Source: a virus
IMG/VR virus record: IMGVR_UViG_3300030329_003470
Span: 1-64,000 of that record
Direction: 5' to 3' (one strand)
DNA: 64,000 bases
The position numbers and the translations under genes were made by a program. This document shows positions 1 through 64,000 of this stretch, in pieces (the first letter of the stretch is position 1; each line of letters begins with the position of its first letter). Under the pieces are notes generated by a model. The model was not told the origin of the DNA, searched no databases, and saw nothing but the letters and a program-made list of their open reading frames with translations.

Positions 1-93
1 CAGTGTGTCAAACGGCCGCGGACATCGCTTTGGTATTTTCAGGTCCTTCGCAGTGTCTATTTTGTAGTGTTCAAACAGTCTTTCATTAATCAT
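1..93 (-). CDS. N-terminal part of a hypothetical protein running off the left edge (MINERLFEHYKIDTAKDLKIPKRCPRPFDTL...)
   Basis: Manually translated open frame from ATG at 93; TAAATA at 100-105 lies 6 nt upstream, as for many genes here. Not in ORF track. Confidence 0.6.
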   Translation of the reverse strand, partial: MINERLFEHYKIDTAKDLKIPKRCPRPFDTL

Positions 94-165
94 TACTGCT
101 ATTTAAAGTGGTTTTGTCAACAATAAAACTTTACCAATCCATACACATATAGGTTGTAATTCCTA

Positions 166-243
166 ATAAATAGTGTTACAATCCGGAGCGATCATCGGCC
201 GATGGTCGCACATTCATGATACAGTAAAGGAGAAATACTATAT
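166..243 (+). promoter_or_regulatory. Late promoter ATAAATA, GC-rich 5' hairpin and SD
   Basis: ATAAATA 166-172; GCGATCATC-GGCC-GATGGTCGC hairpin 188-209; AAAGGAG 226-232 before ATG 244. Confidence 0.7.
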
Positions 244-612
244 ATGAAAATAACTAAGAAAAAAGTAGGCCTAGGTGTGATAGTAATAATCGCCCTTGGG
301 ATACTATGGAGTGTGTTAAAACCCGCTCCTGTCGAAGCGGCTGATGTAGATTTTACATTTGGTGCGGAAAAGGCGATTGATGCAAATACAAATAAGATGT
401 ATTTGGATTCTTCAATTGGTTTACCATTAGGTGTAATAGGTACATCTGGTGTCAATTATGATGTGGATAACAGCATGAACGCCACGTTCGAATCTTTTGA
501 ATTAGATTTTGACAAAGGTGTGACCGACAGATTATCTGTTTACTCCAGATCTGATTTCGATATCAATCTTGATCATACAGACACTACACTAGGATTTAAA
601 ATTAAATTCTAA
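244..612 (+). CDS. Secreted small outer-membrane beta-strand protein
   Basis: Basic plus hydrophobic N-terminus with VEA-A cleavage-like site; alternating beta-strand pattern; C-terminal TLGFKIKF ending in Phe (BAM beta-signal-like). Confidence 0.6.
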   Translation: MKITKKKVGLGVIVIIALGILWSVLKPAPVEAADVDFTFGAEKAIDANTNKMYLDSSIGLPLGVIGTSGVNYDVDNSMNATFESFELDFDKGVTDRLSVYSRSDFDINLDHTDTTLGFKIKF

Positions 613-623
613 TATTAGATTGT

Positions 624-690
624 AAAGGCGGTTAGTTCAAAGAAGGACAGACCGTCTTTACGCATTTTTACGCATTCGCGTAATTTTTAA
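624..690. terminator. Hairpins between convergent genes, probable terminator(s)
   Basis: AAAGGCGGT...ACCGTCTTT (624-659) and TTACGC-ATTC-GCGTAA followed by TTTTT (668-688). Confidence 0.5.
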
Positions 691-715
691 AAAACGCATA
701 TTTGGTAATTGACGC

Positions 716-2149
716 TTATTGCTCTTCGTCTGAGTGAAGTTCGTTAAGCAGTTGTCTTAGTTTGCCACCTTCAACAGTTGCTTTAACTTTACCAATGTCA
801 TCACCTTTTGTAGGATCAGGTACTTTTGGTTGTGCATCAGTTTTATCTGTGCTTACTTTTGATTTTTGTTTTAACGAATCGTATACTAAATTTTTTGTTT
901 TACTATGTTGATTATAGTTTTCTTCTTCTGCTAAATCTCTAATTCTTAAACTGTCAACATCGAATTCTAAATCAACTTTTTGCCCAACACCACTTGAACT
1001 TCTAGTTTTCATAAACTGTATTTGATATCTACCACGTTCCTTCATTGCTCTACTTGTAAAGATACCAATTACGTTATCTGCTGTTTGTATTTTAGAAAGT
1101 CCGCCTGCTATGTGAGAGTGATCAAATTCTATTTCTTCAACACTTGCTCTGTTCAATTGTGATGCAGTTGCTAATAACATTTGTGATTCTACTGCATAGT
1201 TTCTAAGTTCTTCTGATACATATTTGTCTTTAATAAACAAGTCTGCTGGAGATATTCTTTTAGATTTTGGCATCATTAAATCTAAATAATCAATCAGTAT
1301 ACAATCAATTTTCTTTTTAGTTTTTAGTTCAAGTTCTTTAACATATGTTCTTACGTCTAATATTGTACTACCACTTGGCAAGTATTTGATAAACAATAAT
1401 CCGGATTTTTTTCCTAACATCTTAACTTTCATTTCAACATTATCTATTTCTGGAAATACTTTACGTGTTGGTATGTTAGTCATCATTGCATCCAATCTCA
1501 TAGAAGTAAGTTCTTCACTTAATTCAAATGAGATGTACACAGTATTCAAACCAGCAGTTGACCAATTCACTGCAAGATTCTGTAAGAATAAACTTTTACC
1601 TGCGCCTGATCCACCTGCAAAAATGTTTAGTTCTCCTCGGTTAAAACCACCGAACAGTTTCTTATCAATGTTTGGCCAACCTGTGCTGACTTGTCCATTA
1701 GAGTTTTTAAGTTTCTCTAATCTACCTTTTGGATCTTCGAAGTAGTCTGTACCAAGATCTTTTGTCAGTCCAACACTTACCGCTTGTTTAACCATGTCCT
1801 CTACTGGAGCATAGTCTCCTTTTTCTAGTAAGTCTGCTGACTGTAAAATTGCACGTTCAAGTGCTTTATGTCTGGAAAACGTTTCAAATTCATCTAGTAA
1901 CCAATTGAAATGACTTGGATCTAAATCTTTTGCTGATTTTAATTTAATATCGTGTTTAGCATTAACCTGTTCAACGTCAGGCATAACTTTGTATTCTTCC
2001 ATGTAGTCTTTAATAAATTTTGCAATAGGTTGCAACTTTCTATCAAAACTTGCTGGAGTAAAAATATTTTGTGCTCTAGCAAAAGATTCTGCATCTGCTA
2101 GTAACATTTCTAAATATAATTTTTGTACATCAAAGTTATAATCAGCCAT
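716..2149 (-). CDS. gp41: Replicative DNA helicase, DnaB/gp41-like
   Basis: Walker A GGSGAGKS, Walker B ILIDYLD, ASQLNR motif, STGW..ID..L.GGF..GEL. Confidence 0.93.
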   Translation of the reverse strand: MADYNFDVQKLYLEMLLADAESFARAQNIFTPASFDRKLQPIAKFIKDYMEEYKVMPDVEQVNAKHDIKLKSAKDLDPSHFNWLLDEFETFSRHKALERAILQSADLLEKGDYAPVEDMVKQAVSVGLTKDLGTDYFEDPKGRLEKLKNSNGQVSTGWPNIDKKLFGGFNRGELNIFAGGSGAGKSLFLQNLAVNWSTAGLNTVYISFELSEELTSMRLDAMMTNIPTRKVFPEIDNVEMKVKMLGKKSGLLFIKYLPSGSTILDVRTYVKELELKTKKKIDCILIDYLDLMMPKSKRISPADLFIKDKYVSEELRNYAVESQMLLATASQLNRASVEEIEFDHSHIAGGLSKIQTADNVIGIFTSRAMKERGRYQIQFMKTRSSSGVGQKVDLEFDVDSLRIRDLAEEENYNQHSKTKNLVYDSLKQKSKVSTDKTDAQPKVPDPTKGDDIGKVKATVEGGKLRQLLNELHSDEEQ

Positions 2150-3209
2150 ACATCTTTCTCTTTAAATCTATTTTTAGTTTACTACTTTCAGTTGTTTTTA
2201 ATATTGATTGTATAGTAAACAGTCTACCGTATTTTAACACAGCATCCGCGACATCTTCAACCTTATTATCCCATTCTGGAAAAGCAACAGACCAACCAAA
2301 CTCCATTGCTTGATCTACTAATTTTTCACCTGGTTTATCTCTGTCCGGCACTACAATTACCTTTCTATTAAGTCCATCAATTAACTCTCGCTGTATATCA
2401 TTTACCTCTGAACCCAACACACTCACTCCAGAAACGGTAATTGCATCAAATGGTCCTTCAGTCACAATAACAAATTTTCTTGTCCAATCTTGTGCGTCCA
2501 TATTAAAAACGTAACCAGGTTGCACATCAGTATAGTATTTTATTCCGCTGTCATTATTAAAAGAATGTTCTTGCAATCTTCTTCCTGTATATCCAACTAT
2601 TTCGCCTTTCCAAAAGAAAGGAATAATAACTCTATTGTGCATATCAAAAAAAGGATCTGATGAATACATAAAGTCATACCAGTCAGCACCAATGCCTCTG
2701 TCTTCTAAATAAGTTAATAAATGATTTATTTTTTCTTTTTGTAAATTAGTTAATTGTCTTTTATTAACATATCTTTCTCCATCCCAAACTTTTTTATCAG
2801 GAAATCTTTCTAGCCACCATTCTAACTTACGTGAATTAATTGGCAATTTTGTTTTGTTAAAACCTATAAATTTTTTCTTTTGAAATGTAGTACCACCTGA
2901 TTCTTCAAGACGTATTGCTTCTATGGCTAACTTTTGAATTGTATCACTTGGTATGCCAATGTAACTCATAAAAGTTCTCATACGTTGAGTTAAACGTCTG
3001 CCAACTATATAACTTGCCTTGTATCCACAGTTAAAACAATGATAAGATATTGTGCCGTCAGCACTATTCATTATACCACCACGTTTCTTTTTGTCTTGAG
3101 TCTCTCCGTTATGAATGCAACAAGGTGCATTAAAAGAAATCCACCCAGATGGTGTTTTCTTTTTGTTCGCAGGTATGGACGTCAGAATTGTATTCTGGAT
3201 CAGGTTCAT
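2142..3209 (-). CDS. gp61: DNA primase (zinc-binding domain plus TOPRIM)
   Basis: N-terminal CC.H...HCFNCG zinc motif, IIPF...G.IVGYTGR, EGPFD and PDRD TOPRIM motifs; adjacent to helicase. Confidence 0.9.
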   Translation of the reverse strand: MNLIQNTILTSIPANKKKTPSGWISFNAPCCIHNGETQDKKKRGGIMNSADGTISYHCFNCGYKASYIVGRRLTQRMRTFMSYIGIPSDTIQKLAIEAIRLEESGGTTFQKKKFIGFNKTKLPINSRKLEWWLERFPDKKVWDGERYVNKRQLTNLQKEKINHLLTYLEDRGIGADWYDFMYSSDPFFDMHNRVIIPFFWKGEIVGYTGRRLQEHSFNNDSGIKYYTDVQPGYVFNMDAQDWTRKFVIVTEGPFDAITVSGVSVLGSEVNDIQRELIDGLNRKVIVVPDRDKPGEKLVDQAMEFGWSVAFPEWDNKVEDVADAVLKYGRLFTIQSILKTTESSKLKIDLKRKMYG

Positions 3210-3219
3210 AATTTATATT

Positions 3220-4026
3220 TTACTGTCTATAAAGGATTTTGTCAATCTTACCAGTGTTATCAGTTGCATTATCCCAACTAATTCTTATATAATGGTAAAC
3301 ACCGGTAAAGTTATAATAGTAAACTTGGCTTGTAGATATAATATACGATACAGTACTTGATGCTTCACCATCTAAGGTAATATCAAAATAATCTGCATCA
3401 GCAGGACTTGAAGCCATTGTGCCTTGCACTTTAAAATCTCCTGCAAAATCTTGAGTGTATACAGCAATCGTGTGTAATGCTTTGTTATTGTTAGTACCTG
3501 GTTTAGCATTAATTGAACCAGATGTTTTTGCTAATGGTCCACCAGTACCTGTAAATTGTGTAACTGAGGTACTTGCATTAAACTGTGGATAAGCACCATC
3601 TAGCACTTCAATAGTACCAGCACTGACATAACTTGTATCTGCATAAGTTACCACAGTACTACCATCTGTAAGAACTTCTTGTATAGAATACTCATAAAAT
3701 TTTGCATCTAAAGGTTGTAAATCGCCCTCTGTGATTTCTACACTAGCAGTTCCTTTGCTGTCTATAGTTGATCCGTCATCTAGTATTTTTAAAGTTCTTG
3801 TAACTACTGCTTTTTTGCTCTCAGTATCTACAATATTGAACGTATAAGTCTTACCAACTATGTCCTGTTTCTTTTGATCCTCGTTTTTAAAGGTAAACGT
3901 AATTGGGTTATACACACCTCTATACACCTGTAGACGTCTATCGTACACTTTTGAGTTCCTTCCATGATAACCATTTTGGTAAACGATTACCGAGTTTGTG
4001 AGTAAATACCTTTGTATTGTTTGCAT
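3220..4026 (-). CDS. Probable virion structural protein (BppU-N-like first half, beta-rich second half)
   Basis: Thr/Gly/Ser-rich; YRGVYNPITFTFKNEDQK pattern; TAAATA 6 nt upstream of ATG. Confidence 0.45.
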   Translation of the reverse strand: MQTIQRYLLTNSVIVYQNGYHGRNSKVYDRRLQVYRGVYNPITFTFKNEDQKKQDIVGKTYTFNIVDTESKKAVVTRTLKILDDGSTIDSKGTASVEITEGDLQPLDAKFYEYSIQEVLTDGSTVVTYADTSYVSAGTIEVLDGAYPQFNASTSVTQFTGTGGPLAKTSGSINAKPGTNNNKALHTIAVYTQDFAGDFKVQGTMASSPADADYFDITLDGEASSTVSYIISTSQVYYYNFTGVYHYIRISWDNATDNTGKIDKILYRQ

Positions 4027-4058
4027 AGTACATATTTAACAATATTTATGGACAGAGG

Positions 4059-4433
4059 ATGAACGAAATTTTTAAGACATTAAGAGATAAATTCCCATTT
4101 TTAAGCCTAATACGTAAGGGCGACTTAGAGTATGTTGGTATTGTACAAAACCAAGACAATAATGTAATAAGTTTCTATGACTACGGTAGATTAATGAGTC
4201 CGCAGGATAAAATGAGATTTTTGAAATGTGGTGAAATTTGGTGGTATGAGTCTAATAGAAAACTACCAATTAATATATTCCTTAAAGGAGATTTTCGTTA
4301 CTTCCGTACAACTCTAGTAACATTAAATTCAAAAGATATTCAAATAGTAGAAGGCCCTACTGTAAAACTTTCTGAAATTTCAAAGAAACGAATAAAAAGA
4401 AGAACTATCCAATTAGTTAGAAAACCTATCTAG
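4059..4433 (+). CDS. Hypothetical protein
   Basis: 124-aa ORF filling the space between minus-strand genes; normal codon usage. Confidence 0.7.
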   Translation: MNEIFKTLRDKFPFLSLIRKGDLEYVGIVQNQDNNVISFYDYGRLMSPQDKMRFLKCGEIWWYESNRKLPINIFLKGDFRYFRTTLVTLNSKDIQIVEGPTVKLSEISKKRIKRRTIQLVRKPI

Positions 4434-4578
4434 TTTTCTTTTTTTCAGGAAGTATAGCACCTGTTGTAAGATAGTGTAATGTTAAAGGACTATCCGGCTG
4501 ATAACTGTTATACTTTGAGCGATGATTGGATTTCTTGTTCTTTGATTTTTTAGTGAGTTTACGTTTCCTGTGTTGCAC
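4426..4578 (-). CDS. Possible 50-aa very basic small protein (GTG start)
   Basis: Manual translation MQHRKRKLTKKSKNKKSNHRSKYNSYQPDSPLTLHYLTTGAILPEKKTR; fills an otherwise empty 125-nt gap; overlaps the end of the DnaE fragment. Confidence 0.4.
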   Translation of the reverse strand: MQHRKRKLTKKSKNKKSNHRSKYNSYQPDSPLTLHYLTTGAILPEKKKTR

Positions 4579-5149
4579 TAAAACTATATTTATCACGAGC
4601 AATTAAATTCATCTGAACTACGATTGCCTGTGCATAAGCAACTGCGTGTGATTTTTTAAAGAAATAACTGCCATCTGCTGGCCTAATCCAAACCTCTTTT
4701 AAAATATCATCCCACGGTGCATTTACAAGATATCTTTTTGCTGGACGTATAATTGCTAATACAGCCGCAAGTTGTTCTATAGTTTTTGGTTGTAGTTTTG
4801 AAACAATACTGAAATGACCATTTAAATGAAATAGTTCATCAACTATTGTTTGATCTTTAAGCATATCCCAATTAGGTTCTTGTATCATTAGTTCTACAAG
4901 TTCCTGTTCTGATTTTACATTTTTATAAAGATTAACATTTAAACAATCAATTTTAAAATAGCCTCTGTCTTCTGCTTTTTTATAATCAAGTGTTGCGTGT
5001 CCTGTTACTGGATGTTCTGGTACTGCATGAAAGTAAACACCAGTTTTATGTTTTTCGTTTGCTTTCTCATTGATAATTGATGCAGGAGTATGTTTAAATA
5101 ATTTTAATACACCGTCTCTATCAAAAAAATCTATATCTACATCAGGCAT
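4559..5149 (-). CDS. dnaE: DNA polymerase III alpha subunit fragment (catalytic palm region only)
   Basis: PDVDIDF catalytic motif, H..GVY, KIDCL, LAIIRP, FKKSHAVAY; only 196 aa. Confidence 0.85.
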   Translation of the reverse strand: MPDVDIDFFDRDGVLKLFKHTPASIINEKANEKHKTGVYFHAVPEHPVTGHATLDYKKAEDRGYFKIDCLNVNLYKNVKSEQELVELMIQEPNWDMLKDQTIVDELFHLNGHFSIVSKLQPKTIEQLAAVLAIIRPAKRYLVNAPWDDILKEVWIRPADGSYFFKKSHAVAYAQAIVVQMNLIARDKYSFSATQET

Positions 5150-5421
5150 TAGTTTAACGTCCTTTTAGTTTTTTTTTCTTGATACTTAATAAATTCTTTT
5201 CTTGTACCAGGCTTTAAAATTTCTAAACACTGTAACATTTTATGATACCCAATACTTTCTTTTACTTTTAAATTCATATCTGGCATACACACTTTACCAA
5301 TTTCTCCAGTGTGTTTAATGTGTAATATCATGTCTCCTTCTTCCAAATCAAAATCTAATTCGTCATCAATATCAATTTTAACTCTACTCAATTTTTGCCT
5401 CCTTGGCTGTTTCTTGTACAA
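5149..5421 (-). CDS. Hypothetical protein
   Basis: ORF packed in operon; exact start uncertain. Confidence 0.6.
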   Translation of the reverse strand: MYKKQPRRQKLSRVKIDIDDELDFDLEEGDMILHIKHTGEIGKVCMPDMNLKVKESIGYHKMLQCLEILKPGTRKEFIKYQEKKTKRTLN

Positions 5422-6070
5422 ATAATAAATCTGCTGGATAACTTTTAAACTTTGAATTCCAAAACTCTGGACTAATATATCTAGCAGTTAATTGTAATTG
5501 TTCGTCACTAAACGATTTTAACATTTTTTTTCCTGCGTTGCAACCAAGAACTATCCACGGAGATATCTTTCCTTGTTGTATATGTTGTACTGCTCTATTA
5601 GTGTTTACTAATCTAAAGTAGTCACTCCATTGTGCATTTTGTTCTCCTGCCCAGTCCATCATTGTTGCAATACTTCTTTGCAGTGCCGCCTCAACCGGTT
5701 CTACTTTTAATGTATCAATTAGATATGCTTCGTATAAATTATCTCTTGCCCAATGATCTAATTTAATTTTTGATAATATTACATAGTCTATATATTTTTC
5801 TGGATACAGTGGATTTATATGCATCATAAATCTACCAAATTTAACAAACGCATTGTAGTATGCTGAACTACAAAAATCTTCATATGTTTTTTCTTTCATA
5901 TTGTTTTGATGTATTTGATAAAATCTTTGAAACACCATAAAAGCATTCTGCACCCACTTCTCATTTTTTTGTAGATATCTTCTTTTAGGTTCGCAAAGAT
6001 GCACTTGTAAAGTTCTTTCTCGTGCAAATTCTTTATCGCAATAGGTACATTTATTTAGATTCGATGCCAT
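5384..6070 (-). CDS. Hypothetical protein with N-terminal zinc finger
   Basis: CTYC...HLC motif; likely start MASNLNK at 6070 (track start 6091). Confidence 0.65.
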   Translation of the reverse strand: MASNLNKCTYCDKEFARERTLQVHLCEPKRRYLQKNEKWVQNAFMVFQRFYQIHQNNMKEKTYEDFCSSAYYNAFVKFGRFMMHINPLYPEKYIDYVILSKIKLDHWARDNLYEAYLIDTLKVEPVEAALQRSIATMMDWAGEQNAQWSDYFRLVNTNRAVQHIQQGKISPWIVLGCNAGKKMLKSFSDEQLQLTARYISPEFWNSKFKSYPADLLFVQETAKEAKIE

Positions 6071-6509
6071 GTGCCTCCAGCAACTCTTCAAGTTCTCTGT
6101 CTGTAATTACTTTGTCTAATGCTTCTAAGTCCTCAGTATTCCATGTTGGATAAATTTGTTCTAGTTGTTGTAAACTTTTATTTGAAACACGTTTCATAGG
6201 TTTTATCCATGGATGAAATTGTTGCTGTAATGCTCCACACATAGAAGTTAATACCCAGCATAATTTTTTGTGTTTGCTAGATAATGCAAACAAATTTTTA
6301 TTAACACATTCGTTTACCATTTCTACATAGTGTTCAACATAAAAAGGATCTTTAGATGAAACACTTGAAGCATATCTCATCAACATAAAAGGAGAATACA
6401 ACGACTTTTCATGATCGTCTATTCTATCGTAGTAGTCTTTGTTTCTGTAGTCTACTGCTTTAAGACCATTCCGAAGTTCGAAAAATTTCCTTTTGCTTTT
6501 CTCTGTCAT
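6051..6509 (-). CDS. Putative clamp-loader small subunit, gp62-like
   Basis: YSPFMLMRYASS...VNECVN...FHPWIK resembles the gp62 pattern Y.PF..NR.LS...NEMN...W.K; replication context. Confidence 0.5.
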   Translation of the reverse strand: MTEKSKRKFFELRNGLKAVDYRNKDYYDRIDDHEKSLYSPFMLMRYASSVSSKDPFYVEHYVEMVNECVNKNLFALSSKHKKLCWVLTSMCGALQQQFHPWIKPMKRVSNKSLQQLEQIYPTWNTEDLEALDKVITDRELEELLEAHGIESK

Positions 6510-6735
6510 ATTTTAATCCAAACATTGTACACTCTTTTGCTGTTGGAAAATAGAGTGTAAGTTTATTATTTCTCATTTTTAATTCTGTAAATTGCATTTT
6601 TTCTTTTCTCATCCACGTAAACAAATCCACCGGCCAATATCTATCCATCCAAACATATGCACCTTGTATTTTCATTACCGGTGCTTCAATGCTGACGTGC
6701 TTTCTACCAGACCGAGCCATAATCAACCATTTCAC
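6460..6735 (-). CDS. Hypothetical protein
   Basis: Short ORF in operon. Confidence 0.55.
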   Translation of the reverse strand: MKWLIMARSGRKHVSIEAPVMKIQGAYVWMDRYWPVDLFTWMRKEKMQFTELKMRNNKLTLYFPTAKECTMFGLKYDREKQKEIFRTSEWS

Positions 6736-7207
6736 ATTGTCTTGAAATATCTTTTACAAAATAAGCACAAATAGGTGTTGGTCCGTTTGTTAAAGGAACA
6801 GCAAGTAGTTGTCCTGATTTAATTTTAGGAAAATACCATTTAACCTCAGTGTAAATATCTACAACATCAATAGGAAAGAAATCTGGTTTAGCACTTGATA
6901 ATGGATTAAATGTGAATGCATCAAACCCTCTATCATTTAAACTTGTGATTGGTAGCACGTGCATTTCTGGTTGTCCTTGCTCACCTATTAACATTTTCCA
7001 ATCCAAAGGCATTTTTATTTTATATTTTCCTATTTGTAACACTGCCGCCGGAGCATTAAAACTTTCTAAAAATATTAAAGGTATGTAAAAGAAATCTGGA
7101 TTCTCAGGATCTGAATTATCCATTACAGCAAATCTTAATTGTTCATCAACATATTCAGGTATTTTTTCTAATGTGTATGTTCTATTTTCCAGTGTAAGGA
7201 TTTTCAT
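6704..7207 (-). CDS. Hypothetical protein, possibly a degenerate Hint (intein-like) fold
   Basis: Block spacing resembles Hint domains, but Cys1, TxxH and terminal HN are absent. Confidence 0.4.
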   Translation of the reverse strand: MKILTLENRTYTLEKIPEYVDEQLRFAVMDNSDPENPDFFYIPLIFLESFNAPAAVLQIGKYKIKMPLDWKMLIGEQGQPEMHVLPITSLNDRGFDAFTFNPLSSAKPDFFPIDVVDIYTEVKWYFPKIKSGQLLAVPLTNGPTPICAYFVKDISRQCEMVDYGSVW

Positions 7208-8651
7208 AATCTATCTTTTCTATATTATACGGATAATTTGCCTCTTTGTAAAACTTTTTTCTTTGTGTTAAGTGTCTTTTTGCAAACTTGCAACTGCTGG
7301 TAATATCCCAAATCTGCACATTGTCTTTATCTTCTGCTTTACGAATACCTCGTCCTATGCTCTGTATAACTCTTACGAAAGACTTGCCAGGTTCAATAAG
7401 AACAAGATTGAATATCCTAGGAATATTAATACCAACAGATGCGACCCCATAAGTCGCAATAATGATTTTGTTTTGTGTTGTAGACACTTCATCGTAGTGT
7501 TCTTTCCTTTCTGTATTTTTAGTTGATCCTGATATAAACACAGAATCTTTTAATTTTTTTTGTAGTATTTCTCCCGCGGATATTCTGTCTACTAAAATTA
7601 GTGTGTTTCCTGATGAAGAAATATCTTTTATAGTTTGTGCAATCCAGGTCATCCTGTTGCTATCCGTAGTTAGCCATTTTAATTCTTCTTGGTAGTTTTT
7701 GAACATTGGGTGGTCTTGTGTTTGTAAAATATTTACATGGCATTGTGCAAGTACACCCTTGTCTTGTAATTCTTTAGCAGGAAGTTTGTTTATAACTTCA
7801 CCAATAGAAACTTTAATACCCATAAATTCAAATTCTGCTTTAGGTACTGTGCCTGTTAATCCCCAACGTATACCGCAGTGTGCAAATGGTCCTGTTAATA
7901 ATCTTTTAAGCACATCTGCTTTTGCCATATGTACTTCGTCTATTATTACAGTATTAATACCTTCGCAAAATTCTTTAAACTCAGTGCTGTGTTGATCTTT
8001 TGATCTTTTTTCTAATACATTTAAAGATTGCCAAGTTGCTATTGTGTTATATCTTCCTACTTCTTTTCTATCTCCAAAATAAACACCTGTATCTAAATTA
8101 CAAGCAAGAAAGTCTTCTTCTGTTTGTGTAACTAAACTTTTGTTTGGAACTATTGTTATTGTACGTCCATAAGGTTCAACCAACTGGCACAGTGCCGCAG
8201 TAATAATGGTCTTACCTGCACCAGTGGCGATCTCTTGTATACATTGTGGGTTTTCTATAAACTTGTTTATAGTTTCCACTTGATAGTCTCTTAATTCTAT
8301 ATTTTGTCCAGCACATGGATGATTCTCTGGCCATTGTATATTAGACAAATAATCTTTGTTTATTGCATTAAATTGAAAATCGTGTTTAGTTCTTTGATCC
8401 TCAAAGTCAACATATACTCCTGCTTCTTCAAGTATAGGAAGTATTTGTTCAACAAGACTCAAATATGTTGTACCACCTAAACCAAAAAATGCAATTTTAC
8501 CATCCCATCTGCCTAACTTAACAGAGGGTAAATGAAATGCATATGGAACTTGGTATTTGAATTTATTGTGTAAACGTTGTCTCCATTTAAGATCTAGATT
8601 CTCAAATTTTACGTTTACTTCATCTTTAATTACTAATTTACACGAACTCAT
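7182..8651 (-). CDS. uvsW: SF2 DNA helicase, UvsW-like
   Basis: LRDYQ Q-motif, ATGAGKT, DEVH, GLTGT, SVGINIP, QSIGRGIR. Confidence 0.9.
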   Translation of the reverse strand: MSSCKLVIKDEVNVKFENLDLKWRQRLHNKFKYQVPYAFHLPSVKLGRWDGKIAFFGLGGTTYLSLVEQILPILEEAGVYVDFEDQRTKHDFQFNAINKDYLSNIQWPENHPCAGQNIELRDYQVETINKFIENPQCIQEIATGAGKTIITAALCQLVEPYGRTITIVPNKSLVTQTEEDFLACNLDTGVYFGDRKEVGRYNTIATWQSLNVLEKRSKDQHSTEFKEFCEGINTVIIDEVHMAKADVLKRLLTGPFAHCGIRWGLTGTVPKAEFEFMGIKVSIGEVINKLPAKELQDKGVLAQCHVNILQTQDHPMFKNYQEELKWLTTDSNRMTWIAQTIKDISSSGNTLILVDRISAGEILQKKLKDSVFISGSTKNTERKEHYDEVSTTQNKIIIATYGVASVGINIPRIFNLVLIEPGKSFVRVIQSIGRGIRKAEDKDNVQIWDITSSCKFAKRHLTQRKKFYKEANYPYNIEKIDYENPYTGK

Positions 8652-9994
8652 AGTTTTATTATAATGTTATCATGCCATTCCCAACTTGATGGCCTATGAT
8701 CATTATAATACAACGTTTTAGGTAAAGAATCAAGAAATCTTTTTAGGTTGTCTGTTCCAGCAGTGTAATAACCGCCGCCTATAGCAATTAGTGATGCTTT
8801 TGGTTTTATTTTTGATTTTATTAATGCTCTTGGTATTCTATTTCTTACAAATATTACTTTTGTTTCTTTGTCAATATATTTGAATTGTTTACTCAATTGA
8901 TGAACTTCATATAATATTTGGAATTGTGATTCTTCCATTTTACCTACAATATTATCGTTGTATTCGCAGTGTTCTTCTGTTGGTTTTTTTGGTTCTTTAA
9001 TATCAAAACCAAAAGACATATTTTTGTTTTCTATACCATGGCGTTCAAATGTTTTTAACCATTGTGACCATTCATCTGCATCTTCTTTTGAATTAGGATC
9101 GCCACTTACAGGCATAACAATAGGAAAACAATCTAGTTCTGATAGTCCTGCAAGTACATCATCTCTGCTGTATTCGTTTCGGTCAATCCATAGTTTATGA
9201 TAACTTCCGTGAGCAATTTTGCCACCTAGTTTTGACCAGGCCTTAACTTTAATATTTCTAGGATCAATACCAAAGTTTTTTAAACTATCAACTTGTAATA
9301 ATATTTTTTTATCTTTTAAATTGTTATTCCAATACTCGTCTAATGATTCAGATGCATTATCAATTACAATCTGGTCTCCAATAAGTCTTGCTTTAGGTTG
9401 TTTGTAGCCTTCAATTTCTTTTCTTACTGTGTAGTAATCATCAAGTAATGTTTGATCAACAAATTTAAAATCGTATCTAATTGCAATTAAAGTTAGATAA
9501 TATGTTGTAACATCAGTTTGTTTAAACGTCCACACTTTAGATTCACCTTCGTATTTTGCATATCCACCCGGTAATCCTTTTTTATCTTTTAGATGTCTAA
9601 TTAACGTAACAATTTTTTTATTGTAAGGAAAACGTAGTTCTATTTTTGGTTCTTCGTCTGTGTCGTCAATATATTTTTCTATGCTTTTTACAAAACTTAT
9701 TACCCTAAAAGGCTCTTCATATTTTGGACTATCTAATAAACTTTTAATATCCATACCATGTTTTTGAAACTTTGTTAGGTATCTTTTGAGAATTACCAGT
9801 GCTAATTTGGCCTGTTTTTCAGTCCAAGCATACTGAGCCTCCGCTAGAGATTTTACAGTTTCAAAATCTTTGTGATGAGGCTTAATCAGTGTATTTGGCG
9901 TTTTTGGGCCATGGTGCCAAAAATAATCATTATATGCTAATATTTTAAGTGCTTCGTTAATAGTTTTTGGGTTTTCTGTATGCATTTCGCTCAT
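8648..9994 (-). CDS. Hypothetical protein with a HARP-like segment
   Basis: IELRFPYNKKIVTLIRHLK...YEGESKVWTF resembles HARP modules; first gene of replication operon. Confidence 0.5.
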   Translation of the reverse strand: MSEMHTENPKTINEALKILAYNDYFWHHGPKTPNTLIKPHHKDFETVKSLAEAQYAWTEKQAKLALVILKRYLTKFQKHGMDIKSLLDSPKYEEPFRVISFVKSIEKYIDDTDEEPKIELRFPYNKKIVTLIRHLKDKKGLPGGYAKYEGESKVWTFKQTDVTTYYLTLIAIRYDFKFVDQTLLDDYYTVRKEIEGYKQPKARLIGDQIVIDNASESLDEYWNNNLKDKKILLQVDSLKNFGIDPRNIKVKAWSKLGGKIAHGSYHKLWIDRNEYSRDDVLAGLSELDCFPIVMPVSGDPNSKEDADEWSQWLKTFERHGIENKNMSFGFDIKEPKKPTEEHCEYNDNIVGKMEESQFQILYEVHQLSKQFKYIDKETKVIFVRNRIPRALIKSKIKPKASLIAIGGGYYTAGTDNLKRFLDSLPKTLYYNDHRPSSWEWHDNIIIKL

Positions 9995-10013
9995 GTGTTT
10001 CTAGATAATTAAT

Positions 10014-10041
10014 AGTATAACATAATGGTAATTTTTGTCAA
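10014..10041 (-). promoter_or_regulatory. Sigma70-like promoter for the replication operon
   Basis: TTGACA (10041-10036), 16 nt, extended -10 TGn-TATACT (10019-10014). Confidence 0.65.
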
Positions 10042-10044
10042 CCT

Positions 10045-10512
10045 ATGAAAAAACGTGTAAAAAGTCAAAGAAAAACACTAAAAAAACAGTTTAAGAGAAC
10101 TCTAACTGTTAAAGAAGGAGTGACTGCATATAAACCCACTCCGTTAGTTGCGGCACACTGGTATAGAAGATTAAATCAGTTGCTATTCAACAATAGATTA
10201 AGTGGTTGCGAAATACAAATTAAGAAACTACATCACGACTGGGGCAGATGTGTTGCTGATTGGGACAATAGACATTGTAGAAAAGGTACGTTCAATCAAA
10301 GAATTATTCCCTTCTATAAAACAGAAGTATTCTTTAGAATTGAATTACATTGTAAATTTCCAAAATGGAAAGACTTTATTGAAACATTAGCACACGAAAT
10401 GGTACATTTATATCAAATGCAAGTCATGAAAGACCCATATTCTAACCATAACGAAAAATTTTATTCTTTTAGAGATAAGTTTACTCAGGTTGGTTTAAGA
10501 CTTTATCGTTAA
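10045..10512 (+). CDS. SprT-like zinc metalloprotease
   Basis: TLAHEMVH (HExxH) followed by HNEKF; Y..LN..LF.N.L N-terminal pattern. Confidence 0.8.
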   Translation: MKKRVKSQRKTLKKQFKRTLTVKEGVTAYKPTPLVAAHWYRRLNQLLFNNRLSGCEIQIKKLHHDWGRCVADWDNRHCRKGTFNQRIIPFYKTEVFFRIELHCKFPKWKDFIETLAHEMVHLYQMQVMKDPYSNHNEKFYSFRDKFTQVGLRLYR

Positions 10513-11260
10513 ACTCTTTATAAGTCATTAAAAAACTATTTCCAACATCATATCCTGTTTGTACGTTGTGTAAGTATTCAGGCGGATTATCGTGGACTAT
10601 TGTAAAATTACAATAAGGTCTTTGCTTAAGATGATCCCTATACCATTTTAACCAATTATCAAATATTGTATCACCATGCCTAGGACCATAATGTTCAGTG
10701 TCTTGGTATATGTTATTAAGTTGATTTTTGCCATAGTCTCTAAAGTCAAACCCTATTAGATATAAATTTTTGTGTCCGTGTACACAGGCAGTCCAAATTG
10801 CTTGGTTGCCACTTATGGAATATGGATTGTCTGGAATTAAATGTAACACAGGCGGCCCACCTTTAGGGTGTCGATTAACTTCAAGTGACGGAGCATAGTG
10901 AAAACATTTTTCATATACTTTGTCTTTAACCATTGTATTTGTTACCTGTGCATCAATACTAAAAATATAATCTGGAATAAAATCTCGATATAAAGCATTA
11001 CAACCATAGGTTTGTCCTGTTGCTTTTAACGTAGTTAAATCAAAATCTTTACGCGAAGGACCGTTTCCTATAATATAAGCATTACCTCTAGGAACTGCTT
11101 TAACTCGGTCTTCGTAGTATCCTTTTTCTATAATTTTTTTACCTTTACGAAGAATTGTATTAACAGTAATAGTTTCACCCGTATAAGGTTGCCATTCAAT
11201 TGGCTCTTTGTGTCTTGCTTTTCTACGCCAATTAACTTGATTATAATGTTTTCTGTCCAT
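10481..11260 (-). CDS. DUF115/Maf/GT42-like glycosyltransferase
   Basis: AYIIGNGPSR, GCNALYRD..PDY, SG..A and LYLIGFDF motifs. Confidence 0.7.
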   Translation of the reverse strand: MDRKHYNQVNWRRKARHKEPIEWQPYTGETITVNTILRKGKKIIEKGYYEDRVKAVPRGNAYIIGNGPSRKDFDLTTLKATGQTYGCNALYRDFIPDYIFSIDAQVTNTMVKDKVYEKCFHYAPSLEVNRHPKGGPPVLHLIPDNPYSISGNQAIWTACVHGHKNLYLIGFDFRDYGKNQLNNIYQDTEHYGPRHGDTIFDNWLKWYRDHLKQRPYCNFTIVHDNPPEYLHNVQTGYDVGNSFLMTYKEFNDKVLNQPE

Positions 11261-11864
11261 ATTTTTTAAATGTATAAACGTTTTCTTGTTTTTTTGTTAA
11301 CAGCCATTCTTGGTTTTGCAAAAACCAAACCACATCATCTACATCAGCAGACGTGCTGTAATCAGTTAGTCCTAATACGTTATATTCTTTTGGGTTTGTA
11401 AAACTACCTTCTGTCTCATCATAAGTTTGATGACGAAGAATTATGTAGTTTGCATTAATTTTTTGCAAAATACGATTTAAATGTTCTTTCCATTGTGTTC
11501 CAAAAAACGGAATCAATCCAAGCATAAAAAGAACATCTGTATCAATAGTTTCATCTACTTCGTCTATTGTACTATAAAATTTTGTGTTTGGTAGTAGTTT
11601 GGCACACACTTTTATAAAATCTTTGTTTGGATCAATACCGTGTGTTGTTTGTAAATTAAATTTTTCTAAAGCATAAGCATTAGAAATTCCTAACCAAATC
11701 CCAACGTCAACACATTTTTTATCTTGAAGAATATCTTTATTAGACTCATATGTAGATTCCCAATGACGATCCATTGAACTTTTACATTGTTCGTAGAATT
11801 GATCAAGTGTTGTTACACTTTTAACTTTATTAAAAGACTGTACTAAAAACTTTTTATCTGTCAT
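11241..11864 (-). CDS. Class I SAM-dependent methyltransferase
   Basis: VDVGIWLG motif I, GIDPN motif II. Confidence 0.65.
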   Translation of the reverse strand: MTDKKFLVQSFNKVKSVTTLDQFYEQCKSSMDRHWESTYESNKDILQDKKCVDVGIWLGISNAYALEKFNLQTTHGIDPNKDFIKVCAKLLPNTKFYSTIDEVDETIDTDVLFMLGLIPFFGTQWKEHLNRILQKINANYIILRHQTYDETEGSFTNPKEYNVLGLTDYSTSADVDDVVWFLQNQEWLLTKKQENVYTFKKYGQKTL

Positions 11865-12733
11865 TTTAAATATTTTTCCTCTAATTGTTTTTTAATTCTT
11901 TTCCATGGTTTACCTTTTGCTATCTCATCTGGCCACCATTCAGTATATGCTAACTGATTTGCCCATGTTTGTCTATCTGGTCTTTCTGGATTATTAATAT
12001 TAGCAAGTGATTTATTACCAACATCATAACTTAAACTAGCCTCTGAAACAAATACAGGCACACCATTAAACACAGATTGCATAGCAGGATTACTTGAATA
12101 GTTAACAACGGCCCAAGCACTTTTTAATCTCTTGTTAAAATCGGTATCGTCATATGTATTTCTATCTCTAACAGGATGAACTACTTTTACATTTTCAAAC
12201 TTTTTAGTGTCTATGTGTATATTATTTCTTGGGTGTGGTCTAATTACTATTGTTCTTTTACTGTATTTTCTTATCTCTGTAATTTGTTGTTCAAACCATT
12301 TTTGCATTGGAGGATTATTTCTCCATTGATGACTATTGTGATGTTGTCCACAAATAATTATTTCTTCACCTACGTGTGTCCATGGTTTAAGATCTATATT
12401 AAATTTTTTCCAACGTTCACCATCAACATCTTTGTTAACAAAATCTGCTTCTCTGTTAATACCATTAATTCCAATTTTCCAAGTTTCGTTCCTTTTTATT
12501 CCACCAACTTCAACTACTATAACAGGTTTATTTTTTGTTCGGTAGTTCTCCCATATTGGACGATAATGAGCCATTCTACCTTGCCATAACACCGACCATA
12601 TTACTGCTACATCACAGTTGTCGTCTTTATCTATAAGAACTGTATCGCCAGCATCTTGCATACTTTTTATTAAAGAACCAAATATAGGTTTAGAATTAAG
12701 TGGTCCGTATCTTGTAAAACAACTTATTTTCAT
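11861..12733 (-). CDS. KpsS/KpsC-like (capsule polysaccharide, GT107-like) glycosyltransferase, paralogue 1
   Basis: IVIRPHPR, VVNYSS..AMQSVFNGVPVF, LAY.EW..DE C-terminal signature. Confidence 0.65.
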   Translation of the reverse strand: MKISCFTRYGPLNSKPIFGSLIKSMQDAGDTVLIDKDDNCDVAVIWSVLWQGRMAHYRPIWENYRTKNKPVIVVEVGGIKRNETWKIGINGINREADFVNKDVDGERWKKFNIDLKPWTHVGEEIIICGQHHNSHQWRNNPPMQKWFEQQITEIRKYSKRTIVIRPHPRNNIHIDTKKFENVKVVHPVRDRNTYDDTDFNKRLKSAWAVVNYSSNPAMQSVFNGVPVFVSEASLSYDVGNKSLANINNPERPDRQTWANQLAYTEWWPDEIAKGKPWKRIKKQLEEKYLK

Positions 12734-13599
12734 TTATTTTTCCAGTAATCAACTTTTGTCATTTTAGGTGTTTTTCTAATATCTTCTGCACGTGAACTTT
12801 TAAAAGTTTTTCTATCTCCCTTAAAGTGATCAATGTAAAGTCCAAGTTCACTATTAACAAAAACATGATGTCCTTTTACACCTTTAGAATAACCAATATC
12901 ATTTACTTTTGCATTATGTTTTTGTTTATATTCTTTAGTCATGTGCCAAAATAGAAATGAATCATGCCATTCAAGTAAGTCAAATATACTTGCAGAAGTA
13001 TAAAGTTTTTCCCAATCTGTAACAAAATTTTGTACTAATGGATGTTTAATATTGTAACAAACAAGTCCACATTCTGGATATTTGTTACTGCCTATTTTAT
13101 TTTCTCTGCCAAGATATGTAACTAGTGTGTTGTTTGGACACAGTTCTTCTATAAAACTTTTAGGTATGTCTCTGAATGTATATGTGTCATCATCGAGCCA
13201 TATAACATAGTCATAATTTTGATTGTTTCTTATTGCGTGTGTAATACATGATACTTTGTAACTAAATTTTACTGCATTCCACAAATAAGATTCTTTAAAA
13301 GCATCTCTACCGCCTTCAGTTGCTAAACGTGGCGAACGTCTTACGCCATTAGGAATACCCTCAAGTTGACCATTAGCAACAGGATCATTTTTATAATCTT
13401 CTCTAAAATTGTGTAAGTTTGGATTTGCTTTATCAATATCAATCCAATCTATTCTTTTGTCGTCCAATACAGGTTGCTTACCTTGATAGTAAACTGTAAT
13501 TGCAACGTTGGGCCATCTTTGCAAAACAGACTCAACCATTCGTTTTGAATACTTGTCCCAGTCTCCAGGTTTAAATGTTGTAATTACTTTGTATTTCAT
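12730..13599 (-). CDS. GT-A fold nucleotide-diphospho-sugar transferase
   Basis: VITTF, KFSYKV, WLDDD (DxD), ECGLV, HDSF, DHFKG motifs. Confidence 0.7.
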   Translation of the reverse strand: MKYKVITTFKPGDWDKYSKRMVESVLQRWPNVAITVYYQGKQPVLDDKRIDWIDIDKANPNLHNFREDYKNDPVANGQLEGIPNGVRRSPRLATEGGRDAFKESYLWNAVKFSYKVSCITHAIRNNQNYDYVIWLDDDTYTFRDIPKSFIEELCPNNTLVTYLGRENKIGSNKYPECGLVCYNIKHPLVQNFVTDWEKLYTSASIFDLLEWHDSFLFWHMTKEYKQKHNAKVNDIGYSKGVKGHHVFVNSELGLYIDHFKGDRKTFKSSRAEDIRKTPKMTKVDYWKNK

Positions 13600-15380
13600 A
13601 ATTTTATTTTATAAGTTTTAAGCCAGTCATTAATTATCCAAGCAGGTAACAATGCCTTGCCTGCTTTTTGACTTGCCTTAACAATATTTAAATGTGCAGT
13701 TGTGTTGTGTGCATTAATTACACCCAAACGAGATTCATAAAACTTTTTAATTTCTTTACTCATATTCATTGTTAACCAATACCCAATTGGAACAGTCCAT
13801 CCTGTTTTGTATTTGTTAATGATATGTGTAGGTAGATGTTTTTTATATGCAATTTTTGTTAAAAGTTTTGTTTGACTTTTTTGTGGTCCAATTTTTTCAC
13901 TGCTTGGAATATTCATACAATATTGCATAAACATTTTAGTTGCTAACGGAAAACGTCCTTCCATACCATAAGCCATTCCAAATTTATCGTTTCTATTAAA
14001 AAATTCTTCTGGTACTTGAGTTACACAGTCTAATGCCATATAAGAGTTTACTGGATCTTTTGGATTGTATAAGTCATCAGGATACAATTTTAGCATCTCT
14101 TCTTTTATTACGTTCTTGTCTATGTCTCCACCAATGTCTGCTAATAACAACGGTCTTTTTATCCTGTTCATCCATAAACTTACTATGTCACTCCATGATT
14201 CAATTTTTGGTTTGCCAATTTGCCTTACAAGAAAATCAGCACCTTTCATTTTCCAATATTTTGGATAACCTCCTAGTATTTCGTCTCCCATATCTCCTGC
14301 CATTGTAACTACAACTCCATGTTCGTGTAAAACTTTGTTAGTGTAACAATACATTGGCACACTTTGATTATACATAGGTTGCTCCATAAAATACATTGAG
14401 TCATCCCAACACTCAATCATTTTTTGTGGAGTAATTTCTATTTCAGTATGTTTGTATCCTTCTATCTCTGCAAGTGTTTTTGCCGCATTAGCATCACTGT
14501 TAAAATTTTCTTCAGTTATAACATTAGGATTCATTTTATTTGTAAACGTAAGTGCTGGTGGCATTATTTTATTAAGTTCGTGTGCAACTAAACTAGAATC
14601 TAACCCGCCACTTAAGAATACACCAATTTTTCTTTGTCCAATACTACACATTTTAACTGTGTTATGTCCCATTGTTCTAAACTCTTCTGGATTAAACTTT
14701 TCAGTGCTATTTGGTTTTATAAAAATTCTTTTAATATTTTTGATTCTTTTATTTGGTATATCGTAAACTAGTGTTTCACCTGCTAATAATTTTTTAATAT
14801 TACCAAACACTGTATTACGTGTAGCATTTATTCCTGTGTGTGCTAAACAACTCATTGCTAGTTTATCAACTGATCTTGACCCAGGAACTTTGTCTAACAT
14901 ACCTTTTATTTCAGAACCAAACACTAATCCTTGTTTTACTTCAGCATAGTACACAGGTTTTATTCCTGCATGATCTCTGCTTAATGTAATTTGTTTTTTC
15001 TTTGGTTCATAGTAAGCAAACCCGTGCATTGAATCTATCTCTTCTATAAAACTCAATCCAAATTCGTCTAGTCCCCAAGCAAGTAGTTCTGTATCACAAC
15101 CTGTAATACCAGCAAAGCCTTTGCCTTTATACTTTTCTTTTAGTTCGTAGTAGTTGAATATTTCACCATTATATACAAGTGTATTACCTTTAGGTGTTTT
15201 CCATGGTTGTATTGATAGTTGAGGATTTGCCATAATACTTAAAAGATTATGTCCAAGTGTTACATTGTGGTCTGGATCCCACCAAACTTTATTTCCGTCG
15301 GGTCCTCTATGGTCACAAGTTTTAATATAATTTTGAATAAAAGTAGGATCGTGATCAGTTATTCCGTATATACCACACAT
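13596..15380 (-). CDS. asnB: Asparagine synthase (glutamine-hydrolysing) family amidotransferase
   Basis: MCGIYG Ntn start, HRGPD, NGEIFNY, RDHAGIKP, LSGGLDSS, AGDMGDEILGGY, EGRFP. Confidence 0.9.
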   Translation of the reverse strand: MCGIYGITDHDPTFIQNYIKTCDHRGPDGNKVWWDPDHNVTLGHNLLSIMANPQLSIQPWKTPKGNTLVYNGEIFNYYELKEKYKGKGFAGITGCDTELLAWGLDEFGLSFIEEIDSMHGFAYYEPKKKQITLSRDHAGIKPVYYAEVKQGLVFGSEIKGMLDKVPGSRSVDKLAMSCLAHTGINATRNTVFGNIKKLLAGETLVYDIPNKRIKNIKRIFIKPNSTEKFNPEEFRTMGHNTVKMCSIGQRKIGVFLSGGLDSSLVAHELNKIMPPALTFTNKMNPNVITEENFNSDANAAKTLAEIEGYKHTEIEITPQKMIECWDDSMYFMEQPMYNQSVPMYCYTNKVLHEHGVVVTMAGDMGDEILGGYPKYWKMKGADFLVRQIGKPKIESWSDIVSLWMNRIKRPLLLADIGGDIDKNVIKEEMLKLYPDDLYNPKDPVNSYMALDCVTQVPEEFFNRNDKFGMAYGMEGRFPLATKMFMQYCMNIPSSEKIGPQKSQTKLLTKIAYKKHLPTHIINKYKTGWTVPIGYWLTMNMSKEIKKFYESRLGVINAHNTTAHLNIVKASQKAGKALLPAWIINDWLKTYKIKL

Positions 15381-15381
15381 A

Positions 15382-16368
15382 TTATAATCCTAATTTTGTT
15401 TTAAAACGTTTGAATACTGTACCGTCTCTAACTTCTTTTTCTGTCCATTGTTTGTAACCTAAGTCGTATACCCACTGGTCTCTGTCTGGGTATTCTGGGT
15501 TTTCAATTTTAGATAAATCTTTATTGGCTACAGGCCAAGCAAGTGCAAGATCTGAGGTAACAAAGGTAGGTATTCCACGAATGCAAGAGTCGATGCAGGC
15601 AGTAGAATTGTGAGTAACAACAGCATGACAATTATTTAATGCGTCTTGGTAATTAAATCTATAGTACTTTTTTTCATCTCCTTTAAAAAACTTTTGGCCA
15701 ATTATAACTTCTACACCGTCTTTAGGAAATTCGTCTAATCGTTTTTCCATTGCCGCAACGTGATTTGGATGTGGCCGAACTATAAATTTTCTTTTTGTTA
15801 AAGGTCGAAGTTTCTTGTAAACATCTTTAAACCATTCTATAGGATCAAGTTCGTTCATAGACCAGTTATCACTAGGTTGTAAAACAAAAAGTATTGGATC
15901 ATTAGGATTTAATTTTTTCCACTGAGCATAGTTTATATTCCATATTTTTTTCATTCGTTCCCATCTATCAGGCGGACTGTTATCACTTAAAAAGTTTCCG
16001 TTGTTCATTGGAGAATATAATGCTACACGCCAATGGTGGTTAGGATCTGTTATTGTGTTTCCAAAACTAGATAATATGCCTCCGTCAAATGTAATAATGT
16101 AAATGCCTTTTTTCTTTGCACGTTCAACTAAATCTCTTCGTCTGCCTTTAGTGTGGTGCATTTGTTTTGATCCACCATAACCAAACATACAACCTATCTT
16201 TGTGTGTGGCTCCATTTCGTCTTTTTGCCATTGGCCTTCCATATTTTCGTTTACAATAACAGGTTCATCTCCACAAGCCTTTATACCTTCTGCCATGTAT
16301 TTTAGTAGGTCCCAACTAGCACCTCTACGTCTATCTTTTACTGTTCTTCTAAAAATTTCAACTTTCAT
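15382..16368 (-). CDS. KpsS-like glycosyltransferase, paralogue 2
   Basis: LQPSDN, FIVRPHPN, VVTHNSTACIDSCIRGIPTF, LGYKQWT..E. Confidence 0.65.
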   Translation of the reverse strand: MKVEIFRRTVKDRRRGASWDLLKYMAEGIKACGDEPVIVNENMEGQWQKDEMEPHTKIGCMFGYGGSKQMHHTKGRRRDLVERAKKKGIYIITFDGGILSSFGNTITDPNHHWRVALYSPMNNGNFLSDNSPPDRWERMKKIWNINYAQWKKLNPNDPILFVLQPSDNWSMNELDPIEWFKDVYKKLRPLTKRKFIVRPHPNHVAAMEKRLDEFPKDGVEVIIGQKFFKGDEKKYYRFNYQDALNNCHAVVTHNSTACIDSCIRGIPTFVTSDLALAWPVANKDLSKIENPEYPDRDQWVYDLGYKQWTEKEVRDGTVFKRFKTKLGL

Positions 16369-17179
16369 ATGTGTATTTTAAATCTTTCCTAATGAATAAC
16401 ATTTCTAACATTAGTTTGTCTCTTCTTCTGTTTAAAAATGCATCGTAACCATGCTGTTTAAATTTTTCAACAACTGCTTTTGCTTTTGCTAACGAAGTAT
16501 GAATATCATCAAATATAAGTTCAAATTCAGTTGCTAACATTTTAATATTAATGTTATTGTCTAATATTTCGTCACTTATCTCTTTCCAAAGTCCTTCGAT
16601 ATCCGCTTTAACAATATCTACAGAATCCCATTCTAATTCTTTCATTATAGTTCTTATATTTTTAGTTTCAACATTTACTGATTTAAACTTTTCGTTTTGT
16701 TTTATTAGAGAAAAACTTTGTGTTAAATGTTGAAGTTTATTTTCTCTTAAATGTGTATTATGTTCTTCTTCTCTGTTAGGATCGTAATAAAATTTTTGTT
16801 CACCTGGGGTATGACTATATGCCCATGGAAAAAATTGTATTTTTGTAGACAGCCATTTGTTCCTATCAATATCATCTATTTCTTTTCTTCCATTAGATCT
16901 AATAATGCCTTTTATATTGTATACTGTATACGGTGTAGGATCAAACATAGCAAGTTTTATTTGGTCGTTTTCGTGTAGTAATAATTTTTCAAATTTACAA
17001 TCTCCACCTACTCCAAAACTTAACACAGCCTCAGATTGTCTTATTAATTTTTGAGGTGCATAATAGTTGTGATATTTTTTAAAGCCTATGTCTTTTGCTT
17101 CTAATAGGCCCATATCTTTTTCCCATTGTCTTATTATTTTTACTCTTTCAACCACGTGTGGTTTAACTCTATCTGCCAT
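16358..17179 (-). CDS. FkbM-like methyltransferase
   Basis: LSFGVG.D..FE, FDPTP, IVKADIEG motifs. Confidence 0.7.
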   Translation of the reverse strand: MADRVKPHVVERVKIIRQWEKDMGLLEAKDIGFKKYHNYYAPQKLIRQSEAVLSFGVGGDCKFEKLLLHENDQIKLAMFDPTPYTVYNIKGIIRSNGRKEIDDIDRNKWLSTKIQFFPWAYSHTPGEQKFYYDPNREEEHNTHLRENKLQHLTQSFSLIKQNEKFKSVNVETKNIRTIMKELEWDSVDIVKADIEGLWKEISDEILDNNINIKMLATEFELIFDDIHTSLAKAKAVVEKFKQHGYDAFLNRRRDKLMLEMLFIRKDLKYTYES

Positions 17180-17984
17180 CTAATACCTCCAAATAGTAAC
17201 CGTTTCTAAATTCTTCTTGTGTAAACTGATTATAAGCAAGACTGTTTAATACAGGTCTTGGATCTTCATATCTAGGTGTTTCTATTTTACTAAAGTCTTG
17301 TTCACATATTGGTAAGCATGGGTTATCAAAGTTTGCAAAAGCAGGTACACCGTTTGTTAATGCTTTAATTGTAATTGAACTATTAAATGTTACAACTGCA
17401 TGAACCTTATCCCACTCAAAAGGTTTTGCTGGTTGATTATTTTCACTTTTGCCAGGCACCATTTTTCCTTCTCCGTCTATTATTGCCGCAGGGTTATAAG
17501 GTTTTTCTCTTACTACAAGTTCTCTATCTGTATTTTCTTTTAAAATTTTTAATGTGTTGTCTAGCCAATCTTTGCCATTAAACATTTTTGCCATAGCATG
17601 ACTAGGCGGTACAACTAATACATATTTGCCATTTTTATGAAACGGTTTAAGTTCTCCTTTAAATGTTTTTTTAAACCTGTCATCTGGTTTATGATCAACA
17701 AAAGTTTTAACGTGTTCGTTTTTTACACATCTCATCCAATAAGGTGTTGCTCTACTTTCTCCCCAATAAGGTCTATCAATGTAGTAAAAATCTTTTTTGT
17801 TGTTTTGTGCGTGTTTGTAAACTAAATGTGTGCCTCGTAATACTCCCATAAAGACAACTTTATCAAAATCTGTTGTACTTAAAACTGTTTCGTAGTTTGT
17901 TAATTTACAATTTGGCATTCCTCGAGCCGCACTTTCAACATATTTTTCAGTTTTAACACGTTCAGTTCTTACTGCGTAATTCAT
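17169..17984 (-). CDS. KpsS-like glycosyltransferase, paralogue 3
   Basis: VVREKP, VVTFNSSITIKALTNGVPAF, LAYNQFT.EE. Confidence 0.65.
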   Translation of the reverse strand: MNYAVRTERVKTEKYVESAARGMPNCKLTNYETVLSTTDFDKVVFMGVLRGTHLVYKHAQNNKKDFYYIDRPYWGESRATPYWMRCVKNEHVKTFVDHKPDDRFKKTFKGELKPFHKNGKYVLVVPPSHAMAKMFNGKDWLDNTLKILKENTDRELVVREKPYNPAAIIDGEGKMVPGKSENNQPAKPFEWDKVHAVVTFNSSITIKALTNGVPAFANFDNPCLPICEQDFSKIETPRYEDPRPVLNSLAYNQFTQEEFRNGYYLEVLDGR

Positions 17985-18769
17985 TATCTTATTTCTTGCA
18001 CCTCATACATTTTAGCAAAACCTCTTTTAAATTCACCAATAATATTCACACTACGTCTATAGGTAGTTGGACTAATTCTTTTAGAAACACTGTGTACTGT
18101 ATTTGTAGAGTTATTAGCAAACATAACAAACGTATTTCTTTTATAAGGAATAGTTTTAACAACAGGTCCTAAGTCTTCGTCAAATACTTGTCTTCCTTTA
18201 GTCATATCAACTTTAGAAACTTTATTTTTTACATTGTGTAATTGAAACTCTCCGCCAATACTTTCATCATTTTTGTAAGGCATATACATTAATCCTGCCC
18301 ACATTTCCATTGGGTTGTCGATGTGAGGAGTACGAGATGTTGTTTCAGTTATTGGTTTATGCATAACTGTTTGGCAATCAGTCCAGATATTTTTATTTTT
18401 ATCTGCCCAACCTCTAGCACCTAGGTCGTTAGTAGTAAATTTTTTGTGCAACACCTTTGGCATATAGTCTTTAAAAAGTTCGTTAACTTCATTGAACCAT
18501 TCAGCAGAAGTGTGATATTCAGTAAACTTACGCCATATTTCAGGTTGAAATTTTTGGTCAAGCATTATGTTTGCTTTCATTCTATAACATATTCCATCGT
18601 CGAATGGTTGTGTATCTAAAATTTGTTTTTCTGGAAAAGTATTTTCTAATTCCTCATATAAATCCCAAGGTAATGCTTCTTCAATTACCACGTGAGGATA
18701 TGGTTCACTTTGTACTTGTGGACGTTTTTGTAATAAAGAATACATAGTTTTTATTATACTTTCAATCAA
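17984..18769 (-). CDS. 2OG-Fe(II) oxygenase
   Basis: PHID (HxD), GGEFQL, PYKRN..V.F, HSV...R. Confidence 0.75.
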   Translation of the reverse strand: MIESIIKTMYSLLQKRPQVQSEPYPHVVIEEALPWDLYEELENTFPEKQILDTQPFDDGICYRMKANIMLDQKFQPEIWRKFTEYHTSAEWFNEVNELFKDYMPKVLHKKFTTNDLGARGWADKNKNIWTDCQTVMHKPITETTSRTPHIDNPMEMWAGLMYMPYKNDESIGGEFQLHNVKNKVSKVDMTKGRQVFDEDLGPVVKTIPYKRNTFVMFANNSTNTVHSVSKRISPTTYRRSVNIIGEFKRGFAKMYEVQEIR

Positions 18770-19848
18770 TCTAAATGTCTAATTAAATCCGGAACGTTAA
18801 CTTTAAAGTTTATTAGGTCGCTAAATCGTTTTATACCAGACGGTTTTTTATTTTTTTCCATCGATATTGGTACTGTTTTTGCCAAATATAATTCGTGTTT
18901 TAATCCTAAATGATGTGATAGAATAGGATAAACTTTTTTGTGTATCATTTTAGGATCTTGTATTTCCATCACTTTTGTTCCAGGATTACACCATAGTAAG
19001 TTTACTAACCCTGCACCGTGAGCCGCAACAATGTGTGTTGCTTCAGCAAAAGTTTTCATTTGTTCTTTAATAGTCATATTTTCTAATGCAACAGTTTCCC
19101 AACCTTTTAATGCCAGTATTAATTCATCAGAATTAATAAGTTTTCTTGATTTTGCTCCTGGACGTAATACAATAATTTTTCTATGAGGCGTAATGCCTTT
19201 TAGTCCTGTTGTTCCTTTGAAATGTCGTAACCACGGTGCTAGGTGCGGAGTAATAACACCGTCCTTTGAATTACTTAAACTAGGTACAAGCAAATGTTTG
19301 AATTGCCATACTTCGTTTTTTGGCATCACAACAACTTTTACTTCTGGAATTATTTCTTTAATTACTTTGTTAAGATATTTGCTTTCGTTTGCAATAATAA
19401 AACAATATTTTGTAAAATCTGTAGACCATCTTTTTTCCATTAATCTAAATTTAGATATAACATCAATCCATATGTGCCATGGATTATTAGCACTTTCTTT
19501 ATCAATAGGCAACCATACGTAAGTGTATCTTTCACCAAACTCTTGGGTTACAGGTGGCAACTCTACGTCTACATGATCCCCCCAGTCGCTCCAAAGTTTG
19601 TGTGATTTGTTAGGTTTAAATTTCCGACTGTGTGTCAGTCCCCAAATGTAATTGGTAATAAGTTTTTGACTCATTGTTGCAAGTAGTGGACAACTATGTA
19701 TTTTGCAATTATGAAATTCTGCTACAAACGTTGGTAAACTTGTAAAATGTGGATCAATGTCTTCATGATAAGGTACCGAAAAGTCATAACTGTTGTCTAC
19801 TGTTTCCCACCTATCTAAAAAATATTTAATTGAATCAATGTTTTTCAT
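18766..19848 (-). CDS. GT61/DUF563 glycosyltransferase
   Basis: NPWHIWID, RKLIN..EL, EQ...F.EA..IVAAHGAGLVNLLW signature. Confidence 0.85.
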   Translation of the reverse strand: MKNIDSIKYFLDRWETVDNSYDFSVPYHEDIDPHFTSLPTFVAEFHNCKIHSCPLLATMSQKLITNYIWGLTHSRKFKPNKSHKLWSDWGDHVDVELPPVTQEFGERYTYVWLPIDKESANNPWHIWIDVISKFRLMEKRWSTDFTKYCFIIANESKYLNKVIKEIIPEVKVVVMPKNEVWQFKHLLVPSLSNSKDGVITPHLAPWLRHFKGTTGLKGITPHRKIIVLRPGAKSRKLINSDELILALKGWETVALENMTIKEQMKTFAEATHIVAAHGAGLVNLLWCNPGTKVMEIQDPKMIHKKVYPILSHHLGLKHELYLAKTVPISMEKNKKPSGIKRFSDLINFKVNVPDLIRHLD

Positions 19849-19850
19849 GT

Positions 19851-19879
19851 TTGCAATTTGCGAATAACTATACTATAAT
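19851..19879 (+). promoter_or_regulatory. Sigma70-like promoter in the divergent centre of the glycan island
   Basis: TTGCAA (19851-56), 17 nt, TATAAT (19874-79); TATAGT repeats on the opposite strand face the leftward block. Confidence 0.55.
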
Positions 19880-19888
19880 TATTAAGTT

Positions 19889-20560
19889 ATGCTTACCAAT
19901 CTATTCATTAATGGTTGTTCATTTTTAACACCTAGACCTAAAGACGGAGTACATACTCATTCTGGCCTTGAATTAGCCACACTTATGGATTTGAAAGTTG
20001 CAACAAACCTTGCTATGGGCGGAAGAGGTAATGAACGTATTAGTTTTACAACAAAATTATGGTTTGAGCAAAATGGATATAAAGATACTTTTGCTGTAAT
20101 TGGTTGGTCTAGTATGATGAGAAATGATTATGTTACTAACGATGGTTGGAAAAAAGGAAGAATGCCTAATATGGATTTAACTTGGCGTAGTTGGAAATTA
20201 ACTGATCACGGAGATTTTATTAAAAAACAAATAGGTTGGGATTTAGAAAATACATTAATAATGAAATATTTGGATAATGTTTTAGATTTACAAAATTATT
20301 TTGAACTACATAAAATTCCTTATGTGATGTATAATTCTCTACCAAATTATGTTAATTCTAATATTAGTGATTTTAAAACATTTTCTAAAGCAATACATAT
20401 GGAAAGATTTTTTAAACCAGAGCAAAGTCATTTAGAGTTTATACAAGAAAACGAACTTGTAGTAAGTCCTAAAGATCCACATCCTAGCACTAAAGGACAC
20501 GGACTTTGGGCAAAACAATTGAAAGAATTTATAGATGCTAACAATTTACGCACCATTTAA
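19889..20560 (+). CDS. SGNH/GDSL-like hydrolase or acyltransferase
   Basis: NGCSF block I, NLAMGGRGN block II, DPHP block V. Confidence 0.7.
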   Translation: MLTNLFINGCSFLTPRPKDGVHTHSGLELATLMDLKVATNLAMGGRGNERISFTTKLWFEQNGYKDTFAVIGWSSMMRNDYVTNDGWKKGRMPNMDLTWRSWKLTDHGDFIKKQIGWDLENTLIMKYLDNVLDLQNYFELHKIPYVMYNSLPNYVNSNISDFKTFSKAIHMERFFKPEQSHLEFIQENELVVSPKDPHPSTKGHGLWAKQLKEFIDANNLRTI

Positions 20561-21347
20561 TAATCCAAATAGCAAGGCCTGGGAAGTGTTTAACGGAGTT
20601 GAAAAAACTTGGCCAGAAAAAGTTACAGTAAAAGATAATAGTATAGAAATTGATCCTGCACCAAACTCAATGTTTTGGGGATTTGTTAATAACAATGTAC
20701 AATTAGTAAAAAAATTAGAAGAAAGAAAACATCAATTTTGGTTTACAGACACACCATATTTTGGTAGATTTAATAACAATAACTTAAAACCTAATAATCA
20801 TTATTGGCGTATTTGCAAAAATGGAATACACGTAAAATATATTAAAGGGTGTAAGTCTGATAGGTTTGAAAAGTTTGGAATGAAAGTTAGAGCACCCAAT
20901 TTTAAAGGTAAAAATGTTTTAGTTTGTCCTAGCAGTGCAGGTATACACAATTATTTAGATAGGCCAAACTGGACACAAGAAATAGTAGAACAAATTAAAA
21001 GATACACAGACAGACCAATAAAGATTAGAGAAAAGCCACGTGGTCGAGGAACATCAGGTCCTAGTGAAGCAAAAGTTCCGTTGTCAGAGGACTTAAAAGA
21101 TGCTTGGTGTTTAGTTACAAGTTGTTCAATTGCGGCAGTTGAAGCACAATGTATGGGCATACCTGTTATATGTGATGAAAAAAGTTTTGCCAAAGAAGTT
21201 GGTGGCCAAGAACTTGCAGACATTGAAAATCCTTTCTTTGTTGGTTGTGAAGACTGGTTATACAGTCTAGCCTATCAACAATTTACTCCAGAAGAATTTA
21301 CTAACGGAGTAGCAATTGAAATACTAATGGATAAAGGTGTACTTTAA
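20535..21347 (+). CDS. KpsS-like glycosyltransferase, paralogue 4
   Basis: KIREKP, LVTSCSIAAVEAQCMGIPV, LAYQQFT.EE. Confidence 0.65.
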   Translation: MLTIYAPFNNPNSKAWEVFNGVEKTWPEKVTVKDNSIEIDPAPNSMFWGFVNNNVQLVKKLEERKHQFWFTDTPYFGRFNNNNLKPNNHYWRICKNGIHVKYIKGCKSDRFEKFGMKVRAPNFKGKNVLVCPSSAGIHNYLDRPNWTQEIVEQIKRYTDRPIKIREKPRGRGTSGPSEAKVPLSEDLKDAWCLVTSCSIAAVEAQCMGIPVICDEKSFAKEVGGQELADIENPFFVGCEDWLYSLAYQQFTPEEFTNGVAIEILMDKGVL

Positions 21348-22111
21348 TGTTAAAGAAATTAATACATTATGGTTGTTCATTTGGAGTAGGCAACGGTGTG
21401 CCACATTTTGTTCCAGGGTTGCCAGGAAATGTTGCACCACATATAGATAAAATAGGAGAAAAAAAAGTTACAGAAAAATATAATTTTATACCACAAGAAC
21501 CTATAACTTGTGGGAAATTTCTTGCAGATAAACTTAAATTAGAATATAAAAAAGTTGCACAGAACGGTGCAAGTAATGAAATGATATTTAGAAAAGTACT
21601 TCAAGCAAATTTACAAAACGCATTTGTATTAATAGGATTAACAAGTTACAATAGACGTGAAGGGTTAACCACAAGAAGAGAAAATTCACATTGGCACACA
21701 TGGAAAATGGTTGCTCCTGGAGAAGGTGCAAGATATAAAGATTTAATATTTGATCCATGGAAAGATGAATATAAACCCGCAATAGAAGAAGAATTGCAAA
21801 TTAGAACTGTAATGCAAATAATTTATATGCAAAATTATTTTAAAAATAATAATGTACCTTATTTAATTTTTAATGCATTATGGAATGGCTTTGACAAACC
21901 ATTAACAAAAGAATGTAAGGCTTTTTTAAAAGACGTAGATCAAAATCATTATTACAAGTTAAACGGAACATTCGATGAATCCCAACACGGGTGGTGTAAA
22001 AAATCAGGATTATCTGTTTCAGAAATTGATGAACATCCTAATATTGAAGGGCAAAAACAGTGGGGTTTAAAACTGTTGCCATTAGCCAAAAAAATTATAA
22101 ATGCAGGTTGA
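21347..22111 (+). CDS. SGNH/GDSL-like hydrolase or acyltransferase, second copy
   Basis: YGCSF, AQNGASN, DEHP. Confidence 0.65.
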   Translation: MLKKLIHYGCSFGVGNGVPHFVPGLPGNVAPHIDKIGEKKVTEKYNFIPQEPITCGKFLADKLKLEYKKVAQNGASNEMIFRKVLQANLQNAFVLIGLTSYNRREGLTTRRENSHWHTWKMVAPGEGARYKDLIFDPWKDEYKPAIEEELQIRTVMQIIYMQNYFKNNNVPYLIFNALWNGFDKPLTKECKAFLKDVDQNHYYKLNGTFDESQHGWCKKSGLSVSEIDEHPNIEGQKQWGLKLLPLAKKIINAG

Positions 22112-22730
22112 TAGTTTTTCAAAAATAATTTTTGTCCATATTCCTAGGACAGGCGGATCGTGGTTTGGTTATTCTTGGCGTTCAAATAAAGATTCTTCTG
22201 GAGAAATAAGTTACATTCAAAATAAATTTTTGTTCAATAGAAAAAATGGAAAAAAAGTTGAGTGTGGAAGACATGGAAAACTTGTAGGACTGCTTAAACA
22301 ATTTAAAAAAATTAATGCAGATGTATCTGATTATAAAAAAATAACAATCGTTAGAGAACCAGTTGATAGAATAATAAGTTCTTGGAAATGGTTCTCACTT
22401 GTAAAAAATACTGCAAAAAGACACGGTTGGAAAAGTATAGACGATATGCTAGATGAATTTGAACTAGGTAGAGTAAGAGCAAACTATATGCCACAAGTTG
22501 ATTGGCTGTGTGAGCCTGGAGCAAAGTTTGATCATATTTTTACATTTGAAAGACTTTTAAAAGGCCCTGGAAAAGTACAAAGTAAATTTCCAGATTATAA
22601 ACCACAAGGCAAACTTAGAAGAACAAACCCAGACATAACAATAACAAAACAGCAAGAAAATCGTATTCGTAAATTATACAAGGACGATATAGATTATTTG
22701 TCCAAGTTTTACCCAAACTTAAATAGTTAA
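22101..22730 (+). CDS. Sulfotransferase family protein
   Basis: FVHIPRTGGS 5'-PSB loop; VREPVDRIISSW 3'-PB motif. Confidence 0.8.
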   Translation: MQVDSFSKIIFVHIPRTGGSWFGYSWRSNKDSSGEISYIQNKFLFNRKNGKKVECGRHGKLVGLLKQFKKINADVSDYKKITIVREPVDRIISSWKWFSLVKNTAKRHGWKSIDDMLDEFELGRVRANYMPQVDWLCEPGAKFDHIFTFERLLKGPGKVQSKFPDYKPQGKLRRTNPDITITKQQENRIRKLYKDDIDYLSKFYPNLNS

Positions 22731-22731
22731 T

Positions 22732-23358
22732 ATGACTATTGAAAAAGTAAATGGTTTTTGGGTACCAGCAAACGATGTGCATTTAGAAAAATGGAAAGCG
22801 GGAGATTCATTTTCACAAAGTACGTGTTTAGAAAAATTTGCAACTTTTTGTTCAAAAAGAAAGAAAAAATTTAATTGTATTTTAGATATTGGAGCATGGG
22901 TAGGCACATGGACCATGACCATGAACAACTTTTCTGAAAAAATAATTGCTTTTGAACCAGACCCTCTTCATTATAAATGTCTAAATAAAAATGTATCAGA
23001 AGATGTTGAAACCTGGCAGTTGGCAGTTGGCTCAGAAAATAAAACAGTTTCTCTTTCAGACGACGACTTTACACAGGCTAAAAGAGTAATGGGCAAAGGT
23101 GATATACCAATGATTACCGTTGATAGTTTAGGATTAAAAAGTGTTGATGTAATTAAAATAGATGTTGAAGGATATGAAATGGAAGTGTTAAAAGGTGCAG
23201 AAAAAACTTTACAAAATACCAAATATTTAATGATTGAATTAAACAATAATACAAAAAAATATGGTACTAATAATTTAGAAGTAGAAAATTATATTATAAA
23301 AAAAGGATTTAGATTATTATTAAATCATTGGCCAGATAAAGTATTCAGCAAAAAATAA
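22732..23358 (+). CDS. FkbM family methyltransferase
   Basis: LDIGAWVG, AFEPD, IKIDVEGYEM.VLKGA. Confidence 0.88.
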   Translation: MTIEKVNGFWVPANDVHLEKWKAGDSFSQSTCLEKFATFCSKRKKKFNCILDIGAWVGTWTMTMNNFSEKIIAFEPDPLHYKCLNKNVSEDVETWQLAVGSENKTVSLSDDDFTQAKRVMGKGDIPMITVDSLGLKSVDVIKIDVEGYEMEVLKGAEKTLQNTKYLMIELNNNTKKYGTNNLEVENYIIKKGFRLLLNHWPDKVFSKK

Positions 23359-23374
23359 ATTTTTAAATAGATAT

Positions 23375-24379
23375 ATGAAAATTTTCATAACAGGCGTTGC
23401 AGGATTTTTAGGTTCTCATTTAGCAGATTTAATGATATCACAAGGTCATACCGTTGCTGGTAATGATAATATGATAGGTGGTTACACAGATAACGTGCCT
23501 CAGGATGTAGAGTTCCACCAAGTAGACTGTTGTGATTTAGAAAACTTAACCAAAGCAATGGAAGGGTGTGATATAGTATATCACACTGCGGCAACTGCCT
23601 ATGAAGGACTATCAGTGTTTTCTCCAGTGTTAGTTACAAGAAATATTTTTGAAGCATCTGTTACAACTATAACTGCGGCAATAAGAAACAAAGTAAAACG
23701 TATTGTGTATTGCTCTAGTATGGCGAGATATGGACATCATGACGAAGTACCATACAAAGAAACTTACGAATGTCGTCCACAAGATCCTTATGGTATTGCA
23801 AAGAAAGCCGGAGAAGAAGTATTAAAAAATTTATGTGACACACACGGAGTTGAGTACGTTATTGCTGTGCCACACAACATTGTTGGCCCTAGACAAAAAT
23901 ATGATGACCCATTTAGAAACGTAATGTCAATTATGTTAAACAGAATGCTACAAGGTAAGCAACCAATTATATACGGAGACGGAGAACAAAAAAGATGTTT
24001 TAGTTATATAGATGATTGCTTGTATTGTTTAAACGCACTTGCCTTTCAGGATAATGTTGTTGGTGAAGTTGTAAACATTGGACCAGACGAAGAACCTGTT
24101 ACTATTAACGAACTTGCTGAAGCCTGTGCAAACGAAACAGGAGTTAACTTAGATCCAATACATCATAAAGATAGACCCAAAGAAGTTAAACTAGCAACTT
24201 GTTCGTCAGATAAAGCAAGGGAGTTGTTAGGATATAACACCTCAACTAATATGCGACAAGCAGTAAAAAAGACTGCTGATTACATAAGAACAAGAGGTAC
24301 AAAAAAGTTTCAGTATCATTTGCCATTAGAAATAATAAACGAACATACACCAGAAACTTGGAAAAACAAATTGATATGA
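23375..24379 (+). CDS. NAD-dependent nucleotide-sugar epimerase/dehydratase
   Basis: ITGVAGFLGSH, CSSMARYG, YGIAK (YxxxK), HNIVGP, GDGEQKRCFSYIDD. Confidence 0.92.
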   Translation: MKIFITGVAGFLGSHLADLMISQGHTVAGNDNMIGGYTDNVPQDVEFHQVDCCDLENLTKAMEGCDIVYHTAATAYEGLSVFSPVLVTRNIFEASVTTITAAIRNKVKRIVYCSSMARYGHHDEVPYKETYECRPQDPYGIAKKAGEEVLKNLCDTHGVEYVIAVPHNIVGPRQKYDDPFRNVMSIMLNRMLQGKQPIIYGDGEQKRCFSYIDDCLYCLNALAFQDNVVGEVVNIGPDEEPVTINELAEACANETGVNLDPIHHKDRPKEVKLATCSSDKARELLGYNTSTNMRQAVKKTADYIRTRGTKKFQYHLPLEIINEHTPETWKNKLI

Positions 24380-25083
24380 TTTCTTTCAGTTGTCCATCTC
24401 GTGGCCGTCCTGAACTTGCAAGACGTTTAGTTGATACTGCAGAAAGTACCGCAAAAAACGATATTCAAATTTTATTTTATCTTAATGATGACGACGAACA
24501 CTTGCCAAGGTATAAAGAATTATTACCTAAAAAATATTATGTTGTAGGACCAAACCAGTCGACTTGTTTTAGTTGGAACCTATTAGCAGACAAAGCCAAA
24601 CATGATATTGTAATGTTAATGGGCGATGATGTACAAGTGCAAACAGAACACTGGGATCAATTAATTGTAGATCAATTTAATAAGTATGATGATAAAATTT
24701 TAATGGTAGTGCCAAGCGATGGAAGATGGAAGGGCACAAAAAAATTTAAATTAGATAAACCTACATTATGGTCAGACGAAGTCCTACCAGCGGCTCACTT
24801 TGCTGTGCATAAAAATTGGATTAATACTTTAGGATATTTGGCACCACCATTTTTTTGGCATTGGCACGTTGATTCATATACTCAGAAAGTTGCTCGTAAA
24901 CTTAACAGATGTCTTTATTTGCCTACAGTGGTTTTTAAAGCAAAAAAGATGTTTGACGAAACTGGAAAACAAGTGCGTCATAACTTAAACATTAATAATA
25001 GAGATAATTTTGTTTGGGATAAAGTTCAAAGACATTTAAGAACAGATATAAAAGCACTACAAGATCTTATTAAAGATCAGTAA
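24376..25083 (+). CDS. GT2-like glycosyltransferase
   Basis: CPSRGRP, LMGDD (DxD-like), HWHVD; ATGA overlap with previous stop (track start 24358). Confidence 0.7.
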   Translation: MISFSCPSRGRPELARRLVDTAESTAKNDIQILFYLNDDDEHLPRYKELLPKKYYVVGPNQSTCFSWNLLADKAKHDIVMLMGDDVQVQTEHWDQLIVDQFNKYDDKILMVVPSDGRWKGTKKFKLDKPTLWSDEVLPAAHFAVHKNWINTLGYLAPPFFWHWHVDSYTQKVARKLNRCLYLPTVVFKAKKMFDETGKQVRHNLNINNRDNFVWDKVQRHLRTDIKALQDLIKDQ

Positions 25084-25690
25084 ACTCAATAAAACATTTA
25101 TTTTTACGTGTCTTTTGAATAAAAAGATTTAATGTTATTCTATTCGTTTCTTGGTCACTTTCATATGAATGCCATGTGTATCCTTCTTGTCCACAAAATA
25201 TAAATGTGTTATTAGGCACCCACGGAGCCTCTTTAACAAAAGCACTTTTAAATTGTGCATTGTACATTTTAGTACCAACGTTTTTTTCTGGTGTAATATA
25301 AGTTACAGAACTCCAAATTTTTTCTAAACCTTCTTGATGTATATGAAATTTATAAGGTAAAGGAGGAGTTACAGATATATGTGCATTCACTCCTAGATAT
25401 GGATAAGTTCTATGTTTTGGATAAACTCCACAAACTTCTTTTATATTTTTTAAAAGAGTTGTGCATATATCAACTGTTTCGTCGTAAAAATCTATTCCCC
25501 ATTTTTTGAAATCGTCTGGAAATATATGATGTAATTCAGTTGTTTTAAAATTTAATTTTTCAATACACTGATCTCGTAACTTTGTAAATGTATCTGTGCT
25601 TAATGTGTTGTTAAGTACCTGGTGTGGCCACGGATCGTGTACAACTTCGGATGTTAAACAGTTTTCTAAAAATTTTTTACCTTCGTTCAT
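25070..25690 (-). CDS. 2OG-Fe(II) oxygenase-like protein
   Basis: DPWPH, HIHQE, WVPN...F, WHSY...R; likely start MNEG at 25690 (track 25711). Confidence 0.65.
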   Translation of the reverse strand: MNEGKKFLENCLTSEVVHDPWPHQVLNNTLSTDTFTKLRDQCIEKLNFKTTELHHIFPDDFKKWGIDFYDETVDICTTLLKNIKEVCGVYPKHRTYPYLGVNAHISVTPPLPYKFHIHQEGLEKIWSSVTYITPEKNVGTKMYNAQFKSAFVKEAPWVPNNTFIFCGQEGYTWHSYESDQETNRITLNLFIQKTRKNKCFIEFTDL

Positions 25691-25937
25691 ACTCCGATAA
25701 CCACTCTTCAAGTTCTATGCCTGTCAATGGTTCTGGAGTAAGCCATTCCTGTTTGCCCTGCGTCATTTGCCATTTACCACTGCCCATTTGATGAGATCTT
25801 TTAGGTTCTTCTATATGTTTTCCCACCATGTATCTACGAGTTCCTGGACCGTATGGTGCAATCTCAGTATGGATAACAATTAATCCTAATTGCTCTATTT
25901 TTTGCAACATTCTGTCTTTATGATTTGCCATATACAA
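25677..25937 (-). CDS. Hypothetical protein
   Basis: 86-aa ORF; TAAGTA promoter variant 6 nt upstream of ATG. Confidence 0.6.
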   Translation of the reverse strand: MYMANHKDRMLQKIEQLGLIVIHTEIAPYGPGTRRYMVGKHIEEPKRSHQMGSGKWQMTQGKQEWLTPEPLTGIELEEWLSEYERR

Positions 25938-25940
25938 TAC

Positions 25941-26372
25941 TTATCTTAACTTTTCTACCATTTTGTCAAAAGTTTTTTCATTTATATCCAATTGTAAAAA
26001 TGGTCTATGAGGCCAATGTTTATTCTTTGTAAGTATTTTTATTTTTTTAGATTTTGTAATTAAAAATGTATTACTAGTATATGTAATAAGTTTGCCATCA
26101 ATATCTATATCGGCGCCTGCATATCTATCTGCTCTTTCTCTAAAAAACCATAAACAAATTATTTCTTTGTCTTTATCAAACTCTGTTAAATCTTTATAAA
26201 ATTTATAATCTACTTTATATTTTTTATAAAAATCTTTCCAAACTTGATGTTCTAAATTATTTTGATTTTCGTAAAGTCTATCGTACTCATCGAGTTTTAC
26301 TATGCCCGATGCATATATAAATTCAACAGGTTCTTTACGTAGGTGTGCTTTTCTTAATTTGTCCCAATTCAT
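25941..26372 (-). CDS. Hypothetical protein
   Basis: Likely start MNWDKL at 26372 (track 26408); packed in operon. Confidence 0.6.
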   Translation of the reverse strand: MNWDKLRKAHLRKEPVEFIYASGIVKLDEYDRLYENQNNLEHQVWKDFYKKYKVDYKFYKDLTEFDKDKEIICLWFFRERADRYAGADIDIDGKLITYTSNTFLITKSKKIKILTKNKHWPHRPFLQLDINEKTFDKMVEKLR

Positions 26373-27046
26373 TATGATGAAAAGAGATTTATAAGTTCTT
26401 TCTTCCAATCATCGCCGTATTCACAATCACGGTATCCATCAAACCACGGACCACCAGATGTGTAATGCAATACTTTAGGAGTACCGTCTTTAGGTTCTTT
26501 GTACCAACCAACCAACCAATTGTACTCTAATGGTAAAGATCCAATCTCATTATCCTCTAGCCAACTAAATCTGTGTAAAAATTTTGGAGACTCTGTGTTT
26601 AATAATTCAGGTGTTAATATTTTATTTTTTGGATGTTCACAATTCCAAAGGACCATACTGCTCCAATTTTTTCTTGGGTATACAGTTTGTACTTGCCCAT
26701 CCATTTTAGTTCCTTCTTTAGGTTTGTAATCATGTTGTACACAAACCACTGCTTTGGAATTATCACAATATTTTACAAGTTCATGTGAAGGTATTTTCCA
26801 CAAAAAATCACAGTCACAAAATACTGCCCAGCCTTTGTAATCGTTTAGGTATGGTACAAAAAACCTTGTAAATGTAAATTCAGTTGTTGCAAGTTTATCT
26901 ACTGCTCTTGTATAAATCCCTTGCTCTCTCATTTGTCTTTGTTTTAAAGCAATAACTTCTGCAGATGGATCTCTTCTTTTTATACTGTGTTCGCAAACCT
27001 GATATGCTATATCTTCTCTACTATCGTGACCTACGTATATTTTCAT
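26372..27046 (-). CDS. GT8-like glycosyltransferase
   Basis: IYVGHDSRE, TEFTFTRF, FCDCDF (DxD), RKNWSS, HYTSGGPW; start MKIYVG at 27046 (track 27076). Confidence 0.85.
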   Translation of the reverse strand: MKIYVGHDSREDIAYQVCEHSIKRRDPSAEVIALKQRQMREQGIYTRAVDKLATTEFTFTRFFVPYLNDYKGWAVFCDCDFLWKIPSHELVKYCDNSKAVVCVQHDYKPKEGTKMDGQVQTVYPRKNWSSMVLWNCEHPKNKILTPELLNTESPKFLHRFSWLEDNEIGSLPLEYNWLVGWYKEPKDGTPKVLHYTSGGPWFDGYRDCEYGDDWKKELINLFSS

Positions 27047-27678
27047 TTTACTAATATTTTGTGTATTTGTTCCCAATTATTTACTCTGGTAATTTGAGGG
27101 TGATTAAAATCTTGGTTATAAGGATGGTCGTATAATAATACTTTTAATCCATAATTTAATCCTACCTGAGCATTTTTTGGTTTATCTTCAACCCAATATA
27201 ATCCTGTACCGTGAAATTCTGCAAGTGCATTATCTTTATCTGATCCTGTATCAAGTATATGATAGTTGTAAAAAACATCACCAAACAATTCTTCTAGTCT
27301 TCTTTTACGTATTTCTTGTGCTGGAATATCAGATGTTTGTGATGTTATAGGAATAAATGTCCAACCTTCTGCGTGTAATAATTTTACCCAAGTTTGTGAG
27401 CCAGGCATAGGTGGTTGTGTTGCCATCCAAGCACTTTTATTAAATTCTCTAATTTCTTTTCTTACTTCTGTTTTAGTTAGACCAAATCTTTCTGCCATTT
27501 CGTAAGTATTTTCTTTGTCATCTAACAACGTATATGGATAAATTTTTTTACCAACATATCCTTCTCCAACTGGAGTTTCAAAGTAAGAACGTTGTAACAT
27601 CCATTCAGTAAAATGGTTCTCCCATTCTAACAGTACTCCGTCTACGTCTGTAAGTATTATTCTATTTGATATCGGCAT
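27043..27678 (-). CDS. HAD-family 5'(3')-deoxyribonucleotidase-like phosphatase
   Basis: LTDVDGVL motif I, WVEDKP.N motif IV. Confidence 0.8.
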   Translation of the reverse strand: MPISNRIILTDVDGVLLEWENHFTEWMLQRSYFETPVGEGYVGKKIYPYTLLDDKENTYEMAERFGLTKTEVRKEIREFNKSAWMATQPPMPGSQTWVKLLHAEGWTFIPITSQTSDIPAQEIRKRRLEELFGDVFYNYHILDTGSDKDNALAEFHGTGLYWVEDKPKNAQVGLNYGLKVLLYDHPYNQDFNHPQITRVNNWEQIHKILVK

Positions 27679-28123
27679 CTTCCATTCCTGCTACTCTCAG
27701 TTTAACAATGTTTGTGATTTGCCATTGTTTCTGATCTAATCCTTTTGTGATGCCTAACCATTGATTTCTTAATAATGCAAATTCATTAATAATTTTATCC
27801 ATATCAACAACGTCTTGTTCGCCATCAACATACTTTTCTGCATCTCTGCTGGACAATGCTCTATTATAATTTTCTAAGAATTTTTTAAATGATTTTGATC
27901 TTGTTCTACGTAATTCAATATTAAGGTACTCAAGTATTGCTTCTATTTGTTGTAATTGATTAAATCTATGCTCAACTATACCGGGTAATGCCGCTGATGC
28001 TTTTTCTAGATTACCGTATATTCTAACTTCTTTTTTTGCGTTTTGTAATTCAGTATCAAAATAATTGATACAATCAGGAATTTTATCTAAGTTTCTTGCT
28101 ACTTCACTATACCAATTAATCAT
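27662..28123 (-). CDS. uvsY: Recombination mediator UvsY-like
   Basis: Y.RALSSRDAEKYVDGE..V motif; helical; next to RecA/UvsX; likely start MINWY at 28123 (track 28171). Confidence 0.7.
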   Translation of the reverse strand: MINWYSEVARNLDKIPDCINYFDTELQNAKKEVRIYGNLEKASAALPGIVEHRFNQLQQIEAILEYLNIELRRTRSKSFKKFLENYNRALSSRDAEKYVDGEQDVVDMDKIINEFALLRNQWLGITKGLDQKQWQITNIVKLRVAGMEDADIK

Positions 28124-28361
28124 CTTCATACCGATCGTTATAAGTTTCGTCTTCCTCTTCGTATTCCTCAAAAACTGTATTAACCGCTTCTTCTAATTTT
28201 GGATCGTATTCTCCTATTGCTTTTATCTCTGCTTCTTCAACTCCCATACTTTCAAGAGTTTTTACAAAGTCAACTGCGGCGTCTAATTTTTGTTTTTCAG
28301 GAATGAAGTGTACAACTGAGTCCCATATACGTTCGATATCATCGTGTGTCATTTCTACCAT
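28116..28361 (-). CDS. Small acidic hypothetical protein
   Basis: 81-aa ORF with acidic tail, in operon. Confidence 0.6.
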   Translation of the reverse strand: MVEMTHDDIERIWDSVVHFIPEKQKLDAAVDFVKTLESMGVEEAEIKAIGEYDPKLEEAVNTVFEEYEEEDETYNDRYEDD

Positions 28362-29419
28362 TATTCTGCCTCGGGTGGATCATCTTGTGATGATGCACTA
28401 GATAATTTATCAAAATCATCCATTAGCATATCCAATTTGGCTCCAACCCAGGCTTTTCTGAATTCAATGTGTTCTTTTCCTGTAGGATCGACGTATTTTA
28501 ATCTATTTCCTGTTTGTACTAGTATTCCTTTTTTCTCAAATAAATCAACTAGTCCACTATAAGGATCCATACCAGTATCGTATGGAATTTTAACTTGTAC
28601 ACCCTCAAACGGTTTAGCATATCTCGTTTTCATAACTTTACAAGCCGCTCTTATACCTCTTACGTCAGATATTTTGTTGCCTTTTTCATCTTCTTTTAGT
28701 TTTAATTTTTTCATTGCAACTACAATACTTGATGCATATATAAATCCTTGTCCTCCTGATATCTTATCATCTGGATCAAACATATCTTGTGATGCGTATG
28801 TGTGATTGGTTGCTATAAGTCCTACGTTCCAACTTCCAAACATATTAACACAGTTTCTTACAAGTGCCGTTAATGCTTTAGGTTTTCTACCTAAATCACC
28901 CTTCATCTCACCTGCTTCAAACTGATTAACATCTGTTGGTGTTAGTAACATACCCAAACTGTCTATAACAAATAGTACTTTAGGTGCACCTTCTTTGTTG
29001 TCTGCGTGTTGCTCTTTGTAACCTTTCATAAACTCTGAAACAGTTTTTGCTACGTCATCAACCATAGACATACTTAATTTCATAAGTTTATCTTCTGATG
29101 TGTCTACTTTTAATGCTTGTAGCCATTGTTCGTCTAATGCGTTCTCTGTATCAATTAGTATAACAAATATACCTTGATCCTGTGCATTTTTAATAATGTT
29201 ACCTGATGCTATGTAAGATTTACCTGCTCCTGATTCTCCTGCAAGTACAGTTACTTTGCCTAACGGTATTCCTTTTTTAAAATTACTAGTCATCAAATAG
29301 TTTAATGCGTAATTTCCTGTTGAAATCCAGTCTGTAGGATCGCTAAATCCAATACCTAATCCTGAAATTGATTTCGTAATACTCTTTCTAAATTTTGTTG
29401 CGTCAAATGGTTTTGTCAT
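28361..29419 (-). CDS. uvsX: RecA/UvsX recombinase
   Basis: ISTGNYALN, GESGAGKS, IDTENALD, VIDSLG, SGG..F.YASS, KTRY.KPF. Confidence 0.93.
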   Translation of the reverse strand: MTKPFDATKFRKSITKSISGLGIGFSDPTDWISTGNYALNYLMTSNFKKGIPLGKVTVLAGESGAGKSYIASGNIIKNAQDQGIFVILIDTENALDEQWLQALKVDTSEDKLMKLSMSMVDDVAKTVSEFMKGYKEQHADNKEGAPKVLFVIDSLGMLLTPTDVNQFEAGEMKGDLGRKPKALTALVRNCVNMFGSWNVGLIATNHTYASQDMFDPDDKISGGQGFIYASSIVVAMKKLKLKEDEKGNKISDVRGIRAACKVMKTRYAKPFEGVQVKIPYDTGMDPYSGLVDLFEKKGILVQTGNRLKYVDPTGKEHIEFRKAWVGAKLDMLMDDFDKLSSASSQDDPPEAE

Positions 29420-29425
29420 AATGTT

Positions 29426-29524
29426 TTATATTAAAATCCAAAGGATGATTATTACAATTATTACCCAAGCAGGTATTTGTTTGTACAATATCCAATCGAT
29501 TGCTTTTTTAATTTCGTTTTTCAT
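29426..29524 (-). CDS. 32-aa single-pass membrane peptide
   Basis: Manual translation MKNEIKKAIDWILYKQIPAWVIIVIIILWILI; AAGGA SD; consensus promoter directly upstream. Not in ORF track. Confidence 0.65.
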   Translation of the reverse strand: MKNEIKKAIDWILYKQIPAWVIIVIIILWILI

Positions 29525-29533
29525 ATTATCCTT

Positions 29534-29562
29534 ATTATAATACACAAGGCCTCAACTGTCAA
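29534..29562 (-). promoter_or_regulatory. Consensus sigma70 promoter for the small ORF-recA-uvsY operon
   Basis: TTGACA (29562-57), 17 nt, TATAAT (29539-34). Confidence 0.85.
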
Positions 29563-29576
29563 CAATTAAGGCCTTG
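29545..29576 (-). terminator. 14-bp hairpin after the ssb gene, overlapping the -35 element
   Basis: CAAGGCCTTAATTG-TTGA-CAGTTGAGGCCTTG (two G-U pairs), weak T-tract TGTATT after it. Confidence 0.55.
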
Positions 29577-29589
29577 GTAAAATGTCAGA

Positions 29590-30567
29590 TTACTTCGCTT
29601 GTCTTGATCTTATAAGTTTTAAGATATCTTCTGCTCTCTTGGCACTATCACCTGCTGGTTGTTGTGCTGGTTGAGCCGCTGGTACTGGTTGTGCTTCAGT
29701 TTTAACTTCAGCATTTACCGGATCAGCAGTCTTTTCCACTGGAGCAGGTCTATCTGCTTTTGGTACAGATACTTGACTTGCAAAACTTCCTGTAGGTCTA
29801 AAGTATTGTCCATATTTTTCAAGATCATAAGCCTCACCGTCTACAGATTTTTCAAATAATTCTTTGATTATTTTAACTTCTGCTTCAGTTGGTTCTTTTG
29901 GTCTAAAGTCACCTAAGTTATGTAAACCAAACTTATCAATTGCAGATCTTTCTGCTTCGTCTAGAGCACGTTCTCTTCTAGACCATTTTGATGTAGAATA
30001 ATCAGCATAACCGCCTTTAGTTGTCTTGTTAATTCTAAAATCAACACCTTTTACAAAGTCAGTTGGTAACTCTTCCATCTCTGGATCAAGTAACGCACTT
30101 CTGATAATGTTAAAGATTTGAGGTCCAATAATAAATCTTCTAACTGGATTCTCTGGTGTTGTGTCTTCAGATAACGGATTGTTGACAACAAAACCTTGGA
30201 AAATATAACTTTTCTTTTTCCAATATTTTCTTCCCATATCTTCCATGCTTTTGTCTTTAAACCATGGTCTAACTTCTGTTAGAACTGGACAAGTTTTTCC
30301 ATACATTTCCATACAAGGAACTTGTACTGTAACTGGTCTTGAATCAGTTTGACCTTTAACACCTGCGAAAGGTAGTTTGATCATATTTCTTTCAGTCCAG
30401 AAAAATGTATTGCCTTGATCCTTATCTGGTAAGAATCTAACAACTGCTTCTGAGCCTTCTGATATGTTCCAGTGTGGGTAGATGGCGTTGTCTCCGCCTG
30501 TTTGTGAACCTGAGCGATTAGGTTCTTGGGATTTTAACTTCGCTCTTATTTCAGCCAATGTAGCCAT
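29590..30567 (-). CDS. gp32: Single-stranded DNA-binding protein, gp32-like
   Basis: AVVRFLPD, VPCMEMYGKTCPV, G.DF.I.KT.KGGYADYSTS.W; adjacent to recA. Confidence 0.85.
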   Translation of the reverse strand: MATLAEIRAKLKSQEPNRSGSQTGGDNAIYPHWNISEGSEAVVRFLPDKDQGNTFFWTERNMIKLPFAGVKGQTDSRPVTVQVPCMEMYGKTCPVLTEVRPWFKDKSMEDMGRKYWKKKSYIFQGFVVNNPLSEDTTPENPVRRFIIGPQIFNIIRSALLDPEMEELPTDFVKGVDFRINKTTKGGYADYSTSKWSRRERALDEAERSAIDKFGLHNLGDFRPKEPTEAEVKIIKELFEKSVDGEAYDLEKYGQYFRPTGSFASQVSVPKADRPAPVEKTADPVNAEVKTEAQPVPAAQPAQQPAGDSAKRAEDILKLIRSRQAK

Positions 30568-30669
30568 AATGTAAGCCTCCTATTTTGCCTATGTTTGTTT
30601 TAATGTGCCTAAATGTATATCACACATTACGTATAATATACTACTATATTTATGAAATGTCTACTACTA

Positions 30670-32793
30670 TTATTGGTAATTTGCTAATTGTGTAATTCTA
30701 GCAATTTCTTCTTCAACGCCTGCGATGTTTTGTGCGTTGTCGCTGTCTACTTTGGCTTTGATAGCCGATACTATTTTTGCTCTTGATTCGTTTAAACCTT
30801 CTTTACCTTCGTATTTCATTATACGAGATATTTCTCTGTGGTCTTTTTCTGCTTCCCATTCTGGGTCAACTGGACCTTTATCTTTACCCCAATTTGGATT
30901 TGTTTCAGCATCTTTCTTTTGAGCCGCTATGCCTTGATCAATTCTTTCATCTTTATCCATTTTTAATTTGTTAAAGTTTTTTGAAAGATAAGCCATTGCT
31001 ACTTTTGAATCACCTGTTTTAAATGCTGATGCACCATCTTTGTCTAATACATCATAAACAGTTTTGCCAGTTTGATCATCTTTGTACATTGAAACATAAG
31101 GTTTAATGTCTTCAAAAGTTACTTCTTCGCCTGCAAATGCTGGTTCTTTATCTTTTTGTAATTCCATTCTACGTTTTAAAACTTCTTTTCTCATAGCAGG
31201 ATCTTTCATTGCTCCTGGAGTCATTTGTATATCTTGTAATGCTTTTAATTTTGCTCTTCTATCTTCTTCGTCTCTTGGCTTTGTGTCGTATTCGTTAGTA
31301 ACTTCGTCTACCCATGACTCAAATGTTTCAGTTTCTTTTGCTCTTCCTTTAATATCTTTTTTAGCCTTAAATTCTGCTGGGTCAATTTCTTGAGATGTTC
31401 TTTGATATTTTGCCACTAATGCTTTTGCAATATCTCTATTTTTTCCTGCATCTGGATCTTTAGGATCAAAAGGTTGTCCAGTTTGACTCATTTGATCTGC
31501 AACTCTAGAAGCAAAGTTTGCCACTCTGTCTTCATCTGGAGTTTGTGTTAACATTCTAGAAGCAATATCTGAAAGTGTTGTCATAATTTTTGTATCTTCT
31601 GGGCCAGCATTTTTAGGCATCATTCTTTTCTCATCTGGCATATTTTTATTAAGTAAAATTTTGCTGTCAGGATCTGCTAAAAACTTTTTAACAACCATTG
31701 CGTGATCAACTGCCGGCTCAACAGGTGCATCAATTGGTTCGTCACCTGGATCTAATTCTGTTACTACTGGTTCTGCAGTTTTTGTTTTTTCAAATTCAGC
31801 CATTATTCTATCGATAATAGGAAGTGCATCTTCTACTCTGTTGTCTAAATTTTTCAGTGTAAATTTTTCTCTTAATTTGTTTACAGTTTCATCATCTAAT
31901 ATTTGGTCTTCTGCTGTTTTAAAATCTTTAGATGCCGCTTCGTAGTGAGATTGTTTTGATAAATTTCTCATATACTCTCTTAAATTTTCTAAACTTAATT
32001 TTGTTTGTTCAATAATATCACCTGCATTATCATTTAATTGATCTTTGTTTGAAACATATCTTGAAAATGAACTTAATTTTGCAATATCTTCTGATGTTTT
32101 TACAATGTGTTCTCCAAATTCATCATGTGGTCTTCCGCCATTAGCAACGTGTCTTGTCATTGCTCTTGCACCTGCTAGGTGTGTTAATGGATATTTGAAT
32201 CTTTCACCATCTTCGTTTTCAATGTATAATGATTGTATTTGTCTTGATCTAGCACCAGGTATCATTTCATCAACTTTGCCTGAGTGTCTAATTATTAATC
32301 TTGTTTTATCTAGGTTTTCGTATGATCTTTTTGCTGTGCCTGTAAGTCCTTCTTTAACTTCAACACCTGCTAGTTTAGTAATTCTGTTTAATTCTTCCGA
32401 CATCTCATCAGTATTTACCGTTTTGTTCGTATCTGCAAGATTTTGATAATCCTGCTTCGTTAGGTTCGATTTCGTTATATCACGCACATCAAATCTTAAT
32501 TGATGTTCTACAGCAAAGTCTTTTAATTCTTTTAAAAATGCATACCATTCATCCTTGCTATCTTCGTCTATTTTGTCCACTAAATTACGGTTGTAAAACA
32601 CTTTCATTGTTTCACCATCAGCAAGGCTAATGCTTACTGCTCCGTATGTGTCAGCATCTTCTTTAAATTCAAATTCAAAAAATAAAGCACTTGCAGGATC
32701 GCCTGTAGGAACACCACTTTCGTCTCCTATTCTAATATTAGCGAATTGCGAACGTATTTTATTAAACAAGTCTGCAGATGTTTTTGGGTTCAT
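30670..32793 (-). CDS. Large hypothetical protein, probably virion/head-associated
   Basis: 707-aa acidic ORF next to terminase; TAAATA 6 nt upstream; repeated (L/V)xE-G/S motifs. Confidence 0.5.
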   Translation of the reverse strand: MNPKTSADLFNKIRSQFANIRIGDESGVPTGDPASALFFEFEFKEDADTYGAVSISLADGETMKVFYNRNLVDKIDEDSKDEWYAFLKELKDFAVEHQLRFDVRDITKSNLTKQDYQNLADTNKTVNTDEMSEELNRITKLAGVEVKEGLTGTAKRSYENLDKTRLIIRHSGKVDEMIPGARSRQIQSLYIENEDGERFKYPLTHLAGARAMTRHVANGGRPHDEFGEHIVKTSEDIAKLSSFSRYVSNKDQLNDNAGDIIEQTKLSLENLREYMRNLSKQSHYEAASKDFKTAEDQILDDETVNKLREKFTLKNLDNRVEDALPIIDRIMAEFEKTKTAEPVVTELDPGDEPIDAPVEPAVDHAMVVKKFLADPDSKILLNKNMPDEKRMMPKNAGPEDTKIMTTLSDIASRMLTQTPDEDRVANFASRVADQMSQTGQPFDPKDPDAGKNRDIAKALVAKYQRTSQEIDPAEFKAKKDIKGRAKETETFESWVDEVTNEYDTKPRDEEDRRAKLKALQDIQMTPGAMKDPAMRKEVLKRRMELQKDKEPAFAGEEVTFEDIKPYVSMYKDDQTGKTVYDVLDKDGASAFKTGDSKVAMAYLSKNFNKLKMDKDERIDQGIAAQKKDAETNPNWGKDKGPVDPEWEAEKDHREISRIMKYEGKEGLNESRAKIVSAIKAKVDSDNAQNIAGVEEEIARITQLANYQ

Positions 32794-32805
32794 ATAGTGT
32801 ATTTA

Positions 32806-34401
32806 TTATCCATAAAAGTTTCCAAAGATGGGCATTGGAGTTGTCATTTCAGATGATCTATCAGTCCAACGTTCAAATATTTTGGGGTCAAAATCTGCTA
32901 ATACCTTCATCATACGTGTCATTAATAAACAAGCACTTACTAGGTCGTCGTGCTGTCCTGGTTTTGCTTTAAAACTTAATCCTGTTGCTACAAAGTCTTT
33001 TAACTCTGATATTAATAGTTGCGAGTTTATTTTCATTTTACCACTTTCAACTAGTTCTTTAAATTTTGTACAAGCATCAATTTTAAATTTAGCAGTTGTA
33101 TTAAACCCTCTTCTAAATTTACGTCTGTGTCCTTTTCTTATAGGTTCTGATAAAAACATACCCATAATGTTTTCTTCACCAATATCCATTACTCTCATTA
33201 ATGCCGCTTCACCTATTGTGTTGTTCTCCATTGAATAAAATATTTGCGGTGTTGCTGAAGCATCTTTTTCAACAATTGAATCGTGTATATGTTTATTAAT
33301 ACCCTGTAATATTCTAACCTGTTGATTCATTGGAGTCATGTTGTGTTGCCATTCACCTATTTGTTCAAATGTAGGCAATTCAAAAACTTGTATTGCACTA
33401 AAGTCTCCACCTGTACCCATTGAAGGATCTAAAGAAACCATGTATGTATGTCCTGGAGTTGGACGTTTAAACCAACGTACTTGTCCTGTTGTTTCTACAG
33501 GAGCAACGCCTTCCATGTCTGCTAGTGTTAAACTTGAAATTAATGTTTCATCAAAAATTAAGAATTCACACTCGTGTTCCCTTCTAAATCTTTCTTCACC
33601 AATTCTTGCTCTTTCAGTTTCTGCCCATTCTTCATTTCTATCTGGGTGTTCTGACCAATGTGCCTTCATGGCATAAAAACCATTTGTACCTACAATTTTG
33701 TCATTGCCATATTCGTCAAATCTTTTATTTGCTTCTTTCCAAATCATAGCAAATTGGTCTTCATCACTGTTTGGAGTTGAAGTAATTAAACATTTACCTC
33801 CAGTTGATAGTGTAGGAGATAGTGATGTCCAAAATTCTTTTGCTTTATCAGGTGGCTGTACGAAAGCAAACTCATCACAATATATCATTGTTAAGGACAT
33901 ACCCCGTCCTGTGTTTTCAGTTGTGGTAGTTGCCATAATTTTTGAACCATTATCAAATTCTATTGAGTTTCTATTGTATTGTGTTACACCTGCTTTGATC
34001 CAACCAGGTAACATTTCATAAGCATAACGCACCCTTGACATAATGTCTGATGCACCTGCGTATTTGTGTGCCGCAATTAGTATGTGTGAATCTGGATGAA
34101 ACATAGCATACCATATTAGGTATCCTGATGCACAGGTTGTTTTTCCTGTTTGTCTTGGCAACATTGATATTGAAAACCTGTGTGAGTTGTATGCTTCAAT
34201 TAATCTTTTTTGATATGGAAATGGTTTAAAAGGCATCTCACCTTTAGTAGGATGTTGTATTTTCATAAATGTTTCCATAAAATACAATGGACCATTTTGA
34301 ATATCCATACATTTCTCAAGTTGTTCCACTTGATCTTTAGAATATTTGTGCTTCTTATTCGCTTTTTTAATTTGTTGCGAATCTAAACTTACATACGCCA
34401 T
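32806..34401 (-). CDS. gp17: Terminase large subunit
   Basis: PRQTGKT Walker A, YCDEFAF Walker B, ITSTPN, FRREHECEF, LDPSMG.GGD, HDDLV nuclease motifs. Confidence 0.95.
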   Translation of the reverse strand: MAYVSLDSQQIKKANKKHKYSKDQVEQLEKCMDIQNGPLYFMETFMKIQHPTKGEMPFKPFPYQKRLIEAYNSHRFSISMLPRQTGKTTCASGYLIWYAMFHPDSHILIAAHKYAGASDIMSRVRYAYEMLPGWIKAGVTQYNRNSIEFDNGSKIMATTTTENTGRGMSLTMIYCDEFAFVQPPDKAKEFWTSLSPTLSTGGKCLITSTPNSDEDQFAMIWKEANKRFDEYGNDKIVGTNGFYAMKAHWSEHPDRNEEWAETERARIGEERFRREHECEFLIFDETLISSLTLADMEGVAPVETTGQVRWFKRPTPGHTYMVSLDPSMGTGGDFSAIQVFELPTFEQIGEWQHNMTPMNQQVRILQGINKHIHDSIVEKDASATPQIFYSMENNTIGEAALMRVMDIGEENIMGMFLSEPIRKGHRRKFRRGFNTTAKFKIDACTKFKELVESGKMKINSQLLISELKDFVATGLSFKAKPGQHDDLVSACLLMTRMMKVLADFDPKIFERWTDRSSEMTTPMPIFGNFYG

Positions 34402-34442
34402 AGTGTAGTATTTAATGCTAAAAGTGTGTTAGGAAAAGTAAC

Positions 34443-35534
34443 TTATTTTGCTTCTTTATCTTTAACGGCTTTTTTCATTGGTTCTTTTTTATCGCCGTCT
34501 TTGTCGATATCAATATAGTCTGGTTTTGCTTTTGCTTCAGCAACTTTTGCCGCTTCTTGATATGCTTTTTTAAAGCCTTCGTATTGTGCTCTTAATGAAT
34601 TTGCTAAATCTTCTTCAGTTACTTTGTCTTCAACCGCTAATGGATTATCGCCTGGGTATTCTTTTTTAACTTGTTGTTTTTGTTTGTTTAAACCACCAGA
34701 ATGTACATTTACCAATGTGTCAACATCAGCAACTTTTTCATTTGGTTCGTTGTCAAAAGTTTCTTCTGCTTTTTCTTCATCCGGTGCAGTAATCATGTTT
34801 CTGAATTTTGCCATTTCGTCACCGTCAGTTCCTGGTGTATCCATTTGTTTATTCAATTCTCCTGGATCCATTTCTTCGCCTGCTTCTGGTTGAGCGTTAA
34901 TCATTGCATCATCAACTGGTTTTACACCTGCTAATTTTAAAATTTGCATCATCATACCTGCTTCTTCTGGAGAATCAGTTGATATTTGTATTGCTTCGTT
35001 TACTGGTTTTTTGTCTTCTGTTGTCATTGTATTTGTATTTACCTCTTCAAAGTCGCTATCTCTTAATGTATGCTCTTCGTCTCCAACTTTAAACTTGTCG
35101 CCTTTTTTCAAACCTGCCGCTTTTGCTTTTTGAACTGCGTGTGCAAATTCGTTACCTTCTTCTGCTGTGTCTTCGTAAGGTTCGTCTATCTCGTGTTTTC
35201 TAGAACCGTTATCGTTAAAGTCGTCTTGTACCATTTTCATTGCTGTTTCAATTTCGTATGATCTAGGAAAAGGTGCGTTTGCTTTTTCTTTATCCATAGC
35301 ACCAAGTACTTCTGCTTTTCTCATTTTTAAATTGCCATCATCATTAAGATATTCACCTACTGCCTCTTGAGCACCAATGTGTATGTCACTCATTCCGCCC
35401 TCAGCAGTTTTTACTTCAGTGTTTTGTATTTCTGCTGGATTAGTTCTTTCAACATTTGCCACAGCGTCTTTAACTAACTCTGGTCTAGTTTGTGCGATTT
35501 CTTGTAATTTTTTTAATACGTCAAGCATTTCCAT
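34443..35534 (-). CDS. Acidic low-complexity protein with an EF-hand-like DxDxDG motif, probable internal head protein
   Basis: DIDKDGDKKE near C-terminus; Glu/Asp/Lys-rich. Confidence 0.5.
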   Translation of the reverse strand: MEMLDVLKKLQEIAQTRPELVKDAVANVERTNPAEIQNTEVKTAEGGMSDIHIGAQEAVGEYLNDDGNLKMRKAEVLGAMDKEKANAPFPRSYEIETAMKMVQDDFNDNGSRKHEIDEPYEDTAEEGNEFAHAVQKAKAAGLKKGDKFKVGDEEHTLRDSDFEEVNTNTMTTEDKKPVNEAIQISTDSPEEAGMMMQILKLAGVKPVDDAMINAQPEAGEEMDPGELNKQMDTPGTDGDEMAKFRNMITAPDEEKAEETFDNEPNEKVADVDTLVNVHSGGLNKQKQQVKKEYPGDNPLAVEDKVTEEDLANSLRAQYEGFKKAYQEAAKVAEAKAKPDYIDIDKDGDKKEPMKKAVKDKEAK

Positions 35535-35536
35535 GA

Positions 35537-36193
35537 CTATTTTCCTTTTTTAAGATCTCTTTTTGCTGTTGGTTGTCTAAATTTATAATGTGATGCTGGA
35601 TCTGGATTTCCTTTTACAGGTGCCTTACCAGTATTGATTGGAGAACTTCCATCCTTTTCATCTTCTTTAGTTGTAGCATTCTCTTTTTCTTTTGGATGGT
35701 CTTTGTTTTCTTCTCTGTCTTTTAATAATTCTTTTAACAAACTCATGTTTGCTTCAGTTGAGTGAAATTCTTTTGCATCTACTTTAGGTGCATCGGCCAT
35801 TTCAATATCTTGTAGTTTGTTTTTGTATTCTGATTTGCCTGCGTTTGCTATTGTTTCTTGATATTCTTCTGTTGGCTCGTTTGGTTTTCTTACAACTATG
35901 TGTGCTGGAGAAATTCTCATATAGTCTGCTATATACTCTTTCATTTCTCTTACTGATGCTGGATAGTTTGTAGTTACATCGTAAATTGTTACAGCCTCAT
36001 TTGACAATGCTGGAAAATCTAAAGGTAAACTCTGTATTGGAGTTTTCTTTCCTGCTGACATTTTAACAACCTCAAATTTTGCTAGTGCAGTTTCTAATCT
36101 TGTTGCATCTATGTCTTTAGGTTGCCCTGCAATCTTGATTTTGTAGTCATATGACTTTGTTGATTCTGTTAGATAGTGTGTAAACGTGCTCAT
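35537..36193 (-). CDS. Hypothetical virion protein
   Basis: Start MSTFTHYLTES at 36193, 6 nt after TAAATA (track 36199). Confidence 0.55.
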   Translation of the reverse strand: MSTFTHYLTESTKSYDYKIKIAGQPKDIDATRLETALAKFEVVKMSAGKKTPIQSLPLDFPALSNEAVTIYDVTTNYPASVREMKEYIADYMRISPAHIVVRKPNEPTEEYQETIANAGKSEYKNKLQDIEMADAPKVDAKEFHSTEANMSLLKELLKDREENKDHPKEKENATTKEDEKDGSSPINTGKAPVKGNPDPASHYKFRQPTAKRDLKKGK

Positions 36194-36202
36194 ATGCAAT
36201 AT

Positions 36203-36727
36203 TTAGTCTTTTTTAAGGAGTTTCTTCATTAATTCATTACGGTCAGATATTACAAACCCGTCGCTTTCTTCAACAGGCCCACCGTCTTTACCGTCTGTTT
36301 GGTCTATTTTCATTTTTTTAAGTTGTAGTTCAACCATTTTTAACTTCTTATCTATTTTAGAACCTTTAGCATCAATGGCATTACGCAACATAGTACTTGC
36401 TACCTCAAAAATACGTCCTGAATAACGTGAATCTACATTCATTCCTAAGTCCATTAAGTTCTTATAACTCTCTTCTGCTTCTACAGCCAACTTATCTAGT
36501 TCTAAATCTGACAGTTCGCCTAGTCCTTTTACTTGGGGTAATGCGGCCGCAACCTTATCAAATTCAGCATATGTTTTTTGTAAGTTTTTTTGTGTTTCAG
36601 GATCTAAATTTTTACTAGAAACGCCATTAGAATTTTTAGTTTCTTTAACTTTTTCTTTGGAATCTACTTGTTTAAATGCTTCTTTAACATTTGGTAAATT
36701 TAAAATTTCTTCTAACTTCTTTGTCAT
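36203..36727 (-). CDS. Hypothetical helical protein in the packaging cluster
   Basis: 174-aa ORF; TAAATA 5 nt upstream. Confidence 0.55.
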   Translation of the reverse strand: MTKKLEEILNLPNVKEAFKQVDSKEKVKETKNSNGVSSKNLDPETQKNLQKTYAEFDKVAAALPQVKGLGELSDLELDKLAVEAEESYKNLMDLGMNVDSRYSGRIFEVASTMLRNAIDAKGSKIDKKLKMVELQLKKMKIDQTDGKDGGPVEESDGFVISDRNELMKKLLKKD

Positions 36728-36735
36728 GTTTTTAT

Positions 36736-37176
36736 TTACTTACGATTGCCGTTATGAAACAACTGATCTTCTGATAAAACTCTAAATCTTATTCTATTTT
36801 GTTTAGCATAAGCATTCGCGGCCTCCCACTTTGCCATATTAATTACTGCTTGTTTTTTCTTACCTTGACTTTTACCAGCATCAAAAATATTTGTTTGAGA
36901 TTTAGGTTTTACTTCAATAAGTTCTGCGTGTTTGCTTCCATTTTTATCAGTATAAACAACAAAAAAATCTGGAACATACACAGTATACTTTCCTGTAAAA
37001 GGATGTCTGTAAGGAATTTTAATTGATTCACTTGCCCATTTTGCCACGTATGGATGTTCGTCGCACAATCTCATAAATGCTTGTTCCCAACTTGAACGAT
37101 ATGTTGGCGTTTTTAAACCAATATATTTTTCTTGATTTTTAGGTGTAAATTTTCCTTTTGCGAATCTTGGGATCAT
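36736..37176 (-). CDS. gp4: Head completion nuclease, gp4-like (TnsA/PD-(D/E)xK fold)
   Basis: GKF.PKN..KY, YRSSWE, W.SE...IPY, Y.PDF, IEVKP, KWEAA. Confidence 0.88.
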   Translation of the reverse strand: MIPRFAKGKFTPKNQEKYIGLKTPTYRSSWEQAFMRLCDEHPYVAKWASESIKIPYRHPFTGKYTVYVPDFFVVYTDKNGSKHAELIEVKPKSQTNIFDAGKSQGKKKQAVINMAKWEAANAYAKQNRIRFRVLSEDQLFHNGNRK

Positions 37177-37556
37177 TAGTCTATTATATTTCTAGACACA
37201 GTTCCTGATGTAGTAAGGGTTTGTCTTACACCTAATCTACTGGACTTGTATCTGTTTGCATTTAAAATTATTGTTATTAGTTCAGATAGTTGTGCCGGTG
37301 TGGCATAAGTTAATTTGTCGATAATTTCAGCAGGCGAAACAGAATCAATTTTTGCCTGTGCTAATATAACATAAGCAGTAGATTCAGCCGCAGTTCTTGA
37401 AAATCCTCTTTTTACAAAAAATGCGATAGTTGAATCATATTCACCAACGTTGAATTGATACTGTTCTTCGTAATTGCTTGTAGTTAATTTTTGAATAGTT
37501 TTATCCAATTGATCTTTTTGTTTTGGTGGTAAGTTTGTGTAAAAATTTTCAGCCAT
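37176..37556 (-). CDS. Hypothetical protein
   Basis: 126-aa ORF in tail/head cluster. Confidence 0.6.
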   Translation of the reverse strand: MAENFYTNLPPKQKDQLDKTIQKLTTSNYEEQYQFNVGEYDSTIAFFVKRGFSRTAAESTAYVILAQAKIDSVSPAEIIDKLTYATPAQLSELITIILNANRYKSSRLGVRQTLTTSGTVSRNIID

Positions 37557-38938
37557 TATAAGTTCGCCTTCTCTGTTGTAATACTAACATTTTGATTTGC
37601 TCTTTCAATTTTTATGTAGCCTTCAGTTACTAATTTACGTATATTTGTGACTGCTTTAGATTTATAAACATTTTTTACAGAGTCAATTGAACCTGCATAT
37701 TCCACATCACTTTCAGCAACTGTTAAATTTTTTCTTGAACCTATATCTTTATAATATATTCCAGCGGCAATCTCATCTTTAACACTATCATTTGTTGTTA
37801 CTAATTTATATGCCTCATCTGCTGTTAAAAAGTTTGTAGTATCTAATATTGGATTTGTTAGTACAGTTGTATCTTTTAATGATTTAGAATCTGCTTTACC
37901 TCTAGCATTAGCGATTGCAACTCCTGTTGCCACAGCCGCACCAACTGAGAATGCTCCAATTGGGTTTGTAATTGTTCCTGCTTGTTTGCCAATATCTAAA
38001 ACACCCTCTTTAGCAATTCCTTTTAATTCTTCTTTAACATCTTTTTTCTTAATTTTTTTAGCATTGTTATATGTGTTTGTTGCAGATAAAATTGCACCAA
38101 GTATATTACCTGACTGTACATTTCTTATCACAGATCCAACACCGTCTACAACACCTCCTGGACCAAATATAGAATTTGTACCACCACCTAATACAGTTAA
38201 AGGAGAAGGTTCATGATCATAATGTATAGATGCAAAACCTGGAACATTGTTTTTGTTTATTATTCCTGATTTGTATAAAACTGATTCATAAACAATTTGC
38301 ATAGTATTTTGCATTATACCAGTTCCATCTGCTTGATCCAAGTTGTCGTGGTTAAATGAACCAATCATTGGGTTAACAAGTGTCATTGATGTGAATCTTT
38401 GTTTATGTAAAACGAATATTTCTATTCGTTGCAAGTATGGTTTCTTTCTTTGTACAGGTGTGTCCATACCATATTTGTTTGTACGTCTGTTTGAATTGTA
38501 ATAATCATCTTTAGTATCTGATATAGTTGTATCGTTAGTCATTGATACTGAATCAGCAATATAATATTCGTAATATTTTTTCCAAAAAGCATTTACAGTA
38601 TCAGCATGATCGTCATGAAAAACAATGTTAATTGGATCATATTGTATACGTGTTGCCGCATACATTTTTTTATTGTATTGAATTTTTTCTTCCATGTTCA
38701 TACCGTATCTTGGTAAGTCACAAGATTTAACCAACATATTAAGTTCAATTCTTTCGTTATAATTTGCACTTCCCATGAACAGTGATTCGTCTGTAAAGAA
38801 CCTTACATAAAACAGAAACTTCTGTTTTGGCATCAATTTATAGTTGTCGTCTAGATATAATCTTGATGCGTGTCTGAAGTCCTTCATTCCTGGAAGACCG
38901 TCTTGAAACCCTTGTAAGAAATCGTTAATCTTTGGCAT
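37556..38938 (-). CDS. Tail-tube-like baseplate/tube initiator protein (gp48/gp54-like)
   Basis: KSCDLP...QYN.K......YDPI.I.FHDD tube-fold pattern; follows gp19; start MPKIN at 38938, 5 nt after TAAATA (track 38956). Confidence 0.55.
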   Translation of the reverse strand: MPKINDFLQGFQDGLPGMKDFRHASRLYLDDNYKLMPKQKFLFYVRFFTDESLFMGSANYNERIELNMLVKSCDLPRYGMNMEEKIQYNKKMYAATRIQYDPINIVFHDDHADTVNAFWKKYYEYYIADSVSMTNDTTISDTKDDYYNSNRRTNKYGMDTPVQRKKPYLQRIEIFVLHKQRFTSMTLVNPMIGSFNHDNLDQADGTGIMQNTMQIVYESVLYKSGIINKNNVPGFASIHYDHEPSPLTVLGGGTNSIFGPGGVVDGVGSVIRNVQSGNILGAILSATNTYNNAKKIKKKDVKEELKGIAKEGVLDIGKQAGTITNPIGAFSVGAAVATGVAIANARGKADSKSLKDTTVLTNPILDTTNFLTADEAYKLVTTNDSVKDEIAAGIYYKDIGSRKNLTVAESDVEYAGSIDSVKNVYKSKAVTNIRKLVTEGYIKIERANQNVSITTEKANL

Positions 38939-38956
38939 ACTGTTATTTATAGTCAC

Positions 38957-38983
38957 AAAAAAAGCGCCTATAAAGACGCTTTT
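38957..38983 (-). terminator. Intrinsic terminator after sheath-tube operon
   Basis: AAAAGCGTC-TTTATA-GGCGCTTTTTTT. Confidence 0.8.
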
Positions 38984-39014
38984 CCTGTATTATAAATGCT
39001 AAATTTAATTCTTA

Positions 39015-39641
39015 TTACTGTCCACCGCCAGTTGATAATGTACCAATTGTTCTTGCTACTGCTGTACCAATACCTGTACCTTGTGGTGTTTGTATTGCAT
39101 TATCGTATCTTATTGATAATGTTATTGTAGCAGGATCTGACGTGTTGTATGCTAGTGTATTGTAGTTAACGTTGTCAATGTATGCACCATATAATTCAAA
39201 TGTTTCTAATACACTTGGTGCACTTGCTCCGTTACCACCGTCAAGCATTTCAATTCTACCTGTGAATTTGTAATCAATACCAGAAGCCGCTGATGATTGT
39301 TCAAAGAAATCAAATTGTTTCTGTATTTGTTCTCCAACTAGTTTAGTAACTGAGTTGTTTACATCATCTCTTAAAGTGATAGTAATTGGCTCCCAAGTAT
39401 GTTTACCTGCAACATATACTCTTGAGTTGTATACATCTAGTGTTACTTGGTCAAAAGTCAAGTTAGGTCTCGTAATATCCATTACTTGTTTTGTTAATTC
39501 TGATCTTGGTGTTGATACTCCAAAATTTTCCAGGATTGCTCTAAAACGATATTGTAGTTTAGGCATTAATAAGCCTTGTGATGCACTACTTTGATCGTTT
39601 GCTAAAGGTACTGTAAATTTTGATAAAGTTGATATTGCCAT
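39015..39641 (-). CDS. gp19: Tail tube protein
   Basis: PKLQYRFR, AGK.TWEPITITLRDD, ELYGA, I.LSIRYDNA; directly after sheath. Confidence 0.85.
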   Translation of the reverse strand: MAISTLSKFTVPLANDQSSASQGLLMPKLQYRFRAILENFGVSTPRSELTKQVMDITRPNLTFDQVTLDVYNSRVYVAGKHTWEPITITLRDDVNNSVTKLVGEQIQKQFDFFEQSSAASGIDYKFTGRIEMLDGGNGASAPSVLETFELYGAYIDNVNYNTLAYNTSDPATITLSIRYDNAIQTPQGTGIGTAVARTIGTLSTGGGQ

Positions 39642-39664
39642 CTGTTTCTCCTATTTATCCAAAA

Positions 39665-42600
39665 TTAGTTCCCTAATTTTGCTATTTCTCCTGTGTTTTT
39701 AATTCTTAACGGTATGTATATAAATTCAACTGATTTAACTGGCTCAATTGCTATATCTACATACAATTCGTTTCTGTCTATTCTAGTAGGTGTGTTGTTT
39801 GTGTCATCACATACTACTAAGAAGTCGTACAGTGCTCTTTGTCCAACTAGTTCTAACAAGAACGATTCAATTGCTTGTTTAATTTCGTTTCTTGTTAATT
39901 CATCATTTGGTTCAAATATAAACGGTTTAGCAACTGCGTCTAATTGTGTTCTTAGATACACTGCTAGTCTTGAAACGTTAATTCTATCTAAACTTGAACT
40001 TGCTGATGTTGATGTTAAGTTACCAAAGTTAACAATTCCTGCTCCTGAGAAGAAAGTAATTGGATTAACTTTAACTGTGTGCATTGAATCTCTCACTGAC
40101 TCCGTTACAGATATTGTTTTAAACTCACCGTCACTTGCATTAATATAACCAACTGCTGTTGCGTTGTCAACTAAACCTCTTCTTGTGCCTGCTGGTGCAA
40201 ACCAAGGAAATGCTACGTTGTCGTTATTTGCAAGTGTTCTCATCATCATGTGTGATGGTGGAACTACAATAGTGTTACCACTGTTATCTGTTGTTTGTCC
40301 TGATGGATAAAACACACCCAAATAATCACTTGAACTTACAAGTCCTGCTTCACTGTTGTCAGTAGCACCTGCTGTATTATTTGCCCAGTTTGTAATATCT
40401 GTTGCTGTGCCTGCCAATCTCATTGGAGTATCACCAACAACAAATGCTGTGTTGTTTCTGTCTGTGTTTAGGCTAATCATATTTGCTATTGCTTCTGTGT
40501 AGCCTGGACAAGCAATTACGTTAAATCCTCTTTGATCTTCTCTAATCGCTTGGTTAGTATCAATCTCAGATTTTAATTGTGTCATAACAACTTTTCTTTG
40601 TGCTTTTCTACCTGCACACATAGAACCATCTGATGCGTTACCTGATTTAGTAACCCATCTGTCTGGATAGTAACCTGCAACTGTTTCGTTGCTGAATCTA
40701 ATGTTACCTAATCCTGCTGATCCTGAACTTGGATATTTTGTAGTTGTTATATAATCGTTTTTGTATTCTTTTACATTGTAACCAGAACGTCTAGTGTTCC
40801 ATAATAAAATACCTTGTGGGTAAGCATCTGGATCTGGTGCATCTGGGTCTAAGAAGTTATCGCTTAACAAGTCTTTAATTGAACTTGGATCACCTGCATC
40901 TGTTGGTTCAGTTCCAGGTTTTGACTCAGTGTTTGTATGCCATCTAGCGTCTCCAAATACAATACCATCTTCAGTTGTTTGGTCTGCTTTGTCAATTAAT
41001 TCCCAAGCCGCACCTGAAGTTGTTACTGCTACTTGATTTGAAGTATTAGTAGAACTTAAAGTTGCTGATGTGTTGTATTTGTATATTTTAGGATAGTTTT
41101 CTAAATCACTTGTATCAATCCATAAGTCTTTGTTTACAAGTGGAGTACCATCTGATTGTGTAGACGGTGCTGTTGCACTAAACTGTGGACCATTTGGATC
41201 AGTTGTTGAGTTAACATTTTTATAACCTTGCCAAGTTGTTCCGTTGTGTTCTAAAATATCTGCTTCATCAATTGAAGTGTCGTACCATAATTTACCATCT
41301 GCTGGTTGATTAGTTGGTGCACTTGTACTTGCTGTGTAAGATAATCTTTTCCAGTTACTTGCCATTACTTCGTTACCTACAGTTGAGTCTTCTGACTCAC
41401 CTGATGGAGTAATATATAAGTTGTCAATTAATGTTGTTGAATTTGCAGTGTAAGTTCCGTATGCGTGTGCTGTACTTGTACTAAATCCTGCATCTGCTAA
41501 TGGCGTTCCGCTGGTGTCGTTCATTCTAAAATCACCACCTAATTTGTGTGTAATTTTAATTGCACCTTTGTAATCACCTGAACTAATTTTTTCAGCAACC
41601 AAGTTTGTGAAGTTAGCCGCCGAGAATGCAGTTATAAAGTCATCTGCATCACCTAGTGTTGAACCATCTCCTGATACCATAGTAACTGTTTTTGCAGTGT
41701 CTAGTGCATCTTGATTTTTAAGTGATTCTCTAACTGTAAATGTTTCACTTGCTGTAAAACTTGGAAACGTAGTTTTAGATGAAATAACTGTTGTTCCGCC
41801 TTCATATCTCATAATTTGGAAATCACCAACATTTGGTGTTGTGTCTTGTTGACCAGCACCTATTGACTGTTCAGTTACGTTATATTGTGTGTATAATGTT
41901 CCAGACGCAATTGATGTTCCACCGTTAGTTGGATCTAAGTTATAAATTGCTTGATTGTTTGTTGTATATAATGGTGCCGCAACACTTGAGAAACTTGAAT
42001 CAGATGAACTGTAAAGTTTCGCAACAATGTTTGCTCCACTGTTTGCTGAAGTTGTTTTAAACCAAACTGAACCAGTTGGTCTATTTTCATCTGCTGTTTT
42101 CCAAGTAGGTCTGTTAGTGTGTTTGTCTTGCAAGAATTTCATAGTCTTGTAAGTATTTGCTGTAATTCCTAGTTCTGCTAATAATCCTGAACCTTCTTCA
42201 ACTCTAATTGTTCCGTCACCTGCTGTTGAATCACCAAATGCTCCACCGTTGTGGAATATTTCTAAGTTTCCTGATACTGAATCAATAGAAGCAGTCACTC
42301 CAGGTACATTAGCAGTATTAATTGCTGTGCTAACATTTGATAATGCAGTACCACCTGTTGTGATTAGTTGTCCATTAAGGTTGAAAGTTGCACTGTTTGT
42401 TACTGTTGTTCCTGATGCAACTGAAAATACAGGATGTGATTCGTGCCATGCTTGTGATCCTACGTGTACCCAAGCATTACTATCATTCTTGTAATATATT
42501 TTGTTAGTTACGTGTGTCGTGTTAATTGCATAATCACCTTGTGAACCATAAGAAGTTTTTGGTGCACCTGTTGTTGCGTCACCTACCAGGTCAGTAACGG

Positions 42601-43096
42601 ACGTAATTAATTTTGGTGTTTTTGCAGTAAATTTTTGATCTGTTTGCGACCACTCAAATAATCCATATGAACTTGATGCAAGGTCAAACCAATATGTACC
42701 ATCTGTTGGATCGGCAGTTGGTGCTGATGCACTTCCTACTAAATCTGATAAGTTTACATTTGCTCTTAAAACATATGCTCTGTTGGCTATGCCTAAGAAA
42801 CTGTAAGCCGCTTGTAGTCCCCACTCATTTAATTCATATCCGTGAAGTGAACTTCCTGAAGCGTCTGTGTAAAACTTTGGATCTCCAAATGTTTCTGTTA
42901 ATTCTCTTTGTGATGAAATCAAGTAAACAGTATCAGCATTTGCAGTTGTTGTTCCTGCCGCTGTACCGCTACCAGATCCCGGTAATTTGTCTTGTCCAGA
43001 TGCTACTATAAAAAGAGGTGTTGTACCCGCATCTGATGGTACATAAAAACTTTCGTTTATTACACTTACCTCTACTCCTGGTGATGTTAAAGCCAT
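39665..43096 (-). CDS. gp18: Tail sheath protein with large internal insertion
   Basis: ALTSPGVEV start; PPSH, PWFAPAG.RRG, VNPI, LDRINV.RL, FIFEPND..TR, IEPVKSVEFIYI. Confidence 0.93.
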   Translation of the reverse strand: MALTSPGVEVSVINESFYVPSDAGTTPLFIVASGQDKLPGSGSGTAAGTTTANADTVYLISSQRELTETFGDPKFYTDASGSSLHGYELNEWGLQAAYSFLGIANRAYVLRANVNLSDLVGSASAPTADPTDGTYWFDLASSSYGLFEWSQTDQKFTAKTPKLITSVTDLVGDATTGAPKTSYGSQGDYAINTTHVTNKIYYKNDSNAWVHVGSQAWHESHPVFSVASGTTVTNSATFNLNGQLITTGGTALSNVSTAINTANVPGVTASIDSVSGNLEIFHNGGAFGDSTAGDGTIRVEEGSGLLAELGITANTYKTMKFLQDKHTNRPTWKTADENRPTGSVWFKTTSANSGANIVAKLYSSSDSSFSSVAAPLYTTNNQAIYNLDPTNGGTSIASGTLYTQYNVTEQSIGAGQQDTTPNVGDFQIMRYEGGTTVISSKTTFPSFTASETFTVRESLKNQDALDTAKTVTMVSGDGSTLGDADDFITAFSAANFTNLVAEKISSGDYKGAIKITHKLGGDFRMNDTSGTPLADAGFSTSTAHAYGTYTANSTTLIDNLYITPSGESEDSTVGNEVMASNWKRLSYTASTSAPTNQPADGKLWYDTSIDEADILEHNGTTWQGYKNVNSTTDPNGPQFSATAPSTQSDGTPLVNKDLWIDTSDLENYPKIYKYNTSATLSSTNTSNQVAVTTSGAAWELIDKADQTTEDGIVFGDARWHTNTESKPGTEPTDAGDPSSIKDLLSDNFLDPDAPDPDAYPQGILLWNTRRSGYNVKEYKNDYITTTKYPSSGSAGLGNIRFSNETVAGYYPDRWVTKSGNASDGSMCAGRKAQRKVVMTQLKSEIDTNQAIREDQRGFNVIACPGYTEAIANMISLNTDRNNTAFVVGDTPMRLAGTATDITNWANNTAGATDNSEAGLVSSSDYLGVFYPSGQTTDNSGNTIVVPPSHMMMRTLANNDNVAFPWFAPAGTRRGLVDNATAVGYINASDGEFKTISVTESVRDSMHTVKVNPITFFSGAGIVNFGNLTSTSASSSLDRINVSRLAVYLRTQLDAVAKPFIFEPNDELTRNEIKQAIESFLLELVGQRALYDFLVVCDDTNNTPTRIDRNELYVDIAIEPVKSVEFIYIPLRIKNTGEIAKLGN

Positions 43097-43210
43097 TTAC
43101 GTTTCTCCTTGCAAGTTTGTACGTATACTGAAGTATTTATTCAATCATATGGATTTTACGATAAAACTTACCAATTTTTGGTACCTATATAGGCGACGTA
43201 AATAGCATAT

Positions 43211-43570
43211 ATGAATAATAACCTAAGACCTTTGTGTGTAGAGTGTAGATCTAAGCCAAGAGCATATGCTTACCAAAAAGCAGGAAAAGTGTATTGGCGT
43301 AGATTGTGTGATACTTGCAATCGTAAAAAAGCAAAAAAGAAAGTGGGAGGAGTAACTGCATTACAAAGATCAGGCTATAAAAAGAAACAAAAATGTGAGT
43401 TGTGTGGGTTTAAAGCACAAGACAAATTACAATTAGATGTGCTGTTTGTAGACGGAAATTTAAGGAATACAATTTCTAATAATTTAAAAACTGTGTGTGC
43501 TAATTGTCAACGATTAAGCAGTGTGCGTAGACTTGGCTGGCGTGTGGGCGATCTTGTTGCTGACAATTAA
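43211..43570 (+). CDS. Zinc-finger protein with degenerate HNH-like module
   Basis: CVEC, CDTC, CELC, CANC; DGN...N...NL motif present but the catalytic His positions are not His. Confidence 0.6.
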   Translation: MNNNLRPLCVECRSKPRAYAYQKAGKVYWRRLCDTCNRKKAKKKVGGVTALQRSGYKKKQKCELCGFKAQDKLQLDVLFVDGNLRNTISNNLKTVCANCQRLSSVRRLGWRVGDLVADN

Positions 43571-44119
43571 GTCATCTACTTTTTCATATAATTCATCTAG
43601 AGTACCTGTATTTTCAATAACAACGTCATAATCAGTACCTATCCAATCCCATTCAGATTTATGAAAATTGTGTGCCCACATCCAATCTCTTGTGGGTAAA
43701 TGTCCTTTATGAATACATATAATTTTTCCACCGTGTGCTTTTATTGTTTTAATTTCGTTTTGAAATCTTGTATCTGATATTACAGTTGGTTTACCTTTGT
43801 ATCTATTAATAACAGAATCAACCCATATTGCATCATACATATTTTGACGCATAACTTCAGTACCAAAATATTGTAATACCCAACGCGGAGTTACTTCTTT
43901 GCCCATTTGTTTGCTCCAAAATTCGTCTGGTTTTTCTCGCCATTCTCTGCTTTCTTTAGTATCGCCTTCAAGCATTTTTCTGTCCCAATTAAACATGGAA
44001 CTTACTGCATCTTTTAAACTTTTAGCAAATGAATCTTTTATGAAACCATGTTTTTCAACAAGTCTTTTTGCAACTGTGTCTTTACCAGAACCTATTAGTC
44101 CTACTATTCCTATAAGCAT
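43514..44119 (-). CDS. gp1: Deoxynucleoside monophosphate kinase
   Basis: GLIGSGKDT P-loop, SFA..LKD, TPR..LQ.FGTE, ISDTRFQNE, H.SE. Confidence 0.9.
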   Translation of the reverse strand: MLIGIVGLIGSGKDTVAKRLVEKHGFIKDSFAKSLKDAVSSMFNWDRKMLEGDTKESREWREKPDEFWSKQMGKEVTPRWVLQYFGTEVMRQNMYDAIWVDSVINRYKGKPTVISDTRFQNEIKTIKAHGGKIICIHKGHLPTRDWMWAHNFHKSEWDWIGTDYDVVIENTGTLDELYEKVDDLIVSNKIAHTPAKSTHTA

Positions 44120-44131
44120 TTATTGATTATA

Positions 44132-44314
44132 CTATTTTTTTAAACGTTTTTCAATGACTATTTTGGCTTCTTTTACCGCACCTAGTATCTTTTTACGTAT
44201 GTCTAATTTTTTGTTTTTTAACGCACTAATAGACATATTTTCCAAATCAGTTACAATTTGTTCTAACTCATCTAAATTACAATCTTCGTATTTTTTATAT
44301 CTTGACTCTTCCAT
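44132..44314 (-). CDS. Small hypothetical protein
   Basis: 60-aa ORF; TAAATA 7 nt upstream. Confidence 0.55.
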   Translation of the reverse strand: MEESRYKKYEDCNLDELEQIVTDLENMSISALKNKKLDIRKKILGAVKEAKIVIEKRLKK

Positions 44315-44338
44315 TTGCTCGTATTTAAAGTGGTTTGA

Positions 44339-44884
44339 TTACGAATTATATTTGCCGTGAACGGCCAAAGTTATTCTTGTAGCATTATTTAAGGGTGCTA
44401 AACCTTGGTGGAATATTTGTGAATTATATGATATTAATTTTCCTGCTTCTGGAATACATCTTTCAGTTTCCTCTCTATTATCATTGTAAAATACTGTTTC
44501 ACCACCCCATTCTTTTTCCCAATTTTTGTTTACATATAAAATAAAAGTTTTAGATTGTTGTTTTTCTTTTGGAAAATCAGAGTGAATTCCGCTGTTTAAT
44601 CCTTGTGTTTGTTTGTTAATAATAAAACGCCATGGCACAAAATTTTCACCTGCTTGTTGTTTAATTTTTTCTAATATTTCTAAAAAAATAGGATCTGGAT
44701 TGTTTTTCCATTTACAAATAAACTTGTTATCTACAAAATCTAGTTTATCAAATATATCGTAAATCCAAAAAGGTTTTTGATCTGCATTATAAGTTCGCCA
44801 AATCCATACAGGATTACTATCAAAAGCATTCCATATTTTATCTAATGTTTGTTGTGAAACAAAATTGTTTATTTGTTCAATCAC
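44339..44884 (-). CDS. 2OG-Fe(II) prolyl-hydroxylase-like oxygenase
   Basis: IHSD, LYVN..W..EWGGET, FHQG, R.TL. Confidence 0.85.
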   Translation of the reverse strand: MIEQINNFVSQQTLDKIWNAFDSNPVWIWRTYNADQKPFWIYDIFDKLDFVDNKFICKWKNNPDPIFLEILEKIKQQAGENFVPWRFIINKQTQGLNSGIHSDFPKEKQQSKTFILYVNKNWEKEWGGETVFYNDNREETERCIPEAGKLISYNSQIFHQGLAPLNNATRITLAVHGKYNS

Positions 44885-45645
44885 TATCCAATCACAAAAC
44901 TGTGTGGTGTGCCACCTTCAGCAAAGTTACCAATTTCTTGGTCTAATCTTTCAATTTCTGCAAGTCCTTGCTGTTTAAGTTCAGCACCGTTTAAAGTTGT
45001 GCCTCCTTGTGGACCAGCAATAGTATTAAATTTGCCTCTTGCTTCTCCTAGCATAGTTTTTGATACTGCAAGTGCATAATCTCTAATCCACGGTTTTGCA
45101 TAAATGTCTTTGAATAATGTTATATCAGGTCTAAAATTATCAGTATGCATTAATATAGTTTCAGAATCTGCTCTTGGTCTTTGTGTAATTGTTAACTTCT
45201 TAGTAGCAACATCAAAATGAAACTGAATAAATGAACCAAACAATTTACCTACCAATTCTTGATAACTTGCAAAGGCAAAATATGTTGCAAGTCCGCCTGT
45301 TGCACCTGCCCTTAACAAGTATGTATTTGTGTATGCTAAATTGAATGGTTCAAATAATGTACCACCTTCGCCACCTTCAGTTCTGGAACCTACGGTTCTT
45401 CTATGTAATCTTCTTACGTTTATAACTTCATCTGGTAAAATATATGTGTTTTGATTTTCTTTTAATTCAAGAAAAGCATATGATTCTTCCACCGCATTTG
45501 AACTACGTTGTCTGTATCTATTAATTGCTCTTTCTAGTGCCGTTTGATAGTGTTTAGGGTCTAATTCCACATCTATCATACCCTCACCTAGATTGTTCTT
45601 TATATAATCAAATATCTCTTGTTGACCTGTTTGAAGTTCTGACAT
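44884..45645 (-). CDS. gp13: Neck protein, gp13-like
   Basis: LG...IDVEL, WIRDYALA.SK.MLG.ARGKF..I.GP.GG.TLNG; start MSELQ at 45645 (track 45726). Confidence 0.8.
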   Translation of the reverse strand: MSELQTGQQEIFDYIKNNLGEGMIDVELDPKHYQTALERAINRYRQRSSNAVEESYAFLELKENQNTYILPDEVINVRRLHRRTVGSRTEGGEGGTLFEPFNLAYTNTYLLRAGATGGLATYFAFASYQELVGKLFGSFIQFHFDVATKKLTITQRPRADSETILMHTDNFRPDITLFKDIYAKPWIRDYALAVSKTMLGEARGKFNTIAGPQGGTTLNGAELKQQGLAEIERLDQEIGNFAEGGTPHSFVIG

Positions 45646-45685
45646 ACACATATTTATAGTAATCAAACTATCAATAAATATGTGT
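45646..45685. promoter_or_regulatory. Back-to-back late promoters forming a 12-bp inverted repeat
   Basis: ACACATATTTAT (45646-57) and ATAAATATGTGT (45674-85), each containing TAAATA 5 and 8 nt before an ATG. Confidence 0.75.
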
Positions 45686-45688
45686 GAT

Positions 45689-46855
45689 ATGCCAAGATTA
45701 TCCATTTTTAAGCCAGAAAAAGGCAACGACTATAAGTTCTTTGATCGCAACATCAAAGAGATGTTTACTGTGGGTGGAACTGACTTACACTTCCACAAAT
45801 ATTTAGGACCTTACGATCAAGGAAATACAAACAAAGATGGCCCAGCAACAGCAACACAACCACAGTATTCAGGTGATAGTCTTAACGAAAGAACCATACA
45901 AGATTTACTATTTTTAGAAAACAGAGATAGAAAATACTCTGATGATGTCTATATTATAAGAGGCATATACAACGTACAAGATATAGATTTTAATCTATCA
46001 CAATTTGGTATGTTTTTACAGAATGATACAATATTTTTAACTGTGCATATGAACGATGTTGTTGAAAGATTAGGTAGAAAACCTATGTCAGGAGACGTTA
46101 TAGAGTTCCCACACATGAAAGAAGACTATTCTTTAGATGAAAGTATACCAATTGCACTTAAAAGATATTATGTTATAGAAGATGTAAACAGAGCGGCAGA
46201 AGGATTTTCACAAACATGGTGGCCACATTTATTAAGATTAAAATTAAAAACACTAGTTGACTCTCAAGAATTTAGAGACGTAATTGGTGACGCAACAACA
46301 GAAGGATCTGTTGCCAATTACATGAGTACATATAATAGAGAAAAAACAATTAATGATCAAATTGTTGCAAATGCAGAATCAGACGCACCTAAATCAGGAT
46401 TTAATTACAAACAATACTATGTTGCACCAATCGATGAAAGAGGCAATATTAGAACTGATAATGTAAATTCAACAGATAGAGTAAGTTCAGATAAACCAAT
46501 AAATGCAACAATAGATACACCGGCGGCAAGTCATTATGGTTTCTATTTAGATGGAGATGGAGTTGCACCAAACGGTCATCCTGCTGGTTTTGGAATTTCG
46601 TTTCCAACGTCAAACATTGATAAGGGTGATTACTTTTTAAGAACAGATTATTTGCCAAATAGATTATTCCGTTATGACGGAATCAGATGGATTAAAGTAG
46701 AAGATTCTGTAAGACTAACTACAACAAACACAGATGCTAGAGAAAATTGGAAAACTAAATTTGTTAATGCTTCTGGTACAACTACAATAAACGGTTTAAC
46801 AGTTAATCAAAGACAAGCACTAACTGATGCATTAAAACCAAAGGCTGACGATTAA
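45689..46855 (+). CDS. gp14: Neck/head-closure protein, gp14-like
   Basis: IQDLLFLENRDRKY, SQFG.F, P..GDVIE.P; divergent from gp13 and upstream of gp15; start MPRLS (track 45680). Confidence 0.7.
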   Translation: MPRLSIFKPEKGNDYKFFDRNIKEMFTVGGTDLHFHKYLGPYDQGNTNKDGPATATQPQYSGDSLNERTIQDLLFLENRDRKYSDDVYIIRGIYNVQDIDFNLSQFGMFLQNDTIFLTVHMNDVVERLGRKPMSGDVIEFPHMKEDYSLDESIPIALKRYYVIEDVNRAAEGFSQTWWPHLLRLKLKTLVDSQEFRDVIGDATTEGSVANYMSTYNREKTINDQIVANAESDAPKSGFNYKQYYVAPIDERGNIRTDNVNSTDRVSSDKPINATIDTPAASHYGFYLDGDGVAPNGHPAGFGISFPTSNIDKGDYFLRTDYLPNRLFRYDGIRWIKVEDSVRLTTTNTDARENWKTKFVNASGTTTINGLTVNQRQALTDALKPKADD

Positions 46856-48318
46856 TGTTACATTTTTACGAAGGACAGGTTAGAAAATTTTTAACTCAAT
46901 TTATTAGAGTTTTGAGTAATTTTTCTGTAGAAACAGGAAGAAATAAAACTGACGAAATTGTTTTAAGGGCAGTTCCAGTTGTATACGGAGACCCAACGAG
47001 ACAAGTAGCAAATATCATTAGAAATAATAGTGAAAATGCATTAAATTATGTGCCAAAAATTGCTTGTTATGTTAGAGAATTAAATTATGATAGAGAAAGA
47101 ATGCAGAATCCTTATCATATTGAGAAACAACATTTAAGACAAAGAGACAAATTAGATGATGGTACTTACAGTAATCAACTAGGTGCAGGATATACTGTTG
47201 AAAAAGTTATGCCTTCTCCATTTAGATTAGAAGTTACAGCAGACATTTGGACATCAAATACAGATCAAAAACTACAAGTATTAGAACAAATTTTGTATTT
47301 GTTTAATCCTGATTTTGAAATTCAAAAATCAGACAACTATATTGACTGGACAAGTTTAAGTTATGTTGAATTAACAGGCATAACATTTAGTTCTAGAACG
47401 ATACCAGTTGGTGCAGACACAGAAATTGACATAGCATCATTAACTTTCTCTATGCCAATATGGTTATCACCTCCAGTTAAAGTAAAAAAATTAGGTGTTA
47501 TACAAAAAATTATAATGAGCATTTATGATGATGACGGTGGAATTACTAAAGGACTAATAGACGGTACTATGTTAACAAGAAGTTATGTAACACCAAACAA
47601 TTATGCATTATTAGTTACAGGAAATCAATTAAGACTGTTAGGTTCAACAGGTACAACTGTGTCAAGTACAGATCCTGGAATAGGTTCAGGAGGATCTGGA
47701 TATTATACAGGTGCTAGAGATCCAGGATTAGCAGATCCATTTGAAACATTTGGGCCAGCAATTAATTGGAAACTTCTTTTAGATCAGTATGGCAAGGTTA
47801 GAAATGATACATCACAAATTAGATTAAAACAACCAACTGGAAACGAAATTGTTGGAACTATTGCCACTAGTTCTTTAGAAGATACTATTTTATTATACAA
47901 CATTGACCAAGACACTATTCCAGCAAATACATTAACATCAGTTAAAAAAATAATTAATCCATTAACGTTTGCTCCAGACTCGCCAGCAAATGGAGACAGA
48001 TATCTAATTATTGACGAAATAGGCGACTCCACAGCAACAGTGCAAAGTTCTACTTGGGGAACATTGATTGCATCAGTTGGTGATATAATTGAATATAGCA
48101 CTCCACAAAGTAAATGGATAAAAGTTTTTGATGCATCAGATCCTGATTCTACACAGCATTACGTTACAAATTCTAATACAGGAATACAATATAGATTTAA
48201 TGGAACAGAATGGGTTAAATCATATGAAGGACTTTATACTGCTGGTAATTGGAGTATTGTAATTGACGGTGGTTATGTTGGAAACGTTGATTCTGGTCAA
48301 GACGAAACTACTCCTTGA
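46855..48318 (+). CDS. gp15: Tail terminator/sheath stabiliser, gp15-like, with C-terminal extension
   Basis: HFY.GQ.R.FL.QF, VPV.YG, P.P..L, Q.LQ.LEQIL..FNP. Confidence 0.8.
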   Translation: MLHFYEGQVRKFLTQFIRVLSNFSVETGRNKTDEIVLRAVPVVYGDPTRQVANIIRNNSENALNYVPKIACYVRELNYDRERMQNPYHIEKQHLRQRDKLDDGTYSNQLGAGYTVEKVMPSPFRLEVTADIWTSNTDQKLQVLEQILYLFNPDFEIQKSDNYIDWTSLSYVELTGITFSSRTIPVGADTEIDIASLTFSMPIWLSPPVKVKKLGVIQKIIMSIYDDDGGITKGLIDGTMLTRSYVTPNNYALLVTGNQLRLLGSTGTTVSSTDPGIGSGGSGYYTGARDPGLADPFETFGPAINWKLLLDQYGKVRNDTSQIRLKQPTGNEIVGTIATSSLEDTILLYNIDQDTIPANTLTSVKKIINPLTFAPDSPANGDRYLIIDEIGDSTATVQSSTWGTLIASVGDIIEYSTPQSKWIKVFDASDPDSTQHYVTNSNTGIQYRFNGTEWVKSYEGLYTAGNWSIVIDGGYVGNVDSGQDETTP

Positions 48319-48343
48319 TAAAATAACAATAAATTGTTATAAT
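48315..48343 (+). promoter_or_regulatory. Sigma70-like promoter giving a probably leaderless NUDIX mRNA
   Basis: TTGATA, 17 nt, TGn-TATAAT; ATG only 5 nt after the -10; no SD. Confidence 0.65.
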
Positions 48344-48348
48344 AAGTT

Positions 48349-48777
48349 ATGAAAGAAAATATAATTTGTTCAGGTGCATTATTCTATGCTACAAGTACAA
48401 AACGTTTTTTGTTTTTGCAAAGAACTGACGAAAAAACACAAGGTAGTTGGGGATTAGTTGGTGGACAAGCACGTACTACTGAATCAGCATTTGAAGGATT
48501 AAAAAGAGAAATTGAAGAAGAAATTGGTAGTACGCCAGTATTTAAAAAAGTAATTCCTTTAGAATTATTCACTTCAAATGATCAAAAATTTTTCTTTCAT
48601 ACGTATCTTATTGCAGTTGAAAATGAATTTATTCCTAAATTAAATGAAGAACATTCTGGATATTGTTGGACTGCTTTTGAATGTTGGCCTAAAAATTTAC
48701 ACGCAGGTCTAAAAAATACTTTGAATAACAAAGCAATTAAAGGTAAACTTCAAACTATTTTAGATTTAATTGTCTAA
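48349..48777 (+). CDS. NUDIX hydrolase
   Basis: WGLVGG.....ESAFEGLKREIEEEIG Nudix box. Confidence 0.9.
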   Translation: MKENIICSGALFYATSTKRFLFLQRTDEKTQGSWGLVGGQARTTESAFEGLKREIEEEIGSTPVFKKVIPLELFTSNDQKFFFHTYLIAVENEFIPKLNEEHSGYCWTAFECWPKNLHAGLKNTLNNKAIKGKLQTILDLIV

Positions 48778-48806
48778 AAAAAAAGGCGACCCGAAAGCCG
48801 CCTTTT
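48776..48806. terminator. Bidirectional intrinsic terminator
   Basis: A9-GGCGAC-CCGAAA-GCCGCC-TTTT between convergent genes; nearly the same stem as the capsid terminator. Confidence 0.85.
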
Positions 48807-48833
48807 AATTCTATTAAAAAGTATTAATATTTA

Positions 48834-49889
48834 TTAGTTGTTAGTTCTCACTACACAATTTACCAGGCCAATTTCTGAATCAGTTTTGCTTTCTAATGCT
48901 CTACCAATTACATGGAAAGGATTGATTGATTCGCCAGTTGCAACTGCTCTTGCAGTTCCTTTAACTGAACTAGAAACAAGTCTTTGTCCTTTTTCTACTG
49001 TACCTTGAACTCTTACTGGTACTCTACCTGTCATTGCAATAAATGGATGTGAATCATCGTTACCTGCACCGTTGTTCATTCTAAGTGCTGGCATTGTAGA
49101 AACTACACCAAATACAGTGTCCTGTAATTCTGATGTTGTTTCTGTGATCTCTGCTTCACCGCCTAGTGTTACAACTGCACCTTCTGCCATAGGAGCGTCT
49201 GCTTCGAAACGCTCGCCAACGTCAGAATAGTTAGCCGCTGTCGCTGTTGCGTGAATAACGTTACATCTAATATCAACAAGATTTGCTTCTGATATTGTTA
49301 TTTCACTGGCATTGTCAGCACCTGAAGATGCTCTTAATGCCGAGAAGGCTCCACCTGCGTTACCGTAAGTAGTTGTTCCGTCATCTGCAAATGATTCATC
49401 CCAAACCCAGAAAAGATCTTCTTCTGTTGCTGATGATGTTTCACCTCTGTTTACTTTCAGACCACTTAATACTGGCATACCAGATGCCGCAGAAATGTTT
49501 CTGTTTACTGCTATAATGTTATCTTCAACTTCTAGTGTTGAAGTGTTAACGATTGTGTTAGTTCCATTTACTTCTAAGTCTCCTGTGATTATCACATTCC
49601 CTGAAAACGTTGCCGCTGTGTCAGTGATTGTTAATTCAGTGTTACCGTCACAAGTTACAGTCAAAGTTCCGTTTGAACCTGAGTCTGATACAGTTGCGTT
49701 GGTGTTGTTTACTGTAATCGCAGTAGTTGAAATGGCACTAATTTGGTCGTCAACATACTTTTTGTTAGCGAACTGACCGTCAGCATTTGGTGCCGCTGTC
49801 GCTCCGCCTGTAATGGTGTTAGCATTCGCTGATATTGTAATATCACCTACTTCTAATCCATTATTAACTCTAAAGTTACGTGTTGTCAT
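48834..49889 (-). CDS. Tail fibre/spike protein with C-terminal peptidase-G2/IMC-like chaperone domain
   Basis: Thr/Ser/Gly-rich beta repeats, NKKYVD, then YSDVGERF...GVVST.P...IAMTGRVPV.V.G...GQRLVSS. Confidence 0.75.
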   Translation of the reverse strand: MTTRNFRVNNGLEVGDITISANANTITGGATAAPNADGQFANKKYVDDQISAISTTAITVNNTNATVSDSGSNGTLTVTCDGNTELTITDTAATFSGNVIITGDLEVNGTNTIVNTSTLEVEDNIIAVNRNISAASGMPVLSGLKVNRGETSSATEEDLFWVWDESFADDGTTTYGNAGGAFSALRASSGADNASEITISEANLVDIRCNVIHATATAANYSDVGERFEADAPMAEGAVVTLGGEAEITETTSELQDTVFGVVSTMPALRMNNGAGNDDSHPFIAMTGRVPVRVQGTVEKGQRLVSSSVKGTARAVATGESINPFHVIGRALESKTDSEIGLVNCVVRTNN

Positions 49890-49943
49890 GGTTCCATATC
49901 TCCCGCATGATTGTTAATTTACGTATTAGTTACGTGCTTGTAT

Positions 49944-52901
49944 TTATTTCGCTAAACAGTTTATTCTGTATGCACTAACAGTTGTTGATCCACCTGATGT
50001 GGATGCACATAATAACTGTCCTGTGTTTTCAACATCGTCTTTGTAGTCCGATGTAAATGCTAGTTGGTTAGTACCTTTAGTACTCACAAATGGACCACTT
50101 GCTACTGTTATTTCACCTGATCCCATTGCCATAAAAACTTCATTAACTGCATAAGCGCCTTCAGAAGCATTTTTACTAACAAGATAATATACAGCACCGT
50201 TGTTTGATGCTTCAACTAATGTGTCAACTTCTGTTGCAGTAGATGAAATTGTTACAGGTGCTATTGCTTCTGTATTTGCATAAGTTCCGTCGTCTGAAGT
50301 CATTGTGTCTTTTAACATAATTGCATGAACAGTTACTCTTAAGTTTGCTTCGCCACCTGCCGCTGAAACAACAACGTTACTGCCATCAATTGCCGCTGTT
50401 AGTGTTAACAAAGGATTATCTCCAGTTTGTATTCCACCAAATTGTGATATAAATGCATCACTTCCGTCATGAACAACAAGTGCTTCAACGTTTCCTACTT
50501 CTGTTTTAGCATTGTTATTGATTGAAATGAAAAGTTTTGCACCTCTGTAAGTGCCATGAGCAAAACTTACAAGTGATTCTGATGCTGAATCAACATCTGT
50601 GTTTTGAGATATGATTACATTTCCTGATGTTCCAGTTGATGTGTTGTCTCCCAATCCAAATTTGTAAAAAGATAATGTACCGCCAACAGCATTTGAACTT
50701 GCCGCTTTTAATCTAACCATATCGTTATCTAGTGCCGCTGTAAATGCCGTCATTGTTGTTGATGCTTTTGATTGAGCACCTGCTGAACTAATGTATGCTG
50801 TGGTATCATCATGACATACTGAAACTTTTTGTATGTTTACACAGTCCTCATTGTGATCATTTGATACAACATAATATAAAACACTGTCTTGGAATGTTGA
50901 ATGCCATGAATCAATTGTTCTTGCTGTTGATGTAATTCTTTTATCCGCAATAGCAACACCGGCACCGTCGTCACTAGCAGATGCATCTCCTACAGTACTA
51001 AATGATAATGCTCCCGATCCATCTGTTACAAGTGCTGTACCATTAGTACCATCTGATGTTGGAAATGTATAAGCATCATTAAATTTAACTTGACCTGTTC
51101 CATGTGGAACAAGATTAATATCTGCGTTGGATCCTCCAGTTGTAATCTGATTGTCGCTGACAGTAATTGCATTTGATCCAGACATTATAAAACTTGTTGC
51201 TGTAATTGTACCAGCACCTGTAACGTTTGCACCACTAAATGTTAATGCTGTTGTACTAGATGAACTTGATTTAATAACAACTTCACCACCACTATTTGTT
51301 ATGCCACCAAAAGTAGTTCCGTCATCTTTGAAAGTAATATCAGCACCACCGGCGTCTAAAATTATATCTGCCGCGGCATCTATTGTTACATTGTTAGAAG
51401 TTGAAATTGTTAAATCTGTTCCGTCACCTTCAATCTTTTCACCATCATTACCAAATGTTAATCCTATGTCTGCTGGTAAGTTTACATCTGCACCTGCAGT
51501 CAAATTAATATCTCCAGTACCTGTTGGGTCTAAAGTAATATCAGCATTTGAACCATTAGATACAATGTCATTTGTTGTAACTGAAGTTGCTGTTAGTGTT
51601 CCTGTTACTGTTGGTGTTGAAATTGTTGGACTTGTTATAGTTTTATTTGTTAAAGTTTGTGAACCTGTTAATGTTGCAACTGTTGAATCAATTGCAAACG
51701 TTACTGCGTTGCCTGATCCTGATGTGTCAATACCTGTTCCACCAGTAAACGTCATTGTTTCTGAATCTAGATCAATTGAAAGAGCACCACCTGAATCACC
51801 TTGAAAGTCTAAGTCTGATGCTGTAACCTGTGCATCAACATATGCTTTGATTGATTGCTGTGTTGCTAGTAGTGTGTCACTGTTAGAAGTTAAATCATCT
51901 TCGTCTGCTATACCTGTTACTGTTGCACCACTTGCCAATGCTAATGATGTTGATGATGCTAATGCACCTGATACTGTTGCTGTACCATCAACTATTAATG
52001 CTTCATTAATATTAATTGTAGATGAATCAGATGAATCAAGTGTAGTTCCGTTTACTCTTAACGCACTGATTAGTACGTCACCTGTACCACTTGGTTGTAA
52101 ACTTAAATCTGCGTTTGAACCATTTGAAGTAATTGCGTTTGTTGTTAAAGCACCTGTTGTAACTCCACCAGTAAATGTTGCCGCTCCGGTTACTGCTAAC
52201 GTTGTTGAAATAGTTGCCGCACCAGAAATTCCAAGAGTACTTCCGTCAAATGTTAGGTTTGCTTCACCTTGAAGTGCATGAGCACCTGTCACAGTTGCTA
52301 TTGTATTATCTGTTGAACCTGTTAGTGCCGCTTTTGTATCTGCATATGCTTTGATTGATTGTTGAGTTGCTAGTGCTGTGGCACTGTCAGTACCCATAGC
52401 ATCTTCATCAAGTATTGCTGTAACAGTTGCACCGCTTGCCAGTGCTAAACTTGTTGATGATGCTAATGCACCTGAAACTGTTAATGTTCCGTCAACAATA
52501 GTATTTTCATTTATGTTAATTGTAGATGAATCTGATGAGTCTAGTGTTGTACCATTTACTCTTAATGCACTTAAAACTATATCACCTGTACCACTTGGTT
52601 GAATGCTTATATCTGCATTTGATCCATTAGATGTAATTGAGTTTGTAGTAATTGCACCTGGAGAAATTGTTCCAGTAAAAGTACCACTAAAAGTACCGCC
52701 ATTAATTGTTGGACTTGTTAAAGTTTTATTTGTTAAAGTCTGTGATGCTGTTGCACTAACAATTTGATAACCACCTGCTGTTGATCCGTCATGTATTCTT
52801 AGAGTATTAGTAGTTGTATCAAAAGAAATTTCACCTGCCGCTCCTGTAAAGGAGTTGTTTTGTGTAGTGTTTCCTCTTCTAAGTTGTAGTGTTGTTGGCA
52901 T
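49944..52901 (-). CDS. Long fibre protein with Mtd-N-like N-terminus and internal tandem modules
   Basis: LQLRRG...FTGAAGEI.FDT..TLRIHDG.TAGG start; duplicated 107-aa module; ATQQSIKAY motifs. Confidence 0.8.
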   Translation of the reverse strand: MPTTLQLRRGNTTQNNSFTGAAGEISFDTTTNTLRIHDGSTAGGYQIVSATASQTLTNKTLTSPTINGGTFSGTFTGTISPGAITTNSITSNGSNADISIQPSGTGDIVLSALRVNGTTLDSSDSSTININENTIVDGTLTVSGALASSTSLALASGATVTAILDEDAMGTDSATALATQQSIKAYADTKAALTGSTDNTIATVTGAHALQGEANLTFDGSTLGISGAATISTTLAVTGAATFTGGVTTGALTTNAITSNGSNADLSLQPSGTGDVLISALRVNGTTLDSSDSSTININEALIVDGTATVSGALASSTSLALASGATVTGIADEDDLTSNSDTLLATQQSIKAYVDAQVTASDLDFQGDSGGALSIDLDSETMTFTGGTGIDTSGSGNAVTFAIDSTVATLTGSQTLTNKTITSPTISTPTVTGTLTATSVTTNDIVSNGSNADITLDPTGTGDINLTAGADVNLPADIGLTFGNDGEKIEGDGTDLTISTSNNVTIDAAADIILDAGGADITFKDDGTTFGGITNSGGEVVIKSSSSSTTALTFSGANVTGAGTITATSFIMSGSNAITVSDNQITTGGSNADINLVPHGTGQVKFNDAYTFPTSDGTNGTALVTDGSGALSFSTVGDASASDDGAGVAIADKRITSTARTIDSWHSTFQDSVLYYVVSNDHNEDCVNIQKVSVCHDDTTAYISSAGAQSKASTTMTAFTAALDNDMVRLKAASSNAVGGTLSFYKFGLGDNTSTGTSGNVIISQNTDVDSASESLVSFAHGTYRGAKLFISINNNAKTEVGNVEALVVHDGSDAFISQFGGIQTGDNPLLTLTAAIDGSNVVVSAAGGEANLRVTVHAIMLKDTMTSDDGTYANTEAIAPVTISSTATEVDTLVEASNNGAVYYLVSKNASEGAYAVNEVFMAMGSGEITVASGPFVSTKGTNQLAFTSDYKDDVENTGQLLCASTSGGSTTVSAYRINCLAK
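51834..52658 (-). repeat. Two 321-nt direct repeat units (51834-52154 and 52338-52658), period 504 nt
   Basis: GA.TTN.ITSNGSNAD...SIKAY.D duplicated in the translation and visible in DNA. Confidence 0.85.
52343..52390. repeat. 48-nt exact repeat, copy 1 (copy 2 at 55045-55092 in a different gene)
   Basis: CATATGCTTTGATTGATTGTTGAGTTGCTAGTGCTGTGGCACTGTCAG identical at both sites. Confidence 0.9.
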
Positions 52902-52940
52902 TATTTGTTCCTATTTCCTATATTTATTGCGTTATTCATA

Positions 52941-54326
52941 TTATGATGCTACACTTCCTAGATCTACTGATGTTGTTGAGCCTCTTGGCTCCATTTGATC
53001 ATACAAATCTGCTGTTGGAACACTAAAAGCGTCAGTGATCGATGTTGTTAGATCTCCCAAATCAGCATCTCCTGATGCCGCTGGGTGTGTTGGTGTTGTT
53101 GATTCTGGAAAACTAGTATCATCTGTAGTTGCTAATGTTCCTGATTTATTTGGTAAACTGATTGTTCTATCTGCTGTTGGATCTACAACTGTAAGGGTTG
53201 TTTCGTTAGCACTATCAGTTGCACCTTCAAAAATTATTGTAGCATCTTCTCCTAGTACTACATTGCCAGTAGTTGTAACTACTCCTGCTTGTATATTTGC
53301 ATATGAATCAAGAGTTACGTTACCTGATGTTGTTCCATCTTCTCCAGATGTTACTGCAAAAACGAATTGATCTGCTGATTCATCCCATAAAAACGAAACG
53401 TTACTTAATGATCCTCTATTAAAAAATAATCCTTGGTCCATTGAGTTAGCAACACCACCTGAATTATTTTTTGCTAATTCTAGTAATGGATCTTCAACAA
53501 CTAACGTTGTTGTTTCTAGTGTTGTTTGTGTACCAGTAACAGTTAAATTTCCTGTAATAGTTGTGTTGGCGTTAAGAGCAATATCACCAGATCCACTTGG
53601 ATCTAAAGTTATATCTGCATTTGATGGTGAAATTATAGTTGAACCTGTAAATGTAAAATCACCAACTGATACTGTACCAAATGTTACTGCACCTGATCCG
53701 TCAGTTTGTAATACTTGTCCTGCACTTCCATCAGATGATGGTAGAGTATAAGCACCATTAATATTAACTTTTCCTGATCCACTTGGATCTAATACAAAAT
53801 CAGCATTACTTGGTGTTGTAATAGTTGATCCTACTATTGTTAAATCTCCTAGAGATAAGTTTGCAAATGATAACGTTCCAGAACCATCTGTTTTAAGGAA
53901 TTGTCCTGTACTTCCATCTGACGATGGATACGTTAATCCTGCTAAACTTACAGCACCTGATACGTTTAAAGTACCATCTACAATTAAACCTTCGTTTATG
54001 TTAATTGATGATGAGTCACTTGAACTAAATGTTGTACCACGTACTGTGATTTCATCTAGTACTATGTTACCTGTACCTGATGTTGTGAATGTTAAATCTG
54101 CGTTTGTGGGTGCTACTAAATTTGTAATAGAGATATCACCTTCAGCACCAAACTCTAATCCAGATGCCGCCGCATTTACTTTTAATACCTGACCTGCTGA
54201 ACCAATTGATGAAAGACCTGTACCACCACTTGCTACTGGAACTGTTTCGCCCGACTGGAATTCTGCCAATCCAGTGGCCACATTAGAATTGTTATAGACT
54301 ACCCGTACCGGTGTTTTATCCGCCAT
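52941..54326 (-). CDS. Fibre-like virion protein
   Basis: Repeated PSNAD.TL.PSGSG and P.SDG..GQ.L.TDGSG modules; EDP..EL and WDES.D motifs shared with neighbours. Confidence 0.75.
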   Translation of the reverse strand: MADKTPVRVVYNNSNVATGLAEFQSGETVPVASGGTGLSSIGSAGQVLKVNAAASGLEFGAEGDISITNLVAPTNADLTFTTSGTGNIVLDEITVRGTTFSSSDSSSININEGLIVDGTLNVSGAVSLAGLTYPSSDGSTGQFLKTDGSGTLSFANLSLGDLTIVGSTITTPSNADFVLDPSGSGKVNINGAYTLPSSDGSAGQVLQTDGSGAVTFGTVSVGDFTFTGSTIISPSNADITLDPSGSGDIALNANTTITGNLTVTGTQTTLETTTLVVEDPLLELAKNNSGGVANSMDQGLFFNRGSLSNVSFLWDESADQFVFAVTSGEDGTTSGNVTLDSYANIQAGVVTTTGNVVLGEDATIIFEGATDSANETTLTVVDPTADRTISLPNKSGTLATTDDTSFPESTTPTHPAASGDADLGDLTTSITDAFSVPTADLYDQMEPRGSTTSVDLGSVAS

Positions 54327-54403
54327 AAATTAGTTCTGTGCCCAACCTTATTGTACTCGTTGGATGCATTCCCCTTTGCTTTATAGTAATATTTATGGTT
54401 AAA

Positions 54404-55429
54404 TTAGAATTGAAACAGCGTCACTCTAGACGTATATTGTGTAGATAATGCACTGCCGTCGTTTAAGGTAAATGTTTGTCCTGCTTCTGTAAACACTGGC
54501 ACTTCTTCAACTGTGCCATTAAATTCTAGTTCTAAATCGCCATCTGTAGCCAAAAGTTGAGCATCAGTGAACGAAGTACTGCCATCACTAGTATACACAT
54601 TTACTAATTGTATAGGTCTGTTAGCAGTTGCAGAAGTTTTTCCTTGTAACTGTATCCCTTGGGTTGTATCACCTGACTTTACTTTAGATCCAGTTGGTAG
54701 TGTAGCACCTGTTGCCGCAATTTCAATAGTACCAGTTCCGTCTGATGAAATAGTTGCTCCACCAATATCTAGTGTTTCTGCAGATAGATATGCTGTTTGC
54801 CATCTTCTAGATGATGATCCTAATTGATATATTCCATCAGCACTTGGTATTAAATTTCCTGTAATTTCAATTCCTGCACTTGAATCTGTTGTACTAATAA
54901 CGTTTCCTGCAATACTTAATCCTTCAATTTGAACTGCCGCACCAGATGAAACTAATGTTAAAGGTGCATTTGAAGGTGCTGAAATAGTTGCTCCAACAAA
55001 CGAAACATCTCCTGTACTGCCACCACCGCCACTGTTATTATCAACATATGCTTTGATTGATTGTTGAGTTGCTAGTGCTGTGGCACTGTCAGAACTCATG
55101 TCATCTTCGTCTAATATTGTTGTTACGCCAGTACCAGAACCAATTTGAAATGTATCATCAACAACAACACTACCCGATCCTGATGTTGTTAATGTTAAAT
55201 TTGCATTTGAAGGTGCTGTTAATGTTGATCCAGTTGCTGATAAATCTCCTAAACTTGTAGATGATCCACCACCGCCACTAGTGTTAGCAATTTCAGTACC
55301 TCCTGCAGTTTCGCCGTCACCAATTCTTAAACTTCCAGTGTCAACGTCTACTGCTAGATATCCTTTTTCAATAATGTGTGTTGCTATGTTGTAGTCTTTG
55401 TAGGAACCTACTAGTTTTCTGAATGCCAT
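54404..55429 (-). CDS. Fibre-like virion protein with Mtd-N-like start
   Basis: DVDTGSLRIGDGETAGG; DSATALATQQSIKAYVD module. Confidence 0.7.
   Translation of the reverse strand: MAFRKLVGSYKDYNIATHIIEKGYLAVDVDTGSLRIGDGETAGGTEIANTSGGGGSSTSLGDLSATGSTLTAPSNANLTLTTSGSGSVVVDDTFQIGSGTGVTTILDEDDMSSDSATALATQQSIKAYVDNNSGGGGSTGDVSFVGATISAPSNAPLTLVSSGAAVQIEGLSIAGNVISTTDSSAGIEITGNLIPSADGIYQLGSSSRRWQTAYLSAETLDIGGATISSDGTGTIEIAATGATLPTGSKVKSGDTTQGIQLQGKTSATANRPIQLVNVYTSDGSTSFTDAQLLATDGDLELEFNGTVEEVPVFTEAGQTFTLNDGSALSTQYTSRVTLFQF
55045..55092. repeat. 48-nt exact repeat, copy 2
   Basis: Identical to 52343-52390. Confidence 0.9.
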
Positions 55430-55438
55430 TTACGCTCC

Positions 55439-55885
55439 TTAATTTTGGCCAGATAATGTCTTTAGTCTTTGTACAAATTCACTTTCGTTTTTTGGTTCTT
55501 TGTTCTTCATACCTGCAGGGACACCTGGATTTCCTCCCGCACCATCTGTTTTTTCTGGCTCTTTTACAAGTGGTTCGTCTTTTCTAACATCTTGGTCAGG
55601 TGCAGATTCGTCTGCGTCTTGATTAATATTATTAAATTGTCCTAAGTCTTTTCCTGCTTCTTGTTTTTTAAGTTCTAATTCTTGTTGTTGTGGATAAACT
55701 GATGGCACAGTGTTTGGATCATCTGATGCAACTTTACCTGGATTATCTCCATTATCATCTGCAGGTTTTTCATCTGTGTCAGTTGAAACAGATGCTTTTT
55801 TTGAACCAATTAATTGATTTAAAATTGCTTCGTCTTCAGCATCTGGTATTGCTTTTATATTGATATCAATTTCTTTATATCTCAT
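55439..55885 (-). CDS. Acidic low-complexity hypothetical protein
   Basis: 148-aa ORF, D/E/P-rich. Confidence 0.6.
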   Translation of the reverse strand: MRYKEIDINIKAIPDAEDEAILNQLIGSKKASVSTDTDEKPADDNGDNPGKVASDDPNTVPSVYPQQQELELKKQEAGKDLGQFNNINQDADESAPDQDVRKDEPLVKEPEKTDGAGGNPGVPAGMKNKEPKNESEFVQRLKTLSGQN

Positions 55886-55891
55886 AATTTA

Positions 55892-56527
55892 TTATCCAGC
55901 ACTAATTTTTACAGTACCGCTATCGTTCCAAAGTTGGCCTTCGTTGTTAGGATCGCTTGTTGGCAAGTCAGTTGCCATAACTTTTCCTGATTCATTAACC
56001 ATTACAGTTCCGGCTTGATCTGGAAAATCAATATCTCTTCTTCCAGTAGCCTTTCTACCAAACAATCTAATTTTTTTATAACCTGCCGCCTGTAACATTA
56101 ACGGTTTATCTACGTGAACAAGTACCCCATCGTTTTGTACAACTAACATTGATTTATGTTGTCCACCAACTCTTATTGTAAATGTTAAGTTAGAATCGTC
56201 ACCGTTTTTTGTTGCGTCTTTAATTATTGAATGAATACTTGCATATCGGATTTGATCACCGTCGGAGTTTCTGCCTTTCCATTGTATTTTTCCTATTTGA
56301 TCACCTTTTGCTGGACTGGCAGAATCTCTATCAAATGTCATATGAGGACCAGCGGCAGAAGTATCTGCTTTAGTGATCATCAATATATTATTTTCACTTG
56401 TGGATGTATTTTTTACAACAAGTTTTTCTAACACTTGTTTTTTATGTACATCAACGTCGTCGTCTAGTTGAGGTTTATATGTGCTTTCGCCGTCTTCGAC
56501 TTTTAATAATGAATATGTCTTAGGCAT
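55892..56527 (-). CDS. Hypothetical fibre-associated protein
   Basis: R.S.SPA.GD.IG.I.W.G and LPTSDP...GQLWNDSGTVKIS motifs typical of fibre segments. Confidence 0.55.
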   Translation of the reverse strand: MPKTYSLLKVEDGESTYKPQLDDDVDVHKKQVLEKLVVKNTSTSENNILMITKADTSAAGPHMTFDRDSASPAKGDQIGKIQWKGRNSDGDQIRYASIHSIIKDATKNGDDSNLTFTIRVGGQHKSMLVVQNDGVLVHVDKPLMLQAAGYKKIRLFGRKATGRRDIDFPDQAGTVMVNESGKVMATDLPTSDPNNEGQLWNDSGTVKISAG

Positions 56528-56529
56528 TA

Positions 56530-57813
56530 TTATTCTCCTTTAATATATACTTTACCTGTAAGTTTTTCAATGTCTCTAATCATTTCTTCCATATCGACTC
56601 TTACAACTTTACCTGTTATTACGTTTCTAGAAAAGTATTCCCAATTTCCTTTTTGATTGTGTGGTGAAAGTTTTGTAACGTTTCCTGCTTCATCTCGAAC
56701 ATACACTTCAGCACTTGAAGTATCATCTTTGGCGTAAATGTGAGCATGGTCACCATCTGCCGCGGCATCTCCTGCTTGTACTTTTAAACCTATATGTCCA
56801 TCAACTCTAAAGTCGCCTGTTCCGTGAGGTGTAACAGTTATGTCCATGTTAGAACTGTCAGAAGTAATATTTCCTAGTTCACCATCAATAGACAAATTGT
56901 TTATTACAACTTTTCCAGTTCCACTAGGACTAATTTCAATATCTGCATTTGAAGCCGACGAAATTATATTATCTTGAATAATTAAACGTTCAACAGTCAT
57001 GCCATCATCATCAAATCTTGCTATACTTCTACTATCATCATCAGCACGAATATCTACTCCTGAAGAACGTATTCTTATATCACCACTTCCTTGATCTCTA
57101 ATGTAACTATGTGCGCCAGCATCATGCCATATTTGAAGATCACCAAATGATCCTCCTTCGTTTCCAAAATGTAATTGAATGTCATCAGGAATACGAATGC
57201 CACCTGTTCCATGAGGTGTAAGAGATATGTCCATGTTAGAACTATCAGTAGTAATATTTCCTAGTTCGCCATCAATAGACAAGTTGTTTATTACAACTTT
57301 TCCTGTACCTTGTGGTGTAATGTTTATATCTGCGTTCGAGCCATTACTTGCAATTTCGTTTGTTGTTATTGCACCTGTAGTAATTCCTCCAGATAATGTA
57401 ACAGCACCAGTAAATGTTCCTGTTGTTGCTGTTAATGCCGCAACTTCTAATGCTCCAGCAGTTACAGTTATGCCACCTGATTTGTCTGCGCCAGTGGCAG
57501 TTGTTGTTCCTAATTTGAATGTGTCAGCAGATTCGTCCCATACTATTGCCGCATTATCTCCAGTAGATCCTCTTTCAATTATGATTCCTGAATCGTTTGT
57601 ACTGGCTGAAATTCCTGTTTGTAATTCTATAATATTATCTTCAATTACTGTGTTTGTTGTGCTAATTGTTGACGAAGTACCACCAACTGTTAAATTACCG
57701 TTGACAGTTACGTTTAAACTATCAAGTGTGATAGAATTTGTACCAGATCCTGAGTTATACCCATCACCTGCTTTTATAGTGTAATCACCTGATGTACGTA
57801 GAGTTTTAGCCAT
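56530..57813 (-). CDS. Fibre-like virion protein with internal duplication
   Basis: IEDNIIEL, GIIIERG, WDES.D motifs; 101-nt repeat at 56816-56916 and 57203-57303 with 7 mismatches. Confidence 0.72.
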   Translation of the reverse strand: MAKTLRTSGDYTIKAGDGYNSGSGTNSITLDSLNVTVNGNLTVGGTSSTISTTNTVIEDNIIELQTGISASTNDSGIIIERGSTGDNAAIVWDESADTFKLGTTTATGADKSGGITVTAGALEVAALTATTGTFTGAVTLSGGITTGAITTNEIASNGSNADINITPQGTGKVVINNLSIDGELGNITTDSSNMDISLTPHGTGGIRIPDDIQLHFGNEGGSFGDLQIWHDAGAHSYIRDQGSGDIRIRSSGVDIRADDDSRSIARFDDDGMTVERLIIQDNIISSASNADIEISPSGTGKVVINNLSIDGELGNITSDSSNMDITVTPHGTGDFRVDGHIGLKVQAGDAAADGDHAHIYAKDDTSSAEVYVRDEAGNVTKLSPHNQKGNWEYFSRNVITGKVVRVDMEEMIRDIEKLTGKVYIKGE

Positions 57814-57831
57814 TTGCTACTATTTATAAAG

Positions 57832-57861
57832 AAAAGGGGGAGTGTAAAAACTCCCCCCTTT
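57832..57861 (-). terminator. Intrinsic terminator
   Basis: AAAGGGGGGAG-TTTTTACA-CTCCCCCTTTT directly followed by TATAAATA promoter of next gene. Confidence 0.8.
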
Positions 57862-57880
57862 ATAAGCACGTGTCGTTTGA

Positions 57881-58300
57881 CTAGATTACGTCTAGTGTAC
57901 CAGTTCCTGATGCACCTACGCCTTCGTCAGTTGCTTCAGTTCCTAACGTGAACGTTACTTGTCCAGTTGTTGAACCATTGCCGTGACGTACAGTTCTGTT
58001 GTGAAATCTCTCAACATATGAATCAGTTGAGTCACTCAATACACATCTAACGCACATTTCACCTGCTGATAATGAGCCTGGTGCTACTGCCATAAGTGTG
58101 TATACTGCTGTAGACGAGTCATTCATTTGTTGGATCTTAAATCTTTTAGATCCTCTTTGCGAAACGATAAATGAATTATCATTTTGCTGTAATGAACCAC
58201 CTGAAGGGTAATAAGCCGTTACCGCAAGTCTACCTGCTGTACCGTCTCCACCGCTGTCTGTTACTGCTGACATAAGAGTCTTTTTGATAGGTCTTCCCAT
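57881..58300 (-). CDS. Probable virion structural protein (MGRPIKK...)
   Basis: AAGGAG SD 7 nt before ATG 58300; track start 58369 (TTG) lies inside the structured leader. Confidence 0.65.
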   Translation of the reverse strand: MGRPIKKTLMSAVTDSGGDGTAGRLAVTAYYPSGGSLQQNDNSFIVSQRGSKRFKIQQMNDSSTAVYTLMAVAPGSLSAGEMCVRCVLSDSTDSYVERFHNRTVRHGNGSTTGQVTFTLGTEATDEGVGASGTGTLDVI

Positions 58301-58307
58301 TTTTTTT

Positions 58308-58395
58308 CTCCTTACATGGAGCCAAATGCAAGTTCTACTTGCTACGCGGTTTAATCCGCATAAGTCCAACTACTTTGTGTTGTTGGCTCAATTGA
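58308..58395 (-). ncRNA. Structured cis-regulatory 5' UTR (four-way junction, candidate riboswitch-like switch)
   Basis: P1 GAGCCAA/TTGGCTC enclosing three hairpins CAAC-8-GTTG, ATGCGG-6-CCGCGT, GCAAGT-3-ACTTGC, between ATAAATA (58409-03) and the SD. Confidence 0.7.
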
Positions 58396-58437
58396 CTGCT
58401 TGTATTTATCGAATTTTGGTAAAGATAAAACACTCAT

Positions 58438-58487
58438 AAAAAAAGAGTGGTGCTTACAATCCGAAGTTATGTTTCACACCACTCTTT
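58438..58487 (-). terminator. Probable terminator with 11-bp stem and large loop
   Basis: AAAGAGTGGTG/CACCACTCTTT followed by T7 on minus strand. Confidence 0.65.
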
Positions 58488-58515
58488 GAGGTTAACGTAT
58501 TACTAGATTTTTATA

Positions 58516-58749
58516 TTATTTTCGATTATAGATATGATATAAAATCCAAACTGCTACCAAGCCAATCAGACCTTGATCTGAAAAACCTTGCAGTACGCCC
58601 TGGACGTTTCCAATTACAGAAACGTTTGGCCAGAACGGAATACCTTGACCGTTGAAAAGGATTTCTAAAACAATTCCTAACGCAATTAAAGATACTCCTA
58701 CGTCAGCAATTCCTTTTGCCCAATCCTTTACACTTTTAAGATAATCCAT
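58516..58749 (-). CDS. Small membrane protein with two hydrophobic segments
   Basis: VGVSLIALGIVLEILF and LIGLVAVWILYHIY; strong SD GGGAGG; own late promoter. Confidence 0.7.
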   Translation of the reverse strand: MDYLKSVKDWAKGIADVGVSLIALGIVLEILFNGQGIPFWPNVSVIGNVQGVLQGFSDQGLIGLVAVWILYHIYNRK

Positions 58750-58872
58750 GTTGGACCTCCCTTGCTAAATGTAAGTTTCTAATGAAACTCGAATTATTTA
58801 GAAGTCGGATTTTCGTAATAATAATGTCACATTTGGTCTGTGAGTCGAGTGAAGGTGAAAATATTTTTTTAT

Positions 58873-59583
58873 CTACGTACAGAATTCTTCGTAAAGAAGA
58901 TAATCATAGCGGTTATAACCTCGGTGCCAATAAAGGAAGTCTTTTGACAAATTAGAAAATTTTACAATACGATTATAACTTTCTCCTGCTCTGTTTGAAT
59001 GTAATCTTGGTTCAGGAGTTACATTTAACTCTTTTGCAATTTCGTCCCACGATTCTTCAAATTTATCTGAATCAAAAACTTTTATAAAATTTTCTTTTAG
59101 TGCAGTTCTGGCTCTTTGATATTTTGTTTCTATAGGTAATGCATGAGTTTGTCCAAGATATTTTCCATAAATCCATAATGTTATAAAATTGCCAGACATT
59201 AATGAAAGATGAGTTGCAAAATCTTTATCTAACTCGTGTCCGTAATTACTATCATAGTTGAAATGTGATATATCTCTGTGTAAAGGATGTCTTATCCAAG
59301 TGTAATGTTTGCCAGGCTGTTCACTGTTTGTATAATGTCCACAAACTATTGATGCATCACCAGTAGATTGTTTTTCATATGTTCTAAGAAATGCTTGTTT
59401 GATTGGTTCTTTGGGATTGAATGCAGGATCTTCACTTACTCTGTAGTATCTTCTATCTCCATACAAAGGATACACAACTAAAGTTGAACCTTTTGGTAAT
59501 TGTCCTATGTATTCTCTATGAGCCAGTCGTAATTGTAGACTACTTCCTGCTGTTTTAGGTATATGATGAAAACAATATTGCAC
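58873..59583 (-). CDS. Sulfotransferase family protein
   Basis: FHHIPKTAGSS PAPS loop, CGHY, WIRHP..R.IS; GTG start 5 nt after TAAATA. Confidence 0.8.
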   Translation of the reverse strand: MQYCFHHIPKTAGSSLQLRLAHREYIGQLPKGSTLVVYPLYGDRRYYRVSEDPAFNPKEPIKQAFLRTYEKQSTGDASIVCGHYTNSEQPGKHYTWIRHPLHRDISHFNYDSNYGHELDKDFATHLSLMSGNFITLWIYGKYLGQTHALPIETKYQRARTALKENFIKVFDSDKFEESWDEIAKELNVTPEPRLHSNRAGESYNRIVKFSNLSKDFLYWHRGYNRYDYLLYEEFCT

Positions 59584-59611
59584 ACTGATATTTAAATCAG
59601 TAATGTGTGAC

Positions 59612-60550
59612 TTATATTTTTTTGATTTTATCTAAAATGTCGTTACCAAAGAAGTCTTTGTATTTGTCATACAATGGTGACCATAAAGTTTTTAACTTGC
59701 TAATTTCTTCTTCTGGCCATGTAATAACTTCTTCAATACCTAATTTTTCTTGTTTAGATTCACTAGTCTTGATTTCTTCTGCGTCAGCAACTGATTGTGC
59801 TCTTTCTTTTCTTGCCGCTAAAAACCCAGCCTGTGTAAAATGTGTTTGATCTTCTGCACTCAACGAACTCCAGAAACTGTCATTCAATAAAATTGAAGTT
59901 ACATACATCGAATGTTTAGTATCTGCAACATATTTTTGTGATCTGTGTGCATCAGCATGATATCTAGGGTAAGTTGTTTGTGTAACATTAACTTTGTCCC
60001 AGTCTGTTTTTGAATCAGTTAAACGATCTACTTTTTTTGCACCTACCATGTCAATCATGTCAGCGTGTACAGGATTTCTCCATCTAGAATATGTTTTGCC
60101 AGCAAAATCTTCTATTGATCTTATAGGAGTGTTTGATGCTGTGCATCTGTATCCGCCTGAATATGTAAATGATAATCCACGTACCTGTGTCTTTTCATAT
60201 AGATGTGCAAAAAGTGATTTGCCAATTTCTCCTTCAAAAACTCTTGATGCATGATCGTGATCTTTGAATAGATAAGGCATTGATAAAGCATAAAAATCTG
60301 TAGCGTCATAATCGCCTAGTATATCAGAAAACAGTTGGCTACATTGTACTCTACCTTCTTTCAATTCTAAGAAAGGATCACAAATTAAACCGTCAAGATA
60401 CTTGTTTTGGTAGTCTGTAAGTGTAAGAATCTCTATCTCATACTTGTTATTTGTAAGTGTATCTAGATGTTTCTGAAAATCTTCAGCAGTTCTAATGAAA
60501 AGTTCTGCTGGTTCATGAAACAATAACCATTTAATTTTTTGTCTTGCCAT
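59612..60550 (-). CDS. dctP: TRAP transporter substrate-binding protein DctP-like, no signal peptide
   Basis: D...LSMPYLFKDHDHA..V.EGEIG..L, GL...YSGGYR, PIRSIEDF.G, T.H......ILLN..FW.SLS.EDQ motifs. Confidence 0.8.
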   Translation of the reverse strand: MARQKIKWLLFHEPAELFIRTAEDFQKHLDTLTNNKYEIEILTLTDYQNKYLDGLICDPFLELKEGRVQCSQLFSDILGDYDATDFYALSMPYLFKDHDHASRVFEGEIGKSLFAHLYEKTQVRGLSFTYSGGYRCTASNTPIRSIEDFAGKTYSRWRNPVHADMIDMVGAKKVDRLTDSKTDWDKVNVTQTTYPRYHADAHRSQKYVADTKHSMYVTSILLNDSFWSSLSAEDQTHFTQAGFLAARKERAQSVADAEEIKTSESKQEKLGIEEVITWPEEEISKLKTLWSPLYDKYKDFFGNDILDKIKKI

Positions 60551-60574
60551 TGCTGTTCTCCTATAATGCTTTAT

Positions 60575-61243
60575 TTATGCTATTTTTTCTGTATTATTAC
60601 CAATTATGGTATCTTCTAATTCTTTGTTGTTATACAGGTTAAAATACCATAGTTTATGCCCTATTTCAGTTAACATTTTATCTCTTATTTCGTCTTTTTC
60701 AGAGAACAAAAAGTTGTAACTAGCAACGTTCCAAAAATCACTTTTGGATCTAAACAAATTTGCCACTATTTTCCAATCATATGTATTGTCCTTAGGCAGT
60801 AGTTCTTGCATCGCCCTTTTATTTTTTGTAAGATGTGTCCAATGATTATCTTGTGGTTGTTCCCAAAATCCTATCTCACTGTTGTTTAATAGTTGTTGGA
60901 ATGTCCAATTTTTTAGCAAATAATCAAGGCTTTGTGATTTGTTTTTCTGTTTTTGCAGTGCTTCTATGTATTTTTTAGAAGTAGTAGACATTGTTGTAAT
61001 TTTTGGGAAGAAAGAATGCACAGTTGGATGAAAAAATTTATCACCTCTACTATCTAATATTATAATTTCATCTAATTGTTGTAAATTTAATAATGATTCA
61101 ACATATTGGAAATATTTTAATGTAGGTTTTGCTAACATTCTAACGTTAGGGCAAACAAGTACCATTTTATTTTTAATGTAATCAGCAAAGTTACCGTGTG
61201 ACAGTTGCATACCATCATAAATTTCAACATCAAAATTAAACAT
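60575..61243 (-). CDS. Hypothetical protein, possibly degenerate peroxiredoxin/redoxin fold
   Basis: KNKMVLV...LDEIII...D.F...W.FQQLLNN..I spacing resembles Prx5-type redoxins without PxxxTxxC. Confidence 0.35.
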   Translation of the reverse strand: MFNFDVEIYDGMQLSHGNFADYIKNKMVLVCPNVRMLAKPTLKYFQYVESLLNLQQLDEIIILDSRGDKFFHPTVHSFFPKITTMSTTSKKYIEALQKQKNKSQSLDYLLKNWTFQQLLNNSEIGFWEQPQDNHWTHLTKNKRAMQELLPKDNTYDWKIVANLFRSKSDFWNVASYNFLFSEKDEIRDKMLTEIGHKLWYFNLYNNKELEDTIIGNNTEKIA

Positions 61244-61275
61244 ATGAAATATTTAAGTTGCGGAAGTACCGCCAC

Positions 61276-61305
61276 AAAAAAAGGCGACATAAAGCCGCCT
61301 TTTTT
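61276..61305 (-). terminator. Intrinsic terminator after major capsid gene
   Basis: AAAAAAGGCGGC-TTTAT-GTCGCCTTTTTTT. Confidence 0.88.
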
Positions 61306-61326
61306 CGAAAATTGGTAAGCCTTGGC

Positions 61327-62499
61327 TTACTTGAATTTTAAGTTTCCTGAAGTTACTGCTACTAATCCAACGTAGTCTGCCGCGTTACCTAGTGAAGATG
61401 CAGTGTTTGTTAATTCAACATAACCGTATCTTGTTAGGAAACCAACAACTGGTTCGAAAGTTGCAGGATCAAGAACAACGCCACTTGACATTAAAGGTAT
61501 GTAAGGACAGTAGAACGCCGGAGCGTCTGCCTCACTTGAACCTTTGTAACCAACTAGGATTGAAGTACCGTCAGCCGCGTATGCGTCTACGTATACTCTC
61601 ATTGAAGCATTTAACGTACCAACAAATTTTGTGTTAGTAGGTGCTTCAAATGTACCTTCAGTTGATCTTGCAAATGCTGAAGTTGTTGCTGATTGAAGAA
61701 TAGTTAAAGCAGTTGGAGATACTACCGCGTAGTTTCCAGCGCCTCTTCTAGTTCTTGTAGCGATTTGGTTTGCTACTCTGTTGATTAACACAGCCAAAGC
61801 CGCGTGTTCGTCACCAACGAAAGTTGCAGTACCAGATACAGCCGCTTGGTCAAAAGTTTCAGCGGCAGAGCCAGCCAAAGTTCTTAATGAACCAATGATT
61901 TCTTGGTCAATCTCAGCAGTAATCTCTTGAGCCAAAGCCGCCATGATTTCTGCTTCTACGTCTATACCTTGTTGTGCTTGAGCATCTTGAGCCGCTTCAA
62001 AAGTCCATCTTGCAGATAGTTTTCTTGATTTCGCCTCAACTGGTTGTTTCAAGATTTGAATTGATAATCTCTTACCAGGTGTACCTTCTAAAGATGCTGT
62101 AGAAGCCGCTTTAGGAGTTGTGTTGTTCTGGTTACCAGCGTATGCTTTCGCTATTTTGAACGGAGATAATGCTTCTTCACCAGCAGTTGTGTTCGAACTT
62201 ACTGTGTCTGCATATCTTATTCTTAGTGTGTGGATCTGTCCAACCGGACCAGTCATTGGTTGTACACCAACGATCTCGTTCGCTATAACAGTAGGCATAA
62301 CCCTACGTATTACTGGAAGAATCACTCTGTTTAGAGTAGCAACGTTACCTGCCGATGTAGCACCTGCAGTTGCTTGTTCTGACAAATATTTCTTAGTGTT
62401 TTCTAAGATAACATCCATCGTCTTTTTCTTGTTGCCGTCTAAACCTTCAGTTAGAGCCTGTTTAGTTTCGCTCCATTTAGATTCAAATAGTTCTGACAT
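61327..62499 (-). CDS. gp23: Major capsid protein, T4 gp23-like
   Basis: ANEIVGVQPMTGPVGQI, V.AKSRKL.ARWT.EAAQD, EI..EIDQEI, FYCPYIPL, P..GF.TRYG; biased codon usage. Confidence 0.95.
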   Translation of the reverse strand: MSELFESKWSETKQALTEGLDGNKKKTMDVILENTKKYLSEQATAGATSAGNVATLNRVILPVIRRVMPTVIANEIVGVQPMTGPVGQIHTLRIRYADTVSSNTTAGEEALSPFKIAKAYAGNQNNTTPKAASTASLEGTPGKRLSIQILKQPVEAKSRKLSARWTFEAAQDAQAQQGIDVEAEIMAALAQEITAEIDQEIIGSLRTLAGSAAETFDQAAVSGTATFVGDEHAALAVLINRVANQIATRTRRGAGNYAVVSPTALTILQSATTSAFARSTEGTFEAPTNTKFVGTLNASMRVYVDAYAADGTSILVGYKGSSEADAPAFYCPYIPLMSSGVVLDPATFEPVVGFLTRYGYVELTNTASSLGNAADYVGLVAVTSGNLKFK

Positions 62500-62524
62500 T
62501 TGATCTTTTCCCCTTAGTTTATTG

Positions 62525-63589
62525 TTATATACCCGCCAACTTACGGATATTTGTTAATTCAGCATCTTCTCTTACGGCTCTGTCACCTTTTGCTTCACTA
62601 ATAACTTGTTTAGTTGATGCAACTGGTTTCTCAGCCATAACGTGAGGTAGATACTTGTCGAATGAAGCCTGTAACTTGTCAGTTTGCACTGACTCTAATA
62701 GTTGAGCCATAACTTCACCCTTTGTTTTGCCCAATGGTTTGAGCATCTCAGCCATCTTTTCCTTGCGTTCCATCAAATCCGATTGTCTTTTGGCTTCCGC
62801 CTCTTTGGATTCAATCACCGCTTTTTTCTCTTCGACAGCCTTCTCAGCGTCTTTTAACTTCAAAGTAGTTTCATCAACCACTTTCATTAACTTCGCAGTC
62901 TCAGATTTCTCATTTAAGTAAGAATTCTGGTACTCAGAAGCAAACGCCTCGAATATTTTCTTACCAAAGTTGACTTCTCTTGCCGCTGTAATGTCTTCCT
63001 TCAGAGATTTTAACTCTTCAGCAAGTTTTTTGTTAACAGCATTCTCTACAACTTTAGCAGATTTTGTTACGAAAGCCTCTTTCATCTTAGCCATTTGTTT
63101 TTTGGCTTCGGCTACTAGTTTAACTTTCGTCTCCACAACGCCTTTTTTGTCTTCATGGAATTCTTTAATTTCTTTTGCAAGAGCGTTTACTACAAACTCT
63201 TCCATTTTCTTAAAGTTTTCATGAACACCTTTACGGTCGCCATGTAGTTCTTTTAACTCTTCTGATAATTTCTTCATTATAAACTCTTGAAGTTTAGCAG
63301 AATGAGCGCCTACGTTTTCTTTGTAAGCAATTTTTTCTTGTGCTAGTGCTTTTCTGTCTTCAACAAACTTTGTGATTTCCTCAGATAATTTCTCAGTCAT
63401 CATTTTGTCTATTGCTTCGATCATGTTTGCTTTGTCGTGTTCGTATCTTTTAGCAAACTCTTCTCTCAGTTCCGCACCTACAGTTTCTTTATTTTCCTTG
63501 ATTTTTGAATCCCAAGCCTCTTGAATGCTTTTTTGAACATCTTCTGAGATTGCTCCAGATTCAACAAGTTTTGATATTGCGTCTATCAT
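62525..63589 (-). CDS. gp22: Prohead core scaffolding protein
   Basis: Coiled-coil E/K-rich, KIFEAFASEY motif, between protease and capsid genes. Confidence 0.8.
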   Translation of the reverse strand: MIDAISKLVESGAISEDVQKSIQEAWDSKIKENKETVGAELREEFAKRYEHDKANMIEAIDKMMTEKLSEEITKFVEDRKALAQEKIAYKENVGAHSAKLQEFIMKKLSEELKELHGDRKGVHENFKKMEEFVVNALAKEIKEFHEDKKGVVETKVKLVAEAKKQMAKMKEAFVTKSAKVVENAVNKKLAEELKSLKEDITAAREVNFGKKIFEAFASEYQNSYLNEKSETAKLMKVVDETTLKLKDAEKAVEEKKAVIESKEAEAKRQSDLMERKEKMAEMLKPLGKTKGEVMAQLLESVQTDKLQASFDKYLPHVMAEKPVASTKQVISEAKGDRAVREDAELTNIRKLAGI

Positions 63590-63590
63590 G

Positions 63591-64000
63591 TTATTTTAGG
63601 TCCTTTATTATGTTGGTTAGTGCATCTTTTAGATACCTTTGTGCTTTTGCGTCATTTCTAACTTCAGCGGCCAGACCCTTTGCCATATGTCCACCTTTTG
63701 TATTCATAAGATGTTCATATATTGGCGTAGGATAAGCACCTGGTGCCGAAGGTTGGGCCACAACATCAACTGTGATGATCTCAAAGTCTGAAACTTCGCC
63801 GCTTCCGTATTCGTTAATGTTTCCACTACCTCTACTTGAAACGCCTAGTTTCACACCTGATTCCAACATAGTTTTGACAAGTTGACCCATCGGTGTTGGT
63901 AAAATTTTCATTTTACCATATCCATTTGGTCCGTCCATCCACATTTCAGTAATCATGTGAGATACACGGTCCAAATTAATTTTTAAATCGTCTGGATGAT
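63591..64000 (-). CDS. gp21: Prohead protease, gp21-like (C-terminal part; continues past window edge)
   Basis: HPDDLKINLDRVSH, IL.TP.G, LGVSSRGSG, DVVAQPSAPGA. Confidence 0.9.
   Translation of the reverse strand, partial: HPDDLKINLDRVSHMITEMWMDGPNGYGKMKILPTPMGQLVKTMLESGVKLGVSSRGSGNINEYGSGEVSDFEIITVDVVAQPSAPGAYPTPIYEHLMNTKGGHMAKGLAAEVRNDAKAQRYLKDALTNIIKDLK

Follow-up and report, generated by a model that had tools for sequence, protein, structure and literature searches.

The freshwater-2 motif (Rfam RF02980, type Cis-reg) reportedly came out of a comparative screen of 224 motifs by Weinberg et al. in 2017. Its consensus consists of three hairpins followed by a Shine–Dalgarno (SD) sequence and a start codon, and has no outer stem. 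T4-type translational operators, such as the gene 32 leader pseudoknot, the gp43 operator hairpin and the RegA sites, are familiar cases of phage messages that carry structured RNA at their 5' end, beside the ribosome-binding site. Stem-loops at the very 5' end of bacterial mRNAs, of which the ompA leader is an example, protect those messages and need no conserved sequence, and translational riboswitches are built on an anti-SD/anti-anti-SD layout.

We analysed a stretch of 64,000 nucleotides (referred to here as the window) from an uncultured virus (IMG/VR record IMGVR_UViG_3300030329_003470, 196,581 bases in all). A preliminary description of this DNA had proposed that the 5' leader of a late gene on the minus strand contains a riboswitch-like translational switch, in which a four-way junction leaves the SD sequence free (ON) and a mutually exclusive fold hides it (OFF).

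The leader in the window is a freshwater-2 RNA

An Rfam scan of the whole window returned a single match, to RF02980, which spans the full model (positions 1–84 of 84) and scores 72.4 bits against a gathering cut-off of 49.9 (E = 4e-9). The element therefore belongs to freshwater-2, and the suggestion that it represents no known class fails on precisely the result, a strong Rfam match, that the preliminary description had named as removing its novelty. The copy is the only one in the 196,581-base record, and 15 of 16 relatives tested also exceed the RF02980 cut-off. At a permissive threshold the other Rfam families yielded just a RAGATH-22 row at chance level (17 bits versus 120). A literature search found no paper with freshwater-2 named in its text, and the main text of PMC5737381 does not name it.

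The window copy has the same three hairpins as the family model, with the same invariant second hairpin (P2) and the same loop on the third (P3); like other members it comes from an aquatic metagenome and lies directly before the SD sequence and start codon of a phage gene. It differs in that it and its sub-family add an outer stem and an SD hairpin, neither of which is present in the model, and in having an A/U-rich rather than a C-rich P2 loop and a fifth base pair in P3. The minus-strand orientation proposed initially is correct, since the opposite strand would have an A·C mismatch in place of the U·G wobble pair of P2, which is invariant in all 96 aligned copies.

A predicted one-gene late message

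On the minus strand the locus comprises, in order, a terminator, an ATAAATA box, the folded leader, the SD sequence, seven A residues, an ATG, a 139-codon open reading frame, a second terminator and the next late promoter box (Table 1). The box, the four-way fold, AGGAG, the run of seven A and the ATG are thus all found on that strand as first described.

Table 1. Positions of features at the freshwater-2 locus, listed in the 5' to 3' direction of the minus strand and numbered from the first base of the window.
Feature	Positions	Strand	Remarks
Intrinsic terminator of the upstream gene	58438..58486	-	11-bp stem, then U run; -21.7 kcal/mol, z = -4.2 (by folding)
T4-type late promoter box ATAAATA	58403..58409	-	TAAATA 12-51 nt before P2 in 116 of 120 family copies (among the matches listed)
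Leader	58301..58397	-	~97 nt; whole 5' leader of the late mRNA from the predicted +1
Predicted transcript 5' end	58392..58397	-	+1 = 58397, sixth base after the box (inferred start site); can pair with 58320..58325
Four-way fold	58319..58389	-	71 nt; closing stem 58383..58389 with 58319..58325, then three hairpins
Closing-stem 5' strand of the preliminary description	58383..58389	-	shares bases with the 5' side of the extended P1
P1 hairpin, extended form	58363..58388	-	sequence varies across the family; absent in some copies
RF02980 match	58298..58384	-	
P2 hairpin	58343..58362	-	7 bp, invariant U·G wobble, 6-nt A/U-rich loop
P3 hairpin	58328..58342	-	conserved UAGAAC loop of the family; covariation
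Tail	58319..58325	-	serves either closing stem as its 3' strand; shares its last bases with the anti-SD CUCC (58318..58321)
SD hairpin	58308..58321	-	CUCC, 6-nt loop, GGAG of the SD sequence; -6.3 kcal/mol for the isolated tail
SD sequence AGGAG	58308..58312	-	
Start codon ATG	58298..58300	-	preceded by seven A
P0001 coding sequence	57881..58300	-	139 aa, starts MGRPIKK; two small SH3-like beta barrels predicted
Intrinsic terminator 3' of the P0001 gene	57828..57858	-	8-bp G/C stem and U run; -20 kcal/mol, z = -4.6
Next late promoter box	57821..57828	-	directly adjoins the preceding terminator

The late promoter consensus of phage T4 is well known. ATAAATA is depleted in the 64-kb window (17 occurrences, versus 34 expected), 15 of the 17 are on the minus strand, and most of them lie just 5' of the starts of open reading frames; these properties, together with the T4 consensus, lead us to read it as a T4-type late promoter. 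A TATAAATA-like box is found about 6 nt before the predicted start of transcription and precedes late (virion) genes, and the gene for the major head protein (phrog_138, E = 2e-101) is located about 3 kb upstream of the element. Three of the four listed family copies that have no TAAATA before P2 are cut by the end of a contig. We also observed, inside the same block of virion genes, a gene (59612–60550, minus strand) for a 312-residue protein that has a solute-binding domain of the DctP type (PF03480, E = 4e-29); it lies about 0.8 kb downstream from the gene for the major head protein.

Both flanking terminators were revealed by folding, and a consensus terminator scan detected neither of them. 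The upstream terminator would isolate the late unit from read-through, and since promoter, leader and gene all lie between the two, they are predicted to form a self-contained late transcription unit of about 565 nt. By this reading, in which both transcript ends are predicted, the P0001 gene is a stand-alone, monocistronic late unit.

P0001 has 468 metagenomic relatives, all of them unnamed. Neither Pfam nor PHROGs contains a family for it. In searches of cultured phages, neither P0001 nor two longer members of its family had a protein match, and the locus had no DNA match. Its structure was modelled with confidence (pLDDT 83.8, pTM 0.80) as two small beta barrels. The proteins that the model resembles, all uncharacterised, come from uncultured phages, Agrobacterium phage Atu_ph07 and a Yersinia phage; the genome of Atu_ph07 has no freshwater-2 copy (best score 21.7 bits). 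A Foldseek search of the PDB gave no match at E <= 0.001. Exhaustive structural alignment indicated a weak likeness to SH3, Tudor and KOW barrels (Z up to 4.4), and in the ESM Atlas a viral cluster labelled E1_FCCH has a TM score of 0.52 to the model. This weak SH3-like resemblance is no evidence of RNA binding or of any other function. The late promoter and the place of the gene in the virion module suggest that P0001 is a virion-associated protein.

Constant and variable parts of the leader

Relatives were collected in two ways. A pattern composed of conserved P2 and P3 bases matched at least 120 viral contigs, and a covariance model aligned 96 copies, in most of which the five outer P2 pairs and the P3 loop sequence TAGAAC are fixed by the retrieval pattern. 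Independently, 59 distinct leaders of the window's sub-family were gathered through their downstream proteins (including a profile search with a narrow alignment), a form of retrieval that is blind to the RNA.

Covariation, which had been proposed at the outset as a check, strongly supports the three inner hairpins. Across the 96 aligned copies, 89.7% of cells are paired (64.3% after shuffling) and the covariation score is 0.546, as compared to 0.122 for shuffled alignments, with none of 500 shuffles scoring as high; sliding the partners relative to each other abolishes the signal. Thirteen of the 19 modelled pairs change on both sides, among them all seven in P1, and no modelled pair of P1 or P3 fails to covary. 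Six of the seven P2 pairs, the U·G included, show no change in any of the 96 copies; the exception is the sixth pair, which covaries (GC in 57, UA in 21 and AU in 18). Four pairs of P3 covary heavily, and a fifth forms in just 14 of the 96, the window's sub-family included. Because the bases of P2 and of the P3 loop are partly dictated by the search pattern, the case for their invariance rests properly on the leaders retrieved through protein, in which the invariant P2 pairs (again with the U·G) are likewise unchanged. The P3 loop is UAGAAC in copies retrieved by pattern and either UAGAAC or GAGAAC in those retrieved through protein.

Other parts of the leader are less constant. P1 is absent in six copies (L013, L015, L021, L026, L092 and L095), and the linker from P3 to the SD sequence nearly vanishes in some others, so that the constant part of the family is P2–P3. 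In most copies the start of P1 is no more than a few bases from +1, and the 5' end has between zero and five unpaired bases. A strong SD sequence and a start codon follow all but one (a chance match) of the approximately 120 pattern matches listed, and the SD sequence and its spacer are nearly invariant across the listed family copies. The products encoded downstream of the listed matches range from 116 to 512 residues, and 116 of the 119 that are readable begin with MGRP (two of the remainder with MAR and one with MGN).

A search of 185,579 prokaryote genomes gave 52 pattern matches, one of them a true copy, and freshwater-2 thus appears to be essentially confined to phages. That copy (L181, 5994–6076) is located on a 148-kb contig binned with a Haliscomenobacter metagenome-assembled genome; the contig is probably itself from a phage and may hint at a host. 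One viral contig (L009) carries two copies about 1.7 kb apart (1424–1515 and 3143–3232), indicating that the module of leader plus gene can be duplicated. In two leaders (L082 and L091) the linker pairs with the region of the start codon and not with the SD sequence, which represents a third, independent manner of covering the ribosome site. Eight leaders that have no tail (L008, L014, L035, L039, L056, L072, L101 and L118) begin with GUUC, which is complementary to the conserved GAAC in the P3 loop, a possible docking site for this 5' end.

In the window itself, the 113-nt stretch singled out by the preliminary description is considerably more stable than shuffled versions of it (z = -4.79; none of 200 as stable). 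Its four-way part, described as GC-rich, is moderately so: 43.7% G+C versus 34.1% for the window, corresponding to the 92nd percentile of 71-nt windows. The four-way junction is present with the closing stem proposed for it, as is the mutually exclusive arrangement in which the first hairpin is extended and CUCC pairs with GGAG to cover the SD sequence. When computed for the predicted transcript, the two proposed folds are nearly isoenergetic (-28.0 kcal/mol for the ON fold and -28.1 for the OFF fold), and the minimum-energy structure (-29.2 kcal/mol) is a slight extension of the OFF fold. Opening the SD sequence within the whole leader costs 2.4 kcal/mol, and if it is held open in the model, the RNA refolds to exactly the proposed junction. 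Inspection of the transcript also identified a second 5' partner for the tail that had been overlooked. This partner consists of the first six transcribed bases; the fold in which they pair with the tail has a total of -26.2 kcal/mol, and it is this 5'-terminal partner that is conserved by the closest relatives.

In 54 of the 59 sub-family leaders the predicted +1 is exactly the first base of AGUCAA, AGUUCAA or AGUACAA, and all but three of the 59 fall into one of three classes that are distinguished by their tails. In class I (35 leaders, tail GGACUCC), the first seven bases of the transcript are predicted to pair with the tail and the bases that follow it to form the SD hairpin simultaneously (mean probability that the SD sequence is unpaired, 0.17). 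In class II (10 leaders, tail AGGCUCUG), the tail is predicted to pair with CAGAGC beside P1 and to cover the anti-SD (mean probability 0.89). In class III (11 leaders including the window, tail UGGCUCC), the SD hairpin dominates and both closing stems are possible although poorly populated in the model (mean probability 0.28). In class II the isolated SD hairpin has an energy of about -3 kcal/mol, as against -5.3 to -6.3 kcal/mol in the other two classes, and the cost of opening the SD sequence ranges from 0.1 to 3.4 kcal/mol across whole sub-family leaders. The P3 loop of several class I leaders (L124, L125, L128 and L129 among them) reads GGAGAAC, which resembles the real SD sequence and spacer found a few dozen bases downstream.

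A comparison of window-type leaders of class III with those of the L124 type in class I revealed a paired insertion or deletion, of one U in the 5' strand and one A in the tail, by which the 5'-terminal stem is kept between the two classes. The sub-family is thus genuinely characterised by some form of closing stem. The identity of that stem is less constant. The closing strand of the preliminary description is found in a P1 allele shared by the window and four other class III leaders (L192, L193, L204 and L205). It is absent from a sister allele (L123, L198, L203, L206 and L259) in which P1 is wholly different and fully compensated, and in which P2, P3 and the tail are identical to the window type, apart from a few base changes in L203. 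The window's P1 allele is also carried by two leaders (L243 and L274) whose 5' end differs and which lack a tail, and it is therefore a self-contained hairpin. This recurrence suggests that P1 hairpins are swapped as modules, and the match of P1 to the tail may follow simply from the likeness of the tail to the 3' strand of P1. By comparison of these sequences, the outer stem and the SD hairpin are lineage-specific additions, and P1 is likewise accessory, differing even between sister alleles.

Possible roles of the leader

The best overall explanation of these observations, and in our judgement a probable one even with its inferred role included, is that, in an uncultured aquatic T4-like phage, the freshwater-2 copy makes up the whole 5' leader of a short monocistronic late mRNA, which starts from a T4-type late promoter and is flanked by two terminators. 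That the element would act in cis, as a leader on its own message, is very probable on the sequence comparisons described above.

We propose more tentatively, and with the outcome in some doubt, that the P2–P3 core may be an operator that is bound by a factor and thereby sets translation or stability of the message. The invariant core would then be the working part of the leader, most likely as a docking site for a factor acting in trans. A phage late protein would be the likeliest such factor, and it could possibly be P0001 itself, which is an obvious candidate because the RNA and the gene always travel together. Binding would set either the output of P0001 or the lifetime of its message, and the outer stem would tuck in the 5' end and, together with the weak SD hairpin, tune both ribosome access and exposure of that end. 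Such a leader would resemble the operators of T4-type phages in its position at the 5' end of a phage message beside the ribosome site and in the suspected logic, by which a protein holds down translation of one particular message; it differs from them in having no likeness to them in sequence or structure. A search of the 196,581-base record for the RegA and RegB families gave no match, in a record that is 55% complete and with a method that also gave none in control genomes.

Much of the same evidence would be explained by a purely constitutive role, which we consider possible, if rather doubtful. In that case no trans-acting factor would be involved: a fold beginning at +1 would shield the 5' end from decay, and a strong SD sequence with an A-rich spacer would support bulk production of a late virion protein. 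Pairing that starts at or beside +1, as in the ompA leader, is indeed found here, with the 5' end of class I paired from +1 or +2 and P1 starting close to +1 in most family copies; the GUUC starts of many tail-less lineages, with their complementarity to the P3 loop, and the near-invariance of the SD sequence and spacer are also in keeping with such a role. The difference from the known stabilisers lies in the core, which is invariant in the leaders described here. For stability alone, neither invariant bases within a helix nor a fixed U·G wobble nor a loop of fixed sequence would be needed. Copies differ in how many 5' bases are unpaired (zero to five), and in the model the 5'-terminal stem of the window is at low occupancy.

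The switch originally proposed would have the junction hold the anti-SD in the ON state and some trigger (a metabolite, a protein or temperature) favour extension of P1, releasing CUCC to hide the SD sequence. Part of this description stands: the element is predicted to act in cis as a structured leader, with a T4-type late promoter on one side and the ribosome site of the late gene on the other, and in the window a closing stem and the SD hairpin do compete for a single run of pyrimidines, in the manner of translational riboswitches. The near-equal energies of the two folds, the return of the model to the junction when the SD sequence is held open, the retention of the closing strand in the other leaders with the window-type allele and the use by class II of an analogous stem beside P1 to cover the anti-SD all favour it. 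What does not survive comparison is a conserved platform. The RF02980 consensus has no outer stem, and the linker from P3 to the SD sequence is nearly gone in some family copies; the sister allele has no closing strand, and no ON/OFF platform is therefore conserved. The SD sequence is predicted to be closed in the 35 leaders of class I (where stem and SD hairpin form together rather than in alternation), open in the 10 of class II and mostly closed in the 11 of class III, and such differences in logic among near relatives count against conservation of a two-state switch. In a set of 107 leaders of the family, exposure of the SD sequence spans 0.10 (the window, which is the lowest) to more than 0.7. 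The same P1 stands alone in the two tail-less leaders, so that its match to the tail can follow from the likeness already noted, and the small cost of opening the SD sequence in the window also counts against the proposal, which we regard as unlikely.

A metabolite riboswitch was considered separately and set aside: no conserved expression platform was found, with both the state of the SD sequence and the partner of the stem differing between classes. Such a riboswitch appears unlikely because the conserved core consists of two plain hairpins, because that platform is missing and because the downstream gene has no metabolic link; the leader has no conserved multi-helix ligand pocket, and the energy gap between its folds is small. 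It is conceivable, though improbable, that this lineage has gained a genuine platform in which the tail has three alternative partners (the SD sequence, the strand adjacent to P1 and the transcript's own 5' end), and that a phage late protein (perhaps the MGRP protein) or another cue acting at P2–P3 would shift the balance and so time translation of a virion protein. If true, this would be the first freshwater-2 copy with a readable switch.

An RNA–RNA clamp between the C-rich P2 loop and the sequence AUGGG in the start region is very unlikely. CCC or CCA is present in 102 of 107 family P2 loops, 86% of the family loops can form at least four contiguous pairs with the start region, and one leader whose second codon specifies alanine (L057) has a matching change in the loop. 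Yet shuffled loops of the same composition do nearly as well (3.52 versus 3.92 bp), just 7% of the 59 sub-family loops reach 4 bp, and the P2 loop of the window is A/U-rich, has no C run and so cannot form the clamp at all. Finally, the cloverleaf-like outline and 7-bp closing stem might recall a tRNA-like or other stand-alone RNA gene, or the fold might be due to chance, and either is almost certainly wrong: ARAGORN found no tRNA or tmRNA gene in the window, the element always abuts an SD sequence and start codon, and the covariation rules out a chance fold.

The freshwater-2 family is thus already known, and the window copy is an ordinary member of it. Its comparison with relatives nevertheless sharpens the picture of the family: freshwater-2 starts at the predicted +1 of a T4-type late transcript and heads a one-gene message, and its working part would be the invariant P2–P3 pair, with the outer stem, the SD hairpin and P1 as interchangeable accessories. 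For the phage represented by the window, the minus-strand copies of ATAAATA provide a usable map of late promoters. The motif is common in aquatic giant phages, and P2–P3 together with the MGRP protein would offer a clear and inexpensive experimental entry point to it.
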